Position numbers and translations under genes: made by a program
Source of the DNA: a virus
Length of the DNA stretch: 64,000 nucleotides
Virus record (IMG/VR): IMGVR_UViG_3300010412_000009
Location: 5,770-69,769 of that record
Direction: 5' to 3' (one strand)
Shown here: piece after piece, positions 1 to 64,000 of the stretch
Layout of the letters: each line of letters starts with the position of its first letter
How positions within the stretch are numbered: the stretch's first letter is position 1
The notes under the pieces: model-generated
Told to the model about the DNA's origin: nothing
The model's input: only the letters and a program-made list of their open reading frames with translations
Database searches by the model: none

Positions 1-440
1 TTAGCAATTTCAACCAATTGATCTAAAGGTAAACTATAATCTAATTTTTCTTTTGGTGATACCATTAATGTTTCCGCGATCTTATTTCTTGATTTTAATC
101 TTTCTTCAATTAATGATACTTTATTAGATAATGCAATGTCAATATGTTTATACTTATTTTCACACTTAACATCTGATACCCATTCTACTAATGGTTTTAA
201 ATTTAAATTACCTTTTATGTTAGTGTAAGTAATCATACATTCAGTAATAAATTCCTTCGCAAATTCTTTATCATACCCTTTGTTCTCAGATAATAAATTA
301 TATATATGATAAACTTTAGCGATAGTGTCGTTTTTTAAAACTAAGTTTTTAAATTCAACAATATTTCTATCAAAAGTTTTTGTTTTGTAAGACTCAACTA
401 ACTTACGTTCAATTTTAGATTTTAATTCACCAAATGTCAT
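1..440 (-). CDS. hypothetical protein, runs off window start (MTFGELKSKIERKLVESY...)
   Basis: ATG at 440 just downstream of portal stop; hand translation of the 5' part is open; ATATTTAT motif upstream at 457-464. Confidence 0.7.
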   Translation of the reverse strand, partial: MTFGELKSKIERKLVESYKTKTFDRNIVEFKNLVLKNDTIAKVYHIYNLLSENKGYDKEFAKEFITECMITYTNIKGNLNLKPLVEWVSDVKCENKYKHIDIALSNKVSLIEERLKSRNKIAETLMVSPKEKLDYSLPLDQLVEIA

Positions 441-463
441 TGTATTATATTTAATCATAAATA

Positions 464-2407
464 TTAGCTTTTTATAAGTTTTTCAATTTCAGTTGAGATT
501 TTATTTAAGTTTTTTGCTTTATTTAACCTATCTAAATTGTATTTTCGTCTCGTTGTTTCTAGAATTAAATTTTTTCTATCTTCTTCGGATTCAGGTGTTA
601 ATTCTTCGGTATTTTCTCCTTCACCGCCTAATTCTCCTTCACCGCCTAATTCTCCTTCACCACCAAGGTCACCACCTAATCCACCGCCTCCGCCAAATTC
701 ACCACCGCCAAATTCACCACCAAGGTCACCACCAAGGTCACCACCGCCAAATTCACCACCAAGGTCACCACCGAATCCACCGCCTCCGCCGAATCCACCG
801 CCTCCGCCAAATTCACCACCTTGTGTTTGTCCCGAAACAACACCTTTACCACCATAAATCCTATCAATGTCGTCAAATATTCCGGTACGTCCAATTACTG
901 ATGCGGTATTTTGAAGTTCGTTGGCAACTGCACGTTCAATTCTCTGTTGTTGTAAATCTAATTTAATGTCTTCATCTGACATATTTAGGAAATGTTTCTT
1001 AGCAAACGAATGTGATAAAGGTTGAATTCCTTCCACAGGTGATACAGCATCTCTATACAACATAATTTTTTCCTTCCATATGTCGTTTTTAAGAATCTCA
1101 GCTTGACTAGATGGGTTTGTTAATGTTAAAACAAAGTTATCCAACTCATCTTCGAATCCCAACAAGAACAAATGAATAATTGCTATTTTATTCAATTCCT
1201 GTAACATACTCTTCTGAATTCGATTGATAGTTCTCGCAAATCTAACGTCCTGTTGTGCCAAATTTTTACCATCACCAACACTTTCTTCCCAACCCAAATA
1301 AGGCTTAGGGATTCTAAGTGCAGTCAATAACTTCTTTTGAATATATTCAATATCGGCAATTTCGGACAAGTTACTAGCCCCTGGTAGTGTATCTATTGGA
1401 CTTGGTGCTCCCATATCTCTAACAGGAATAAAATAATCCTGATCAACTGCCATTTGATTAAATCTTAAATCAGTATTTCCATTTTCATCGACAATTTGAT
1501 CTCGTTTGAATTTATTTGCGACTTTTTGTACGTACTGTTCAGCATCTTTATCATCCATGTTCCCAACAAAGACTTTAAAAATACGTCTTTCAGGTGCTCT
1601 TGATGTACGATAGATTAACATTGCATCTTCTGCAAGTACTAATTGCTTCCATATTCTACGAACTTTTTCTAGCATTGAAGTACCGTATGGTAGTCGTCTA
1701 TCATCACCTAAAAGCCTAAAATGGGCAATTTCCCAAGTTTTAAAAGTCATATTTCTAGACTTCCAATTAAAATGCATTACATCAATATCCTGAGTCCCGC
1801 TAGCGGTCTTATCTGTCTTCATACCAGCCTCAACTCTTTCAATCTCAACTACGGGTAATTGTAAACATCCTGTAACACCATTCTTCTCATCTAATTTTAG
1901 AAACACAAAATTATCCCCATATTTGCAAGTATTTCTTACCCACATAGGTAAATTGGTATTAATATCTAACGCATTGTTAAATAAATCAGCCAAAATAGAT
2001 TTGATTCTTTTTGATTCCGAATATATTTGTAATATATGTCCATTATCATCAGCAGTAGTACTTTCTTCTGAATAGATATCTAAAGCCGCCCCTATTTCAG
2101 GAAAGTATTCCATCGACTCATAATCATAAAACGCAGCCAATCTATTCGGTTCATAATAAACCCCTTGTCCATACAAATTGGTCTCAACTTTAACCCATTG
2201 TTGAGCCATATAATGCGTTTGTTGGGCTTGTAATAACGCAAGTTCATATTCTTGCTTACTTCGTGTCTTTAAAATAACCTCTTTATCAAATGTCTTAAAC
2301 GTTGGGTATTCATCTCCAAGTTGAGAATTTGGACCAAACACACCTGACAATTTTTGCCATATTGTAAGCGGAGCCTGTTGATTATTATTCTGATTATTAT
2401 TTTCCAT
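464..2407 (-). CDS. portal protein, T4 gp20-like, with Gly/acidic low-complexity C-terminal tail
   Basis: motifs LAEDAMLIYRTSRAPERRIFKVFVGNM, DYFIPVR, IDTLPG, ALRIPK typical of gp20 portals; next to terminase. Confidence 0.92.
   Translation of the reverse strand: MENNNQNNNQQAPLTIWQKLSGVFGPNSQLGDEYPTFKTFDKEVILKTRSKQEYELALLQAQQTHYMAQQWVKVETNLYGQGVYYEPNRLAAFYDYESMEYFPEIGAALDIYSEESTTADDNGHILQIYSESKRIKSILADLFNNALDINTNLPMWVRNTCKYGDNFVFLKLDEKNGVTGCLQLPVVEIERVEAGMKTDKTASGTQDIDVMHFNWKSRNMTFKTWEIAHFRLLGDDRRLPYGTSMLEKVRRIWKQLVLAEDAMLIYRTSRAPERRIFKVFVGNMDDKDAEQYVQKVANKFKRDQIVDENGNTDLRFNQMAVDQDYFIPVRDMGAPSPIDTLPGASNLSEIADIEYIQKKLLTALRIPKPYLGWEESVGDGKNLAQQDVRFARTINRIQKSMLQELNKIAIIHLFLLGFEDELDNFVLTLTNPSSQAEILKNDIWKEKIMLYRDAVSPVEGIQPLSHSFAKKHFLNMSDEDIKLDLQQQRIERAVANELQNTASVIGRTGIFDDIDRIYGGKGVVSGQTQGGEFGGGGGFGGGGGFGGDLGGEFGGGDLGGDLGGEFGGGEFGGGGGLGGDLGGEGELGGEGELGGEGENTEELTPESEEDRKNLILETTRRKYNLDRLNKAKNLNKISTEIEKLIKS
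620..820 (-). repeat. GC-rich imperfect repeats encoding GG(E/D/G)(F/L)GG and GGEGEL units in portal tail
   Basis: repeated CCACCGCC/TCACCACC units visible in the DNA. Confidence 0.85.
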
Positions 2408-2444
2408 ACTAAAAAATATAGTTTAATTTAAAGAAAATTAAATA

Positions 2445-4208
2445 CTATTTAATTTTCCCGAATAACCATAAATAGTCTTGATAATCTTTTGGTGTCGTTG
2501 GTCTATTAACAGGTCTTCTCATATGATTTGGTACATATTGCTCAAAACTAGTTGGAGGTCTTAAATTATCATTATCATTGACTGTCCATAGATCGAGTAA
2601 TACTTTGGTTTGTTCATCAACTTTTTGTAATTTGGAGAATGAATTTTCTGCAACATAAGTTGCCATTGCCATACCCTGAATTAAATCGTCGTGATGTCCT
2701 TTTTGATGATCAGGCTTACCATTTCTATAAATAAATGTACCCATTTCATTATGAAGTCTTTGACTATATATCCTAAAACCGTTTCTAATAGCCTCCTCAA
2801 AAGATGCAATTATTTGAACCCTTTTATTGTTATATGAAATTCCGGGTATTTTATCTTGAATATTAGTATTCCACATCACGTCAACTGACTGATTATCGTA
2901 ATATAGGTTTTTATATCCTAACTCAACCAATTTTCGTGAAGTTGCAACACCCATACCACCAGTAATGTCAATAACGATAAAACAAGAATACATAGTAGCC
3001 CATTTATAGGCAATTTCTGCGATGACATCAGGGGGTACTTTGCCTAAATACTCAACAACTTGTTCTCGATTGTCAAAATCAATGATTTGAAATGTCGTAA
3101 AATCTTCACTATCTCCACGACTAACATCTATTGCCATAATGTATTTATGACCAGGAACGGGATCTTTCCAAATCCAAAGAGCATTTCCCATTAGTTTTGC
3201 TTCTGGTTCACATAACATTGTTTTATTAATTTCCTCCAATAATTTGGCATCAAAAACGTTATCACCTGATCCAATAAATGATGATTCTATCTCTTGAGCA
3301 ACTTTTCTCTTATCATATTTTAATTTTTTAACCATATTTTCAAACCAAGTTGAATATGGTGAGTACCCATCATCTATAAGTTTTTTAATCTGAGAAAAAT
3401 CCCTTTCTTCGTACTCTACATGACTAAAATCAATTATATCATATTTACTATCGTCATTAGTATGATGTTCTCTTATGAATTTAATAATATCGTCAGTTTT
3501 CACCATTTTTAAATCTGATGAATATCTAGGATCTTTCCACCATATCAATTCTGTAATCTTAAATTCATTCATATTACGAATTGCCTGGTTATATATCGTA
3601 TAGTATATTGGATCATAACCGTTAGGTGTTGAAATCACAATGATTTTACCTCCCGTAGATAATGACGCCATACAAGCAGCCCAAAAATCATCATCCGCCT
3701 CAATAAACGCCGCTTCATCCATAATAAGAACAGTCGGGGTAAACCCTCTTAACGCGTCTTTAGATGTTGCAACCGCCTTTACTTCTGAATTATTGTGCTT
3801 TAATTTGTAATGCTTTTGAGAGTTCTTCTTATCGTCAAATTCAACACCTAACCAATCAGGCCATTGTCTTGTGAATTCTTTGATTTTGTTCGCCATTTCA
3901 ATTGAAGTGTCCAATTTATTGGCAATTATCAAAATCTTTTCAGGTGATGTTGAACGAGCAAATGATATTTTTTTGGACGCCCAAGCTGCGGTTACCGTTG
4001 AAACACCAGCCTGTCTATATTTCTTAGCGATGTTTTCTTCATACTTTTCGTAATTACTAACTAATTCGATTTGGTCAGGAAATAATTTAAATGGGACATA
4101 CTGTGATATTGTATTATCGTAAGTCTGTAGATAGGTTTCTATTGCGTATATTGAACTTTTTTGACATTTAGCATACTCTAAAAGTATGCGCTCTTTCATG
4201 TTGTTCAT
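2445..4208 (-). CDS. terL: terminase large subunit (T4 gp17-like)
   Basis: Walker A KYRQAGVST, Walker B LIMDEAAFI, ISTPNG motif, nuclease MAIDVSRG and HDDL. Confidence 0.93.
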   Translation of the reverse strand: MNNMKERILLEYAKCQKSSIYAIETYLQTYDNTISQYVPFKLFPDQIELVSNYEKYEENIAKKYRQAGVSTVTAAWASKKISFARSTSPEKILIIANKLDTSIEMANKIKEFTRQWPDWLGVEFDDKKNSQKHYKLKHNNSEVKAVATSKDALRGFTPTVLIMDEAAFIEADDDFWAACMASLSTGGKIIVISTPNGYDPIYYTIYNQAIRNMNEFKITELIWWKDPRYSSDLKMVKTDDIIKFIREHHTNDDSKYDIIDFSHVEYEERDFSQIKKLIDDGYSPYSTWFENMVKKLKYDKRKVAQEIESSFIGSGDNVFDAKLLEEINKTMLCEPEAKLMGNALWIWKDPVPGHKYIMAIDVSRGDSEDFTTFQIIDFDNREQVVEYLGKVPPDVIAEIAYKWATMYSCFIVIDITGGMGVATSRKLVELGYKNLYYDNQSVDVMWNTNIQDKIPGISYNNKRVQIIASFEEAIRNGFRIYSQRLHNEMGTFIYRNGKPDHQKGHHDDLIQGMAMATYVAENSFSKLQKVDEQTKVLLDLWTVNDNDNLRPPTSFEQYVPNHMRRPVNRPTTPKDYQDYLWLFGKIK

Positions 4209-4218
4209 TTATCTCAAT

Positions 4219-5496
4219 TTAGGACAAATTAATACCTAAATCACCTAATAAATTATTAAATTCATCATCGTCATCATTATCCGATGAATATTCATCATGT
4301 TGTTGATTTAATTCTTGAACAATTTCATCAACCATACGATTTAAAATTTCAGTGCCTCTAGGATTTCCTCTCATAATCAATCTCGCCAATTGGAAAAACT
4401 CTTCAGTATCCAAGGCCGAAAATTTTGAAAATAAATAGGTTTGTATCCACTTTTTATCCTCATCATAAAGTTTATTAGGATATGCTTCTCTAAATTTCTC
4501 CCAAAATATTGGACCTAATCTAATATCCCATGTCTCATCTGCCATAGTATCAGTACTTGCCATTACCATCTTTGCTTGTTCAGGATCATCAGGAAGACCA
4601 TGAGTTCCCGCAACGTCCATAACTCCCTTAATAATTTCATGTACCAATATTGGGAATATTATCCCTTTTGCTTTAATTATTGTCTTATCATTTTCTTCAT
4701 CATAATCAACTTCTTCACTACCGGAAACCGATTGTCCCATCATCATAGATACTTGCTCATCAGAAAACATCCAATATGCAATATCTAGTAATGACATTAA
4801 ACTACCATACATATTAACAAGATTCGGATCAAGTCTATCTAGTTCATTTTTAACTAAATTGAACATGTAATGTCCTTTCTTTGCAGATCCTTGTATTAAT
4901 GAATTAATAAATCTTCTTTTTACTTTCTCAAGATTGAAATTATCAAGAGCATCATTTAATTGATCAATGTCAATGTCAGAACTCTGAAATGTATTCATAA
5001 TTTCTTCTTCATCAAAGTCCTCAGGTTCTTTTTTAAAGTTAGACGTATCTATTTCTCCAACACCAACTAATTTAGCGTCGATACTAAAAAACTCATTATC
5101 AACACCCATATCTTTTAATACCAAGTCTACCGCTAAACGTTCTAAATATTCTTTATGTCTAGACTCAATCTGTAAGATATTCATAAGTAGAGATTGTGTC
5201 ATTTGAACCATTTGAATTAATCCGTTCCTTGATGTTGTAAAATTTCTAAGCCCTGTATATTGACTAACTTTACTAACTAAATCCGCAAACCTCTTAGAAG
5301 CCGCCCTTTCTTCAAAGGACATACCACCTTCCCTTCCAGTAGGAATTGCAGGGTTATCTGAAAATGGAGTTTGACCTCTTTCTATCTTACTCTGTAATGA
5401 AGGCTCCATTCTCTCAGGACTATCCCCATAATCAATAGGAGCTTCCAATATTCTCCTATTTATAATATTATCAAGATTATTTTTACTTATTTTCAT
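4219..5496 (-). CDS. hypothetical protein, probably head-associated
   Basis: 425-aa ORF in the packaging operon; leader-like N-terminus ending ILE. Confidence 0.7.
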   Translation of the reverse strand: MKISKNNLDNIINRRILEAPIDYGDSPERMEPSLQSKIERGQTPFSDNPAIPTGREGGMSFEERAASKRFADLVSKVSQYTGLRNFTTSRNGLIQMVQMTQSLLMNILQIESRHKEYLERLAVDLVLKDMGVDNEFFSIDAKLVGVGEIDTSNFKKEPEDFDEEEIMNTFQSSDIDIDQLNDALDNFNLEKVKRRFINSLIQGSAKKGHYMFNLVKNELDRLDPNLVNMYGSLMSLLDIAYWMFSDEQVSMMMGQSVSGSEEVDYDEENDKTIIKAKGIIFPILVHEIIKGVMDVAGTHGLPDDPEQAKMVMASTDTMADETWDIRLGPIFWEKFREAYPNKLYDEDKKWIQTYLFSKFSALDTEEFFQLARLIMRGNPRGTEILNRMVDEIVQELNQQHDEYSSDNDDDDEFNNLLGDLGINLS

Positions 5497-5497
5497 A

Positions 5498-6169
5498 TTA
5501 TTTATTGAAAATTGACCCGTATCTTAACCAAGAAGGTAATGACGATTTAGGTTCTTGACCTGCCTTTGGGTTAGGTTTATGTTTAGGTTTGAAAGGATTT
5601 TTCTTATCTGGTTTTGGAGTAGTAATACCTGGCTTAACATCTGGTTTTGTTTTAGGCGGGGCAGGTGCAATTTCTTGTTCCATAGTCTCACTTTTTTTAC
5701 CCTTTATATAACTTTCCAGATCTTTCTTCTTAATTGAAGGTTTAATTTCTTTCTTAACCATTTCGACAATAAACTTTTCAATCATTAAATCCTCATTCAT
5801 CGTTTTCTTAACATCCTTCACACATCTCTCATATTTTCTTTTCTGAGCTTTAGTCCAATCACTTCGTTTAGATGTTCCAAATTCATCAGCCATTTGACTT
5901 GTACAAATTGCCCAAGGATTATTCTTATCCTTACCTTTTTTCTTTTCAGTCATTTCACCCTCATAAGTCATATAAGGACGTTTTTCTCTTTGAGCGATTT
6001 TTTCTGCATCTGAATTTGCAGGGACTTTAAGTACACCAGTTGTCTCATTCTCTGAAATCAATCTACTATGTAGTAGATTAATCTGATGTTCATTTAATTT
6101 GGATATAGATGTCTTTGACAATCCAAATTTTAATAACTCTTTACGTTTATTGTTTGTCATAATCAACAA
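5498..6169 (-). CDS. hypothetical protein with Lys/Pro-rich C-terminus
   Basis: ORF tightly packed in operon. Confidence 0.65.
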   Translation of the reverse strand: MLIMTNNKRKELLKFGLSKTSISKLNEHQINLLHSRLISENETTGVLKVPANSDAEKIAQREKRPYMTYEGEMTEKKKGKDKNNPWAICTSQMADEFGTSKRSDWTKAQKRKYERCVKDVKKTMNEDLMIEKFIVEMVKKEIKPSIKKKDLESYIKGKKSETMEQEIAPAPPKTKPDVKPGITTPKPDKKNPFKPKHKPNPKAGQEPKSSLPSWLRYGSIFNK

Positions 6170-6551
6170 TTTGTTTAAAAATTAAATCTCTTGCATATAA
6201 TTTATCGACAACCGAATCATACGGCTCTCCAAATCTAAAATACAATCTATCCTTATTTTCAGGACACGTATCATAACTCTCCCACGCTAACGCCACAATA
6301 CCATCCACAGCCTCATACATTGAAAACACATACGAATCCTGAATTAATTCCAGATCAACTTTTGGTGTTTGTAGTTCATATACTTTTGAAATGTATTTAA
6401 TATCTGGAGGTTCAGGGTTTGAATTCGCAGGAATTTCATCCCATCCTTCACCCCATATTTCAAGTTCAATACTATTATCACCAAATATAAATTCATAGGT
6501 ATACTCACCTTTATGATTAACACCCAATGAATTTACAAAAATTAATTTCAT
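6147..6551 (-). CDS. hypothetical protein
   Basis: ORF overlapping both neighbours. Confidence 0.65.
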   Translation of the reverse strand: MKLIFVNSLGVNHKGEYTYEFIFGDNSIELEIWGEGWDEIPANSNPEPPDIKYISKVYELQTPKVDLELIQDSYVFSMYEAVDGIVALAWESYDTCPENKDRLYFRFGEPYDSVVDKLYARDLIFKQIVDYDKQ

Positions 6552-7006
6552 TTTTTATTTAACCAATTTTTCATTAGACGATAAAATTTTATTGTTGTAT
6601 CAGGTTTTTTCTTATGATATAATGATGTTTCTTCAAAAGAATCAAAATCAATATCATCAGAATCAAATCCATCGGATACCAACATATCATAAACTTTATC
6701 GTAATTAATTTTACCATAATGATCCTCTTTTAGATCATTGGATTCATTTTGTTTAACTATAGAACCCTTACCTTTTGGCCAATTCTTTTTAGCTCTCAAA
6801 GCAAATAATATTTCACTTTCTTTTTCTTTTATTTTCTGAGGTACTTTTTTCCCCTCTTTCTGATATTTTTCACTTTCTCTCTTCAACTTAGAAAGTTCTT
6901 TTCTTAACTCACCAAGTGTTTTATCTGAATGCTCACCAGTTTTCTTAACCTCGACATCCTTATCCCATTTTTCTGTAATTTCTACCTTTTTTTTCGGACT
7001 TTTTTT
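6548..7006 (-). CDS. probable -1 frameshift C-terminal extension of the 6982..8052 protein
   Basis: frame is open from 7006 (after a TAA) through two A-runs; reads VEITEKWDKDVEVKKTGEH... well upstream of the weak TTG at 6886. Confidence 0.65.
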   Translation of the reverse strand, partial: KKSPKKKVEITEKWDKDVEVKKTGEHSDKTLGELRKELSKLKRESEKYQKEGKKVPQKIKEKESEILFALRAKKNWPKGKGSIVKQNESNDLKEDHYGKINYDKVYDMLVSDGFDSDDIDFDSFEETSLYHKKKPDTTIKFYRLMKNWLNKK

Positions 7007-8052
7007 TTACCGCCATCCTCCAAATAACTTAAAATTACTTGATCCACAGTACTTTCAATAAACAATTCATTCATAATTGATTCCAAAAATGCATCATCAT
7101 CATCATCACCTTCCTTAGGTTCTTCCACCTTCTTTTTTGGTTTGATATCAACATCTTCAATATCCGAATCAGATTCTAAGTCTGAATCAATATCTGCATC
7201 CATATCATCACCCATATCTGCATCCACATCTATGTTTTCAGAATTTTCGAAATTATCTAAAATTTCGTCTTTATCATCTTCATCTAAATTATTTAAATTA
7301 AGCGCAGATAAAATTGAATTTAGAACATATTTAATTTCTTTTGATTCAAGATTTTTACTTTCTTCGTAAGTTCTAATTTTTTGACCCAATTTTCCTACCA
7401 ATTTTTGAATTCCCTTATAGGTAACCATTTCATCATCCTCCATATCATCGGCAGGCATTTCATCACCCATATCACCTCCCATATCATCGGCAGGCATTTC
7501 ATCACCCATATCACCTCCCATATCATCGGCAGGCATTTCATCACCCATATCACCTCCTAAATCACCTCCCATATCATCAGCTGGCATTTCACCACCTGAC
7601 CCTTGTGGTTGTGGTGATGGAAGATCTAAATCAGGTAAATCCATATCTGAAGCATCTGCCGATGGTTCAGGTCTTGGTGTTTTAAGAACATATTTCTTTT
7701 GTTCGCCAAATAAAGAAACACCATCTTTATTCCCGTGAATCTCATTAAGTTCACGTGCCAATAAATTCAATTTTCTTAGTGCTTTTGAATATGATGACGA
7801 ATATTTTCTATTTTCGATAGGTGACAAATATTCTGTCTTACTTTCATCAACTCTTCTCTTTATAATATAACCCAACTTTTCATGAACAATTTCATACTCA
7901 CGCCCATCTGCCAATACTCTTGAGTATACATCTTTACTGGTTTCATTAACTGGTTGAGGAATTGTTTCCTTATATCTTGCAATTTCAAGAATTCTCTTTA
8001 TTTTTGCATCCCCAGTTAGTTTTTCACTACCAATAGGTTTTAAATCTGACAT
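6982..8052 (-). CDS. acidic repeat-containing protein, possibly prohead core/scaffold-like
   Basis: 356 aa, Asp/Met/Gly repeats, located in head module. Confidence 0.6.
   Translation of the reverse strand: MSDLKPIGSEKLTGDAKIKRILEIARYKETIPQPVNETSKDVYSRVLADGREYEIVHEKLGYIIKRRVDESKTEYLSPIENRKYSSSYSKALRKLNLLARELNEIHGNKDGVSLFGEQKKYVLKTPRPEPSADASDMDLPDLDLPSPQPQGSGGEMPADDMGGDLGGDMGDEMPADDMGGDMGDEMPADDMGGDMGDEMPADDMEDDEMVTYKGIQKLVGKLGQKIRTYEESKNLESKEIKYVLNSILSALNLNNLDEDDKDEILDNFENSENIDVDADMGDDMDADIDSDLESDSDIEDVDIKPKKKVEEPKEGDDDDDAFLESIMNELFIESTVDQVILSYLEDGGKKKVRKKR
7440..7556 (-). repeat. three 39-bp tandem repeats encoding a 13-aa MPADDMGGDMGDE unit, plus a degenerate further copy
   Basis: unit CCATATCATCGGCAGGCATTTCATCACCCATATCACCTC repeated on + strand. 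Confidence 0.9.
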
Positions 8053-8067
8053 AATCTATGTTTTTAA

Positions 8068-8247
8068 TTAAGAATTTAATCCGTTAAAGCCACCAAGAGT
8101 CACAGATGTTAATTGTACAATAGTATTACCACTACCATCCATCATTACAGGATGTGGTACAACTACCTCTCGTACAGTTTCAGTGCCACCGCTAACGCAC
8201 TTGACACACACTTTATAATCATAAGTCCCTGAGCTCAATGTTGACAT
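8068..8247 (-). CDS. small 59-aa protein missed by the ORF track (MSTLSSGTYDYKVCVKC...LGGFNGLNS)
   Basis: hand-translated; fills the gap; ATATTTAT motif at 8263-8270 upstream. Confidence 0.65.
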   Translation of the reverse strand: MSTLSSGTYDYKVCVKCVSGGTETVREVVVPHPVMMDGSGNTIVQLTSVTLGGFNGLNS

Positions 8248-8287
8248 AACTCATTTTTATATATAAATATTAATTATTCGTTATAAA

Positions 8288-9028
8288 TTATCCTAATGAC
8301 AAATTTTTATCTAAAATATTATTTTTATAATCAAACAGTTTTTGAATATATCCATTTCTTCTAAGTACCTTAAATGTTAGATTTTCATATGATGTTTCAC
8401 CACTTGTTTCCAAACCTTTTGACCTATAACTTTTAAGTTTATCTTTCAATCGTTGTATTCTATCAATAATAACATCAATATATTCAGGAGACAAGTCTTT
8501 TGTTTCCTGAATTAACTCATCAATTTTTTCCGTCCAAGATTTAACTTTATCTGATAATAATTTCTCATCAATGGTAAAATCACTTTGTTTTGATGGTTTT
8601 TTTACCCAAGTATCAAACACTAAAGAATATATTCCTGAACTATAATGCTCTTCATTAGAATCTTGAACATAAACTTCAACATCATGTTTGAAAATTTTTA
8701 TCTGATGATTTAAATTGAATAGGATTTTTTTTAGTCTAAAAATTTCCTCCAAAAGTTCCACTTGATCTTCGGGAAATTGTTGATAATTAATAACAATGTG
8801 AAGATCAACATCAGAATAATCAGACCAATTATAATTTACCAAAGATCCTGTTAATATCACATCATCAACAAAAACATCAAGTCCAATAAAATTAATGAAT
8901 TCATACGCAATTTCTAAAAGTCTATTACGTATTGAACCATTAATGGAATTACCTGTCTCATCCCAAAATTTAGGATAAAGATCAGATTTGAACTCAAGAC
9001 TTTGTATTATACTCGAATTATTTGGCAT
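8288..9028 (-). CDS. Pol-beta superfamily nucleotidyltransferase
   Basis: GS...SDVDLH (GSx10DxD) motif and downstream VEVYV strand. Confidence 0.75.
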   Translation of the reverse strand: MPNNSSIIQSLEFKSDLYPKFWDETGNSINGSIRNRLLEIAYEFINFIGLDVFVDDVILTGSLVNYNWSDYSDVDLHIVINYQQFPEDQVELLEEIFRLKKILFNLNHQIKIFKHDVEVYVQDSNEEHYSSGIYSLVFDTWVKKPSKQSDFTIDEKLLSDKVKSWTEKIDELIQETKDLSPEYIDVIIDRIQRLKDKLKSYRSKGLETSGETSYENLTFKVLRRNGYIQKLFDYKNNILDKNLSLG

Positions 9029-9051
9029 ACCTTATAAATATAAATACTTCC

Positions 9052-9294
9052 TTAAATCTTTTTGTATTTATACTTTTTGGAGATATTCTTATGGAAAAAA
9101 CTTCCCTGAGATTCAGACATTCTAAATTTTGTATACATACTGTGAGGGACATTATCATACTGATATCTTACACCAGTCTTGAATTCAACCACCAACTCGC
9201 TTGTACTTGTATCATACTCAGTCTTAACAATATTACTTGACTTAATCTCGTTAATGATTTTAGTACCTTCAATCTGTTCTTTTACAATACCCAT
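9052..9294 (-). CDS. KTSC domain protein
   Basis: SSNI...YD...LVVEF..G.RY.Y.NVP...S.GSFF pattern. Confidence 0.85.
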   Translation of the reverse strand: MGIVKEQIEGTKIINEIKSSNIVKTEYDTSTSELVVEFKTGVRYQYDNVPHSMYTKFRMSESQGSFFHKNISKKYKYKKI

Positions 9295-9382
9295 AATTGA
9301 AAAATTTTGATAATTTAATTATTTGTCGTACATTTGCTATATATATCACACAATATAATATTTATAAATACAATCTAATATT

Positions 9383-10297
9383 ATGAAGTTTATCATAAAG
9401 GAAAGTCAACTAAGTGTATTATTATCTGAAAATGAGGATATTGATAATATTAACTATAGCGACAAGGAATTGTCAGATATGATATTCTCAAAATTAAATG
9501 GATATCGTCAAGAATTGGTGGATGAAGTTAAGTATGGAATATATGATATCCTCAGATTAATTAAAATATATAGGAGGCAAACTAAATTAGACATAACCAC
9601 AACCAAATTCTATCAAAATAGTTTAAAGAGTTCCGATATTTTATTGAAATATGGTATTATTTCATATTCTGAACACAATTCCTTTGGTAAAAAACTTCTT
9701 ACCAGATCCTTAAATTTAGTTTATGATGATGAAGGAAATTGGGATATTATAAATAAATTGAATACTAACTACACTGCACTCGCCAGGATAATTACAGATA
9801 TATTAATGGAAAATCTATCCAAACCAAATACAAGTGAAAAATTTCAAAATTTTATTAACGATATCTTACATTCCGAAACTTTAAAAGAAAAAAACATAGG
9901 TTATAAGTTAAAAAAATTATTAAAATGGTACTTTACACCTAAAAGGTTGGGATTATTAAAAAATTATACCCATATGATTTCTGACACATCATCTAGTGGT
10001 GATAATAGTGAACATCACATATCAAATTTTTTAGAAAGTAAAGGTTATGAGATTTTAGACATTCCAGGTGAAGGTAATTTTGTTGACATGATGTATTCTA
10101 TTGATATGATAGTAAAAACACCAAAAGGTAATGTTGTCACAATTCAAATAAAAACAAGTGAATTTCAATTAAATAATTTTATACAAGATAAACTGAATAA
10201 TCCGAGCAGTAAAAAGTATAGATATGTTGATATTATATTAATACCATATAAAAATGGTATTAAAGGATATAATTTTAATTTAAATAAAGAGATATAA
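9383..10297 (+). CDS. leader-bearing protein with possible PD-(D/E)xK nuclease-like C-terminus
   Basis: N-terminus MKFIIKESQL..LLSE; C-terminal E...IDMIV...IQIK pattern. Confidence 0.5.
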   Translation: MKFIIKESQLSVLLSENEDIDNINYSDKELSDMIFSKLNGYRQELVDEVKYGIYDILRLIKIYRRQTKLDITTTKFYQNSLKSSDILLKYGIISYSEHNSFGKKLLTRSLNLVYDDEGNWDIINKLNTNYTALARIITDILMENLSKPNTSEKFQNFINDILHSETLKEKNIGYKLKKLLKWYFTPKRLGLLKNYTHMISDTSSSGDNSEHHISNFLESKGYEILDIPGEGNFVDMMYSIDMIVKTPKGNVVTIQIKTSEFQLNNFIQDKLNNPSSKKYRYVDIILIPYKNGIKGYNFNLNKEI

Positions 10298-10325
10298 AAA
10301 AACCCCTCAAATTTGAGGGGTTTTC
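10295..10325. terminator. bidirectional intrinsic terminator
   Basis: A-run, AAAACCCCTCAAA/TTTGAGGGGTTTT hairpin, T-run between convergent genes. Confidence 0.85.
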
Positions 10326-10328
10326 ATT

Positions 10329-10784
10329 TTAATTAATCTTAATTGTCGTTGATTTCTTTTTTGTTTCCTCATTTTTTTTCATTCCAGGGATAAATAACGT
10401 TAGAATCCCATCCGCAATTGTTGCTTCCACTTTATTGAAATCAATTTCACCTGTTGGAAGACTGAAATCAATGGATTCTGTTCTTTTTTCTGAACCCAAA
10501 TTAACTTCTCTTTCACCTGAAACTGTTATTTGTCGATTTTCACCTGAGATATTAAGATTTTCTTTGTTGAATCCAGGTACTTTTATCAAAAAGTAACACC
10601 CATCATCAAGACATACTGTCTCATAGGTAATATCTCTATTATCCTCACCTTTCATCATTGGAGTACGTTTTGTTTCGTAATACATCCAAACAGGGTTCAT
10701 AAATTCATTTCTGGAATAAAAATCATGCCCAAAAAATTGCTCAAAAATGTTGTCAAAAGATCCAAAATAATTTTTCCTTCTCAT
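10329..10784 (-). CDS. Hsp20/alpha-crystallin small heat-shock protein
   Basis: VPGF.KE.L.I...ITVSGER and A...DGILTL.IP motifs. Confidence 0.85.
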   Translation of the reverse strand: MRRKNYFGSFDNIFEQFFGHDFYSRNEFMNPVWMYYETKRTPMMKGEDNRDITYETVCLDDGCYFLIKVPGFNKENLNISGENRQITVSGEREVNLGSEKRTESIDFSLPTGEIDFNKVEATIADGILTLFIPGMKKNEETKKKSTTIKIN

Positions 10785-10858
10785 AATATTTTTATTTTAT
10801 TAGTTTATTGTTAATTTACAAAAAATATCAATCAAAGTCAATGCCGATATTAATTCAA

Positions 10859-10893
10859 TGACAAAATGTCATATACAATATGTCGTTTTGACA
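10859..10893. promoter_or_regulatory. paired TGACA-N3-TGTCA-type boxes between divergent hsp20 and clpC
   Basis: perfect inverted repeat TGACAAAATGTCA at 10859-10871 and variant TGTCGTTTTGACA at 10881-10893. Confidence 0.5.
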
Positions 10894-10955
10894 GATAAAT
10901 TAACCTATGGACTTTTGGTATGTTTTTTCCTATAATTTAAAAAAAACTGAAAATT

Positions 10956-12959
10956 ATGTTGGATTATATGGATGACGGACCAAGTAAAGTAAGAAGTTCA
11001 GGTGGACAATCACAAACTCCAGTTCTTGACAATTTTAGTCGGGATTTGATTAAACTAGCCGAAGAAGGTAAATTAGACCCTGTTATTGGTAGAGATGATG
11101 AGATTAAACGTATTGCCCAAATACTAAGTAGAAGAAAGAAAAACAACCCAATTATTATTGGAGATCCTGGATGTGGTAAAACTGCAATTGTTGAGGGTTT
11201 GGCGATTAAGATTCAGAAAGGTGAATGTCCTCGTAACTTGGCGGATAAACGTATCGTGACATTAGACATCACATCATTAGTGGCAGGTACAAAGTACCGA
11301 GGTCAATTTGAGGAACGAATGAAAATTATTATGGATGAACTTAGAGACGATCCAAACACCATCATCTTCATTGATGAAATTCATACAATTGTTGGTGCCG
11401 GTAATGCCTCAGGTTCTTTGGATGCTTCAAATATTTTTAAACCCGCATTGGCAAGAGGTGAATTACAATGTATTGGTGCGACAACACTTGATGAGTATAA
11501 AAAACACATCGAGAAAGATGGTGCTCTTGAGAGGAGATTTCAAAAAATTATTGTCGATGGTACAACAAAAGAACAGACACTAACGATTTTAAAGAATATC
11601 AGACAATATTATGAAGATTATCATAAAGTTTCTTATTCTGATGAAATATTAGAGAAATGTGTTGAGTTAGCAGACAGATATATCACGGATAGAGAATTTC
11701 CCGATAAGGCAATTGATATTTTGGATGAAGTTGGATCAAGATGCAAAGTAGACATTAAATCTCCAACAATTATTGACGAATTAAAGAAAGAGGCTCAAAA
11801 AATTAAAGACGAAAAAATCAATGTAGTTCGAGAACAGAGATATGAAGAGGCTGCCAACTTAAGAGATAAGGAAAAGAAAATTCTAATCAAGTTAAAAACT
11901 GAGAACGAGAAGTTTGAAGATTCTTTGACTAAAGAAAAGAAAAAAGTTACACTGGATGTACTATATGATGTAATTTCAGGGATATCCAAAATACCAGTTC
12001 AAAAACTTTCATCAAACGAAACAAAAAGACTTAAACATCTCAGTGATAAATTGAAAGAGAATGTGATTGGGCAAGATATTGCTATCGATAAAATATCAAG
12101 ATCAATTAGAAGACATAGATTAGGTATTAATAACCCAAACAAACCCATTGGGTCATATATCTTTTTGGGTTCAACAGGTGTGGGCAAAACATTAATGGCA
12201 AAGAAAATTGCCGAGGAAGTATTTGGTAGTTCTGATGCCCTAATCAGAGTTGATATGTCTGAATATCAAGAAAAGCATTCAATATCAAAATTAATTGGTT
12301 CTCCTCCTGGATATATTGGTTACGATGATGGAGGACAATTAACAGATAAGGTTAAGAATAATCCATACTCTGTTATTCTTTTTGATGAAATTGAAAAGGC
12401 AAATTCAGATGTATTCTCAACATTACTTCAAGTTCTTGATGATGGACATATGACAGATGGTTTGGGAAGAAAGGTTAATTTTAAGAATACCATAATCATA
12501 ATGACATCAAACTTAGGGATTAAAAAATTACAAGAGTTTGGTAAAGGTATTGGTTTTGATACAAATAACGGATCCTTTGTCGATGCTGACATTAGAGAAC
12601 GTGAATTGAAGAAAGAACTTAAAAAGTTTTTTGCTCCTGAATTTTTAAATCGTATCGATGATATTATAGTATTTAATAATTTAAATCAAAACGATATTAG
12701 TAAAATTGTTGAAATTGAACTTAAAATTTTATCTGACAGGATGGATTCCTTGGGTTATAAGATATCTTTTGATGAGAGTATTATCAATCACATATCTGAA
12801 GTCGGATTTGATGATGTATATGGAGCAAGACCTCTAAAACGAGCAATTCAAAGTGAAGTTGAAGACTATATTTCCGATATGATAATTGATAATAAAATTA
12901 AAAAATCAAAATCATATCAGGTTAAATACGACTCGGAATCCAAATCTTGTACTATATAA
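10956..12959 (+). CDS. clpC: ClpC-type AAA+ unfoldase lacking the N-terminal Clp domain
   Basis: two Walker A ([16 protein letters not shown]), two Walker B, UVR-like coil [11 protein letters not shown], ClpP-docking IGF loop (GIGF). Confidence 0.88.
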
Positions 12960-12989
12960 AAAAAAGCCGTCAAATGACGGCTTTTTTTT
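12957..12989. terminator. bidirectional intrinsic terminator
   Basis: A-run, GCCGTCA-AA-TGACGGC hairpin, T-run. Confidence 0.88.
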
Positions 12990-13848
12990 AATCCCAAAGA
13001 CTATAATATCGTCTTAACTTATTGTTATGGTTATATAAATTATCCCCCTCATACTCGTAGTTTGAATATCCCAAACTTTCAATCATTCTTCTACCCAATT
13101 CAACCCCATTGAAAGTATCCTTTACTACTACATATTCATCTCTTCTGTGCATATTATAATATCCTATTGATATATTAATACACGAAAAATTGAATAGTTT
13201 TTTTAATGAATAAACGTCAGTATATGGATGTCTCATATATTCAAGATGATTTCCAACACCCTCTTTCAATATTTGATCGCATGTTTTGAAGAAATCCGAA
13301 TTCCTATCAAATAATACCTCACCAAAACACACTTCAGTAACCATGTAATCTTCTGGTGCGTCAAATTGTATTGCATATCCGACATTCTTAAAAAAGGACG
13401 GATCGGCATTTTTAGAACCAATACAACCTACTTCCTCAGACACAAAAAACGCCGCCTTCAAATAGGGTAATTCCTTTAGTAGTGTGAGACATGCGAATAC
13501 ACCACACTTATCATCACCACCAATACCTACAGGATATCCTGCATCGTTATACGCCTTCAAGGATAGTGATAAATTACCTTGAGAATCTTTAAGAGTTTCC
13601 TCTCTTACGTTAATAGTGTCGATGTGATGTACGGTATCCGTATGCGACACAACACAAGGGTAATACTCAGGCTCATTGTCATCTATTTTTTTTGTTGCAT
13701 AAACATTCAAATAAGTATCGACATAATATTCAATATTATTATCTTTAAGCCATTGAGTAATATACTCAACCATTCGATGTTCTTCAAATGTTTTTGTGGG
13801 TATTGATAATACCTCTTTCAGGAAATCTAAATCATACATACTATTCAT
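12988..13848 (-). CDS. M20/M28-family metallopeptidase
   Basis: SHTDTV, GGDDKCG, SEEVG and late His metal-ligand motifs. Confidence 0.8.
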   Translation of the reverse strand: MNSMYDLDFLKEVLSIPTKTFEEHRMVEYITQWLKDNNIEYYVDTYLNVYATKKIDDNEPEYYPCVVSHTDTVHHIDTINVREETLKDSQGNLSLSLKAYNDAGYPVGIGGDDKCGVFACLTLLKELPYLKAAFFVSEEVGCIGSKNADPSFFKNVGYAIQFDAPEDYMVTEVCFGEVLFDRNSDFFKTCDQILKEGVGNHLEYMRHPYTDVYSLKKLFNFSCINISIGYYNMHRRDEYVVVKDTFNGVELGRRMIESLGYSNYEYEGDNLYNHNNKLRRYYSLWD

Positions 13849-13862
13849 ATTAAATATTTACA

Positions 13863-13911
13863 CAAAGATACGTTTTTTTTTTGACATTCACAAATATTTA
13901 TCGTATATTTG
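13863..13911. promoter_or_regulatory. divergent Bacteroidota-type promoters for peptidase (-) and tmRNA (+)
   Basis: TATCTTTG on - strand at 13863-13870; TTTG at 13880 plus TATATTTG at 13904-13911 on + strand. Confidence 0.7.
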
Positions 13912-13932
13912 TATTGTGTTCTTTGAAAATAT

Positions 13933-14357
13933 GGGCCTAAATGGAATCGACGTGGTATTGATGTAATTAAGGCAGCTCGCAGTGTAATTCTATCCTGCGT
14001 TAAAAAGGAGAATTAATCAATAAGTGGCAATATCGCTTCTTCTTTGGCAATCGAGGCTGTTTTAAACAGTGACGTAAATGGTGGTCGTGCTATCAGCATG
14101 GTTTCCGAGCCAGTGGCTTTTGCAGAGGCTATTTAATCAAAATCTGCAGACTGACCTACCATGTGTAGGAACAGTAACGAATCCGTGAAAGCGGATTCTG
14201 ATCCGGCCTTTACCTATGGTAAGGGACTAACAAAGGCTTTCTTCGTAGTGCCAGTAAACAACGAAGTGGTGGAGTTGTCGGGATTCAATCCCAAATGGCT
14301 GTAATTCCTTAATTGCTGATTTATTTACGGACGTGGGTTCGATACCCACTAGGTCCA
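13933..14357 (+). ncRNA. ssrA: tmRNA
   Basis: 5' GGGCCTAAATGGAATCGAC; 3' T-arm GTGGG-TTCGATA-CCCAC and TAGGTCCA; acceptor with G3:U70; resume ATAAGT-GGC, tag ORF 14026-14136. Confidence 0.92.
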
Positions 14358-14360
14358 CTA

Positions 14361-14606
14361 AAACTCGTTGCCGTTGTGTCCGACACTTACGAGGGTTGTA
14401 ATACATCGAAAGGTGAAAATTCAACTACAAGTGCAATGATAGATTACTTAGGTAATCAAATTCGGACAAACTCATTCCCTAAAGTCCCTGATGTAATGAC
14501 ATCAAACTTTAGGTGTTTTTAATAATGTTAACATACACGACCCGCTTCCCATAAGAACAGCGTGCTGAGGCTTTGATGGATACGCGTCCATTATTAATCG
14601 TGTATT
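14361..14606 (+). ncRNA. unidentified structured RNA(s) directly downstream of tmRNA
   Basis: nested helices TGTCCGA/TCGGACA, CACTT/AAGTG, CATC-GAAA-GGTG, GATTAC/GTAATC, CCTAAAGT/ACTTTAGG, TACACGA/TCGTGTA; no credible ORF. Confidence 0.5.
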
Positions 14607-14613
14607 TTAAATT

Positions 14614-14647
14614 AAAAAAGGTAAGGAGAAATCCTTACCTTTTTTTT
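14614..14647. terminator. bidirectional intrinsic terminator
   Basis: AAAAAGGTAAGGA-GAAA-TCCTTACCTTTTT. Confidence 0.88.
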
Positions 14648-17279
14648 ATCCACATTTAGATGAACCACAATCTATACATCGGACACATCCTTCCTCAAAT
14701 ATTACTCTATCTGAACCACAGTCATAACAAGTACCATTAATTTTAGTACCGTCTTTAATGTATTTTTTCAATGCTCTAACAACACCTGACTTCCATGTAT
14801 TGATAGTGTCCTCAGTGAACGACATATTTTCAATTGTTTCGGTTACATAATATATCGGCATCCCATGTCTCAACATAGAACTAATCAATCTGGCATAATT
14901 CCAATATTCTTTATGAAATGCCTTTGACAATCCCTCAACAATACACTTGCCTTCTTCACAATCATATTCAAAGTCATAAGACTTATTACCATCTATTTTT
15001 GTCTTAATGATAATACCATCATCAATGTTATTAGGTACTTTAAACATATCTGATGGTCCGGTAAAGATCTCATAAGGTCTACCGTTCAACAAACCAACAA
15101 AGGCAATCCATTTCTCATATTTATTTTGAAATCTAATTACTTTACACGGTAACCTTTTAGGTCTTTTTGGAGCATCCACATCACCAAATGTTCGTTCAGT
15201 ATCTTTAGCGTCGTTACTAACCAAAACACCTGTACGACAACCATCTCGATATACAGTAACTCCTTTAAGTCCGGCATCCCATGCTTTCTCATAAATTTTT
15301 GCAACATCTTCTTCTGTTACATCATTTGGTAAGTTTATGGTTGACGATATTGAATGTGTTACATATTTTTGAATAATACCTTGTAATTCAACTCTTTTCT
15401 CCCAATCAATATCATTTGCAATACTTTGATACCAAGGAGATACCTCAAATAATTTCTGAACCTCCTCACTTGACATTCTCATTACTTGTTCATCTCGACT
15501 AATACCTGATATCATATCCTCAATATGCATTATCGCCCAATTCCTAAACTTAGGATGCATAACTGGATATTCCTGCCAATTATCTCCATTCTGATCTGTG
15601 AAATCAACTCTAACACCTTTATCATTTGGATTAATCTTCTTTCTACGCATATAATATGGTGAAAATAAAGGTTCAATACCTGAGGTTGTTTGTGTCATAA
15701 TTGATACAGAACCCGTAGGTGCGACAGTACTAAACGATATATTACGTCTACCGTACTTTTGCATTCTTGCAAATTGTTCAGGATATATTTGCTGAACAAA
15801 ATTATACCATCGATTACCACTTTTTTCAATATTAGGATCCCACCCTTTAAACGATCCTTTTAATATTGACATATCAATAGTTGCATCCAATTCTGCCTTC
15901 ATTATTGTATAATAAACAGAATCTATTATTTTAAAACTTTCGTTGGAATCGTATTTAACATTTAACGCCGCCAACATATCACCCAAGGAAGTAATACCAT
16001 TTCCTGTTCTTCTACCTGAAGATGCGACATCATAAATTTTTTCCCATAATTCAAGTTCAGTTCTTTTGGTGGTTTCGTCTTCCGGGTCTGATTTTATTTT
16101 ATTAATAATATTTTTAATATAACCTAATTCAATATCAACTAAAATATCGCCAAGATATTGTTGTTCATAACTGATTTGATATAATTTACCATAATCAATT
16201 TCTGCATTAACATTAAATGGGTTCTTAACAAAACTAAATAAATTCTTTGCAATCAACCTACATGCATCAAATGGTTGCATGAAAATTTCACCACAAGGAT
16301 TAGTGGTAATTCCACGATATTGTGGATATACACCATCGGGAGAATAATCCCAGTGGTTGTCGATAAAAATGATACCAGGTTCGGCAGAATCCCAAGCACA
16401 GTGAATAATGGTATTCCAATAATCACGAGCTTTAATTCTCTTAAAATAATGTTTACCACCGTCCTTAGTCTCTCTTTCAACAAGGACATTATACTCTTCC
16501 TGATCCATTTGAGCCATATCGCAGGCTTCTTGTGGTAAATCAACAGGAAACCTCAAGATGTAATCATCGTCATTCCTAACAGCCTCCATAAAGTCATTGG
16601 TTATCATTACAGATATATTAGCACCAGTAACTTTACTTCTATCTTGTTTTGCAGTAATAAATCCTAACGAATCAGGATGACGAATACTTGTACTCAACAT
16701 CAAAGCCCCTCTTCTACCATCCTGAGCAACTTCTCTCGTTGTATTTGAATACCTTTCCATAAATGACGGCATACCAGTTGAAGTAATGGCAGCGTTTTTA
16801 ACTCTTGTTTTTTCTGGACGAATTGTACTTAAATCCAAACCAACACCACCACGTCTCTTCATTAGTTGAGCCATTTCCTCATCTTTCTTACAGATTCCAC
16901 CATAGGAATCTTCGGGCTGACCGATGACAAAACAATTGCTAAGCGATCCAACCGAGCTTGTATTACCTAATTGAGACATTACCGATCCTTGAGGGACAAT
17001 GTAGTTGAAGTTTTTAAACAACTCGTAAATCTCGTCTTCGGATAGAATATTATTTCTTAATTTACCGTAATCGGATAATTCAATGTCTTCCTTATCGTTT
17101 GGGGGGTTTATAAATTGCGCATCATAGAAATGTTTCGCCAACCTTCTATGCATTTCATCAGGTGTTTTTTCAAAAAAACCATCCTCAGTTTTAAGTTGGT
17201 ACTTATTCATCCACACATCAGTTGCCAACTCATCACCATTAAAATAATCTAAAACGATTTGCCTATACTTATCATTCAT
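14646..17279 (-). CDS. nrdJ: class II (adenosylcobalamin-dependent) ribonucleotide reductase
   Basis: SNCFV, TNPCGE, VAPTGS, SSTINLP, KGVTVYRDG, C-terminal CxxC...CxxC; start chosen at MNDKY. Confidence 0.9.
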   Translation of the reverse strand: MNDKYRQIVLDYFNGDELATDVWMNKYQLKTEDGFFEKTPDEMHRRLAKHFYDAQFINPPNDKEDIELSDYGKLRNNILSEDEIYELFKNFNYIVPQGSVMSQLGNTSSVGSLSNCFVIGQPEDSYGGICKKDEEMAQLMKRRGGVGLDLSTIRPEKTRVKNAAITSTGMPSFMERYSNTTREVAQDGRRGALMLSTSIRHPDSLGFITAKQDRSKVTGANISVMITNDFMEAVRNDDDYILRFPVDLPQEACDMAQMDQEEYNVLVERETKDGGKHYFKRIKARDYWNTIIHCAWDSAEPGIIFIDNHWDYSPDGVYPQYRGITTNPCGEIFMQPFDACRLIAKNLFSFVKNPFNVNAEIDYGKLYQISYEQQYLGDILVDIELGYIKNIINKIKSDPEDETTKRTELELWEKIYDVASSGRRTGNGITSLGDMLAALNVKYDSNESFKIIDSVYYTIMKAELDATIDMSILKGSFKGWDPNIEKSGNRWYNFVQQIYPEQFARMQKYGRRNISFSTVAPTGSVSIMTQTTSGIEPLFSPYYMRRKKINPNDKGVRVDFTDQNGDNWQEYPVMHPKFRNWAIMHIEDMISGISRDEQVMRMSSEEVQKLFEVSPWYQSIANDIDWEKRVELQGIIQKYVTHSISSTINLPNDVTEEDVAKIYEKAWDAGLKGVTVYRDGCRTGVLVSNDAKDTERTFGDVDAPKRPKRLPCKVIRFQNKYEKWIAFVGLLNGRPYEIFTGPSDMFKVPNNIDDGIIIKTKIDGNKSYDFEYDCEEGKCIVEGLSKAFHKEYWNYARLISSMLRHGMPIYYVTETIENMSFTEDTINTWKSGVVRALKKYIKDGTKINGTCYDCGSDRVIFEEGCVRCIDCGSSKCG

Positions 17280-17307
17280 TTTTATTTTAATGATACTAAT
17301 TATATCA

Positions 17308-17883
17308 TTACTTGTCAATTGGAAGGTTCAATCCTTTTGCTATTCTTTGACTAATAAAATTATTTACAGTCTGTTGAAGTGATGTTGGTTCAGAATCTCC
17401 TTTTAAATCTAATGTTGGGTTTTTTGTTGTAACACCTTGTTTTTTATATCCAATATGGAAATGACCTCCTGTCGATCTGGAACTAGGGTTCTGATATTCA
17501 TCAATAAAGTGAAAATTAGGATATTTTGGAATTACTTTACCGACACAGTATTTACCATTTTTATATGGTTCTGATGTGAAATCAATTGCAAGCCCCTTTG
17601 GGTGAAGACTTTTTGGATCTCTAGAATGATACTTGTCATTACCTGCGGTTATTCTAAATTTACATCTAGGACAACATTTTGACATATCCCTAATGAAAGA
17701 CTGAAACTCTCGTGAAAATTCATAATCAATATCACCATTATTATCTAACTCGCCACTAGTACCACCTTTAACTTCAACGTTTGGGAGAGAACTAACAACC
17801 CTTTCCAACTCATCTGAATTGACAGCCTCAATCAAATATTTTTGAATTTCTCCATATTGTCTTTCATTTATTATTATTTTCAT
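17308..17883 (-). CDS. peptidase M15-like (LAS family) Zn protein with N-terminal leader
   Basis: H..G.AIDF and GHFHI motifs; N-terminus MKIIINERQY...LIE. Confidence 0.65.
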   Translation of the reverse strand: MKIIINERQYGEIQKYLIEAVNSDELERVVSSLPNVEVKGGTSGELDNNGDIDYEFSREFQSFIRDMSKCCPRCKFRITAGNDKYHSRDPKSLHPKGLAIDFTSEPYKNGKYCVGKVIPKYPNFHFIDEYQNPSSRSTGGHFHIGYKKQGVTTKNPTLDLKGDSEPTSLQQTVNNFISQRIAKGLNLPIDK

Positions 17884-17901
17884 ATGACAAGATTATGATT
17901 A

Positions 17902-18513
17902 TCAGATATGAATCCCTAAAGATTCTGTTTCTTGTTTAATATCTTTCAATATAAGTTCATTAAAAGTACCATCTGTAATATAATCCTCAGGTATCTCACT
18001 ATAAGCCCATTCAATACCAAGGACAGCAATTAGGTTTTTATTTTTATCGTAAATAGGGCAAGTTACAATTGCATAACTACCATGTGATTGGATTGTTGCT
18101 CTTGTAAAGACATCAGGAATTTCTTCAGTATCAGAATAACACATTTTCATATCTATCGTATTTTTAATTAACCAAGTGTAATGACTAACTAAAATATTAC
18201 GATATCTACCCGATAATCTTTCCAATCCGCCAGATGCAACTTCATATGTCATCGTTGACTTTTGCATAGGTAGATCAGTATAAAAATTACCACCATTATG
18301 ATATTGTATAATATATACTCTATCGGAATTATATTTACGCTTAATTTCGTTTAAAACGAAATGAATTACTTGGTCTTTTTCGACTTGTCTGACCACAAAT
18401 TTATCTTTTTTCTTATATTCGGATACTTTTCTAAAATAACCAGCAGATATCAGGGCGACAATTATAGACGAAAATGATATTATGAAAGATTCAATGATAT
18501 TAGTTATGTCCAT
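17902..18513 (-). CDS. single-TM protein with GAF-like domain, possible T4 T-type holin
   Basis: N-terminal hydrophobic helix; DRVYI...CPI...LIAVLGIEW GAF-like pattern; lies between two peptidoglycan hydrolases. Confidence 0.5.
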   Translation of the reverse strand: MDITNIIESFIISFSSIIVALISAGYFRKVSEYKKKDKFVVRQVEKDQVIHFVLNEIKRKYNSDRVYIIQYHNGGNFYTDLPMQKSTMTYEVASGGLERLSGRYRNILVSHYTWLIKNTIDMKMCYSDTEEIPDVFTRATIQSHGSYAIVTCPIYDKNKNLIAVLGIEWAYSEIPEDYITDGTFNELILKDIKQETESLGIHI

Positions 18514-18585
18514 AATAAAAAAAATGTTTAAAATAAATATTACATAAAATAAATATCATTAAATTCAAACAATACCCATATCAAG

Positions 18586-18801
18586 TCATATTCCTTTTTC
18601 TTTTTTGATATAGAACTTATTACGATTTTCTATCCAATCTGTAGATGTTTTAAACTCATTCCACGCAATCTCATCTTTTAATTCAGATAAAACCTCCTCC
18701 CTAACCAAAATAAATCCCTCAGGAGCAATTCTTTTGTACTTTTCATAGTAATGTTCCTTAATCTTATTTTTAATCCACTCAGGTAACGCATTTGATTCCA
18801 T
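18586..18801 (-). CDS. hypothetical protein
   Basis: ORF in operon. Confidence 0.55.
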   Translation of the reverse strand: MESNALPEWIKNKIKEHYYEKYKRIAPEGFILVREEVLSELKDEIAWNEFKTSTDWIENRNKFYIKKEKGI

Positions 18802-18813
18802 AATATATTAATT

Positions 18814-19524
18814 TTAAAATATACAAAAATAACAAATATTATCAGGTAATATGACAAAAGTATCTCTTTTATAACCATCATACAATGGATTTAGTTCATA
18901 TACTAAAGTGGAATCCAAATTAGTACACTCCAATATCCTATCAATAGTGATATACCCTTTAATTAAAAACTTATCATATTTATAATCATCAGGACATTCA
19001 AAATTTAAAAAAAGTTTTGAGTATCTCTTTACCTTACTAACAAATTGTTTTGTCTCCCTTGGAGATTCTTCCAATATCTCTCGATAAGAAAGACCTTCTT
19101 TCATTAATTTAAAAACATTACCCTCACCCCAATTCCAAGCAATTAAAACGTAATTCCAATCTTTGAATTTATCGTGTAGATATCTTAAATATTGACATGC
19201 GACTTCCGTTGACTTTAAAATACACATCCTCTCATCCAACTCATCGTCATAACTGATTTCATACATTTTAGCCACAATAGGTGTGATTTGCCAAGGACCA
19301 ACAGCCCCAACACCTGATTTAGCATTCAAACTTAACCCTGATTCTACAATAGGAATTACTTTATATTTTTCAGGAATATCATACTCATCAAAATATATGG
19401 ACATCAAGTCTGAAAACTTACACAACTCACTTAGTAGTTGTTTTTCGTAATAATTTTGAGAGGATAGGGGTGTTGATAATGCAATTAAAAATACATAAAT
19501 TAATGTTCTAATCATAATCGTCAC
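18814..19524 (-). CDS. lytic transglycosylase (SLT/MltD-like) with signal peptide
   Basis: IVESG catalytic Glu, GAVGPWQI, AWNWGEG motifs. Confidence 0.85.
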   Translation of the reverse strand: MTIMIRTLIYVFLIALSTPLSSQNYYEKQLLSELCKFSDLMSIYFDEYDIPEKYKVIPIVESGLSLNAKSGVGAVGPWQITPIVAKMYEISYDDELDERMCILKSTEVACQYLRYLHDKFKDWNYVLIAWNWGEGNVFKLMKEGLSYREILEESPRETKQFVSKVKRYSKLFLNFECPDDYKYDKFLIKGYITIDRILECTNLDSTLVYELNPLYDGYKRDTFVILPDNICYFCIF

Positions 19525-19561
19525 TTTTTTTTAACAAATAAAAGATAAATATACAAAAAAT

Positions 19562-20239
19562 ATGGAAAATTGCAATTATTTAGGACGTGAATTTCAGAAC
19601 TATTATGTTAATCACTTGGGAAACGGATCACTGGATCTTCACTATTTTGAAAATTCGATGACGCCTTACATCTTAGAAGAGAGGGAATTACGAGCAACAC
19701 AGATTGATATTTTCTCTCGGTTAATGAGAGATAGGATTTTATGGGTTGCGGGTCCTGTCAACGACAGAATGTCAACAATAGTACAAGCACAATTAATGTA
19801 CTTGGATTCTGTAGATACTATGGATATAACAATGCACATTGATTCTCCTGGTGGTTCTGTAAAGTCAGGGTTGAGTATGGTAGATGTGATGCATTATATA
19901 AATTCAGATATCAAAACTGTGAATACAGGATTGGCGGCTTCTATGGGTTCTGTATTATTGGCGGCAGGGACTAAGGGTAAGAGATCATCTCTAAGATTTT
20001 CCAGAACAATGCTACATCACTCATCCGCAGGGTTTCAGGGAAATATACAAGATGCCACAATAACATATGAACAATGGCAAAGATATAATCAAATTTTATT
20101 TGAACTTCTAGGCGATTTTTGTGGTAAAGATCCCGAACAAGTAAAAAAAGACGCTGAAAGAGATTTTTGGTTGAGTAGTGAAGAGGCTCTTAATTACGGG
20201 TTAATAGATAATATCATTCAAAAAAAAGGAGGGAAATAA
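19562..20239 (+). CDS. clpP: ATP-dependent Clp protease proteolytic subunit
   Basis: DIFSRLMRDRI, DSPGGSV, GLAASMGS (catalytic Ser), MLHH, ERDFWL, YGLID. Confidence 0.95.
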   Translation: MENCNYLGREFQNYYVNHLGNGSLDLHYFENSMTPYILEERELRATQIDIFSRLMRDRILWVAGPVNDRMSTIVQAQLMYLDSVDTMDITMHIDSPGGSVKSGLSMVDVMHYINSDIKTVNTGLAASMGSVLLAAGTKGKRSSLRFSRTMLHHSSAGFQGNIQDATITYEQWQRYNQILFELLGDFCGKDPEQVKKDAERDFWLSSEEALNYGLIDNIIQKKGGK

Positions 20240-20292
20240 TTCCCTCCTTATCGGATTAATGATTAAGCCTCCATTTATTAGGATTAATTAAC

Positions 20293-21003
20293 TTATATTG
20301 ACGCAGTATTATTATTTCTCATTGCTCCAACGTATGATGAATATTTTTGAGTTGCCGCTTTGGACATGTTAGTTAAAAACCCACAAATCGCAGTGGCAAT
20401 CATATCTTCAATTTTGTTCATCATCTTACTATCATTTACAAATGTTGATGTTAGATAATTTCTCATCATGATAGCAATATTACCCAATAACCCGCCCTTA
20501 TCTTCATAATTTCCTGTTAATTTTTGGGATATAAGTGCCTCAGGTAATGATTCAGTAATTTTAGATGCGATAAACCTACAATCAAACAAATGTGGTAAAT
20601 CATTATAATCAATGTTACCAATAGTAACTGTAATGATTCTACCAAATGTTGATTTTGGGTTTATTTTTAACATTTTACATATTTTAGCCGCGATTTTTTC
20701 TTGTAAAGTATCCACAAACGAACCAAAAGCCCCATCACCTGCAATGGATTTTAAAATATTAAAAAAACCACCGACACTCTCACTAATAAGACTATTTCGA
20801 TACCCTTGTTCTTGAAGATAAGCAACTTCATTAATTAATGATGTTGACAATTCATCAACATTAATAGAATTATTCTTTAATGAAGATTCAAAAATAAACC
20901 CTAAACGATTTTTAATTATCTTTTCTTCTGTTAAGACTCTACTCTTAGTTTCCTTAAATTCGTTTAATTTATGTTGTATTTTTTTTCTTTTTTGATTTTT
21001 CAT
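20293..21003 (-). CDS. hypothetical protein
   Basis: 236-aa ORF, ATATTTAT upstream. Confidence 0.65.
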   Translation of the reverse strand: MKNQKRKKIQHKLNEFKETKSRVLTEEKIIKNRLGFIFESSLKNNSINVDELSTSLINEVAYLQEQGYRNSLISESVGGFFNILKSIAGDGAFGSFVDTLQEKIAAKICKMLKINPKSTFGRIITVTIGNIDYNDLPHLFDCRFIASKITESLPEALISQKLTGNYEDKGGLLGNIAIMMRNYLTSTFVNDSKMMNKIEDMIATAICGFLTNMSKAATQKYSSYVGAMRNNNTASI

Positions 21004-21034
21004 AATCCAAACACTTTATTATAAATATATTGAT

Positions 21035-21244
21035 TTACCATAATGGATTTGCCTTCCCTCTGGTAATATTATAAGAATCCGACCATTTTGTATTTCCAAT
21101 TTGATTTCCTGGACCTCTAGAAACTCCAGATTCCCATTTTTTCATAGGAGTTCCCCCACCACTACCACCAAAAGTATCCTGTTCAATAAATTCACCTTTA
21201 TTGTCCATATATTGATCCATAAATTTTATTAGATCAGGTAACAT
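21035..21244 (-). CDS. hypothetical protein (WESGVSRGPGNQ / RGKANPL internal repeat)
   Basis: ORF in operon. Confidence 0.6.
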   Translation of the reverse strand: MLPDLIKFMDQYMDNKGEFIEQDTFGGSGGGTPMKKWESGVSRGPGNQIGNTKWSDSYNITRGKANPLW

Positions 21245-21246
21245 AA

Positions 21247-21555
21247 TTAACTTTTTTTAGGTATCCTATCAGGAAACTCACGATAATATTCATTTAGCAT
21301 GTCAATTAGTTCTTCGGTTTCCAAAGAATAATCATCATCATAATCAACGTCATATTGATTATTTATTCTAAATAAATCATAAATCTTAGTTGTAATGGTG
21401 TTGTTAATATCATTAACATCCAAAATAGAAATGACATCCTCCCTAACCTCATCATCACCATCTTCTGAGGTTTTAAACACCACATCGATAATACCACTAT
21501 TGATATTAGTATCAAATACAATAATATCAACTACCTCAATCAAATTATTTTCCAT
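21247..21555 (-). CDS. hypothetical acidic protein
   Basis: ORF in operon. Confidence 0.6.
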   Translation of the reverse strand: MENNLIEVVDIIVFDTNINSGIIDVVFKTSEDGDDEVREDVISILDVNDINNTITTKIYDLFRINNQYDVDYDDDYSLETEELIDMLNEYYREFPDRIPKKS

Positions 21556-21766
21556 CTTGTTTATTTATATTATGATTTTTATATTGTGAAACTTCATTCT
21601 TATTATTAAGAGTTATTCCATTCTTATCATTTGCAAAATCCTGAACGTTTAATTCTTGTGTGTTCGGTGTATTTTGAAGTCTAACATTACCTTCATAGGG
21701 TTTAATATATTTTTTTAGAATATTATCTCTTTCCTCATCACTGATATTTAATTGTCTATACGGCAT
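21545..21766 (-). CDS. leader-family hypothetical protein
   Basis: LNISDEERDNILKKY N-terminal motif. Confidence 0.65.
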   Translation of the reverse strand: MPYRQLNISDEERDNILKKYIKPYEGNVRLQNTPNTQELNVQDFANDKNGITLNNKNEVSQYKNHNINKQDGK

Positions 21767-21836
21767 AACTAAAAGTATTTTTTTCAGACCATAAATATAT
21801 ATAAAATTATGAATATTTATGATAAATAGTAATTAT

Positions 21837-22439
21837 ATGAAAATAATAATATCAGAAACGCAATATAAACAAATTATATTAGAATCTGAAAAATCTAAAA
21901 TAATTTCTGATATTAAATCATTATTTTCAAAAGGAAATAAAATATATCACGATTTCCTTCATATGGCGAAGTTAGATTTTAAATTCGCTGCCACATATTC
22001 AAACGTTATCGGAGGACTTGGAGTTCCTTTATCTGCATACATTTTATCTCAAAGTGATAGTCTTGATGGTGTAGCCGCTAATTATTTAGCGTGCGCAATT
22101 GTTGTCTCTTTTTTGGTTAATAATAAGAAAACTAAAGATTTAATAGAAAAAGATATCTCCAATCACGGACTTGAGAATGAATATCAGAAGTATCGTAAAT
22201 ATTACAAAAAATATTTACATAAGTCGATAAAGTTTCTTAAAATTTTAGGTATGACAACTGCCGATATTACATCAATGGTAGCCTATTCATTTGTAATTCC
22301 AATATTACCTGAACTTATGAAAATATCCAACATGGAATACCCTGATATGGGAATTATTGTTAAAAGTCTTGTGATGTATACTGGACTTACAGGATTGACT
22401 GTTATTTTAAGAAATTTCCTACATAAAAGAAAACATTAA
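21837..22439 (+). CDS. leader-family membrane protein
   Basis: MKIIISETQYKQIILE then hydrophobic helices; start chosen at second Met. Confidence 0.65.
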   Translation: MKIIISETQYKQIILESEKSKIISDIKSLFSKGNKIYHDFLHMAKLDFKFAATYSNVIGGLGVPLSAYILSQSDSLDGVAANYLACAIVVSFLVNNKKTKDLIEKDISNHGLENEYQKYRKYYKKYLHKSIKFLKILGMTTADITSMVAYSFVIPILPELMKISNMEYPDMGIIVKSLVMYTGLTGLTVILRNFLHKRKH

Positions 22440-23480
22440 TCACCAATACCCACCATAACTACCACTCAAACCTAATTGTTTCGCATATCTAGGAACTCTA
22501 CACGCCCAATATCCTGGAGTTGTTTTGTCTTTCTTCTGAGAACAATTGTGTCTTTCAGAAAATGCCTTTCTCGCCTTAGGATCTTTTATTTTTACAGCCA
22601 AATTCTGTCCACCGCCCGCAGCCCCAAATGAAACTTTCTTAACTTTCTTGGTTTTAGGATCCATAACATACACATAAAATTTTTTACTCCCACCTCTCTT
22701 TGGTTTGTTGAGTTCAACTTGTTTCCCCTGATACTCCGTCTCAATTAATGGAAAATCTAAAGGTACTTGATTTGGAATCACCCTATAATCCTTATCCTTA
22801 GTATTTAGAATATTTCCATCAATTAATCTTACCGTATTATTTCCAACATTTTCAACAATCATTATTTTGTTAGAATCCCATTCACCATTTATTTTTCTCT
22901 CAACTAAAGATCCGATAGTATAATCATAATATTCACCAAACTTACCTAAATCAGTCGTTTTAATAATCTCCAAATCATCCTTAGCTAGAAATAATCTACC
23001 TTGAGTATGTAAATCTCTAGCCTCATTCCATAATTGAAAGAATTTATCTGATCCTGGTCGATAAACATTTTTAACTAGAGGTATTTTATTATCAATATGG
23101 TACTTCATACCTTTACTAACACTGATACTATCGGATTCTGATATTACTGGGTAGTTAAGTTTTTTCCGTTCATTTAAGAAATCATCAGACATTAAACTAA
23201 CAATAACTTTACCATTTTCAAGATCGGAGATTTCGTAATCTTCAATATTATATAATGAATTTCCCAACTTAACAATCTCATCCGCAAATTTCATTGCTAA
23301 ATCTTGTTTCTCACCATCTCGGCTTAATATAGTTTTCTTATCACCAAAAGAAGTAATTCCAGATGTTTTAGTATCGTCATATATCAAATAATATGTCTTT
23401 ACATTATTTAATTTATTTTTTTTCGGTATCTTAACTTCAATTTGGTATTTCCTTGATAATTTTCCTATCCTGTCGTTCAT
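22440..23480 (-). CDS. hypothetical multi-domain protein with basic C-terminal domain
   Basis: C-terminal KKFYVYV...KKVSFG...RHNC...YWAC motif; acidic-to-basic modular composition. Confidence 0.65.
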   Translation of the reverse strand: MNDRIGKLSRKYQIEVKIPKKNKLNNVKTYYLIYDDTKTSGITSFGDKKTILSRDGEKQDLAMKFADEIVKLGNSLYNIEDYEISDLENGKVIVSLMSDDFLNERKKLNYPVISESDSISVSKGMKYHIDNKIPLVKNVYRPGSDKFFQLWNEARDLHTQGRLFLAKDDLEIIKTTDLGKFGEYYDYTIGSLVERKINGEWDSNKIMIVENVGNNTVRLIDGNILNTKDKDYRVIPNQVPLDFPLIETEYQGKQVELNKPKRGGSKKFYVYVMDPKTKKVKKVSFGAAGGGQNLAVKIKDPKARKAFSERHNCSQKKDKTTPGYWACRVPRYAKQLGLSGSYGGYW

Positions 23481-23484
23481 TATG

Positions 23485-23661
23485 TTATTCTAAGAATGAA
23501 TGTTGTTTATTTAGTTCGGCAAATACTAGATCACTAATCTCATAATGAGTGAGATTGGTAACACTTTTATTAATTCTATCATACTCATTAAAAAAAACAT
23601 TTTGTAAATTGTGTCGATAAATATATGTCATAATCATCTCAAAACGACTTTCATTACTCAT
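23485..23661 (-). CDS. small 58-aa hypothetical protein missed by ORF track (MSNESRFEM...)
   Basis: hand-translated, fills gap between neighbours. Confidence 0.5.
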   Translation of the reverse strand: MSNESRFEMIMTYIYRHNLQNVFFNEYDRINKSVTNLTHYEISDLVFAELNKQHSFLE

Positions 23662-23667
23662 TTTACT

Positions 23668-23958
23668 CTATTTATTTAGGTTTGATTTTGTTATTTCCAA
23701 TTGAGCCGTGAAATCCCTGTCCACGTAAGTTAAAAAAGAATCCAAAGTAACACAATCTAATTTTTTTGCGGAAAAATCCCATTTTTTCCTAAAATTATAA
23801 AATAAATTTTCTGTCGTAATAATTTGATCAAATGAAGTACAAGAAATTAATGTCTCTATTACTTTGCGATACTCATTAAATATTTTCGAAAACTCAATAG
23901 ATTCTTTCTTTGTTTTCGAAAAAAAACTATCATTCAGTGTTAAAAGTTCTTGTATCAT
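23668..23958 (-). CDS. hypothetical protein
   Basis: ORF. Confidence 0.55.
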   Translation of the reverse strand: MIQELLTLNDSFFSKTKKESIEFSKIFNEYRKVIETLISCTSFDQIITTENLFYNFRKKWDFSAKKLDCVTLDSFLTYVDRDFTAQLEITKSNLNK

Positions 23959-24032
23959 ATTTTTTTGTTTCTAGTTATAAATATATAAAATATATATTAA
24001 ATTTTTAAATAAACCATTAATCCTATTTTTTT

Positions 24033-24308
24033 ATGAATAATAAGCTACCTTTTGTTGAAAAGATTTCAGGAGATACAAATATACGATTTTTTTCTGAAAC
24101 AACAAAGAAATCCGAATTTAAATGGCATAGAGATGGTGAAGATAGAATAATTACGTGTCGTCATGATACAGACTGGGAATTTCAAAAAGATAATGAACTA
24201 CCTCAAAAAATCATAAAAAATAAACCAATTAGAATAAAAAAAGATGAATGGCATAGACTAATCAAAGGGAGTAATGACCTTACTCTGGAAATTATAAAAC
24301 AATATTAA
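24033..24308 (+). CDS. small cupin-like protein
   Basis: WHRD..DR and WHRLIKG motifs. Confidence 0.55.
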   Translation: MNNKLPFVEKISGDTNIRFFSETTKKSEFKWHRDGEDRIITCRHDTDWEFQKDNELPQKIIKNKPIRIKKDEWHRLIKGSNDLTLEIIKQY

Positions 24309-24592
24309 GGGATATCTTCTTTTTCAGATATGGTATTATTATCATTTTGATCATCCTTTTTATTGGGTTTGCTTGAATATCTTCTAAATTTCTCAAAAAC
24401 ACCAAGACCCAATCCTGCAACAACAATCCAAGCTAATGTCTCAAACATAAATTCTGGCGCCATCCAATTATTTGACTTAAATACCGCCATAAATGTCATA
24501 ATTATTAGCGATATTAATGTTATTAATGCGGCAAACCTTTTGCTAGAAACATCCTCACTTGAGGACAATAGATTTTTAAAGAATTCAATCAT
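24305..24592 (-). CDS. two-TM membrane protein, holin-like
   Basis: SSKR followed by two hydrophobic helices and a charged tail. Confidence 0.5.
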   Translation of the reverse strand: MIEFFKNLLSSSEDVSSKRFAALITLISLIIMTFMAVFKSNNWMAPEFMFETLAWIVVAGLGLGVFEKFRRYSSKPNKKDDQNDNNTISEKEDIP

Positions 24593-24619
24593 ACTTATAA
24601 ATATCTAACAAATAACAAT

Positions 24620-25255
24620 ATGAGATATTTCTTAAGTTTTTTATTTTCATTAGTATTTACTTTTTCTTTTTGTCAAATACCCGATACGGTTATAACAACA
24701 GATATCTATAAATCATACTTTAGTTACGACATTAAATCAACTATATTCGTCAAATATAAACTATACCAAGGTGGTGGTGATTGTAGTAGATCAAACTATA
24801 AATTTAAGAATGATACCAAAATTAATATGATACATAATAAAGATTATCGTAAGTCTGGTTATGATAGAGGTCACTTGGCAAATGCAGAAGACTTTGCATT
24901 TGATTGTAATAAAATTGAACAAACATTTAGGTTATATAATTGTATCCCCCAAACACCAAATTTAAATAGAGGTAATTTTAAAAAAGACGAATCTTTAATT
25001 AGAAGATTATCAAAAACTGATTCATTATTAATAATGACTGGTGGTATTTTCATTAATAAAACCAGTCCGAATGGATTGATTATAGTCCCTGACTATTGTT
25101 TTAAAATAGTTAAAAACCTTAAAACAAATAACATCATATATGTCATTCTATATAAGAATGATGATGCCTCTACAAGGACTATAATCACAATTGATGAATT
25201 AAATTTAATTCATCACGAAGATATTGATTATTTAGAATACATCTCAGACTATTAA
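24620..25255 (+). CDS. DNA/RNA non-specific endonuclease (NucA/EndoG-like) with signal peptide
   Basis: SGYDRGHL, N..PQ...LNRG motifs. Confidence 0.88.
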   Translation: MRYFLSFLFSLVFTFSFCQIPDTVITTDIYKSYFSYDIKSTIFVKYKLYQGGGDCSRSNYKFKNDTKINMIHNKDYRKSGYDRGHLANAEDFAFDCNKIEQTFRLYNCIPQTPNLNRGNFKKDESLIRRLSKTDSLLIMTGGIFINKTSPNGLIIVPDYCFKIVKNLKTNNIIYVILYKNDDASTRTIITIDELNLIHHEDIDYLEYISDY

Positions 25256-25256
25256 A

Positions 25257-27152
25257 TTAGTCAAACTTAGGTGTAAACATCCCATTTTCAATTTCTTCAT
25301 AATAATCACTTAACCATTTTGAGTTCTTAATCAATCTATCATTACCCGTCAAATTCAAAATCTGTAGGTTAGGAATATTCACAATTGATTTTGGTAAAGA
25401 ATCTATTGTACTATCCTTCAGTAGTAAGTATCTCAAATTTCTCAATTCTGATATTGAGTCTGAAAGTGTTTTAACATTATTAATCGCTAATGTCTCCAAG
25501 TTAGGGAATGATTCAATAAACTTATCTGTAAGTTCAACAGGTATCTTATCTGACGGTTCATAAGATATCTTATTCACTGATTTACCATAGTTAGAATAAA
25601 TGTCAACAAATTTATCAAATCCAAACAAATTCACAACTCTAGCAGGTAATGAATTATCATTTAATTTAAGTTGATTTGAGACACTTCCTGAAAAATCAGA
25701 GCTACTTAATCTTGATATCAACTCCTTTTTAATCTGTATTAGTTTATTAATTACCGACTTTTCATTAGTAGTATTAATCAAATATCTCAAAACATCATAG
25801 TCAGATTGGTCAATAGTTTTTAATGATTTATTATTAGATAATATGTTAGACATTCTATTTGAGATATAATAATTAATTATATCATCTGATGACATTTTAA
25901 TTTGATTATAGGTTAAATTAAACCCTAATGCAATGTATTTCTTTCTTAGAGAATCTGTTAAGTTTGAATATACGATATTCCCCCAACTACTTGGATTATC
26001 ATTATCTCCAAGACTAGGACTATTAATTTCCAACCAGATCTCAGCAGCCTCTTCACTACCAAGCTCTTTTATTGGATCACTTTGTATTCTAACATTTTTG
26101 TATTTAGAAAATAATTCTTCTTCCTCAGGAGTTAGCGGCTTTGGTTTAAATATATGCTCTAATCCTTTCAATTTAGGACATTTACTATATGCAGTATCCC
26201 AACTAACAATATGACCGCCACCATACGTTGAGTTACCTCTATCGGCAATACGAATATCCCCATCTCTATCAACAAGAATAACTAAAGCATAATCCAAATC
26301 ATCATAAGGTAAATCCTCATTAATTACAAAATATATCGTCAGGGATTTATCAAACCTATAGTTATAATACATGTTACCAGATCCCTTTCGACTAATACAC
26401 CAACTCCTACCTTTTGCTAATTGAATACATGCGTTTTTACTTTCACTTAAGTAAATTTTTAAGTTATTTTTATCATATACAAGGTTTAACTCTTCATCCC
26501 AAACCTTCCTACTCTCTTCCTTAGAGACACCATGTTTGGAGTTATAACTATCCACCAGATGTTCAAGTTCGGTAAAACTCATTGATGTTAGAATTTTAGA
26601 ATTAACATCAATATCATCAACAATTCGTAAATATGAGTCAATGTAGAATTTTACAATAGTATTATCTAAATTAGGTGTCTTCTTTTGAAAATATTGTGGT
26701 GCGTTTCTACGAATCAAGTCTTCATAATCTTTTTCAAGCATTTCAACTAGATCATAATAACCAATATTTTTGATATTTTGAAATTCCTTTGGTAGAAATG
26801 GTCTCACTTCCAAATACTTTTTAATTACCAATGATAATTGAGTTTTGTCAACTCCTTCTGTTGTTTTTTTGAAGTAGTTAAATATATTCTTTATCGTCTT
26901 ACCTGATGATTTTGCATCAATAAGAGTTTTCAACTCATCATAACTATATTTAAAAATGTCTCGTTGTTCAGGAGGTAACCCATTTTTATATCTACCAAAA
27001 GCTTCGATGTATTTTAATATTACATCATCACCATCAGTAGTTTGTGTCTTAAATTTCCCAACCAACTGATCAATAATCTTTTGATTAACCTCAGACAATC
27101 GAACTTTTGTTCTCGATTTAACCGCATTACTTAAACTATCTAATACTTTCAC
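25257..27152 (-). CDS. large protein with WCIS motif and C-terminal leucine-rich repeats
   Basis: GRSWCIS motif; NLETLAI, NLRYLLL, NLQILNL LRR-like units. Confidence 0.65.
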   Translation of the reverse strand: MKVLDSLSNAVKSRTKVRLSEVNQKIIDQLVGKFKTQTTDGDDVILKYIEAFGRYKNGLPPEQRDIFKYSYDELKTLIDAKSSGKTIKNIFNYFKKTTEGVDKTQLSLVIKKYLEVRPFLPKEFQNIKNIGYYDLVEMLEKDYEDLIRRNAPQYFQKKTPNLDNTIVKFYIDSYLRIVDDIDVNSKILTSMSFTELEHLVDSYNSKHGVSKEESRKVWDEELNLVYDKNNLKIYLSESKNACIQLAKGRSWCISRKGSGNMYYNYRFDKSLTIYFVINEDLPYDDLDYALVILVDRDGDIRIADRGNSTYGGGHIVSWDTAYSKCPKLKGLEHIFKPKPLTPEEEELFSKYKNVRIQSDPIKELGSEEAAEIWLEINSPSLGDNDNPSSWGNIVYSNLTDSLRKKYIALGFNLTYNQIKMSSDDIINYYISNRMSNILSNNKSLKTIDQSDYDVLRYLINTTNEKSVINKLIQIKKELISRLSSSDFSGSVSNQLKLNDNSLPARVVNLFGFDKFVDIYSNYGKSVNKISYEPSDKIPVELTDKFIESFPNLETLAINNVKTLSDSISELRNLRYLLLKDSTIDSLPKSIVNIPNLQILNLTGNDRLIKNSKWLSDYYEEIENGMFTPKFD

Positions 27153-27180
27153 AATCTGTTATTTTATTTATTAATAAATA

Positions 27181-27657
27181 TTATGTTATAGAATCAAAAT
27201 CAATATACGTAACAAACACCTCCTCACCTGATAAAATTGCCTTACTAACAATAGAATAAATTCTTCGGTAAGCATCGGTAGATTCACCAATAAATCCGCC
27301 TTTTGTTATGTTTTGAGTAACACTATTCCCAAGTAATAAACAACCTGAAGTATCATCATCGTCATTCCCAATATGCCATAAGATATAATCAAAATTTGGG
27401 ACATTTAAAACCTGAATCATTCCTTTATGAATATCAGGAAATCTTGTCTTATATCTATTATGAAAACCACCCTCAGTTCTTAACCCTAAACGATATTTAC
27501 CAGCAGGTATCCTAGTTTCATGCATTACTTTTTTCTCCCTATACTCATCCTCCAAAGTAAAACATAAAAACTCCCTTCCGTTGGTAGTATCAAATAATAA
27601 ACCTAAAGTCGAATCTTTTTGTGATGAAAATCTAATAACTTCTAGTAACATAATCAA
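27181..27657 (-). CDS. DUF5675-like protein (L,D-transpeptidase-like, possible lysin)
   Basis: TLED...RIPAGKY...ILWHIGN...DTSGCLLLG. Confidence 0.7.
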   Translation of the reverse strand: MIMLLEVIRFSSQKDSTLGLLFDTTNGREFLCFTLEDEYREKKVMHETRIPAGKYRLGLRTEGGFHNRYKTRFPDIHKGMIQVLNVPNFDYILWHIGNDDDDTSGCLLLGNSVTQNITKGGFIGESTDAYRRIYSIVSKAILSGEEVFVTYIDFDSIT

Positions 27658-27687
27658 ATTTTACTATAAATATATTAGATATTAAAA

Positions 27688-28689
27688 TTAATCAGTCCTA
27701 ACTAAACAATACCATTTACCATCATAGTGATATTCATGTGTCTCATTATCATACGTACCTATAGAATACCCAATACCGCCATAATCGACATACTCTTTAG
27801 CTAATTTATCAAAATCAAAATAGTTCTCAAGTTTAATACCAAACATGTCAGAAATTGACTTATAATCACCATTACTAATATTGTATTCATACTCACTAAT
27901 TTCAGATGATATTCGTCGTTCAACATATTCATCAATTAAATCCTCATATTCAATGTCTGACATATCATCATCTCGCTCAACTTCATCATATGCCTCATCA
28001 CGATAATCAGATTCCCAATCACGTACATAAGCTTCAATATCAGATAAAAGTTTATCATTGTCAAAATAACTAGAGTTTCGAGACATCAATTCAATTAAAT
28101 CGTTACCAGAATATCCATCATTAAAAATTTCTTTTTGTCTATCAATTGCAAATTTCACCATATCATCATCAGTTCCCATCAAAAAATCCCCAACATCAAT
28201 ACCAATCTCAATACATCCATCATATTCATAATAAGATTTAACTTCAGCATATAATATAGTATGATCATAATTATCTTCACCATACTCTTCATCAAAATAA
28301 TCTTTAATATCGTATATATTATCTTCAAGGACTAGTTTTTCAAAAAAACCAATCATCATAGGCGTATCAAATGCCTTCTCATTTCTTAATTTTCTTTTAA
28401 GTAATTTATCTCTAATACGGTCCAATCTACGTCCATAAGGTGATCCACTAGTATAGATATATTTATAAGAATTAACATTAATTTTTTTTACGCTACTGTT
28501 CGATAAATCTAAAATACCCTGAAATATAAAATCACCTGTCAAGTACTCAATAGGAGTTCTAGATAAATCAGCCTTACTAGTAACAATTATCCTATCCGCT
28601 TTATAAACCTTAAACAATAAGTTAGATTTATAATTAACAGCATACATACTATCCTCAAATTCTTTCCCTGATATGCTAACTGTTCTCAT
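27688..28689 (-). CDS. hypothetical acidic protein
   Basis: 333-aa ORF. Confidence 0.65.
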   Translation of the reverse strand: MRTVSISGKEFEDSMYAVNYKSNLLFKVYKADRIIVTSKADLSRTPIEYLTGDFIFQGILDLSNSSVKKINVNSYKYIYTSGSPYGRRLDRIRDKLLKRKLRNEKAFDTPMMIGFFEKLVLEDNIYDIKDYFDEEYGEDNYDHTILYAEVKSYYEYDGCIEIGIDVGDFLMGTDDDMVKFAIDRQKEIFNDGYSGNDLIELMSRNSSYFDNDKLLSDIEAYVRDWESDYRDEAYDEVERDDDMSDIEYEDLIDEYVERRISSEISEYEYNISNGDYKSISDMFGIKLENYFDFDKLAKEYVDYGGIGYSIGTYDNETHEYHYDGKWYCLVRTD

Positions 28690-28718
28690 ATATTATATTT
28701 ACCATAAATATCATAATA

Positions 28719-29129
28719 TTAGTATTGAGATAACTCCCATACATTATCTGAATTTAATCTAACCGACATAATATGCGGTAAATCCCATTCAGATGGTTTT
28801 ATTATAGATAATATGACACCATTTTTATTACTATCATACAAATGATAAATATCACCAACTTTAGGGGTAAATGAATATTTTGAAGATAAAACCAATTTAT
28901 TTATCTCATACTGGTGATATAATTTTCTATATTCATCTATAATCTCCTTAAACTTAACATCAAATAATGTGTTGATTTTTGATATTGACTCTTGTTTCGA
29001 AATATCAGTAATTTCTTGAGTAATTACTGGTGACGATAAATTAGTTGGGTATGGTAAAAGATGTGAAATGAATTTATCATTTTCATAGTCATACACAACA
29101 TTATCAGGATATTTTCTATTTTTACCCAT
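28719..29129 (-). CDS. DUF2452-like protein
   Basis: F.PKVG.IYHLY...LSII.P.EW pattern. Confidence 0.55.
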   Translation of the reverse strand: MGKNRKYPDNVVYDYENDKFISHLLPYPTNLSSPVITQEITDISKQESISKINTLFDVKFKEIIDEYRKLYHQYEINKLVLSSKYSFTPKVGDIYHLYDSNKNGVILSIIKPSEWDLPHIMSVRLNSDNVWELSQY

Positions 29130-29135
29130 AAAAGA

Positions 29136-29462
29136 TTAAAGAGAAAATGATTCTCCACAACCACAAGTTCTTGTTGCTTGTGGATTGTTAAATATGAATC
29201 CTTTACCATTTAAACCATCACTAAAATCAAGTGTGGTTTCGAACAAATATAAAAAACTTTTATTATCAACAACAATGGAAACATCTCCATGATCAAATTT
29301 TTGATCGAAATCCATCATCTCATTATCAAATTCTAATTTATATGTCAAACCAGAACAACCGCCACTAGTTACTTTAACACGCAAAAAATGAGAGTCATCA
29401 AGGTTATCAGACTCTCTTAAATGTAGAATTCTTTTTTTTGCATTTTCCGTTATGTATATCAT
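29136..29462 (-). CDS. iscA: A-type iron-sulfur cluster carrier (IscA/HesB)
   Basis: GGCSGL.Y and NP.A..TCGCGESF. Confidence 0.93.
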   Translation of the reverse strand: MIYITENAKKRILHLRESDNLDDSHFLRVKVTSGGCSGLTYKLEFDNEMMDFDQKFDHGDVSIVVDNKSFLYLFETTLDFSDGLNGKGFIFNNPQATRTCGCGESFSL

Positions 29463-29503
29463 GCAAGTATAATTTACTTACAAATATAAGGAAAGTTATT
29501 CAT

Positions 29504-29896
29504 TTAAACAATAGGCTTGTTTTGATTGAAAAATAAACTAACTTTTTCCCTATTTGAGGTTACTATAAAGTTAGTTAAAATTCCTGAATCTTTATATTCT
29601 TTAAGAGTTTTAACTACTTTTTTTAAATTTTCCTTATCTCTGAGAGAATTGTTTGTTTTGGACAATGAAATCAATGCCATGTTAACATTCTCTTTTAGAT
29701 TAGATACTTTAACTATACTATCAACAGGACCTAATACTTGTTTGATATAATTCTCATTCAAAACAATTTTATTATTCCTTGTAGATTCCTTAATCAAGGA
29801 ATCAGTTGTATTTTTTTTAGATTTAACAACCCCTTGAAGTTTATTTTTTATTATATCTTTCAATTGGTTTTCTGTAATTAAAAATAACTTCCCCAT
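29504..29896 (-). CDS. leader-family hypothetical protein
   Basis: LITENQLKDII N-terminal motif. Confidence 0.6.
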   Translation of the reverse strand: MGKLFLITENQLKDIIKNKLQGVVKSKKNTTDSLIKESTRNNKIVLNENYIKQVLGPVDSIVKVSNLKENVNMALISLSKTNNSLRDKENLKKVVKTLKEYKDSGILTNFIVTSNREKVSLFFNQNKPIV

Positions 29897-29935
29897 TGCT
29901 TATATTTTATTATAAATATACTGGTCTAAGGAAAA

Positions 29936-30958
29936 TTACTCTCCAAGAGTCGTAATTATTTTATCTACCACCAAATACGGATTTGCATTTGCTGCAGGTC
30001 TCCTATCTTCTAAATACCCTTTCCATCCGTGATTTATAGTATATACTGGTATTCTAATTGACGCTCCACGATCTGAAACACCATAAGAAAATTTATCAAT
30101 ATGTTGAGTTTCGTGTTTTCCTGTTAACCTTTTATCGTTTTCACTACCATACACCGCAATATGTTCTTTATGTTTTTTACGCAATTTTTCACATATATCA
30201 ATAAACAACTCTTGACCGCCGACTTCTCTTGTTTCATAATTTGAAAAGTTAACATGTAATCCTGCACCATTCCAATCACCATCAAGAGGTTTAGGTTTAA
30301 GTGTTATTCTAACTTTAAATTTTTCAGATATTTCAAATAAAAGATATCTTGATACAATAAGATCATCCGCGGCTTTCTTAGGTGTAACCCCAAAAACTTG
30401 ATATTCCCACTGTCCTTTTAATACCTCAGCATTTGTACCTGTTAAATTAATACCAACTTGGAAACATCTTGTAGCGTGAACTTCAACAAGATCTCTTAAA
30501 CTAACTTCATCATAACCAACGCCACAATAATATTCACCTTGTTCTTTTGCACGTCCAGTTTCATCAAATAATCCGTAAGGATGTCCCTTACTATCCAATA
30601 TTGTATATTCTTGTTCAAACCCAAACCAAAACGAATTCGTAAATTCAGATTCTATAATACGATTCCTATGATTGGATTTGTGAGGAGTCCCATCTGCATT
30701 ATATACTTCACATAATACAATGTAGGTGTTATAACTTCCAGTATCTTGATAAACACGAACAGGTTTTAATATACAATCAGAATCATTTCCTTCTGCTTGC
30801 TTTGTTGATGACCCGTCAAAAGACCACTCAGGTACGGTAGATAACATAAAAGGTTTAAAATCATCTGACGGATAATATTTAGTTTTAGATCTAATATTTG
30901 GTTCTGTTCCATATCCGTCCAACCAAATATACTTCAAAGTTACAACTCTATCATTCAT
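29936..30958 (-). CDS. glnII: glutamine synthetase type II
   Basis: YIWLDG, WSFDGSST.QA.G.DSD, GFEQEY, NAEV..GQWEYQ, WNGAG.H.NFS, RGASIRIP, YLEDRRP. Confidence 0.93.
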   Translation of the reverse strand: MNDRVVTLKYIWLDGYGTEPNIRSKTKYYPSDDFKPFMLSTVPEWSFDGSSTKQAEGNDSDCILKPVRVYQDTGSYNTYIVLCEVYNADGTPHKSNHRNRIIESEFTNSFWFGFEQEYTILDSKGHPYGLFDETGRAKEQGEYYCGVGYDEVSLRDLVEVHATRCFQVGINLTGTNAEVLKGQWEYQVFGVTPKKAADDLIVSRYLLFEISEKFKVRITLKPKPLDGDWNGAGLHVNFSNYETREVGGQELFIDICEKLRKKHKEHIAVYGSENDKRLTGKHETQHIDKFSYGVSDRGASIRIPVYTINHGWKGYLEDRRPAANANPYLVVDKIITTLGE

Positions 30959-30961
30959 ATT

Positions 30962-31336
30962 TTACAATTTTTCTTTCCCGAATAATATGCCGTGAAAATA
31001 AAAACTGTCACAATGCGTTATTTGAAATACTATATCGTGAGCGTAATTTAATGTATCTTTAAATTCTTCAAAATGAATGACACCATCATAATCACTAACA
31101 TATTTATTATTATAGTATAAAATAAATTGCCTGTCAACTACAATTCGATAAGTACTATCAACACTACGATAACTTGGGAGAACTAATCTTTTTGTATCCA
31201 AAGAATAACCAATATAATCTTCAAGACAGGTTTTACCTTGAACATCACCCATCACATCAAGAGATATTATCTCAATCAAAGGTTCTTTAGTACATGAAAT
31301 AAATAATACCAAGAAAATAGCATATAGAATTCTCAT
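30962..31336 (-). CDS. putative lipoprotein
   Basis: signal peptide with lipobox-like FISC. Confidence 0.55.
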   Translation of the reverse strand: MRILYAIFLVLFISCTKEPLIEIISLDVMGDVQGKTCLEDYIGYSLDTKRLVLPSYRSVDSTYRIVVDRQFILYYNNKYVSDYDGVIHFEEFKDTLNYAHDIVFQITHCDSFYFHGILFGKEKL

Positions 31337-31384
31337 ATCAATTAATTTTACTCAAAGATAGGTTAAAAAAATGAAATAACAAAA

Positions 31385-31825
31385 TTATTTCTTTTTACTT
31401 TTCTTACATTTAAATGGATCACGACTCCAAGATCCAATATTATCAGCCAAATACAATCTACCTAATTGAACATCTTCACCCTCATTGAAATTGAGATTAT
31501 ATTTCATCACAATATGAGAATATACGTGATTATCGTTGTTTTTATATGTTTTGGGTGAATTTACTTTAGTGTTGAATACTTTGAACATCGTTGAATTTCT
31601 AAAACTACCATCAGTATCAAACATAAATTGAGCGGCAATTCCAGGATAATAACAATTTATCCATTCTCTAAATCCGTTACCCTCATTTTTAGACCTGAAT
31701 GGTGGGTTGTAGTTTTTAGTTGTTGATTCCGGTAAATAATGATTTTGACTAGCAGAGATATGCTGAGTTAATATATTTCTTTTTTCTTCCTCCGAAATAT
31801 TATACACGTTAGTTTTGATTGGCAT
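31385..31825 (-). CDS. leader-family hypothetical protein
   Basis: NISEEEKRNILTQH; start chosen at MPIK. Confidence 0.6.
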   Translation of the reverse strand: MPIKTNVYNISEEEKRNILTQHISASQNHYLPESTTKNYNPPFRSKNEGNGFREWINCYYPGIAAQFMFDTDGSFRNSTMFKVFNTKVNSPKTYKNNDNHVYSHIVMKYNLNFNEGEDVQLGRLYLADNIGSWSRDPFKCKKSKKK

Positions 31826-32228
31826 TTCTCTGAATATTTCTTTCAATCGATGGTTTTATTTGGTTTTGGAGAACATTTAGCGCCTCTATAATTGATCTAG
31901 ATGATTTAAAGTCGCCACGAAAAACTGGACCACTTAACAATGGATTTAAGAAATCGTGATAATTAACTTTTCTACCTAAATTCGCAAACTTCCTAGTGAA
32001 GAATTCTTGAATATCAAAAATCATCTCACCACCATCACCCATTATAAAATATTTAAGAGTTTTATTTGATAAATCAGGTTTAACTCCAACTTGAATCGAC
32101 CCATACGGACCTAATTTTATTGTAACTAAATCAGTGGCACTTCTTATTTGCTCACTAATATCATTTTTAGTGATATTATATAATCCGAGTATTCTACTTT
32201 TCTCACTCTCAGATATTCTTGTTCTCAT
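31809..32228 (-). CDS. leader-family hypothetical protein
   Basis: MRTRISESEKSRILGLY...ISEQ; start chosen at MRTR. Confidence 0.65.
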   Translation of the reverse strand: MRTRISESEKSRILGLYNITKNDISEQIRSATDLVTIKLGPYGSIQVGVKPDLSNKTLKYFIMGDGGEMIFDIQEFFTRKFANLGRKVNYHDFLNPLLSGPVFRGDFKSSRSIIEALNVLQNQIKPSIERNIQRNANQN

Positions 32229-32279
32229 AACAATCCTTTCCAATAAATATATCATAAACACAAAAAAAAAAATGGGTGA

Positions 32280-33137
32280 CTAACCACCCATTTCTTTTTC
32301 AAATAAATCTAACCTCTCTTTAAGATTACCAATAGTATCTGTAACATCTGTTAATAATTTTTTATCAACAAAATCAGTAAGACTATACCCCATAGATTTA
32401 AATGTTGCTATGTCATTATCACAAATCCCAATAATTTCGATAAATTTATTGTTAATAGTTTTAATTTTGGTTTCAACCTTATCTATTTTGGAAACAGCAT
32501 TTGCATGTTTTCTAATAGTATTTATAAGATTGAATAAATTTTCATCCAAGTAAAATAAGTTTTTACTTACTGCACTTGGACTAATATTAGTATCCTTTTC
32601 ATTATAAAAATCAAATTCACCATACAAAGGATCTGACTTATCAATTAAAATCACAAATTTAGTTTTTTTAGATATTATAAAATATATGTAGTGACTATTA
32701 TTATAACTATTAAATAAATTATTATTTTTACCTGAAATGCACCATCTAGTCCCTGAACCATATTTTATAGAACCTGCTTCAGTTTTAATGTGTAAGACAA
32801 ATAAATTTTCGTCTTTATAAATTTCAGTAACATTATCTTCTTTGATAAAACTTTTCTCAAATTTAATATCCTCAGCCTCTCTAATAATAGTCGTTAAGAC
32901 TGCAAAGTCTTTATATTGTTCTGAGTATATATCTTTATTTTTAATATAGGGTAAAAGACTATCAAATTTTTTAACTACATCTTTAATAATTTTAGTTGAT
33001 ATTTTTAGAGTGGATGATAAATAGCACATATAGTCCAGGTACTTTTTAGTTGGTGTAGTATCAGCTGCATTAAGAGAGTTAAAAGTCCTAGCATTAATAC
33101 CGGAGTACTTCTTTCTAATATCATCCACTTTAGACAT
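32280..33137 (-). CDS. WCIS-motif protein
   Basis: YGSGTRWCIS...F.SY...IYFII, similar to part of 25257..27152. Confidence 0.65.
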   Translation of the reverse strand: MSKVDDIRKKYSGINARTFNSLNAADTTPTKKYLDYMCYLSSTLKISTKIIKDVVKKFDSLLPYIKNKDIYSEQYKDFAVLTTIIREAEDIKFEKSFIKEDNVTEIYKDENLFVLHIKTEAGSIKYGSGTRWCISGKNNNLFNSYNNSHYIYFIISKKTKFVILIDKSDPLYGEFDFYNEKDTNISPSAVSKNLFYLDENLFNLINTIRKHANAVSKIDKVETKIKTINNKFIEIIGICDNDIATFKSMGYSLTDFVDKKLLTDVTDTIGNLKERLDLFEKEMGG

Positions 33138-33188
33138 AATAATATTTTTTTATTGTTAGACAACAAAGATAACACTTTTTTCTCAAAT

Positions 33189-33223
33189 AAAAAAAAGAGG
33201 CAAACAAATTTACCTCTTTTTTT
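33189..33223. terminator. intrinsic terminator
   Basis: A-run, GAGG...CCTC hairpin, T-run. Confidence 0.65.
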
Positions 33224-33252
33224 GTAAAAAATAACAAATTAAATAACACTAC

Positions 33253-33840
33253 TTATTGTTTCTGAATATTATCATCAATCAATACGTTCATTGGAATTTG
33301 TCCATTATACAAACTATCCACCTTTTCATCATGATCAAGTAAAAATGTTAATATTTTATCCTTAATACCTGTTTGCTTAATCCCCTCAGACACTTTTGGA
33401 CAATGAACAAAGTTTTCTAAGTTAGAAAGATTTAGATCATCGACACAAACCCAAGATGTTACATCATTCGACTCCAAAAATTGTTTAATTTCAATAACTC
33501 TAATGTCTTCAAGGTTATTACCATTCTTAACATCATTAAGTGATGGAGTGTATTCCAAGGGCATTTTTACCACACCCTGAGATTTATAATACTCTCTCAT
33601 CTCTTCAAGAGTTGCATGTTTTTTCCAATCCGAACTAATTACAATTTCTGCATTTGTTTTGATTAGAATTTCATTAAGAATTGCAACTGCCTTTCTATCA
33701 AAATTATCAAAACGGTGTAATACACTTAATTCAGACGAACTTTGTCCTCGTTTTCTTCGATGTCTTTGTTTAGTAAATCTACTTCCAAACTGTCTGGATG
33801 TTACGATTACCCCATCATGATCCAAAAAAATTACTTTCAT
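33253..33840 (-). CDS. HAD phosphatase (RNA-repair associated type)
   Basis: MKVIFLDHDGV, VISSDW, CVDD. Confidence 0.8.
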   Translation of the reverse strand: MKVIFLDHDGVIVTSRQFGSRFTKQRHRRKRGQSSSELSVLHRFDNFDRKAVAILNEILIKTNAEIVISSDWKKHATLEEMREYYKSQGVVKMPLEYTPSLNDVKNGNNLEDIRVIEIKQFLESNDVTSWVCVDDLNLSNLENFVHCPKVSEGIKQTGIKDKILTFLLDHDEKVDSLYNGQIPMNVLIDDNIQKQ

Positions 33841-34865
33841 AGTTTAGTAAATTCAGGTCTAATTGAATTCCATATCATATTATCAATATTATGTCCATTT
33901 CTAAGAGCGAAAAAATATCTCTTATTTGGATTATTGATTATTGATAATGCAAACTCTTTTTGTGTTACATCACCAAGTAGTTCATTAACGTTTTCATATT
34001 CAAAGATAATGCCTTTTTTCTTAGTATCAAAGTGATTTCTAAGATTATTCTCATAATCTTTTATTTTTGAATAGAATTCGTCTGGCACATCTTCAAGAAG
34101 TTGAGACATACTACCTCCATTAGATAACACCTCCCAAACTGCGGTTGTCGAGATATTTGTCATTATCTTGTGTAACCTTAAGTACTCGTCACTCTTAATC
34201 TTAACCCTATCGTTATTTGAGAACTTAATAACAAATCCTTCAAAATTAGATCCTATCATATCCTTAAGTGTGGAATAGTCAGAAATTCCATCATATTTCC
34301 TAACAACATCCACTTTTGATTCTTTAGATATATCTACAATATGAGAATATGAGTGTTCTGTACCACAAATAGTCTTAACAGCACCAAGTAACACTAGTTT
34401 TTCAACATCGCCATAATTAACAACAATCCTATTCCAAGGAGCAATAAACTCATATAGATATGTTGTATTTACATCCAAAATAGAAGTATTCATACTATCT
34501 ATAATTTGTTGAGCTGCAATTGCTTGATCTGAAGTAAAAGAACCTCTAGATGCTACAACCCACCTATCATTGTAATTAAATACAATAATTAACGATCCGT
34601 CCATTTTCTCATAAACTTCAAAATCTGACGTTGGTGAGTGCATATTTTCACTAAGGTTGAAAAACTTTCTAAATGGACGACCAACAATTTCACCTGTTAT
34701 TTCATTAATAACTAAGCCACGAGCCATTAATGTGATTTCATCCCATTTACCTTCGTATTGAGTATTCACACTATAATTCCATATACTTAAAGGAAAAGAT
34801 GGGTGAAATTGTGATATCACCCATCCTTCTTCTTTATATTCCCGTAATCTATTTAATAATTCCAT
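33837..34865 (-). CDS. T4 Rnl1-like RNA ligase
   Basis: ARGLV, PFRKFFN, EKMDGS (adenylated Lys), EGFV, KIKS..Y. Confidence 0.88.
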   Translation of the reverse strand: MELLNRLREYKEEGWVISQFHPSFPLSIWNYSVNTQYEGKWDEITLMARGLVINEITGEIVGRPFRKFFNLSENMHSPTSDFEVYEKMDGSLIIVFNYNDRWVVASRGSFTSDQAIAAQQIIDSMNTSILDVNTTYLYEFIAPWNRIVVNYGDVEKLVLLGAVKTICGTEHSYSHIVDISKESKVDVVRKYDGISDYSTLKDMIGSNFEGFVIKFSNNDRVKIKSDEYLRLHKIMTNISTTAVWEVLSNGGSMSQLLEDVPDEFYSKIKDYENNLRNHFDTKKKGIIFEYENVNELLGDVTQKEFALSIINNPNKRYFFALRNGHNIDNMIWNSIRPEFTKL

Positions 34866-34869
34866 AGTC

Positions 34870-35301
34870 TTATAATTTTACTGAAAAACGATTTCTCATC
34901 TTTTCAATATGTTCATCAGGAACATTATGGGTATTGATTCCATTATGTCGGTTCTCAACAATTATTGAAAATACCATATACCCATAAGTTTCAGCCAATT
35001 CAAAATACTTATCCATTTCCCATTCCATAGTAAATGTATTGGACACACCAATCTTAGGTACACCCCATTTCATAGCATCCTCAACACCTTTTTGACAATC
35101 AATATGAGCCTCTTTCAACAATGAAGAATCAAACTCATATACGCCATCATATTGATGTCTATTAAGTATTTCACCTGTTTCAGGATCTTTACTAACATAA
35201 AAATAACTATCAGCCTCAAACATCAAATCTGATATTGTTGATACCAATGTTGATTTGCCAGATCCTGGTAATCCTCTTACAATGTATAATATTTTTTTCA
35301 T
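34870..35301 (-). CDS. P-loop kinase, polynucleotide kinase-like
   Basis: RGLPGSGKST, SNTF, HNVP...EKM..RF. Confidence 0.8.
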   Translation of the reverse strand: MKKILYIVRGLPGSGKSTLVSTISDLMFEADSYFYVSKDPETGEILNRHQYDGVYEFDSSLLKEAHIDCQKGVEDAMKWGVPKIGVSNTFTMEWEMDKYFELAETYGYMVFSIIVENRHNGINTHNVPDEHIEKMRNRFSVKL

Positions 35302-35302
35302 G

Positions 35303-36040
35303 TTATTTCTTTTTCATCGTTGGTGATAGCCACAAATTTTTACCAAACACCGCTTCCATAAATTTAGGTTCAATAGAATCAATTTCTGAAAACAATCTAA
35401 GTGTTTTTATTGTGTCAGCACGCATCATTTTATCAACTTCCTCTCGAATTCTTTCAACACTAACAACCAATTCAAGTTTTTCAATCAAATTCGGTTGAAA
35501 CATTGCAATCCAAACTTTAGGGTCAATTCTAAATCCTTTAGTTACTGAGAACCTCAGGGCTCTCAACATTCTAAGAGGATCATCCATAAAAGTAACCTTA
35601 GGGTCCAATGGAGTGATTAGAACTTTATCTTTAAGAGCGAATTTCCCATCAAAAGGGTCGATAATATTACCATCAACATCCTCTGCCATTGCGTTTACTG
35701 TGAAATCTCTACGAATCAAATCATCTTCAAGAGTTCCAAGCTCCAAAATAGGTCTTCGTGTCCCTTCAACATACCCAACCTCTTTTCTAGCCATAACAAA
35801 ATCCGCAGTAGTTCCTTCAAATTTACTACCTTTAGGGAATTTTGCTCTGATTGTGAACATATCAGGTGTTGATAAGAATATTTCAAACCCTTCAGATTCC
35901 ATCCAAGATTTCATCTCAAAGAATCCTTCTTCAACAGATTTACTACAATCGTCAAGAACAAATGTAAAATCAATATCTTTAGAATCAATACCTAACAATT
36001 TGTCCCTAACACATCCACCGACTTTAAATAATTTTGGCAT
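35303..36040 (-). CDS. cca: CCA-adding tRNA nucleotidyltransferase / poly(A) polymerase family
   Basis: VGGCVRD.LLG...KDIDF, DL.RRDFTVNAMA, DDPLRMLRALRF. Confidence 0.88.
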   Translation of the reverse strand: MPKLFKVGGCVRDKLLGIDSKDIDFTFVLDDCSKSVEEGFFEMKSWMESEGFEIFLSTPDMFTIRAKFPKGSKFEGTTADFVMARKEVGYVEGTRRPILELGTLEDDLIRRDFTVNAMAEDVDGNIIDPFDGKFALKDKVLITPLDPKVTFMDDPLRMLRALRFSVTKGFRIDPKVWIAMFQPNLIEKLELVVSVERIREEVDKMMRADTIKTLRLFSEIDSIEPKFMEAVFGKNLWLSPTMKKK

Positions 36041-36112
36041 ATCTTAATTTCTTTGTATTACAAAGATACTATAATTTATTAGTACTAAAAAATATTATGA
36101 GGTAATTTTCAA

Positions 36113-36364
36113 TTAAAATTTATTCGCAATTTTAGTAATAAATTCAATTTCTTCATTTGATAAGAATAATCTGTTTTTACTCAATTTACTTAATAACTCT
36201 GAAAACATCTTATCATTAAGATTCTGATTATCTTTAACATAAAATAATTCAGGATATTCCTCCTTCAATATATCAACAAGTTCACGTAGTTCAGACGTAC
36301 TACAACTATCAATATACTCACTAGGATCAATATCAATATCACTACAAAGTTCAAAATTAGCCAT
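36113..36364 (-). CDS. hypothetical protein
   Basis: ORF. Confidence 0.55.
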   Translation of the reverse strand: MANFELCSDIDIDPSEYIDSCSTSELRELVDILKEEYPELFYVKDNQNLNDKMFSELLSKLSKNRLFLSNEEIEFITKIANKF

Positions 36365-36374
36365 AATTTCTATT

Positions 36375-37268
36375 TTATACTGTTACCAATTTATTATGTT
36401 CATTATATTCATTAATTAGATACTCAGGATCTGGAATCGCTCTATTATATTTACCAGTGCTAGACATAACCGAGTTAATAAAATCTTCAACTACTGTCAT
36501 CCGAGCTTTTTCACGAATCCAAGTTTTACCAGATTCCATATATGATGGAGTATATTCGATATCACATGTTTTACCAGTAGAACTAATACTTATGACTTTA
36601 ATGAACTTAAGGTAAGTACTATCTTTTTTACGAGAACTAAAATAAATTGTCGGATATGTATACCTATTCTCTTCATGTTTTTCAAACATAACACCATCGG
36701 TTGTGATCCGATCCCAAAAATCATTCCTCAAAATTGATTTAATTTGAGCTTTAATTTCACTTCTACGATTATGATATGGTTTAACCGTATTCGAAATAAT
36801 GTTATTTACATGATTTGATTTGGAAACTACATTAATAACTTCAGAAATCAAGCTATGTTTTCTGTCTAAAATACATTCAACAAAGTCAACAATTTTTCGG
36901 AGAATAGTGATGTCAGACGACTGGACTTCTTTAAAACGATTAATTGTTATTTCAAAATCATTTTTCCTAATATGAAAAAGAGTCTCTTCACCCCTAAACC
37001 TAAGATCAACATAATGTTTAACCTCAATAATTGGAACATAATAATCTCCCCAATCTTTTACTGTAAATCTAGTAGAATACTGTGAATATTCAACATTGAA
37101 AACACTATTTTGATTAACAAATTCAGGGAATACCCTTTCCCAAATAGACGTAAGTTCTTTTATTACATTAACCCTACTAACACCGTTACCAACAACTTCT
37201 AACTCAACACCAAGTTTATTGTACTCTTCAATGAGACTTACAATTTGGAGATTCATAACTTCATTCAT
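36375..37268 (-). CDS. hypothetical protein
   Basis: 297-aa ORF behind TATATTTG promoter. Confidence 0.65.
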   Translation of the reverse strand: MNEVMNLQIVSLIEEYNKLGVELEVVGNGVSRVNVIKELTSIWERVFPEFVNQNSVFNVEYSQYSTRFTVKDWGDYYVPIIEVKHYVDLRFRGEETLFHIRKNDFEITINRFKEVQSSDITILRKIVDFVECILDRKHSLISEVINVVSKSNHVNNIISNTVKPYHNRRSEIKAQIKSILRNDFWDRITTDGVMFEKHEENRYTYPTIYFSSRKKDSTYLKFIKVISISSTGKTCDIEYTPSYMESGKTWIREKARMTVVEDFINSVMSSTGKYNRAIPDPEYLINEYNEHNKLVTV

Positions 37269-37342
37269 TTTGTAGTGTTATAATTGATTAGACTACAAAT
37301 ATACAACATTATTTTCTATCCACAAAATATCAAGAAAAAAAA

Positions 37343-37759
37343 TTACAATAATAAATTCTTATTATCCAATGTCTCAAAATAGAATACACCTGAAAATGGC
37401 TTATCTTCCGTTATATCAAAATATTCCGCTATTTTTAATAAATATTGTTTTCTCTTTATTGATGTTTCAACTTTCGGATTTTTAGGTAGTTTCTTTAATC
37501 TTTCATGTAAACCACCTAAAAACCAATCACGAAATGTCTCCAAGGGTAACCCACCTTTATAATGGTTAATTAATCTTTGGGCTGGCATCAAATTATTAAT
37601 ATGATTCATTTCCAACAAATTAAGTTGATAACTTCTAACTTCAAATTCTATTTTTGGGATTAAATGATCAACTTGCCAATCATCCTCTAATAACGTTCCT
37701 GAATATGCACATCTCCCATCAAACTTATTATATACTAAATCCCTATCAATTTTCTTCAT
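37343..37759 (-). CDS. HNH endonuclease-like protein
   Basis: GRCAYSG...QVDHLIP...NL.PA...N.YK; start chosen at MKKID. Confidence 0.75.
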   Translation of the reverse strand: MKKIDRDLVYNKFDGRCAYSGTLLEDDWQVDHLIPKIEFEVRSYQLNLLEMNHINNLMPAQRLINHYKGGLPLETFRDWFLGGLHERLKKLPKNPKVETSIKRKQYLLKIAEYFDITEDKPFSGVFYFETLDNKNLLL

Positions 37760-38318
37760 AATATAAATCAAGAACAGATTTATTGAGAATGTCAATACAT
37801 TTGTTGGCAATTTCTTTCGTCAAACCAAATTTTCTACTAACCAAAATGAAATGTTCTCTTTGTCCATACAACATATCACTATCATCATCAAGAATAACAT
37901 AGTTTTCAACATCAGATTTATCTATCCATTCCTTTTGCCGATCCTTAGACCAATTAATTCTCTGAAAACCTTTATCCTTTAACCAATGTTTAATTTCAAC
38001 ACCTCTATCTATTACATAAGTACTATCGTTATGCTTATAAATAATTCTAGGCGTTTTATCTATCACTTCACCGACAAACCCACATTCTTTTAAGATATTA
38101 CCCAATTCTTCAGTTGTATGTCCAAGTCTCCACGTTGACGATACCACAACTTTAGCCCCTGTCTCACGAATGATATAATTTAAATTCTCGACAGATTCAG
38201 GATCTATATCACTTTCTGTACTAGCCTCACATTCACCACTCTTTATACTTTTATACCGCCTCTCATACCAATTTTCGTGATTTAAAACGCCATCAAAATC
38301 TAAAAATATTACTTTCAT
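37746..38318 (-). CDS. HAD phosphatase, paralogue of 33253..33840
   Basis: MKVIFLDFDGV, VVSSTWR, ILDDD. Confidence 0.8.
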   Translation of the reverse strand: MKVIFLDFDGVLNHENWYERRYKSIKSGECEASTESDIDPESVENLNYIIRETGAKVVVSSTWRLGHTTEELGNILKECGFVGEVIDKTPRIIYKHNDSTYVIDRGVEIKHWLKDKGFQRINWSKDRQKEWIDKSDVENYVILDDDSDMLYGQREHFILVSRKFGLTKEIANKCIDILNKSVLDLYYEEN

Positions 38319-38324
38319 TATTTA

Positions 38325-38672
38325 CTATTCAATAGGGTTGTCTTTCTCATATTCCAGTAACTTGAATTTCAACTCGCGGTTCTCTTCAATAATATTAATT
38401 ACAGATTTCAACATCACATACATAGCTGCATTATCAAACACAATAGGACGATTATCACCCACTAACTTATAGAGACTGTTTAATGTAATAAAATCAATAT
38501 CTTTAGAGATGCTTTTAGATATATAATTTCCCATATCCGCACTATGAGTAATGACTATAGGTATATTATCACCATCAAAATTCTCCAGACCTTCTTTTAT
38601 CAATTTAGTATGTCCTTTTTGTCTTGTTGAGATGTAGTACTCATACAATAATTTAAAATCACTATGTTTCAT
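38325..38672 (-). CDS. hypothetical protein
   Basis: ORF. Confidence 0.55.
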   Translation of the reverse strand: MKHSDFKLLYEYYISTRQKGHTKLIKEGLENFDGDNIPIVITHSADMGNYISKSISKDIDFITLNSLYKLVGDNRPIVFDNAAMYVMLKSVINIIEENRELKFKLLEYEKDNPIE

Positions 38673-38723
38673 AATTTATTCTTTTTTATTCCTAAAAAAA
38701 ATGTAAAATTATTTGATACCATA

Positions 38724-39140
38724 TTATAATGTATGATTTTCCCATTTTCCTTCAGGATATGAAGGATTTATATAACAAGATAGTTTATACCACCCCTTAT
38801 TATCTTTCTTTTTCCAATAACCACGATATGCATCTTCATCGTGAAATGGTGTTAAGTTTATTTGCTGGAATGTTTCAACGATTTTGTCTAAAAACATATT
38901 AGGAATATCATCACCTTCAAACTCAAACTCGCAACAAATCCAAACCTCACATTTCTCAGTTTTCCCATAACCATATGACAATAATTCAGGATAAAAAACA
39001 AGATAATAATCTTTGTTATTATATTTACACGTTAAACAAAAAGTATCCTGTTGTTTGAATTTATTAGGGAATGTCTTTAACAATAAATCTTGGATTTCCT
39101 CAATCTCTTTATTAGTCTCAACGGCTAAATTAATATCCAT
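38724..39140 (-). CDS. hypothetical protein
   Basis: ORF. Confidence 0.55.
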   Translation of the reverse strand: MDINLAVETNKEIEEIQDLLLKTFPNKFKQQDTFCLTCKYNNKDYYLVFYPELLSYGYGKTEKCEVWICCEFEFEGDDIPNMFLDKIVETFQQINLTPFHDEDAYRGYWKKKDNKGWYKLSCYINPSYPEGKWENHTL

Positions 39141-39186
39141 TCTTTTTTCTTTAAATATAGATAAAAATATTTAAACTATCAAATAG

Positions 39187-39269
39187 TACCGAAGGAGGGT
39201 CTCGAACCCCCACGTCATTATGACAACACCTTTTGAGGATGCCGTGTCTACCAATTCCACCACTCCGGC
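39187..39269 (-). tRNA. tRNA-Leu(CAA)
   Basis: cloverleaf with variable arm; anticodon loop CT-CAA-AA. Confidence 0.9.
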
Positions 39270-39270
39270 A

Positions 39271-39346
39271 TGGAGCGAATGATGGGATTCGAACCCACAA
39301 CCATCTGCATGGCAAGCAGATACTCTACCAATTGAGCTACATTCGC
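39271..39346 (-). tRNA. tRNA-Gly(GCC)
   Basis: cloverleaf, loop TT-GCC-AT, encoded CCA. Confidence 0.92.
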
Positions 39347-39359
39347 AAATGAAACCTAA

Positions 39360-39572
39360 CTACTTAGGTTTCCATTGAGTATTTCTGTTATGCTTCCAAG
39401 TTTTGTACATTCGTACCTGATATGGTAACAGAAATTTTTTCTTTCGTTTATATCCTTTTGGATAGTAGTACCCCCAACCTTCATCATAATAGATTGGGAA
39501 TCTTTTTTTGAGACAGATTCTATTGTATGTTCTACTATCTGTCGTCGTCTTTAAAACAATAACATCTTTCAT
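39360..39572 (-). CDS. small basic hypothetical protein
   Basis: ORF between tRNAs. Confidence 0.5.
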   Translation of the reverse strand: MKDVIVLKTTTDSRTYNRICLKKRFPIYYDEGWGYYYPKGYKRKKKFLLPYQVRMYKTWKHNRNTQWKPK

Positions 39573-39640
39573 TTTAATTAGGTTTTAGTAAACCTAACTA
39601 AATGTACCTCTATTTCTGAACTTCATATTTACAAGTTTTG

Positions 39641-39714
39641 TGGGCCCTGTAGGACTTGAACCTACGACTTTTTGATTATGAGTCAAACGTTCTGACCAAC
39701 TGAACTAAGAGCCC
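39641..39714 (-). tRNA. tRNA with CAT anticodon, probably Ile2 (or elongator Met)
   Basis: canonical cloverleaf, GGGCTCT acceptor, loop CT-CAT-AA. Confidence 0.88.
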
Positions 39715-39756
39715 TGTTTGTTCTACAAAGATATTAAAAAAGATGGAGAGTTCAAA

Positions 39757-40812
39757 CTATTCTCCACCTTCAATTAAAAATTTATTTGAAATAACCTTAA
39801 AACTAATACTGTTATCTCGACTTCTAACAACAATACCCTCCCTTTCTTTATTCGGATTTAATTGAGACTTACCCTCAGCGAATGATAAGATTTCATCAAT
39901 CGCTTTAGGTAATTCAAATTCACCTGATTGAAAAAGAACTGGAACTGTCTCAAGTTTAAGTTCATCTCTTACGATCTTAATAAATTTGTCATACTTAACT
40001 TTTGTTTGAGTGTCAATATCAAACAAGTTGAAAATTCTGACAGTTTGTCCTTTAATCTTATATGGATTACCTTGAATACCCTCACCAATAAGTTCACCTT
40101 GAACTGCAACATTAAAATTCAAAGATGCTAATTTATCCTTAAGGTTTAATTGTTTCGCGACAGACCAAAAAGAGTTTGTATCTTCTTCAAGAAGTTCCAA
40201 ATTTCGAGAGCATACACCAAACTCACCATTATTGTAATAATAAGTCGCAGATGTACCATCCAGTTTTTCAGTCACATAAAACTCAAATGGAATTGACGTA
40301 TTTACCCATTCTTTATATTCCTCAACAAGATTCTGAACTCTTTCTTCATCTGTTTTTGGAATAAATGACGGAAACCATCCCTTAATTTTTCCAGACAACT
40401 GAGCAGGAATTGGTTTTTCATATTTGATAATTCCCAACATATCGGTAACGTCCAAACCTTCAAACCAATCCATTGTCAAATTATTCGTTTTCCTCTCGTA
40501 GATAGAATATCCATCTTTAAGAGGAATAATCAATCCTTGACTAATCTGACCTCTCAATCTAATAGTCTTCAATCTAAAGCCCTCAGTTCCATCTGCTAGT
40601 TTAATATACGATGTTTTTCTCAGGAACTCAAATTCAGGTTCAATCGGAAGAAGACTATCAATCTCACAATAAACAACCAAATCGCCCACTTTATGTCCAA
40701 CATTTTTTGCAACAACAACTTTCCACCCATCAACAGTAGCCACTTCAATCATATCCGCATTTGGAATAGGTTGAATATCTTTAATTCTTCTAATTTTTGC
40801 TAATTCTCTCAT
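39757..40812 (-). CDS. RNA ligase, DRB0094-like family
   Basis: N-terminal OB-like IPNAD.IE...GW.VV, PKTDEERVQN, TEKLDGTS, QGELIG.GIQGN, EGIV, FKVISNKFL. Confidence 0.85.
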   Translation of the reverse strand: MRELAKIRRIKDIQPIPNADMIEVATVDGWKVVVAKNVGHKVGDLVVYCEIDSLLPIEPEFEFLRKTSYIKLADGTEGFRLKTIRLRGQISQGLIIPLKDGYSIYERKTNNLTMDWFEGLDVTDMLGIIKYEKPIPAQLSGKIKGWFPSFIPKTDEERVQNLVEEYKEWVNTSIPFEFYVTEKLDGTSATYYYNNGEFGVCSRNLELLEEDTNSFWSVAKQLNLKDKLASLNFNVAVQGELIGEGIQGNPYKIKGQTVRIFNLFDIDTQTKVKYDKFIKIVRDELKLETVPVLFQSGEFELPKAIDEILSFAEGKSQLNPNKEREGIVVRSRDNSISFKVISNKFLIEGGE

Positions 40813-40829
40813 AATACTATTATTTTTTA

Positions 40830-41327
40830 TTACCGACTTAAAAACCCATCAACAAACCCTTCTTCATATATCTCACGAGAATCTTTGAAAAAATATTTTG
40901 AGTTTCTCTTTTCAGCCAACATCATCGCATACCTTTCACTTTGTTTCATATCATCAATGATATTCATAAATTTATCAAAAGTATTCGGAAGTCGTTTCAA
41001 TTCTTTTCGAATCCCATAAGCACTAATAACTGCCTTATCATATCTTTTAATAATCTTACCTGATATACGTTTTCCTCTAAGTGTACGATCATAAATTGAT
41101 ACCTCATTCAAATTCGTCATCCAAGAAACATAACGAATTTTACCTTCATTATGAAAAAGTAACTTGGCAAAGTAAACCCCTTGTCTCCTCGATTTTAGAT
41201 AATTCTCAACTTCGCGATGATACCCTTTAACTACAAAATTTTCATTTTTAGTTAAAACAAATGCGGTAACATATGCACCACCAAACATACCTCGTTCACC
41301 TGAATTTGGAACAATAATCTCCACCAT
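40830..41327 (-). CDS. hypothetical protein
   Basis: ORF. Confidence 0.55.
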   Translation of the reverse strand: MVEIIVPNSGERGMFGGAYVTAFVLTKNENFVVKGYHREVENYLKSRRQGVYFAKLLFHNEGKIRYVSWMTNLNEVSIYDRTLRGKRISGKIIKRYDKAVISAYGIRKELKRLPNTFDKFMNIIDDMKQSERYAMMLAEKRNSKYFFKDSREIYEEGFVDGFLSR

Positions 41328-41477
41328 TTTATTATAAATTTATTATGTTAATAAAAAAAGTAGTCCGTATTGGGTATTATAAGCGGCCTAATTATACATT
41401 TACCACAACGGACTACATAAAACGGGTCGTTTAAGCCTTCAAATACTCGTTGACCACCAAAATCTTTAAGTTCAATA

Positions 41478-41744
41478 TTATTTGTTTTTTTCAAACATCT
41501 GCTCCAAAGCATTTCTAAGTCTAACGTGATTCTCTTTACCACGTTCAACCGCAGCGCCACCTGTACCACCTTTACTATTAACCCCCAACAATTCACCATC
41601 TTTCTCCAAAACAGCAACAATATAATTTCTGTTATTTACGGTAACATTTCTAATATTACCGTATTTATATCCTTCCATAAGATACTTTACAATTACGTCA
41701 AGTTGCTTTTCTGAGTAAAAATCTTTGTGTATTTGAGGTATCAT
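41478..41744 (-). CDS. hypothetical protein
   Basis: ORF behind TATCTTTG promoter. Confidence 0.55.
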   Translation of the reverse strand: MIPQIHKDFYSEKQLDVIVKYLMEGYKYGNIRNVTVNNRNYIVAVLEKDGELLGVNSKGGTGGAAVERGKENHVRLRNALEQMFEKNK

Positions 41745-41797
41745 ATTCTGTTATTGTTATACAAAGATAAGACATGTTTTTTAAACTACCAAATTTT

Positions 41798-42637
41798 TTA
41801 AGATAAATCTTCTCTCGATCCACCATTTGTTCCTGATGTTAATCTAACAGCAACAATATCAGTAATATTTAATTTTGGTATTGCCTCTCTTAAAGATACC
41901 GCACATCTAAAATCAGAAGAGCTCCATTCATCCCAATACGTATAATCCATATATTTTGAGTGAAATAACATACTAACACTACTAATTTGTCGATGAACAA
42001 AAGGAAACCCTACTTTATAGACTTGTCTTCTATTTAAATCAGGTATTTGAGATCCGTCAGGATACTCAAAAGTGTTAATATGAAAAGTATCTTCATCATG
42101 ATCTAATATCACTTTAGATAATCTATCCAATACTTCGTTGTTATATAAAACATCATCATCATCTAAATACATAATCCACCCGCCCTTAACAGCACGTTCC
42201 GCTATTTTCAAATAACTGTCATATGGAAAATGTATTGCATGTTCCCTCCAAGTCTCATTAGGTACTGATGATTCAATTCCCGTAATAGGATTTATAAAAA
42301 TTATCGGATCAACAGGTAAATGAATATCTTTATAGTCTTCAACTTCATCGTACTGATAATCTAAATAGTCATGATCAGGATTTAAATAACTTTCGGTTTG
42401 TGGATTATGATTCCAACTAACCTTTAGATTTGGGATTCTTCTTTTATTAGGTACTCTAACCAAAGTCATCCTACCATTTTTATCGAACTCTTTTAAATAA
42501 TCATACATCTCTTGAGTTTCATAGGTGACAATATGATTAAATTTACCATAAGTTTGACTATGTATGGATTCGTAGTTTAATTTAAAATAGTTAGGTCTAG
42601 ATGCTCTTGTGATTATATTAATCAAAGGATATTCCAT
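41798..42637 (-). CDS. glycosyltransferase, GT-A/family 2-like
   Basis: PLINIITR..RP N-terminus; WIMYLDDDD DxD motif. Confidence 0.7.
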   Translation of the reverse strand: MEYPLINIITRASRPNYFKLNYESIHSQTYGKFNHIVTYETQEMYDYLKEFDKNGRMTLVRVPNKRRIPNLKVSWNHNPQTESYLNPDHDYLDYQYDEVEDYKDIHLPVDPIIFINPITGIESSVPNETWREHAIHFPYDSYLKIAERAVKGGWIMYLDDDDVLYNNEVLDRLSKVILDHDEDTFHINTFEYPDGSQIPDLNRRQVYKVGFPFVHRQISSVSMLFHSKYMDYTYWDEWSSSDFRCAVSLREAIPKLNITDIVAVRLTSGTNGGSREDLS

Positions 42638-42682
42638 ATATTTATTTTGTTAAATAATATGGAACTATCAACTAAATGTAAA

Positions 42683-42964
42683 TTATTTTGGAATATTATT
42701 ATAGATACTAACAAGAACATTAAAGGCTTTTAATGTCTTATCACCAAAAATCCCATCAATATTACCAGGATCCAAATTAGGATTACCTATTTCAGTTGAC
42801 AATTGTTTCAATTTAGTCTGAATTTCATTGACAGCAGGTAATCTTCTATACATTCGCTTACCACTATTTGTATTTTGGTTCTGGACTTTATTTACAGAAC
42901 CTCGTTGTTCCAATATATTATATTTGGACAATATTTCCCTTTTTTCAGATTCACTTATTTTCAT
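42683..42964 (-). CDS. leader-family protein with peptidoglycan-binding domain
   Basis: MKISESEKREILSKY..LEQ; IQ..L...DPGNIDGIFGDKT. Confidence 0.7.
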   Translation of the reverse strand: MKISESEKREILSKYNILEQRGSVNKVQNQNTNSGKRMYRRLPAVNEIQTKLKQLSTEIGNPNLDPGNIDGIFGDKTLKAFNVLVSIYNNIPK

Positions 42965-43824
42965 TTCTTAACAACATTTAAATGAAACCCACCATCAACG
43001 CAATGGAAACTACCAGTTCGTTGTAATTTATTATTAACATATTCCTCAAATCTTCCCGTAGGATATAAATTGTATATCTTTTTGGAAAAAGTATTTCTAA
43101 CTTGAATTGCAATATCGTTTTGTTGTAACAATTCAAATTGATCTGTTGATACGCAAGGGTATTGTTTAATCCATTCAACCTCATCAAGAGATTGTGATTG
43201 GACTGATTTAGGTTGAATAGTTTGAATCTTCTCCAAATTATCAACTTTAGGATTTTGATTAGATTGTGTTGTTGATTTATAATTTGCCTTGACAAAATCA
43301 AATAAAGCATTGAACGACAATAATGTTTGTTTCCCAACAACACCATCAATCGGGCCTGGTGATGGTATTCCATTCTGTGATAAAGTCGTTAATGTTTGTT
43401 GCATTTGCTTTGCCTGTGGTGTACTACTAATATATTGATTTTGTTTATTAGTATTAGACTTTACCTTATTCATTATTGAGGTGGATACATTACCTGTATC
43501 TGTATACTTGATATTGTTGGTTTGTTGACTTCTATCACAAGTGAACGTATAAATTTTAGCATTCTCCAAGTTAAATGCATATCCATCTGCCGTATGTAAT
43601 AAATTATCAATTAGTATTGCATAATCAGACCCACCAATTTCACTAACACTACCAATCCCAAGTGAAGGTAATTCATTGACACTAACTTTTCTAACATATT
43701 TTCCTTGATCATTATTAATCATCCATAGAACACAAGGTTGTGATAACCAAGGATCACCATTTACATTAGTTGGATTTTTTCTTTTATTTCCCCATCTTCT
43801 TATTTGTTCTATAATACCTCCCAT
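42961..43824 (-). CDS. protein with peptidoglycan-binding domain
   Basis: MQQ.L...PGPIDGVVGKQT; repeated W...PCV modules. Confidence 0.6.
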   Translation of the reverse strand: MGGIIEQIRRWGNKRKNPTNVNGDPWLSQPCVLWMINNDQGKYVRKVSVNELPSLGIGSVSEIGGSDYAILIDNLLHTADGYAFNLENAKIYTFTCDRSQQTNNIKYTDTGNVSTSIMNKVKSNTNKQNQYISSTPQAKQMQQTLTTLSQNGIPSPGPIDGVVGKQTLLSFNALFDFVKANYKSTTQSNQNPKVDNLEKIQTIQPKSVQSQSLDEVEWIKQYPCVSTDQFELLQQNDIAIQVRNTFSKKIYNLYPTGRFEEYVNNKLQRTGSFHCVDGGFHLNVVKK

Positions 43825-43825
43825 C

Positions 43826-44992
43826 TTATTTCAATAAATCATTTTGTGGTTGAGTTCGTTGTTTTGGTTGTGTCTGTTGAGTTGATTGAGAATTACTAGT
43901 CTGTTTTTGAGTTGTTTGCGATGGGTAATTACTTTTTTCAAGCCTTCTACCACCCACAAGTGCTGACTTGTAGCCTGAAGTCATAAGATGTCTTAAAGTC
44001 CCTTTAACCTCAACAACAACTTTTGGATCCATACTTCTAATAAAAGTATTGAACCACCCTTTAAATCCTGACCCACCAATAAAGTCGTTAATGTACTTAG
44101 TATAATTTAATATTAATAAATTAGTAAATTCACGAGAATATAAATCATAATTATCGGCTTGCCCTATCTTATCAATATTAGATTTTGCCTGCTTATGAAT
44201 AGCATCTCGAATATCTTTAGGTAATTTGGACATTCCGCCTTGCTTAAATAAGTAAGATTTAAACGAGTCCTGAATTGAATATAAAAATCTTTTTTTACCC
44301 GGAGATGTCCAAGAATTTCCCAATCTTAATCTTCCTTGTCTTGTTAAATATGCCTGAGGAATTTCACTAACCACTAATTTACCTACAACTCTCCCTGCGG
44401 TACTCACAACATTACCACCTGCTTTAGTTAAAAAATCCCCTATCGATACCACCAGTTTTATAATAAAATCAATAATTTTATCGTCTATTTGTCCTGGAAT
44501 CAGTCGTTTAATTGGTACTAAAGTGTTTATTATCATTTTCACACCTTTACTAATCCCAGACTTGTTATTCGCAATTGTTTGCAACATCTTTGATGTATTT
44601 GGGTTATTCGCAACTGATTGAACTAAAGTGTTTGCGGCTGCGGAGGAATTACCATCACCGATCTTTCTGATAATATCTGCAGTGACATTAACAGGTAATC
44701 CCTTAAAAAGAGTTCGAAGACTAAGTGTAACAGTCGAACCAACAACAGGAATAATACCAACGAATGAAAGTAGTCCATTAAGTCCGTGAGGATGGAAGTT
44801 ACCTTGATTTATTGCTCTTGCAAAATATACAATACCATTAATAAAATCAACAGCATCTCCAATACCAGGAACAAGTCCAACATAATCAGCGATTTGCTGA
44901 GCCTTATCCAACCAATTTTGTTCCGAAATTATATTATATTTCTCTAATATTTGATTCTTCTCTTCCTCAGAAACAATAATTCTTTGTCCCAT
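43826..44992 (-). CDS. leader-family protein with pre-toxin TG (PT-TG)-like domain
   Basis: VSEEEKNQILEKY..ISEQ then D.VGLVPGIGDAVD..NG..Y...LSFVGIIPVVG. Confidence 0.65.
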   Translation of the reverse strand: MGQRIIVSEEEKNQILEKYNIISEQNWLDKAQQIADYVGLVPGIGDAVDFINGIVYFARAINQGNFHPHGLNGLLSFVGIIPVVGSTVTLSLRTLFKGLPVNVTADIIRKIGDGNSSAAANTLVQSVANNPNTSKMLQTIANNKSGISKGVKMIINTLVPIKRLIPGQIDDKIIDFIIKLVVSIGDFLTKAGGNVVSTAGRVVGKLVVSEIPQAYLTRQGRLRLGNSWTSPGKKRFLYSIQDSFKSYLFKQGGMSKLPKDIRDAIHKQAKSNIDKIGQADNYDLYSREFTNLLILNYTKYINDFIGGSGFKGWFNTFIRSMDPKVVVEVKGTLRHLMTSGYKSALVGGRRLEKSNYPSQTTQKQTSNSQSTQQTQPKQRTQPQNDLLK

Positions 44993-45061
44993 TAATGTAG
45001 GGTTTTTTTATAAATATCCTACAATAAGAAAAGAACCATATTAATATTAGAATTAATTTAG

Positions 45062-45133
45062 TACCCCCACCCCGATTCGAACAGGGATCTTTTGGTCCGT
45101 AGCCAAATATTCTCTCCATTAAACTACAGGGGC
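45062..45133 (-). tRNA. tRNA-Arg(ACG)
   Basis: cloverleaf, loop CT-ACG-GA. Confidence 0.85.
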
Positions 45134-45137
45134 GACT

Positions 45138-45635
45138 TTAATAGTCAAATTTTAATTTTACAATTCTATCGTATCCTCTAGGTGGTAATATGTCAATATC
45201 TTCGGGCTTTACACTATAAGCACATCTATCACAGTCCCAAAGAGCCCTTGATATCCCTTCTTTAAAATCTTCTTCATTGTTGTAGATAAAAAAAGGTAAT
45301 CTCAATACTAATGGATTTGGTAAATATTTTTTATGTAGTTCATGTGAGAATTGAATAAATTTATCATTTTCACCATTATTTACGGACTCCTCATATGCTT
45401 TCATTCTAGCATCGTCGAGTTCATAAAATTTTATCTCATCCTCATCACTAACTTGTACTACATTTGAACCTTTTAAATAGTCGCAAGATAGATTAGGTAA
45501 TTGTTTAACAATTTCCTCTCCAACATATGTGCCAAAATAAAAATCGATACTATGTTCTTTACTGACAAATTTTGTCATTCTTTTTCTATATCTTTTTCGA
45601 CTACGATTATTTAAAAGTTTCTTTAATATTCCCAT
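45138..45635 (-). CDS. hypothetical protein
   Basis: ORF. Confidence 0.55.
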   Translation of the reverse strand: MGILKKLLNNRSRKRYRKRMTKFVSKEHSIDFYFGTYVGEEIVKQLPNLSCDYLKGSNVVQVSDEDEIKFYELDDARMKAYEESVNNGENDKFIQFSHELHKKYLPNPLVLRLPFFIYNNEEDFKEGISRALWDCDRCAYSVKPEDIDILPPRGYDRIVKLKFDY

Positions 45636-45648
45636 AACAAAAATTTAA

Positions 45649-45981
45649 TTAGTCCAATCCTAGTGATCTGAACCAGTTAACTACCCGCAACATAAATTTA
45701 CTTTTCATCGAATAACGCCATTCTCCAGTAAGAATGAATTTAATTGGCATCGATAGTGTAAGTAATACGAACAGAATCAATGCGAACGGAAGAGTTAATC
45801 TAATCCACCAAGGCCCATAACACTTCTCTTCTGTATAGAAGTTAAGGTTTAATTTAATGAACCTATCGGCTAGTTCCTCACTAGAAACCATATTCAATTC
45901 AGGAAACTGCTCTTTAAACTTTGGAATATAGTTCAAATAACCATGACTCCAAGTTCTTTTTAATTTACGAAAAATACCCAT
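45649..45981 (-). CDS. hypothetical membrane protein
   Basis: ORF with one hydrophobic helix. Confidence 0.55.
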   Translation of the reverse strand: MGIFRKLKRTWSHGYLNYIPKFKEQFPELNMVSSEELADRFIKLNLNFYTEEKCYGPWWIRLTLPFALILFVLLTLSMPIKFILTGEWRYSMKSKFMLRVVNWFRSLGLD

Positions 45982-45999
45982 TTTAAAAAATTTAATTTG

Positions 46000-46090
46000 T
46001 TCCCCCGGTGAGACTCGAACTCACATCCAATACGTTAAAAGCGTATGGCTTGTTCCCTTTCGGTACTAATTCCAATTCAGCTACGGAGGA
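46000..46090 (-). tRNA. tRNA-Lys(TTT) with enlarged D-loop (91 nt)
   Basis: acceptor TCCTCCG/CGGGGGA, anticodon ATACG-CTTTTAA-CGTAT, normal T arm; 28 nt between D-stem strands including CC-GAAA-GG. Confidence 0.8.
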
Positions 46091-46098
46091 ATGAAACT

Positions 46099-46284
46099 TT
46101 AATCCATTATTTGAATACATAACCATACAAGTAGAGTACTAATTAACCACCAATCCGGTGCTAAGTACGATATCAATGATGTTGGTCTTTCAACCCACTT
46201 TCCATAGTACTTAAAGCTTAGTACAATGCGGATAAAAAATACCATTACTAAAGCAAACGCAATTAATCCGACAACAATCTTCAT
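46099..46284 (-). CDS. small membrane protein
   Basis: two hydrophobic segments. Confidence 0.5.
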   Translation of the reverse strand: MKIVVGLIAFALVMVFFIRIVLSFKYYGKWVERPTSLISYLAPDWWLISTLLVWLCIQIMD

Positions 46285-46487
46285 TCGTCAAAAAATTTAA
46301 ATCTATTGGAATCAATTTGTATCCATTGCCCATCTCTTGCTCCAAAACGTAAAATTTTACGACCTATCCAAGATGCACTTGAAAAAGTGCCATCATCGTT
46401 TTTCTGATATTTAATAACTCGATTCATTATAAATGGTGATAAAAAATCAAGTACAAACCAATGAGCAAATCGTTCAAATATTCTCAT
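46281..46487 (-). CDS. hypothetical protein
   Basis: ORF. Confidence 0.5.
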   Translation of the reverse strand: MRIFERFAHWFVLDFLSPFIMNRVIKYQKNDDGTFSSASWIGRKILRFGARDGQWIQIDSNRFKFFDE

Positions 46488-46647
46488 AATATTTAATTAT
46501 TTAAGACGCAATTAACTGAAGAAAAAAGAATGCAATTACAATAACAAATAATAATACATCACCTATACCACTAACAGGTTCTCTATCTTCTTTTGTGTAT
46601 GGATCAATTTCAGGATGATTATCTTTCATTATTAATTATTTTTGTTG

Positions 46648-46722
46648 AAGCGCGGACGGGTCTCGAACCCGCGACCTCCGCCTTGAAAGAGCGACGACTT
46701 GAGCCACTTCGTCCTCCGCGCC
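46648..46722 (-). tRNA. tRNA-Glu(TTC)
   Basis: cloverleaf, loop CT-TTC-AA. Confidence 0.88.
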
Positions 46723-46746
46723 AATTAAAACATATATTTAAAACAA

Positions 46747-46818
46747 AAACATGTACACCAGCGTTCCACTGGATCTCCGTTTCTAGTGTTTTATTACCGT
46801 TAAACTATGTACATGTTT
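46747..46818 (-). ncRNA. tRNA-like element lacking an anticodon stem
   Basis: 11-bp terminal stem AAACATGTACA/TGTACATGTTT, D-arm TAGTTTAACGGTAATAAAAC, T-like hairpin CCAG-TGGAACG-CTGG. Confidence 0.45.
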
Positions 46819-46837
46819 CACAACGTTGTCAAATACA

Positions 46838-47146
46838 CTATTCGGATAACTTAAGTTCCATCAATTTAAAATTACCCATTATTGTTTTGAAATTATCATT
46901 CAACCATTGACGACATTCGTTCACATCATTAAATTCTTTTTTAAGTGTTACCCACATCCAGCTACAATTTGGATTGTTATCATCAAACTTATCACCATCT
47001 TTAACCACCATAAATCTAACCTTAAATTTATCTAGCTCTATTTGATCAATAAAACCAACGATATTTTTCTTTAGTTTAATGTCATGAATGTCGTGATAAT
47101 GTGGAAAAGTTCCTTTATTTTTCTTAAATGTGAATTTAGTTGCCAT
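46838..47146 (-). CDS. hypothetical protein
   Basis: ORF behind TATCTTTG promoter. Confidence 0.6.
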   Translation of the reverse strand: MATKFTFKKNKGTFPHYHDIHDIKLKKNIVGFIDQIELDKFKVRFMVVKDGDKFDDNNPNCSWMWVTLKKEFNDVNECRQWLNDNFKTIMGNFKLMELKLSE

Positions 47147-47212
47147 AGTTGTGATTGTTTGTGTTACAAAGATACGGCAAATAATCTAAAATAAAAAAAA
47201 TTCAGAGAAAAA

Positions 47213-47575
47213 TTATGACCAATTTTCAAACCCACATATTCGACAAGTGTAATAATCTTTATGTGAATCATGTCCTGTATATGTCATTTTATGGGAACAA
47301 GACTCTTGATATGCCAAAATCGATTTCGACAGTCTTTCTTTTTCCAATTTCAATTCCGCCCTTAAGTTATGTAATTTTTCAAACACATCATTATTATCAA
47401 CACCAAGACTATGTTTATCGTATATTCCATATAATTTATTTATCATTGTCTTGAGATTATCAATCTCATTTTTCAATTCAACCCATTTCGACAATTGAGA
47501 ATATATTGAACTATTCTTATCAACGTCTTTAAGGGTAAACTCATTTATATAAAAATAGGATTTTGTCTCTTCCAT
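47213..47575 (-). CDS. coiled-coil protein with C-terminal Zn-ribbon-like motif
   Basis: C.H...C..CG at C-terminus. Confidence 0.55.
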   Translation of the reverse strand: MEETKSYFYINEFTLKDVDKNSSIYSQLSKWVELKNEIDNLKTMINKLYGIYDKHSLGVDNNDVFEKLHNLRAELKLEKERLSKSILAYQESCSHKMTYTGHDSHKDYYTCRICGFENWS

Positions 47576-47589
47576 ATTACATCATTTTA

Positions 47590-47868
47590 TTATTGTTCGT
47601 CTCTAACATATTTTTCATAAAAAATTATCTTACCCTCCATCACCCCCAAAGAAGATTTTTCTTGGAATGTCTTAGTTGTTGGTTGATATCCTTCAGGCAT
47701 TTTTTGAGTTAAATACCACAACTGAGATTCTTTCCAAGTCGCATTAATCAACATTTCATTATCGGGTAGATAAATTCTCATTGTACCACCAAAATTTTTC
47801 GATCTACTGTTCTCAGTACACGAAAACAATCCAATTACTAATAGAACTACAATCAATATTTTTTTCAT
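47590..47868 (-). CDS. putative lipoprotein
   Basis: signal peptide with LFSC lipobox. Confidence 0.6.
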   Translation of the reverse strand: MKKILIVVLLVIGLFSCTENSRSKNFGGTMRIYLPDNEMLINATWKESQLWYLTQKMPEGYQPTTKTFQEKSSLGVMEGKIIFYEKYVRDEQ

Positions 47869-47875
47869 CTTTTCA

Positions 47876-48133
47876 TTATTTTTGTTTCCTTCCCATCATT
47901 TTAAAAACTGTTACTTTTCTGGTACTATCTAATCTGTATCTAAAATCTTTTAGTACCACATCAAGACTATCTGACAATCTCTCTTGTTGTTTCCATTCAG
48001 GAAATTCTTCGTAGAACTTGCGAGTAGTATTTACATAATCTGAATACCAAAACCCAAACAACAATCCAATTACTACGAAAGCAAGAAAAATCACCCATCT
48101 AACACCATTAAAAAATCTATCCAACATATTCAT
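47876..48133 (-). CDS. small membrane protein
   Basis: N-terminal TM helix. Confidence 0.5.
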   Translation of the reverse strand: MNMLDRFFNGVRWVIFLAFVVIGLLFGFWYSDYVNTTRKFYEEFPEWKQQERLSDSLDVVLKDFRYRLDSTRKVTVFKMMGRKQK

Positions 48134-48136
48134 ATT

Positions 48137-48874
48137 TTATTGATTTTGAATTTCATTCCATCTAACTTTTAACAAATCAAAATACACATCTTCGGGGCAT
48201 CCGTAAGGTCCGATAGCCCACATATCATTTAACTCTACTACTTCACAGTTACCATTTGATAAAACGGCAATATCAATAGTGTAAGAATGTGGTAAATGTA
48301 GACTATTTGTAATTACTTTTGTCATTACATAATTAATGAATGATGGATTGGGTAATTCCTGATAATCTCCACCATATATTGAAATGTTTACCAAATCAAC
48401 CCCTTTAATGAACATTCTCCATTCACTAACAATTTCGTGCTTGAATGGTTTTGAACATAAAAGTGGCCCATACCAATCATCAAGTTCAGGATATAAATCC
48501 CAATCACTTTTTTTTGTGGATACAAATCCTGTGAATTTCTTAACATCTCTTAAAGGTTTGACGAAGACAGGTGATGAATAATCAAGATTTCTCAAATCTT
48601 CAACAACCCAAGTATCTCTACCGAATATTGACATATACTTACCAATATGTAATGGCATTGGTTTTTCAATTCCATACAGATCAAAAAAATATTCCATATA
48701 CTCAACAGATCCTATTGGCATCGGTCTTTCTTCAATCAATCTATCTCTCACAATCGCAGCCTTAGATAATGACATTTTCTCAACATCATGACCAGCATTA
48801 GTAGCTCCAATCCAACCTTTAAAACAATAGTCAGATATTATTTCATTACCAAGAGATTCAACAACAACTTTCAT
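48137..48874 (-). CDS. ATP-grasp protein (DUF4343/R2K-like)
   Basis: PVFVKP...K.FTG, SEWR.FI, YTIDIA, VVELND. Confidence 0.72.
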   Translation of the reverse strand: MKVVVESLGNEIISDYCFKGWIGATNAGHDVEKMSLSKAAIVRDRLIEERPMPIGSVEYMEYFFDLYGIEKPMPLHIGKYMSIFGRDTWVVEDLRNLDYSSPVFVKPLRDVKKFTGFVSTKKSDWDLYPELDDWYGPLLCSKPFKHEIVSEWRMFIKGVDLVNISIYGGDYQELPNPSFINYVMTKVITNSLHLPHSYTIDIAVLSNGNCEVVELNDMWAIGPYGCPEDVYFDLLKVRWNEIQNQ

Positions 48875-48890
48875 TATTTATCAATTTTTA

Positions 48891-49166
48891 TTAAAATTCA
48901 AAATCAATATGATTATGTTCATCACAATCAAAAAAATCACCTTCACCTCTAACAAATGGAATCCATTTACCCATACCATCCTCATCTTCAACCATAACCA
49001 TAATTTCACCTTTATTATTTTTACCAATAGAAGACAATCCACACCCTTCACAAAGATACGGACCAATTTGAAATCCGGGTTCCAATTCAGATGCAATCTC
49101 TTCTATATCAAAATCAGGTTTACAGAAACCCAACTCAAGTGCACAATTTGTACAAAATTCTGCCAT
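48891..49166 (-). CDS. small Cys-containing hypothetical protein
   Basis: FCTNC and LCEGCG motifs. Confidence 0.55.
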   Translation of the reverse strand: MAEFCTNCALELGFCKPDFDIEEIASELEPGFQIGPYLCEGCGLSSIGKNNKGEIMVMVEDEDGMGKWIPFVRGEGDFFDCDEHNHIDFEF

Positions 49167-49690
49167 TACACTAATTTTATTTTAAGTTTATATTCATCTC
49201 TCAACCGAAGTATCACTTCCGCATTCCCTTTAGCGTCATCAAGTGGGTGATGAGTATGTTTGGTTATTCTTAGATATTTCCACTGTGCTCGTGTATCACC
49301 CTTAATTCCTGCAAACATATCACCAATTCGTCTAGATGACCATCCAAATGGATTCGACCCAACAAACTTATGAAAATAATATGACATAAACATACCATCG
49401 AACTGATTATTGTCAGATATTAATATCGGTTTATTAACACAAACATTTTTTATCCAATCATTAAATTCTTTCATAACCTCTTGAGGATCCCTACCATTCA
49501 ACATATCCTCTCTTCCATAACCAGAAACCGCCAAAGAATCTGGTATCCAATCATCTGAAATTGGTTTCATCACACCACTATAATAAGTGTCTTCCAACCC
49601 ATCTCTAACAACCACCGCACCAAAATTAACCATTGAGTATAACCCTGGTACTGGCCCATCGGATTCCACATCTACAACTATAAAACTCAT
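49166..49690 (-). CDS. DEDDh 3'-5' exonuclease (Rv2179c-like)
   Basis: VDVESDG, FD, HHPLDDA; start chosen at MSFIV. Confidence 0.8.
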   Translation of the reverse strand: MSFIVVDVESDGPVPGLYSMVNFGAVVVRDGLEDTYYSGVMKPISDDWIPDSLAVSGYGREDMLNGRDPQEVMKEFNDWIKNVCVNKPILISDNNQFDGMFMSYYFHKFVGSNPFGWSSRRIGDMFAGIKGDTRAQWKYLRITKHTHHPLDDAKGNAEVILRLRDEYKLKIKLV

Positions 49691-49694
49691 TTTA

Positions 49695-50030
49695 CTATAT
49701 TTCTTTTTTAATTTTATTAATAGCATCAATATCGTAATCAATATACTTATTCACCTCAACCACTATCCACGCAATTAAAGTCGAGTACTTAACTCTATCC
49801 AAAAGAATCGCATCATTATCTTTCCACCAACCTGCAAATAATCCAAATGCGCCATTTTCAAAATTATTAGATTGTGGAGGTAATGTAAATCTTCGTATTT
49901 GTTTAGACTCATTCACTGTGAAACGGTCAATCTCATCCTTAGTGAAATATTGATCCATAACATAATCAGGGACTCTAATTTTTAATTCAATCGTCCCACC
50001 ATCTCTATATCTTTCAAAATTATAGCTCAT
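49695..50030 (-). CDS. hypothetical protein
   Basis: ORF. Confidence 0.55.
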   Translation of the reverse strand: MSYNFERYRDGGTIELKIRVPDYVMDQYFTKDEIDRFTVNESKQIRRFTLPPQSNNFENGAFGLFAGWWKDNDAILLDRVKYSTLIAWIVVEVNKYIDYDIDAINKIKKEI

Positions 50031-50698
50031 TTTTTTTCTTCTATTTTTGGATTAAATACGGATTCTACTTCCAACAAAATAATACAACTACCGTCTTCCA
50101 AATAGTTGTGACAGACCTTAGAAACCGTTCCACCAATAGAAGAACCATCAAGATAAGGTCTTGATAATACAATAGTTTCTCCTACCCTTGGAATATGGGT
50201 CAAATTTTCAAATCGTTTAAATATCAAACTACCATCTTCGTCGTAAATACTAATCAATACTTTAGTTCGTTTCACTAAACATGTGGCACTCGTATAATCT
50301 AGCCTACCCATTATTTCTTTTCGAGACAGTACAATCTTTTCAGGTAACAAATCCACTTCATTATCTATCCTACACCCATCACAAATTTCATTACAATTTC
50401 CTGTCATATAATTCAAACAATTTTCACCTAATCTAACATCCACATCGTTTTTAACATTAAGTTCAATAGAATCTTTAATTGAAAAATCAATAAATGAATC
50501 TAAATAATATCGATTACCATCATTCCATATTACTATCGCCTCATTAATCCGATCTTTAGGAACTAATTTCAATAATTTTTTTAATTTTCGAACTGTCAAT
50601 ATTCCATTTTTCATAAATAAAATTTTAATCCCACCAAGAATCAATATTTTTTCCAATAAAATCCCACAATAGTTTTTTGGCTTTATTGTGCTTCGCAA
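50027..50698 (-). CDS. hypothetical protein (start uncertain)
   Basis: ORF. Confidence 0.55.
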   Translation of the reverse strand: MRSTIKPKNYCGILLEKILILGGIKILFMKNGILTVRKLKKLLKLVPKDRINEAIVIWNDGNRYYLDSFIDFSIKDSIELNVKNDVDVRLGENCLNYMTGNCNEICDGCRIDNEVDLLPEKIVLSRKEIMGRLDYTSATCLVKRTKVLISIYDEDGSLIFKRFENLTHIPRVGETIVLSRPYLDGSSIGGTVSKVCHNYLEDGSCIILLEVESVFNPKIEEKK

Positions 50699-51104
50699 CT
50701 GATTTATCTAATTCTACTTTCAACTTATTATAAATTTCTTCAGAGTTTTCCCATTTCTCAAATTCAAATTGAATATTAAAATCATCAAAACACAAATCAA
50801 AAGCGTTTTTACCATATAATGATTCAATAACATTCTGATATTCCATCAGATATTTTTCAGTTTCATAAACATTATCAATCAACTTAATTGCCGTTCTAAT
50901 TCTACTCGCCCTATCTTTCGCAGAAACAGTCATCGCAGATTCACTTTCCATACGAGTCGCAAGATCTTCAAGATACATTTGAAATAAACGTATACCATAT
51001 ATCACATCAAAATCATACATTTTCCATATAAATGGTACGTATTTTATCAAATTCTTTATTTGATATCGTTTTCTTTTTACCCAATATTGTAAATTATTCA
51101 TCAT
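50625..51104 (-). CDS. hypothetical protein
   Basis: ORF. Confidence 0.6.
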   Translation of the reverse strand: MMNNLQYWVKRKRYQIKNLIKYVPFIWKMYDFDVIYGIRLFQMYLEDLATRMESESAMTVSAKDRASRIRTAIKLIDNVYETEKYLMEYQNVIESLYGKNAFDLCFDDFNIQFEFEKWENSEEIYNKLKVELDKSVAKHNKAKKLLWDFIGKNIDSWWD

Positions 51105-51245
51105 TTCTTTTTATTATATATGTTTTACCGTTCACATCAACTTTAATATTATGCAATGATATACCTTTTTCTCGACATTCACGAATTTTTCGTAAATTTT
51201 CTTTATTTTTTAACATTTCCCTAACTAAAGTACTTAATGGTGCTT

Positions 51246-52100
51246 TCATAATTCTTCTACAGCATAAATTTCAGTAACTCTTAAACCACTAGAATTCCAA
51301 CCATCATAAAGTTTCCCATCAATAACCGCGCAAACATGTCCCCTAACACTAACCACATATTTACCTTTCTTAAGTGATTTAACTGCGGTTGCAACAGTCA
51401 TACCATTCTTATTAGCGATTGATTCAGGACAATCATTAGGATTCTTAACACCATACTTAATATTGCATTTACTCCAAATTCTCTTCTTTTGAACCCCAAA
51501 ATACTCAAGAACTTCATCCCATCTACTTTTTTTATAACCTCTAGTGTATTCATTACCAGTACTCAAAGGACTCCATCCTCTATCTGCCATTTGTTTATGA
51601 ACATCAAAATAATCCGCACCTGTCACTGCAGCAAGGGTAAGGATCTGACAATTATTACTATGAGTATTACCTTTAGACCTATTAATATTGATATGATGAA
51701 CTTCAACGCTATTCCTTCTCCTTTTTCTAATAGGAGTTTCTCCGTCCTCATAATATCTTTTAAACACCATCCTATCACTAACCGTTACACTCCAATAACT
51801 TGAATAAGGACGATTAATACCAATGGCGTAACTTCTTCCTTTCAATCTAACTTTCCAAAGTTCATGATCCTCTACGTCACGATACTGATTCCCAAACAAA
51901 TAACTATCATTCTCGAAAGCATCACAACCACCAACAATTTCGGCATCTTCAAATCTTGGGTTCTTTTTAAGAAAGTCCTCAAATAACTCATAAGTCCCAT
52001 AAGTTACTTCTTGCCCTGTTAGGTTATTAAATGCTGTATTAACATCATATCCCCAAAAATCTTTAGTTGTTTTTTGAACAAACAGGTCTTTGAATTTCAT
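51246..52100 (-). CDS. hypothetical protein with possible Cys-His-Asp peptidase-like C-terminal domain
   Basis: NC...LA...G and GHVCAVIDG.LYD motifs. Confidence 0.5.
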   Translation of the reverse strand: MKFKDLFVQKTTKDFWGYDVNTAFNNLTGQEVTYGTYELFEDFLKKNPRFEDAEIVGGCDAFENDSYLFGNQYRDVEDHELWKVRLKGRSYAIGINRPYSSYWSVTVSDRMVFKRYYEDGETPIRKRRRNSVEVHHININRSKGNTHSNNCQILTLAAVTGADYFDVHKQMADRGWSPLSTGNEYTRGYKKSRWDEVLEYFGVQKKRIWSKCNIKYGVKNPNDCPESIANKNGMTVATAVKSLKKGKYVVSVRGHVCAVIDGKLYDGWNSSGLRVTEIYAVEEL

Positions 52101-52166
52101 AGTTGACTAGTTTTTATTCTTTGATAACACAAAGATACTAAAAAATTTTTAAACCACAAAAAAAAA

Positions 52167-52243
52167 TGGTAGGGGATGTTGGACTCGAACCAACGACACC
52201 TAGTATGTAACACTAGTGCTCTACTCTACTGAGCTAATCCCCC
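52167..52243 (-). tRNA. tRNA-Val(TAC)
   Basis: cloverleaf, loop GT-TAC-AT, encoded CCA. Confidence 0.88.
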
Positions 52244-52274
52244 ATAAAAACATTGAATTTAGAAGTCTTTAATA

Positions 52275-52826
52275 TCACTTTGATACATAACCCCTAACGT
52301 TTAATGATCGTTCAACACGTTCAATCTCAGGTATGTCATTTCTCAATTTAGCCTCTTCCAAGGTTTCCAACAAGTCAACAATATCTGGTGATGGTAATTC
52401 TTTAACTACCGTTGGGTTTACCTCTTCTTTTTCAATTTTCTTAGGTTTTGACAATCCATTAAGATTATTAAGAGCCTTAAATTTTCGTTTAATATCATGT
52501 AATGTTCTATTACCCTCACTATGATTGTAAATCTTTGCATCACTAACATCTTGTTCAATATGAACCGTAAATTCCGAACTAAAATTATAACTAACAAACC
52601 CAACTTGACCAGTATCAAACCAAAGTTTAATAATATACTGATTGTCACCAATTTCAATCATTCTGACATCCTCACAATGACGAGCAATGTCACTAGTTGT
52701 CAAATATGAAAAATTAAGATTTCCATTTGCACCATCATCGAATACAATCGATTTTATCAATAGTATCAAATAACCTATAAGAAACCCAAGAATTAGAAAT
52801 AATAATACCAACATTAGTTTAATCAT
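52275..52826 (-). CDS. hypothetical membrane-anchored protein
   Basis: N-terminal TM helix. Confidence 0.55.
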   Translation of the reverse strand: MIKLMLVLLFLILGFLIGYLILLIKSIVFDDGANGNLNFSYLTTSDIARHCEDVRMIEIGDNQYIIKLWFDTGQVGFVSYNFSSEFTVHIEQDVSDAKIYNHSEGNRTLHDIKRKFKALNNLNGLSKPKKIEKEEVNPTVVKELPSPDIVDLLETLEEAKLRNDIPEIERVERSLNVRGYVSK

Positions 52827-52855
52827 ACTATCAATATGTTTTTAACAAAAAAAAA

Positions 52856-53137
52856 TTATTCTTCTTCTTCAATACATTTATCTAAAAAATGAACTACCGC
52901 ATCCTCAATACTATCCCTCCAATCTTCTTTATACGCAATAAATGTCGTATGTAGATCCTGAGGTTCAAATTCTATACCTTCAGGTATTTGTTGAAAACCA
53001 TCAGTACACACTTGCCATCTTCCAAAATCATCGTTGATGATTGCAGGACTAATACCATTTTTTTGAAATTCATCAAGAAGAATCTCAAGAGTAATTATTT
53101 TACTCAAATACTCGTACTTTAGTTCTTTTAGGTTCAT
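52856..53137 (-). CDS. hypothetical protein
   Basis: ORF. Confidence 0.55.
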   Translation of the reverse strand: MNLKELKYEYLSKIITLEILLDEFQKNGISPAIINDDFGRWQVCTDGFQQIPEGIEFEPQDLHTTFIAYKEDWRDSIEDAVVHFLDKCIEEEE

Positions 53138-53153
53138 TTTTTTATAGTTTTAG

Positions 53154-53223
53154 TTGCGTCAATCGGATTCGAACCGATCGACCTGTGGATATGAGCCACT
53201 GGTGTACACCTAGTACTGACGCA
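53154..53223 (-). tRNA. atypical tRNA-like RNA, CAT anticodon, minimal D-arm (70 nt)
   Basis: acceptor TGCGTCA/TGACGCA, D hairpin GTAC-TAGGT-GTAC with no 8-9 linker, GTGG-CTCATAT-CCAC, T arm ATCGG-TTCGAAT-CCGAT. Confidence 0.7.
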
Positions 53224-53317
53224 ATGTAATTGATAACAAAGATACTAAAAAATTTTTAAATCACAAAAAAAAAATGGTAGGGAACGTATTTCCATCCCAA
53301 ATCACGTAATCTATCCA

Positions 53318-53764
53318 TTATTTTCGTTTAACATATAATATCTTAGGATAATATCCAAAAGTGTAAACAGTAACGGGACATAACCAAATTACCATATCTG
53401 GAATTCCTGTTGTGTCAGTCCAAACATAATCCCTACCAATATCATTATAACCATCAACTCGTTCTAATTTATGGTATGGTGTAGGAAATATTGATTTACT
53501 AACAACGACAGTAAATTCTCTTTCTTCATTTGGATTCTCATTGAATATGGTTTCACACATTGTTTCTGCACCTGAAACCATTGCCAAATGTTCCACAGGT
53601 CCAGGATATTCGTCAAATTTAACAAACCATTCATATGGTCTAGGACTACGGAATATAATTTCAATCCTTCCTGTGAATAGGAATTTAATCATCCTACCCA
53701 ACATAATAAAAATAAATTTTATATTTTTCATAATATTAATATCTCCATTTATGATAATCATCAT
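53318..53764 (-). CDS. hypothetical protein (DUF6717-like)
   Basis: MV.GA..M and IWLCP....FG.YP..LY motifs. Confidence 0.5.
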   Translation of the reverse strand: MMIIINGDINIMKNIKFIFIMLGRMIKFLFTGRIEIIFRSPRPYEWFVKFDEYPGPVEHLAMVSGAETMCETIFNENPNEEREFTVVVSKSIFPTPYHKLERVDGYNDIGRDYVWTDTTGIPDMVIWLCPVTVYTFGYYPKILYVKRK

Positions 53765-53845
53765 TATTCATACCACCTAACGCAAAAATAATAAATAAAA
53801 ATATCCCAAGGATAATTAATGCTGTTTTCATTTTTAATTATTTTG

Positions 53846-53983
53846 TTAATCCAAATAACTTTTTACATCACTGAACTTATATTTGTCACCAATAAGAAAT
53901 TTACCATCTTTGAACACGCTATAAGATTGAGTATTCGCATTAAAGTAAATTGAAAACCCGTTTTTTTGTTTTACTAATAACAT
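53846..53983 (-). CDS. small hypothetical protein
   Basis: start moved to MLLVK because the track's longer ORF overlaps a tRNA. Confidence 0.45.
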   Translation of the reverse strand: MLLVKQKNGFSIYFNANTQSYSVFKDGKFLIGDKYKFSDVKSYLD

Positions 53984-53997
53984 AATGTTTATTTTAG

Positions 53998-54071
53998 TAC
54001 CCCCATCAGGACTCGAACCTGAAACCTCGTGATTAAGAGTCACGAGCTCTAACCAATTGAGCTATGAGGGT
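53998..54071 (-). tRNA. tRNA-Lys(CTT)
   Basis: cloverleaf, loop CT-CTT-AA. Confidence 0.9.
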
Positions 54072-54087
54072 ATGTTAATCCAATTTT

Positions 54088-54369
54088 CTAATTCCCAACT
54101 CTTTTAATGTGATACAATTTTCCATTAATATCTAACCACCATTCATTCCTATTTGGATTATTTCGACATATATTCAATATATGTTGTTTTATTTCATTAT
54201 CTGTTAATATATCATAATGTTCAATATGAAAAATGTCGTCAGGTGATGGTTTTTGTCTACTTATACCATACAATTTGTCCATTTTAGACATGTGACGAAG
54301 AGAAGCATTGAACAATATAATAACAAATATTATAACTACAATAATTCCAAAAATCAATTCACCACTCAT
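54088..54369 (-). CDS. small membrane protein
   Basis: N-terminal TM helix, TATCTTTG upstream. Confidence 0.55.
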   Translation of the reverse strand: MSGELIFGIIVVIIFVIILFNASLRHMSKMDKLYGISRQKPSPDDIFHIEHYDILTDNEIKQHILNICRNNPNRNEWWLDINGKLYHIKRVGN

Positions 54370-54405
54370 ACAACAAAGATAATGAAAAATTTCAGCATAT
54401 CAAAT

Positions 54406-54933
54406 TTATGCAAATTTAAATTGTTTCAACCATTTGCGAAGTTTTACTTGTGTCTCACCACCTATCATTTCTTCCCACTCATCATACACACCATCCACAC
54501 CTGGAAAATCATAATCTTCATTTCTCAACTCAAGATAATCTTCAAAGTCAGGAAAATTTTCCTTGTCCCAAATTCTATCATCAACCAGGAATACTACCGC
54601 AGTAAGTTGATTACCCAAGTCAGGTTCAACAAATTCAGCACATCGTATCTTATTATCCAATAACCAATCTCGGTGTTGATTTAGTGTTCCTTGAGCAATT
54701 CCTGAAAAATCTCGGTTGTGATTAGTCGTACCACCGTTCAGGATGATGAATGTTTTATCATTTGTCGCCCAATCATAATAAACAGATTCATATTCGGATT
54801 GTTCCAAACTAGTAATGTCTGTACAATATTTGAGTTGATATTCCACAACAGCGTGACCGAATTGGATGCCTTGCTGAATTGGTGATAAGTTATAAGGGAC
54901 TAACCCATACATTCTATACCTTCTTTGTTCCAT
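54406..54933 (-). CDS. peptidyl-tRNA hydrolase type 2-like protein
   Basis: L...Q..IQ.GHA, K..I.L, F.EPDL.NQLTA motifs; start moved to MEQRR. Confidence 0.65.
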   Translation of the reverse strand: MEQRRYRMYGLVPYNLSPIQQGIQFGHAVVEYQLKYCTDITSLEQSEYESVYYDWATNDKTFIILNGGTTNHNRDFSGIAQGTLNQHRDWLLDNKIRCAEFVEPDLGNQLTAVVFLVDDRIWDKENFPDFEDYLELRNEDYDFPGVDGVYDEWEEMIGGETQVKLRKWLKQFKFA

Positions 54934-54963
54934 ATTTATTTTGTGTTTTAATAAAAAAAATTG

Positions 54964-55037
54964 TTCCCCCGCTGGGGCTCGAACCCAGGACCCCCACTTT
55001 AAAAGAGTGGTGCATCTACCAACTGAGCTACGGAGGA
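54964..55037 (-). tRNA. tRNA-Lys(TTT), canonical size
   Basis: cloverleaf, loop CT-TTT-AA; same acceptor stem as 46000..46090. Confidence 0.9.
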
Positions 55038-55049
55038 ATATCACTACAA

Positions 55050-55526
55050 TTACCTTGGTTTACCACCGAAATATTTTTCGGCGGCTTCCACAAAGTATTC
55101 CCTAAATTCAGGAGAATTATTAAACAACTCCCAAACTTTATCTTTATCAAAGACAACCTCATCCACTTTAACCGCTTCAGGATCTTCTCTTTGTGTAACA
55201 TCTTGAAATCCAAGATCTAGTAACATTTGTTTGACCGCATCAGGACTATAATTCCAATACTTATCACTCTCACCGATTTCGATATCATAAATTTCCTTAA
55301 ACAAATCAGTACAAGCCAACATACCTTGTATTGATTCTGGAAACACTTCTATTTTGGGACAGTCTAAAAACTTCCAGCTAATACAAAATTCCACAAAATC
55401 ATCATCATCGTCACCAACCATTATCCAAATTTCGGGATCACAGTTTCTATTATAAAACCAAGATTCATGATATACAACAAAACTTCTTTTCATGTCATTT
55501 ATTTTAATCTGATTACAAAGATACAA
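55050..55526 (-). CDS. hypothetical protein (start probably downstream of the promoter at 55516)
   Basis: ORF. Confidence 0.55.
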   Translation of the reverse strand: MYLCNQIKINDMKRSFVVYHESWFYNRNCDPEIWIMVGDDDDDFVEFCISWKFLDCPKIEVFPESIQGMLACTDLFKEIYDIEIGESDKYWNYSPDAVKQMLLDLGFQDVTQREDPEAVKVDEVVFDKDKVWELFNNSPEFREYFVEAAEKYFGGKPR

Positions 55527-55570
55527 AATATTTTTGAGTTATCAAAAGATTATATAATTATTGTTAAATT

Positions 55571-55756
55571 TTAATATTCAGGAAACCATTCTAATATTGT
55601 CACACCATATTCAGGCTCAATACCAAGAGCATGCTGACAATGATATTTCGCCTCATTATATCTAATAAAAACACTATCGTCAGGAGTACTATATATACTT
55701 AACAATTGAATACCTATCTCGGTATCAAAAATCTTATTAACCATTTCTTGTGTCAT
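55571..55756 (-). CDS. small hypothetical protein
   Basis: start moved to MTQEM to avoid the tRNA. Confidence 0.5.
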   Translation of the reverse strand: MTQEMVNKIFDTEIGIQLLSIYSTPDDSVFIRYNEAKYHCQHALGIEPEYGVTILEWFPEY

Positions 55757-55770
55757 AGTATTATATTTAG

Positions 55771-55842
55771 AGGTCGGGGTGGGATTTGAACCCACGTACA
55801 GAGTTTTGCAGACTCGCTTCTAACCCCTCGAAGCACCCGACC
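55771..55842 (-). tRNA. tRNA-Cys(GCA)
   Basis: cloverleaf, loop CT-GCA-AA, U discriminator. Confidence 0.88.
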
Positions 55843-55849
55843 TAATTAA

Positions 55850-56173
55850 TTATCCCTTAACAATAAGTTCCACAGGTTCAGCACCTTCTTCAAGCCAATG
55901 TTCAACCAAACCTTCTGTTTCAGATGTGAGATAATAGATGTGAGTATAAGGATCTCTCCAGTTAACACTCGTATCACCTTCCCTATTCCAAACACTAATA
56001 AGCCCTTTTTTCACCAAAGAACCGACAACACCTCTAACAACTCTAGGACTCAAGTTTGTTTCTGCACAAACTTCACCGAGTCCAACATCACTAAATCCAC
56101 GTTCTGCATACATTTCATTAACAAGAGCATCAATTACTTGTTTTTCCATCGGAGTGACTGTTACTTGTTTCAT
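55850..56173 (-). CDS. winged helix-turn-helix-like protein
   Basis: EVCAETNLSPRVVRGVVGSLVKKGLI pattern. Confidence 0.6.
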   Translation of the reverse strand: MKQVTVTPMEKQVIDALVNEMYAERGFSDVGLGEVCAETNLSPRVVRGVVGSLVKKGLISVWNREGDTSVNWRDPYTHIYYLTSETEGLVEHWLEEGAEPVELIVKG

Positions 56174-56260
56174 AATCGTGTTTTTTTGTATTGTTATGAC
56201 ACAAAGATAAGAACTTATTACAAAATAACCAAATTATCTAAGAATTAATTTATCGCATCA

Positions 56261-56455
56261 TTATACGATATTATCATTAGCACGAAGTAAAGTTTCCATA
56301 AATTGACAAACACGAGTAGTTGCCCAATCATCAGGAACTTTACAATCAATTTCGACACCATGTCTTGTTGTCATCTCAACAATTCTCTTATCACTGAAAT
56401 AAGTGGCAATTGATGAATTTCTTTGGAAAACGATTTTAATAATATCTTCTTTCAT
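56261..56455 (-). CDS. hypothetical protein
   Basis: ORF behind TATCTTTG promoter. Confidence 0.5.
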   Translation of the reverse strand: MKEDIIKIVFQRNSSIATYFSDKRIVEMTTRHGVEIDCKVPDDWATTRVCQFMETLLRANDNIV

Positions 56456-56505
56456 ATGTGTAAATTATTTAGGTATCAAAGATACAAAAAAAAAAGAAAT
56501 GGTAA

Positions 56506-57396
56506 CTATTTTTTTCTCCTTTTTAACACTTCGTCTCTAGAGACAAGAAAACTTAATTTAGGATTTGGATTATCCTCAGAATAAGGTAACACATTCTCCA
56601 ATCGTCTTTCACAAAGATTAACATATTCTTCATTAATATCAATTCCAATATAATGTCTTTTATTCATCTTTGCCATTTTTAGAGTTGTCCCGCTACCTGC
56701 CATCGGATCCAAAACAACGTCACCTACATCCGACCAACTTAAAATATGATCTTCAGCCAAACTTTCAGGAAATATTGCGGGATGTTGATGAGCATAATCA
56801 TCTTTGGATGAAAATCCTTTGCCGTTATTAATATACCACACATTATATCTTGTACCATATTCACCAACCACGAACTTATCTGATTTCTTCAAATCACCAT
56901 CTTTTGTTCTTGCAGATGGTGTCCCAAAATTAGTATGTCCAGCCCATCTATTTGGTTTATCTTTTAAAAGGTTAACAGTCTTTGGCTTTCCTTTGGAAAA
57001 GACAAACATGTACTCAAATACTTGAGAATATCTACCAACCTCAGGAAATGGAGCACCATTTTTATGATATATCATTGTATCATATAATGTGAATCCAATC
57101 TCCATAAACTTAAGTGCTTGTTTAAAAGAACTCCCCGTCTCACCTCCGTTCTTAACCTGGTCATTTACCACCCAAACAACAACACCACCATTTTTTGTGA
57201 CTCGATATAACTCACGAGCCATTTCTACAAATGGAAAACTGAAACCATCTTCATAGACAATCTCATCTTTAATCTTACCATTATAACTTCTTAAATTATC
57301 ATATGGCGGTGATGTTACTGTTAAGTCAATAACATTATCATCGAAAGTCTTTAATACCTTTACGGCATCCCCTAAATATGTTTTGTTGTATTTCAT
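56506..57396 (-). CDS. DNA N4-cytosine/N6-adenine methyltransferase (beta class)
   Basis: TSPPY, HPA.FP, VLDPM.GSGTT; start chosen at MKYNK. Confidence 0.9.
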   Translation of the reverse strand: MKYNKTYLGDAVKVLKTFDDNVIDLTVTSPPYDNLRSYNGKIKDEIVYEDGFSFPFVEMARELYRVTKNGGVVVWVVNDQVKNGGETGSSFKQALKFMEIGFTLYDTMIYHKNGAPFPEVGRYSQVFEYMFVFSKGKPKTVNLLKDKPNRWAGHTNFGTPSARTKDGDLKKSDKFVVGEYGTRYNVWYINNGKGFSSKDDYAHQHPAIFPESLAEDHILSWSDVGDVVLDPMAGSGTTLKMAKMNKRHYIGIDINEEYVNLCERRLENVLPYSEDNPNPKLSFLVSRDEVLKRRKK

Positions 57397-57411
57397 GTTA
57401 TATATTATATA

Positions 57412-57600
57412 AAAAAAATGGGGTCGGGACAAGGCATCCCGAACACCCTTCTTTCTATCATTTGTAGTTTCTATTTTACGTCTAAAAACACGTTAGGTAA
57501 CAAAAGAGACGCTTCACATTCGGTGTTGCCCGTCCAAAATCGCCATTGTCTTTTAAGTTTTAGACTAAACTATGTTGTCTTCATTTGGCAGAACCCCAAT
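57412..57600 (-). ncRNA. candidate ~185-nt structured RNA ending in a terminator-like hairpin
   Basis: TGGGGT/ACCCCA ends, TAGTTT/AAACTA and GTCTAAAA/TTTTAGAC helices, TCGGGA/TCCCGA hairpin then T-run. Confidence 0.4.
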
Positions 57601-57613
57601 CAAAAAATCACCT

Positions 57614-57695
57614 TGGTTGCGTTTGGAAGATTCGAACTTCCCCCGGATCCGTCGATCAACACGGCTCATGAGACCGTCAGTACACCATTAACGCA
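57614..57695 (-). tRNA. atypical tRNA-like RNA, CAT anticodon, no D-stem, long variable region, encoded CCA
   Basis: TGCGTT/AACGCA acceptor, ACGGT-CTCATGA-GCCGT, T arm GGAAG-TTCGAAT-CTTCC, ACCA end. Confidence 0.7.
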
Positions 57696-57795
57696 TGATA
57701 CTTCTGTTCATTTAAATAGCGATTGGAAGAGTACCCACTCAATTACTGCCATCAGACAAACCAACCCCTCTTACGGAAAAACTATTTTTTATTAG

Positions 57796-57937
57796 TGGTG
57801 TAATTAGGACTCGAACCTAAATTTTCCTCGGACATGCACCGAGACGATGTAGATTATCCTCAAGTAATAACTTTAGTGGAACGTTACTCACCTATAACTT
57901 ACTCTCATAGGACAATACCCAATTCATCTTTTACACC
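57796..57937 (-). tRNA. 142-nt tRNA-like RNA with a 75-nt structured D-loop
   Basis: acceptor GGTGTAA/TTACACC, D-stem GATG/CATC, CTCGG-TGCATGT-CCGAG, T arm TTAGG-TTCGAGT-CCTAA. Confidence 0.75.
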
Positions 57938-57950
57938 ATAAGTTAATTAG

Positions 57951-58037
57951 TGGCGAGAGGGAGATTCGAACTCCCACACCTTTCGGTTCTTGGGTTATGA
58001 GCCCAAGGAGGCATCGCCAGCAGCCTTCATTCTCGCA
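57951..58037 (-). tRNA. initiator-like tRNA-Met(CAT) with long variable arm
   Basis: 1:72 T/C mismatch, anticodon stem CTTGGG/CCCAAG with three G-C pairs, variable hairpin ACC-GAAA-GGT. Confidence 0.75.
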
Positions 58038-58045
58038 ATTTATTG

Positions 58046-58117
58046 ATCCTCTGTGGAGAATCGAACTCCATTATCCGGTTTACAAGACCGGCGCATCACC
58101 TTTTATGCTTCAGAGGA
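58046..58117 (-). tRNA. tRNA-Thr(TGT)
   Basis: cloverleaf, loop CT-TGT-AA. Confidence 0.85.
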
Positions 58118-58415
58118 AGATAATTCCTTGTTATTTAGTTTAAAACAAACTACCTATCAAACTACCTAACAAATATAAGAAAGGATAGAATAATAAACAA
58201 GCAATAGCAATTATTTTTTTATATTTTTCCATCCTTATAAATACATAGGAATTACCAAGGAATTCCTTTTTTCTTTGAAGTTTCATGCAATAGTTGTTTA
58301 ACCATCTTTTTTGCCAAGGTATTTAGTTTTTGTCCTTCAACAACTTCACCTTGTTTGAATGCTCGTTCAACAACAAGTTCATTCTTTTCATTAAAATACT
58401 CAACTTCGTGTGATT

Positions 58416-58664
58416 TCATCTTTTTTTAGTTTTTATTAGTTTTTTAATTTCAATTGAATACCTCTCACTTGGATGTTTTTCATCCGTTAATACAAACAAT
58501 ACTTGATCTTGATCAGGATTAGTCAATTGTATAACACTAAACCTATCATCAATATCGTGTAACCCTTTTTGTACCGTTTCAACTATTTTTTTAGGAATAT
58601 CTATCTCAACACTCAAAGGGTTATAAGAGTCTGGAGACAATACCGATGTTTTAAATTTCTTCAT
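58416..58664 (-). CDS. hypothetical protein
   Basis: ORF. Confidence 0.5.
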   Translation of the reverse strand: MKKFKTSVLSPDSYNPLSVEIDIPKKIVETVQKGLHDIDDRFSVIQLTNPDQDQVLFVLTDEKHPSERYSIEIKKLIKTKKR

Positions 58665-58666
58665 GA

Positions 58667-59803
58667 TCAGAGTCTATCGTCATATTTTAATTCATTTTTA
58701 GTAAATACAATCGTCAAAATAATATTCAGGATAATATTGATAATATACCCAAAAATATAACTACCTGACGATGGCTCAACATTAATAACTCTATTAAGTT
58801 GAGTAAATTCTTTCCGAACCCAAGATTCTTTAGTTGATGAAATAATATTATTAACCAACTCTGTCATCGTATAGTTCCTACCAAACAAAATTGTTCTGAT
58901 ATAATTGGTAATACTTTCATTATCAAAAGCATAAACCTCATAAAAATTAGGACCAATAACCACCATTAATTCGTTTTTGTTAACACCACCAATATAATGA
59001 ATATGGTTTCTGGCTTTATCGTCCTCTTTATAAATAAAAACAAACACCCTTACTTGACCATGTTCATCTCTACTTTTCTCACCGTAGATTGAATTAAAAT
59101 TCGACAATTTACGATTGGCATTTTCAATATCAGAAACATCAAACCCAAGAGAAACTCCGTTGTCCTTACCAACAATAGCATCTTGAATCATACCCACTTT
59201 TATTTTGGGATATCCCAACATACCCACTTTTTCTTTATCAGTTAGGGTTCTTGTTTTATATACCGAAGAAAACCTAACTTTATTCTTATATGATGATTTG
59301 ATAGTTAATGGATGAAACTTTGATGTGTCACCATCCCATTTTGCCATAAGAATATTACCACTTCGACAATTACCTTGTACCCCTATGACTTGCTCATTAC
59401 CAAATTTGTTCTTGATATAATAATAATCATCACTATTAATACTTCTTGTATTATACGTAGTTATAGCATAATACTTATTAGGGACATCCTCACAACAAGG
59501 ATAATATCTCGTACAATACTCGGTATTTCCTTTATCATCAGTACCACAAGGATATGTTTCAGAACAAGTTGTCCAATATTCATAATCCTCTTCGTGTATA
59601 ACCTTTCGTGTCACCTCACCCAAATACTCGGTATCATAATATCTACTTTCTTCAGAAATGAGAAAAACACCAATGGATACAATAATAGGAATAATTCCCT
59701 GACCAACTAATTCAATCAAATGATATTCCTTAGAATATATTTTATGAACTACAACAACTGAAATAATATTCAGTATGAATAGTATGATTATAAATTGTAT
59801 CAT
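58667..59803 (-). CDS. membrane protein with Cys-rich extracytoplasmic domain
   Basis: two N-terminal and one C-terminal TM helices; C....C......C....CC cluster. Confidence 0.6.
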   Translation of the reverse strand: MIQFIIILFILNIISVVVVHKIYSKEYHLIELVGQGIIPIIVSIGVFLISEESRYYDTEYLGEVTRKVIHEEDYEYWTTCSETYPCGTDDKGNTEYCTRYYPCCEDVPNKYYAITTYNTRSINSDDYYYIKNKFGNEQVIGVQGNCRSGNILMAKWDGDTSKFHPLTIKSSYKNKVRFSSVYKTRTLTDKEKVGMLGYPKIKVGMIQDAIVGKDNGVSLGFDVSDIENANRKLSNFNSIYGEKSRDEHGQVRVFVFIYKEDDKARNHIHYIGGVNKNELMVVIGPNFYEVYAFDNESITNYIRTILFGRNYTMTELVNNIISSTKESWVRKEFTQLNRVINVEPSSGSYIFGYIINIILNIILTIVFTKNELKYDDRL

Positions 59804-60351
59804 TGAAATACTTTTACATCATCATCAATACCCGTTTCTGCAGCATTTTCTGTCCTTGAAGATGTAATAACGTTCGCCTTTATTTCAGAAAAACCACTAG
59901 ACAACGCCCAAGTTCTCCAAGGATCTTTAATGTACTTATTATATTCATTAACCACCAATATAAGTTCATCCTGAACATTAACAATACGATCCCTACCTTC
60001 TGAAATGGCTCTCAATAGTTCATCTGTTGTCTTAGAATTAAGATTAGTCTCCAAATTAGGATAAGTTTGTTTAAGCCAAGTCCACGTACTTTGACTAACA
60101 TCCATACCCGAACTTGTCGCCTTGTCAAGATATGTCATATAATCCTGACGATCCCTTTCATTTACTTGAGCAATCTGAGAAATACGCTTCCACATTGCAT
60201 CATAGTTAGTTTTTTGTTGATTTTCTTTAGCCACAATATCCTCCTTGAGAAATGTCGCCTTTTGGTTAATGTTAATGTAGGTAACTATAACCGAAAAAGA
60301 AAATAGTGCAAACATTGCAATTAGCGAAATGAGAAAAATTTGTTTTGTCAT
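59800..60351 (-). CDS. LemA-like membrane-anchored coiled-coil protein
   Basis: N-terminal TM, YPNL, I..GR......Q...YN pattern. Confidence 0.55.
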   Translation of the reverse strand: MTKQIFLISLIAMFALFSFSVIVTYININQKATFLKEDIVAKENQQKTNYDAMWKRISQIAQVNERDRQDYMTYLDKATSSGMDVSQSTWTWLKQTYPNLETNLNSKTTDELLRAISEGRDRIVNVQDELILVVNEYNKYIKDPWRTWALSSGFSEIKANVITSSRTENAAETGIDDDVKVFQ

Positions 60352-60459
60352 AATTGTTTTTTTTTTGTTATCTAATTAGAATGTAAAAATACAATTTAAT
60401 TCCGATATAACAAAATAAATCATAAAATATTTTTTAAAATATAATCAATAAATTTAAAA

Positions 60460-60534
60460 TGGCGGCTCAGGGGAATTACGATATCCCGACCCTTCGCTTA
60501 ACAGGCGAGAGCTCTGCCTCTGAGCTACTGAGCC
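60460..60534 (-). tRNA. tRNA-Asn(GTT), atypical T-loop
   Basis: cloverleaf, loop CT-GTT-AA, T-loop ATCGTAA, encoded CCA. Confidence 0.82.
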
Positions 60535-60547
60535 ATAAAATAGTTAA

Positions 60548-60648
60548 AAACCCCCCACCTGCCAACCAAGGAATACGCCGCGCAACGTACGTCTGTCCAA
60601 ACTGCACAATATGACAGAACTTAGGATTCGAACCTAACGGTGGAGTTT
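60548..60648 (-). ncRNA. circularly permuted tRNA-like RNA (YrlA/Y RNA-like)
   Basis: order: closing strand AAACTCCACC, T arm TTAGG-TTCGAAT-CCTAA, looped stem TCTGTC/GACAGA, hairpin TACGT/GCGTA, closing strand GGTGGGGGGTTT. Confidence 0.6.
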
Positions 60649-60656
60649 CTTAATTG

Positions 60657-60738
60657 CGGTAGGTACTGGATTCGAACCAGTGCATCCTTTCAGATGACAG
60701 TTTAGCAAACTGCTGCATTACCGCTCTGCCAACCTACC
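60657..60738 (-). tRNA. tRNA-Ser(GCT)
   Basis: cloverleaf with variable arm, loop TT-GCT-AA. Confidence 0.9.
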
Positions 60739-60780
60739 AATCATTTTTATTTAGACGATTTAATCGCCTGAGTATTATTA

Positions 60781-61233
60781 TTAAATTAATTGTAAAACTT
60801 TAAATCTAAAATCGTCTGTCTTATGTCTAAACACTAATAGTTTATAACCATCTTCAATTTTTTTAGGATAATTTCTACATGTATCCACAGTTATAACCTC
60901 ATTACCGTTTTTAATCTGTAATTTATTATTTTTAATTTCCCAATAATCACTAAAATTGTATAATATTTTTTTCTCATCCGAATTATATATTACTGACGGA
61001 ACATCTATTATCTCAATTTTATTTTTTGGTATGTTTGAGTACTTTTCAAAAACTTCCTCATCTGTCATCATTTGATATTCTGTATTATCACCAGATGTAA
61101 CAGTTTTATATACCTTATCACTCCGTAAGTATTTTATAAACTTACTGATTAATGGTGGAACATATATTTTAGACGCCACCGATTCAACCACTTGTCTTAT
61201 AATAGGATTAACTTCATTATTCATATTACTCAA
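60781..61233 (-). CDS. hypothetical protein
   Basis: ORF. Confidence 0.55.
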   Translation of the reverse strand: MSNMNNEVNPIIRQVVESVASKIYVPPLISKFIKYLRSDKVYKTVTSGDNTEYQMMTDEEVFEKYSNIPKNKIEIIDVPSVIYNSDEKKILYNFSDYWEIKNNKLQIKNGNEVITVDTCRNYPKKIEDGYKLLVFRHKTDDFRFKVLQLI

Positions 61234-61408
61234 TTATTTTATGTGTTTTTTTATTTGCGTTAACAAATTTCTGAACCTCATTATCATCACCAGGATCTGA
61301 AACTTTAGAATTTTTAACAAGTTCCATAAGTCGTTTCCTTTCTTCCTCACCCATATTTGGTTGATATTCATCCCAACCTAATCGTTCTCCTTTTGTTTTC
61401 ATCACCAA
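61226..61408 (-). CDS. hypothetical protein
   Basis: ORF. Confidence 0.45.
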   Translation of the reverse strand: MVMKTKGERLGWDEYQPNMGEEERKRLMELVKNSKVSDPGDDNEVQKFVNANKKTHKIIE

Positions 61409-61668
61409 TTATCTTTAGATATCTTCCTAAGTTTAAAATCAAATTCCAATAGGTCTCTTTTGAGATCATATAATTCATTAATATGTTCTTCAGTAAATTC
61501 ATCAAAGTTACTAATACGATTATCAATACTTTTATTCAAATCCATAATACCACCCAAAATTTGACTGATACCTGGTCTTAATTCTTGTTCGTAAGGTCTA
61601 TAACTCATATTATTTCTGTTTTTCAAAAATGTTTTCAACTTCAATACCAAACCAGTCGCAAATTTCAC
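61402..61668 (-). CDS. hypothetical protein (start uncertain)
   Basis: ORF. Confidence 0.5.
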   Translation of the reverse strand: MKFATGLVLKLKTFLKNRNNMSYRPYEQELRPGISQILGGIMDLNKSIDNRISNFDEFTEEHINELYDLKRDLLEFDFKLRKISKDNW

Positions 61669-61671
61669 CCA

Positions 61672-62133
61672 CTACTTATCGAGCATTTTAATCAATTCAT
61701 CCTTACTCATTTCCATAAGGCTATCTCGTCTATTTTTGATATTCAAGGACGATTTAATATCATCAGACATGTTCACCGTCGCTTCAAGAATCTCAGCCCT
61801 TAAAAATCGGGTAATATCCGCAGGTAATGCCTTTGCATTATCATCATTCATAATAAACTGACCCACAGCACCACCCGCAACAATCAATGTCATATCTTGC
61901 CTGTTGGGAATAAATGTCCAAATAAACCAACACACCAATGTAGGAATCCATGTTCTTTTAAACATTCCCCATGATATTGGAAGTTGGTCATGTGTCATTC
62001 TATCCGATCTACCAATAGCATAAGCAAGTATACCAATTAAACATACTGCCGAAAATATAATCGATAGTATCAACATTGTCGTAGATATCTTATCTGCCAA
62101 GGAAAATAAATAAAAAATCTTATACCAGTTCAT
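61672..62133 (-). CDS. membrane protein
   Basis: two hydrophobic helices. Confidence 0.6.
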   Translation of the reverse strand: MNWYKIFYLFSLADKISTTMLILSIIFSAVCLIGILAYAIGRSDRMTHDQLPISWGMFKRTWIPTLVCWFIWTFIPNRQDMTLIVAGGAVGQFIMNDDNAKALPADITRFLRAEILEATVNMSDDIKSSLNIKNRRDSLMEMSKDELIKMLDK

Positions 62134-62158
62134 AATTTATTGTTTTTATTTTTTTTAG

Positions 62159-62242
62159 TGCCCCAAGCGGGACTCGAACCCGCACTTCCGCCTGGAAACA
62201 AGATTTTAAGTCTTGCGTGTCTACCGATTCCACCATCGGGGC
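62159..62242 (-). tRNA. tRNA-Leu(TAA)
   Basis: cloverleaf with variable arm, loop CT-TAA-AA. Confidence 0.92.
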
Positions 62243-62296
62243 AAATACACTAATATTTAAAGATCCCAACCCCAAATACCATTTTAATTAATTTAG

Positions 62297-62370
62297 TCGG
62301 CATGGTAGGGGTCGAACCTACGTACTCCTGAATATCAGTCAGGCGCTTGAACCATCTCAGCTACATGCCG
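62297..62370 (-). tRNA. tRNA-Ile(GAT)
   Basis: cloverleaf, loop CT-GAT-AT. Confidence 0.88.
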
Positions 62371-62540
62371 TAACTACTTTTTGGGGTTTCTTTTTTTAAT
62401 CCCAATTTCACTTTCGATCATTTTTGGTGGTGTTTTTGATGTGTCATAAGTATAAACATCTACAGTACCATCGCTATTCACCACCTCATACTTCAGAATT
62501 TTATTGTTTTTTTCCTTCATTTAATAATAATCTATTATTG

Positions 62541-62810
62541 TTATGTGATTTTATCTGAATAATCGCTGAATTTTTGTTTCAATCTAAGATATTCATCATA
62601 TTCTGGATCCGATTTAATCAGATAACTTTCCCATGTTGGTGGAATCAATTGTTTTCTACCCAAATCATAATACATCAAGTTATTAAGAAGTTCAGTAGCT
62701 CCACCATCACCCCATTCACCCGAATATGCAGCATTTTTTCTAAGTTCTTCGGCGTTTTTTCTTATCTGATCACTTATTTTTTCAAAAAATTCATCTGTCA
62801 TTTTTTTCAT
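62541..62810 (-). CDS. hypothetical protein
   Basis: ORF. Confidence 0.55.
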   Translation of the reverse strand: MKKMTDEFFEKISDQIRKNAEELRKNAAYSGEWGDGGATELLNNLMYYDLGRKQLIPPTWESYLIKSDPEYDEYLRLKQKFSDYSDKIT

Positions 62811-62821
62811 AACGATATTAA

Positions 62822-63280
62822 TTATTTTGTCAAAAGAAAAATTTTATTTTCGAGCCATTTAACATATGACTTATCAGTATTTTCATTCAAGTATTCAAAA
62901 AACAATTTTAATGCACCATTGTTTGAGTTATCATCCAACAAAAAGAATTCATCATTTTCCATAACCCAAGTTTCTTCAATCCCGTTTGATGGAGCCGCAT
63001 TTGCCTCAAGATAAGTCAATGTAGGATTTCCATAATCATCATAGTATTCTCGCTTCATAAATTCTTCATTAATTACCCTGAAAATGTCTTCACGAATATT
63101 AAGAACATACACCCCTTGTCCAGTATCCTCATCAACCATTTCAATCTTAGCATCTTCAACGCGACCAATCATCCCTTCATCCCAAATGGTTTCATCAAAT
63201 ACTCTATTAGTCATTTTAACCAAAGGGTTAACTCCTGATTTAACAAGTTCAAAAATTTGTTTTGCAGTTACTTTATTCAT
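62822..63280 (-). CDS. hypothetical protein
   Basis: ORF behind TATCTTTG promoter. Confidence 0.6.
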   Translation of the reverse strand: MNKVTAKQIFELVKSGVNPLVKMTNRVFDETIWDEGMIGRVEDAKIEMVDEDTGQGVYVLNIREDIFRVINEEFMKREYYDDYGNPTLTYLEANAAPSNGIEETWVMENDEFFLLDDNSNNGALKLFFEYLNENTDKSYVKWLENKIFLLTK

Positions 63281-63368
63281 TTTTATTTGTTTTTTGTTTG
63301 TTATACAAAGATAAGAAATATTATCTATTATACCAAACGATATGTGAAAAATTTTTAGGAAAAAATAG

Positions 63369-63441
63369 TAGAGATGGAAGGACTCGAACCCTCACTCCAG
63401 GGGTAGAAACCCTGTATCCTGTCCAGTTAGATGACATCTCC
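63369..63441 (-). tRNA. tRNA-Arg(TCT)
   Basis: cloverleaf, loop TT-TCT-AC. Confidence 0.88.
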
Positions 63442-63457
63442 AAGAAAAAAATGTGAT

Positions 63458-63533
63458 TGGAGCGAATGACGAGGATCGAACTCGCAACTTTCAGCTTGGA
63501 AGGCTGACGCTCTACCAATTGAGCTACATTCGC
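63458..63533 (-). tRNA. tRNA-Gly(TCC)
   Basis: cloverleaf, loop CT-TCC-AA, encoded CCA. Confidence 0.92.
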
Positions 63534-63611
63534 GTGAATTAAAAAGAAAGTGGGTAATGTGAAGAATATCACACTACCCAAAGTATTAATTAAATGTATT
63601 TTAAATTAAAA

Positions 63612-63950
63612 TAAACGCTGAGATTACACGTTATATATACCCACTTTCGTTGCATTATCCCTAAAGTGCGACCTCAAGGGTTCTCAACTTATCCACCATC
63701 CAGAGGACGGTATGAGTACACGACTGCCTGTTTTAAAGTGTGGCGTTTCACTTATCCGACTTAGCTTACTCTACCATTTGATTCCTCTCTACCTTGCGGG
63801 CAGTTCAGTTCCGCTAAGAACTTAGACTCACCTCCTGATAAAACTACTCGACCTTGCGGGTGTTGTAGTCCATGATTGTACCGAAGTACTCACAGATTAA
63901 GCCGTTTTTCAACTAAGCCGTGGGACGGACTTTGCGTTTACATAAAGTCT
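63612..63950 (-). ncRNA. compact large structured RNA, GOLLD 3'-domain-like
   Basis: closing stem TAAACGC/GCGTTTA, GCAA, GAAA and UUCG tetraloops, 3' GTAATCTCAGC, located among tRNAs. Confidence 0.6.
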
Positions 63951-63957
63951 ACTATTA

Positions 63958-64000
63958 TACATATAGTATGGGAATCGAACCCATGACACTCTGTGTGATA
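63958..64000 (-). tRNA. partial tRNA-like sequence (3' half only, identity undetermined)
   Basis: T arm ATGGG-TTCGATT-CCCAT; cut by window end. Confidence 0.55.

What the first reader, a model, noticed from the sequence alone, without database searches (positions are those of the whole stretch)
57796..57937. tRNA-like RNA with a ~65-nt structured insertion in the D-loop
Seen: perfect 7-bp acceptor, D-stem, anticodon arm and T arm, but 75 nt (57850-57924) lie between the D-stem strands. The loop starts like a normal D-loop (AATTGG) and then folds on itself (ATTGTCCT/AGGATAAT, alternative CCTATGA/TTATAGG, inner TAAC/GTTA). The anticodon loop is TGCATGT (central CAT, G instead of U33). Known: D-loops are normally about 8-11 nt, and bacterial tRNA introns are typically self-splicing group I/II introns, far longer than this. 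Inference: either a protein-spliced D-loop intron (the phage encodes two RNA ligases, a kinase and phosphatases) or a tRNA scaffold carrying an extra domain, for example a decoy or aptamer. Intact pairing everywhere argues against simple decay.
Basis: partly seen in the sequence, partly recalled or inferred. Interest (0 to 1): 0.85.

Follow-up and report, generated by a model that had tools for sequence, protein, structure and literature searches.

The report
Phage tRNA-like gene with giant D-arm
A huge T4-like phage carries a gene shaped like a methionine tRNA that has about 66 extra bases in its D-loop and an odd anticodon loop; it is most likely kept as an extra arm on a tRNA mimic, but it has no distant relatives and no expression data.

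Summary
On the minus strand (57937 to 57796) lies a 142-nt RNA gene. It has a perfect 7-bp acceptor stem, a 4-bp D-stem, a 6-bp anticodon stem with loop UGCAUGU, a 5-nt variable loop and a canonical T arm. The D-loop is 75 nt. ARAGORN and Rfam miss the gene. With the insertion removed in silico, ARAGORN calls tRNA-Met(CAU).

The extra ~66 nt follow G18G19(G20) and precede A21. Two other phage tRNAs carry small GAAA hairpins at the same site: Lys-UUU in this window and Gly-UCC in a related phage. A ~95% identical variant from another study keeps the insertion.

I found no BHB motif, no group I or ribozyme match, no splicing endonuclease and no RtcB. No more distant homologue turned up in any search. 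The insertion's own fold is not significantly stable (z -1.4). The gene changes faster than its canonical neighbours.

Best reading (0.4): an unspliced five-arm tRNA-derived RNA, processed like a tRNA but not a normal decoder (G33, G37). Its layout resembles T4 RNA C, whose function is unknown. Rivals are a decaying gene, a working tRNA and an intron.

Earlier unchecked notes of this scan report D-loop hairpin tRNAs on other DNA.

The parts
57931..57937 (-). Acceptor stem, 5' strand (GGUGUAA)
   Evidence: Pairs 7 of 7 Watson-Crick with 57797-57803.
57925..57928 (-). D-stem, 5' strand (GAUG), preceded by A8 A9 (57929-57930)
   Evidence: Pairs 4 of 4 with 57846-57849 at the canonical offsets.
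57918..57924 (-). Normal start of the D-loop (AAUUGGG, includes G18 G19)
   Evidence: Read from the sequence. The Lys tRNA at 46000-46090 has the same AAUUGG start.
57852..57917 (-). About 66 extra nucleotides inside the D-loop, folding as an imperfect AU-rich rod. The exact boundaries are not defined.
   Evidence: Fold; alone z -1.40. Single copy. Kept in the variant contig of run X14, with 5 transitions.
57846..57851 (-). End of the D-loop (U, A21) and D-stem 3' strand (CAUC)
57826..57844 (-). Anticodon arm: 6-bp stem UCUCGG/CCGAGG and loop UGCAUGU (CAU at 57834-57836)
   Evidence: G33 occurs in 2 of 190 neighbouring and related phage tRNAs, and all 14 CAU tRNAs there have A37.
57821..57825 (-). 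Variable loop AAAAU (5 nt)
57804..57820 (-). T arm UUAGG-UUCGAGU-CCUAA
   Evidence: a T arm lying in no ARAGORN gene.
57796..57803 (-). Acceptor stem 3' strand (UUACACC) and discriminator A; no CCA encoded
   Evidence: In the X14 variant C72 is U, giving G1-U72.
57424..57442 (-). Terminator-like hairpin with a T-run, closing the non-coding tRNA/ncRNA block 58117-57433
   Evidence: There is no minus-strand ORF of 50 aa or more in 57433-58251.

Best explanation
This is a real minus-strand gene derived from a CAU (Met-type) tRNA. It lies in the polycistronic tRNA array of a huge T4-like phage.

Inferred mechanism. The RNA is cut out like its neighbours, because the 12-bp acceptor/T-arm helix, the T-loop, G18G19 and A21 are all intact. 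That implies RNase P at the 5' end and trimming plus CCA addition at the 3' end. The roughly 66 extra nucleotides are not removed. They stay as a fifth arm that leaves the D-loop at its exposed variable pocket (position 20) and points away from the elbow.

The anticodon loop has G33 and G37 on a 6-bp stem, so the RNA is probably not an ordinary decoder. I think it acts as a tRNA mimic: it shows a CAU-tRNA-like body to some protein that binds Met, fMet or Ile2 tRNAs. Candidates are a host tRNA-targeting defence nuclease, a synthetase or a modification enzyme.

Shown: the anatomy, the insertion site, its recurrence at that site, and its persistence in one strain variant. Inferred: expression, processing, retention of the arm, and the mimic role.
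For: - Cloverleaf anatomy and chance controls.
- With the insertion removed in silico, ARAGORN (threshold lowered with -ps95) calls tRNA-Met(CAU). One example keeps RNA 1-20 and resumes at 87.
- The insertion follows G18G19 and precedes A21. The same site carries a CC-GAAA-GG hairpin in the 91-nt tRNA-Lys(UUU) at 46000-46090. It also carries a GGC-GAAA-GCC hairpin in an 83-nt tRNA-Gly(UCC) of a related phage, L123:16515-16597, which scores 52.5 bits on Rfam tRNA.
- These are the 3 tRNA-like genes with D-loops over 12 nt that I judged genuine among the 14 hits of my scan of the window and 13 tRNA-block loci. All 3 are enlarged at this one site.
- A contig from another study (run X14) keeps the insertion. 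Of 5 changes at paired positions, 4 keep the pair and 1 breaks it.
- The gene sits 14 nt behind the preceding tRNA in a non-coding block that ends in a terminator-like hairpin.
- The anticodon loop is unusual. Of 190 ARAGORN tRNAs in these loci, 185 have U33 and 2 have G33, and all 14 CAU tRNAs have A37.
- There is a precedent for the layout. T4 RNA C (139 nt, in the T4 tRNA cluster) folds with an acceptor-like stem, a ~65-nt arm in the D position, an anticodon-position arm and a canonical T arm. In T4, Moon and Kosakonia phage 305, 16 of its 47 pairs covary.
- The phage carries T4 Rnl1-type and second-type RNA ligases, which fits a conflict over tRNAs.
Against: - No homologue beyond a ~95% identical variant was found in any search.
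- There are no expression data.
- The insertion alone does not fold better than shuffled sequence (z -1.40).
- 4 of 5 pairs kept is close to what transitions give by chance, about one half.
- In the X14 variant the gene has 7 changes in 142 nt. The two tRNA genes just upstream have 0 in 158 nt. By my own arithmetic the one-sided chance of that split is about 0.005. Sequence constraint is therefore weaker than on working tRNAs.
- In the minimum-energy fold G18 and G19 pair inside the rod, which would undo the elbow.
- No partner protein is identified, so the mimic role is inference only.
- T4 RNA C shows no sequence or model similarity to this gene.
Confidence: 0.4

Rival explanations
1. Disabled gene. 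A once-normal CAU tRNA gene took a 66-nt insertion of junk DNA and is now drifting. It may still be transcribed with the array, but it does nothing.
For: - 7 changes in 142 nt against 0 in 158 nt in the two upstream tRNAs of the X14 variant.
- The insertion fold is not significant.
- G33 and G37 are non-canonical.
- No homologue in related phages.
- tRNA arrays of related phages do hold broken or interrupted tRNA-like pieces.
- An orphan T arm lies at 60621-60637.
Against: - All 22 pairs of the four tRNA arms are intact, and so are the T-loop, G18G19, A21, G26 and the 5-nt variable loop.
- Neither of the 2 changes in the tRNA body in the variant breaks a pair.
- The insertion lies at the one D-loop site where two otherwise canonical tRNAs also carry hairpins. 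Random disruption does not predict that.
Confidence: 0.25
2. Working five-arm tRNA. The RNA is charged, most likely with methionine through its CAU anticodon and A73, and it decodes on the ribosome with the extra arm in place. The odd loop would then be an escape from anticodon nucleases.
For: - The tRNA core is intact.
- The small-hairpin versions (Lys UUU, Gly UCC) have fully canonical anticodon loops and look functional.
- Phage tRNAs are reported to carry anticodon-loop changes that resist host nucleases. I saw only the title and abstract listing of PMC10264068; my term search in that paper found no mention of position 33.
Against: - U33 is present in 185 of 190 tRNAs of these phages, and A37 in 14 of 14 CAU tRNAs. 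This RNA has G at both positions, plus a sixth stem pair.
- Its sequence constraint is weaker than that of neighbouring tRNAs.
Confidence: 0.15
3. Intervening sequence. The ~66 nt are cut out and the halves are joined, possibly by the phage RNA ligases, to give a 76-nt tRNA. Alternatively the rod is cleaved, for example by RNase III, leaving a two-piece tRNA.
For: - Removing the insertion gives a sequence that ARAGORN accepts as tRNA-Met.
- The phage encodes two RNA ligases.
- The rod has about 27 interrupted base pairs.
Against: - There is no bulge-helix-bulge: the 3' strand has no bulge next to the D-stem. A cut in the only 3-nt bulge (A14-U16) would remove G18G19.
- No group I intron or ribozyme family matches at E<=10, and 66 nt is far below group I size.
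- No PF01974 endonuclease and no RtcB in the record, which is 21% complete, so this point is weak.
- The spliced product would still have G33 and G37.
- The 10-17 nt hairpins at the same site in other tRNAs are better read as permanent arms.
- From my own knowledge, no protein-spliced tRNA intron is known in bacteria or their phages.
Confidence: 0.1
4. Chance. A real 3' tRNA fragment happens to find complementary 7-mer and 4-mer partners upstream.
For: 152 of 2000 random 400-mers contain an acceptor partner alone.
Against: - Only 4 of 2000 random 400-mers also give the D-stem at the right offset.
- The AAUUGG start and the A21 end of the loop add to this.
- The variant keeps the whole arrangement.
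Confidence: 0.01

Closest known systems
Bacteriophage T4 RNA C (species 1 RNA, rnaC), a 139-nt stable RNA of the T4 tRNA cluster
   Same: - It is encoded inside the tRNA array of a T4-type myovirus and has nearly the same size (139 against 142 nt).
- It has four arms in tRNA order: an acceptor-like stem, a ~65-nt arm in the D position, an anticodon-position hairpin and a canonical GGUUCGAAUCC T arm.
- Its function is unknown (passages read in PMC3014915 and PMC9697503).
- It has no Rfam family.
   Different: - There is no sequence or covariance-model similarity: model R1 does not hit rnaC.
- RNA C has a mismatched acceptor stem, a 10-bp anticodon-position stem with a 6-nt loop, a 10-nt spacer before that stem and no recognisable D-loop start.
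- The window RNA keeps a canonical D-stem, the AAUUGG start, A21, a 7-nt CAU loop and a 5-nt variable loop.
- RNA C is held in 740 phage records. The window RNA was found only in its own lineage.
Phage tRNAs with a GAAA mini-hairpin in the D-loop (window 46000-46090, Lys UUU; L123:16515-16597, Gly UCC)
   Same: The insertion site is the same, after G18G19 and before A21. They come from the same phage group and sit in the same kind of tRNA array.
   Different: Their inserts are 10-17 nt with a GNRA loop, and their anticodon loops are canonical (CUUUUAA, CUUCCAA). The finding has 66 nt, no GNRA cap and a non-canonical loop.
Archaeal and some eukaryotic tRNA introns at non-canonical positions, including the D-loop (bulge-helix-bulge, cut by EndA-type endonuclease). 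Recalled from my own knowledge.
   Same: A short intervening sequence inside the D-loop of an otherwise normal tRNA gene.
   Different: There is no BHB geometry here and no EndA family match. The phage carries a tmRNA gene; tmRNA is, from my own knowledge, a bacterial RNA, so a bacterial host is inferred, not shown.
Class II tRNAs and allo-tRNAs, which carry an extra arm in the variable region
   Same: A tRNA that tolerates an additional helical arm. The review of non-canonical natural tRNAs is PMC7609411; I saw 12 of 22 matching passages.
   Different: Their arm is at the variable region, not in the D-loop. None of the passages I read in that review describes a hairpin inside the D-loop.

Membership tests
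Canonical tRNA (Rfam RF00005) | 7-bp acceptor stem, 5-bp T stem, T-loop UUCRANY, G53-C61 | tested here: met
Canonical tRNA (Rfam RF00005) | D-loop of about 7-11 nt containing G18G19 | tested here: not met
   The D-loop is 75 nt. G18G19 and A21 are present.
Canonical tRNA (Rfam RF00005) | 5-bp anticodon stem, 7-nt loop with U33 and a purine 37 suited to the codon (A37 for ANN codons) | tested here: not met
   The stem has 6 bp and the loop is UGCAUGU, with G33 and G37. Comparison set: U33 in 185 of 190 tRNAs and A37 in 14 of 14 CAU tRNAs.
Canonical tRNA (Rfam RF00005) | Score at or above the family's gathering score (29 bits), or a call by ARAGORN | tested here: not met
   No match even at E<=10. 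ARAGORN makes no call. It calls tRNA-Met(CAU) only after in-silico removal of the insertion, at a lowered threshold.
tRNA with bulge-helix-bulge intron (archaeal type) | Two 3-nt bulges on opposite strands, separated by a 4-bp helix, at the exon-intron borders | tested here: not met
   Only one 3-nt bulge (A14-U16) exists. The 3' strand runs from the rod into the D-stem without a bulge.
tRNA with bulge-helix-bulge intron (archaeal type) | EndA-type splicing endonuclease (PF01974) and an RtcB-type ligase available | tested here: inconclusive
   Neither was found in the record. The record is only 21% complete and the host is unknown.
Group I intron in a tRNA gene | Intron of roughly 200 nt or more with a P3-P9 core, placed in the anticodon loop, matching RF00028 | tested here: not met
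   The insert is 66 nt and lies in the D-loop. No Rfam match at E<=10.
T4 RNA C (rnaC) family | Sequence or covariance-model homology to T4 rnaC | tested here: not met
   Model R1 does not match rnaC in L084. A blastn search with window 57400-58200 against the phage collection found nothing.
T4 RNA C (rnaC) family | Four-arm tRNA-like layout with a long arm in the D position, encoded within a tRNA array | tested here: met
   This is a likeness of design only.
tRNA pseudogene | Loss of stem pairing or of conserved core residues, and neutral evolution | tested here: inconclusive
   All arm pairs are intact. However, the substitution density is higher than in neighbouring tRNAs, 7 in 142 against 0 in 158.

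The most novel reading that the evidence does not exclude
The 66 nt form a true intervening sequence in the D-loop of a bacterial-virus tRNA. Proteins would remove it, by an unknown endonuclease or RNase III-type cuts followed by sealing with the phage's own RNA ligases, or they would leave a functional two-piece tRNA. That would be the first tRNA intron in the bacterial world that is not a group I intron.
Probability: 0.08. Interest if true: 0.85.

Novelty: new variant of a known kind. Interest (0 to 1): 0.5.

Why it matters
Phage tRNA arrays are now read as part of an arms race with host enzymes that cut or modify tRNAs. A tRNA-shaped RNA that keeps every feature needed for processing, but carries a large extra arm and a disabled anticodon loop, would be a candidate decoy or regulator in that conflict. 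It might also shed light on T4 RNA C, whose role is still listed as unknown in the 2010 and 2022 papers I read.

The finding also shows that standard tRNA finders miss such genes. In addition, the D-loop pocket after G18G19 appears to be a recurrent place where phage tRNAs grow extra helices. I found no description of that design in the papers I could search.

Tried and rejected
**Homologue searches that found nothing useful**
- blastn of 57400-58200 against the phage collection: no match.
- Exact-pattern scans of viral contigs:
  - anticodon arm: 0 hits;
  - loop plus T-loop: 2 hits, both GC-rich DNA without any tRNA features;
  - T arm plus acceptor: 0 hits;
  - 5' acceptor plus D-arm start: 10 hits, none followed by tRNA features.
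- Exact-pattern scans of metagenome contigs: 0 and 0 hits.
- Covariance model R1 of the gene:
  - 0 of 20 records of portal relatives matched at E<=1;
  - 0 matches in 29 methylase loci, 285,561 bases;
  - 29 matches in 14 tRNA-block loci, all 69-91 nt ordinary tRNAs with the insertion skipped.
- Neighbour proteins as anchors:
  - the 378-aa protein has no relative;
  - the methylase has thousands of relatives, but only 2 of its 29 loci scanned hold any tRNA gene and none holds this gene.
- The insertion is not a repeat: only self matches. A 19-nt match in L125 is coding DNA.
- No close paralogue of the tRNA body in the window; the best is about 70% identity to tRNA-Gly.

**Sequencing runs**
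- No RNA holder is listed among the 20 runs, so nothing can be said on expression.
- Runs X4, X5 and X16 gave no cover of the gene at 80% likeness. This is a blank, not a finding.

**Literature**
I found no description of hairpin insertions in phage tRNA D-loops. Searches were. Passages were read. I did not request the supplementary files of these papers; they may bear on this.

**Ideas considered and dropped**
- The plus-strand ORF 57418-57795 (125 aa) is an antisense artefact of the tRNA-like genes (its translation contains the stretch GRFELPP). It also ends just outside the finding.
- No promoter-like site lies inside the insertion on the minus strand.
- A8 as a sign of decay: dropped, because 9 of 190 phage tRNAs here have A8, including the neighbouring tRNA-Thr.

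Full report
**What is there**

All 18 tRNA genes that ARAGORN finds in the window lie on the minus strand, and so does this element. Read from 57937 down to 57796, the 142-nt RNA has these parts:
- acceptor stem GGUGUAA/UUACACC, 7 Watson-Crick pairs;
- A8 A9;
- D-stem GAUG/CAUC;
- a 75-nt D-loop that begins AAUUGGG and ends UCUA;
- G26;
- a 6-bp anticodon stem UCUCGG/CCGAGG with the 7-nt loop UGCAUGU;
- a 5-nt variable loop AAAAU;
- T arm UUAGG-UUCGAGU-CCUAA;
- discriminator A, with no encoded CCA.

The minimum-energy fold gives exactly this cloverleaf (-38.2 kcal/mol, z -2.89, 1 of 200 shuffles as good).

The 5' partners are unlikely to arise by chance. 152 of 2000 random 400-mers hold an acceptor partner, but only 4 of 2000 also hold a D-stem partner at the right offset. 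In both strands of the real window only the true site is all Watson-Crick.

ARAGORN and Rfam do not report the gene. When the insertion is removed inside a script, ARAGORN at a lowered threshold calls tRNA-Met(CAU).

One qualification applies. The 75 nt alone fold no better than shuffled sequence (z -1.40, 16 of 200 shuffles as good). "Structured insertion" is therefore not established.

**Setting**

The window is part of a 69.8-kb virus record judged 21% complete. It encodes:
- a T4-type portal and large terminase, a ClpB-like ATPase and a ribonucleotide reductase;
- a tmRNA;
- two RNA ligases, one of T4 Rnl1 type.

The gene sits in a non-coding minus-strand block (58117-57433). It lies 14 nt behind an 85-nt CAU tRNA and one gene further behind tRNA-Thr. 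The block ends in a terminator-like hairpin at 57442-57424. This is the layout of a polycistronic tRNA array.

**Where the extra bases sit**

The loop keeps the usual start (A14, A15, U, U, G18, G19) and the usual end (A21). The extra ~66 nt lie between them, in the D-loop's variable pocket.

I scanned the window and 13 tRNA-block loci of related phages for tRNA-like genes with D-loops over 12 nt. The scan gave 14 hits, of which I judged three genuine:
- this gene;
- a 91-nt tRNA-Lys(UUU) at 46000-46090, with a CC-GAAA-GG hairpin after AAUUGG;
- an 83-nt tRNA-Gly(UCC) in another huge phage (L123:16515-16597), with a GGC-GAAA-GCC hairpin after AACGG. It scores 52.5 bits on Rfam tRNA.

All three are enlarged at the same site. 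The two small ones have fully canonical anticodon loops. That pattern fits a structurally permitted site for a permanent extra arm better than random damage.

**Conservation**

A 796-nt contig from a run of a different study (X14) covers the gene and keeps the insertion. It differs by 7 transitions in 142 nt, 5 of them in the insertion. Of the 5 changes at paired positions of the minimum-energy fold, 4 keep the pair through G-U and 1 breaks it. In the tRNA body the changes are C72 to U (giving G1-U72) and one base of the variable loop.

This is weak evidence, because about half of all transitions keep a pair by chance. Against constraint, the two tRNA genes just upstream show 0 changes in 158 nt in the same contigs. 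By my own arithmetic the one-sided chance of that split is about 0.005.

Nothing more distant was found.

**Intron or arm?**

I found no support for splicing.
- There is no bulge-helix-bulge. The only 3-nt bulge is A14-U16, and a cut there would remove G18G19.
- No intron or ribozyme family matches at E<=10.
- No PF01974 endonuclease and no RtcB is in the record, though the record is incomplete.
- The RNA ligases are the usual T4-type repair enzymes.
- Even after excision the product would keep an abnormal loop.

**Can it decode?**

Among 190 ARAGORN tRNAs of the window and related tRNA blocks, 185 have U33 and 2 have G33. All 14 CAU tRNAs have A37. This RNA has G33 and G37 and a sixth stem pair. 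A8 is less telling, since 9 of the 190 have it. I therefore think ordinary decoding is unlikely.

**Closest known**

T4 RNA C (139 nt) lies in the T4 tRNA cluster. Its fold is:
- an acceptor-like stem;
- a ~65-nt arm in the D position;
- an anticodon-position hairpin;
- a canonical T arm.

The single-sequence fold has z -4.57. In T4, Moon and Kosakonia phage 305, 16 of its 47 pairs covary. RNA C is held in 740 phage records and has no Rfam family. Two papers state that its role is unknown (passages in PMC3014915 and PMC9697503).

The window RNA has the same design and setting but no detectable homology to RNA C. It is also much closer to a true tRNA.

**Verdict**

This is a real and unusual tRNA-derived gene.
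- Most likely (0.4): it is made and trimmed like a tRNA, keeps the extra arm, and serves as a mimic of CAU tRNAs rather than as a decoder.
- A drifting disabled gene (0.25), a working five-arm tRNA (0.15) and an intervening sequence (0.1) remain open.
- RNA data would settle the matter.

Earlier unchecked notes of this scan describe D-loop hairpin tRNAs in other phages and bacteria. I found no paper on the design.

Noticed in passing
window 46000-46090 (-): A 91-nt tRNA-Lys(UUU) with about 17 extra nt, including CC-GAAA-GG, after AAUUGG of the D-loop. ARAGORN and Rfam miss it. A normal tRNA-Lys(UUU) with the same acceptor stem lies at 54963-55037.
   Followed up: partly
window 57952-58036 (-): An 85-nt CAU tRNA with an initiator-like anticodon arm (UUGGG-CUCAUAA-CCCAA), an ACC-GAAA-GGU variable arm and an imperfect seventh acceptor pair. 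Its only Rfam match is tRNA-Sec at 31 bits, below the 47-bit cut-off.
   Followed up: partly
window 57617-57695 (-): A 79-nt tRNA-like RNA with loop CUCAUGA (CAU, G37), a long variable region and a weak D-arm; Rfam tRNA scores 18 bits. The X14 variant contig has 195 extra letters right at its 5' end.
   Followed up: no
window 60621-60637 (-): An orphan T arm (UUAGG-UUCGAAU-CCUAA) just behind tRNA-Ser, with no acceptor, D or anticodon arm of its own. Its T stem equals that of the finding.
   Followed up: no
L123:16515-16597 (+): An 83-nt tRNA-Gly(UCC) of a related huge phage with a GGC-GAAA-GCC hairpin inside the D-loop after G18G19. Rfam tRNA scores 52.5 bits; ARAGORN misses it.
   Followed up: partly
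L129:4347-4576 (+) and L123:5456-5657 (+): A 230-nt tRNA-like RNA with a normal acceptor stem, D-arm and T arm but about 150 nt between a hairpin with an 8-nt loop and the T arm; no Rfam family matches. In another phage the same acceptor strands and T arm enclose a terminator-like hairpin and a whole tRNA-Ser(GCU).
   Followed up: partly
L121:13232-13328 and 13536-13637 (+): Two tRNA-like genes of 97 and 102 nt share the acceptor AGUCAGG/CCUGACU and a canonical T arm but have no clear anticodon arm. ARAGORN misses both.
   Followed up: no
L084:2909-3047 (-) (phage T4 rnaC): T4 RNA C has a covarying four-arm tRNA-like fold and is present in 740 phage records, yet it has no Rfam family.
   Followed up: partly
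window 56506-57432 (-): The listed TTG start of the DNA methylase overlaps the terminator-like hairpin, and relatives align only from residue 16 on. The true start is probably the ATG about 12 codons downstream.
   Followed up: no
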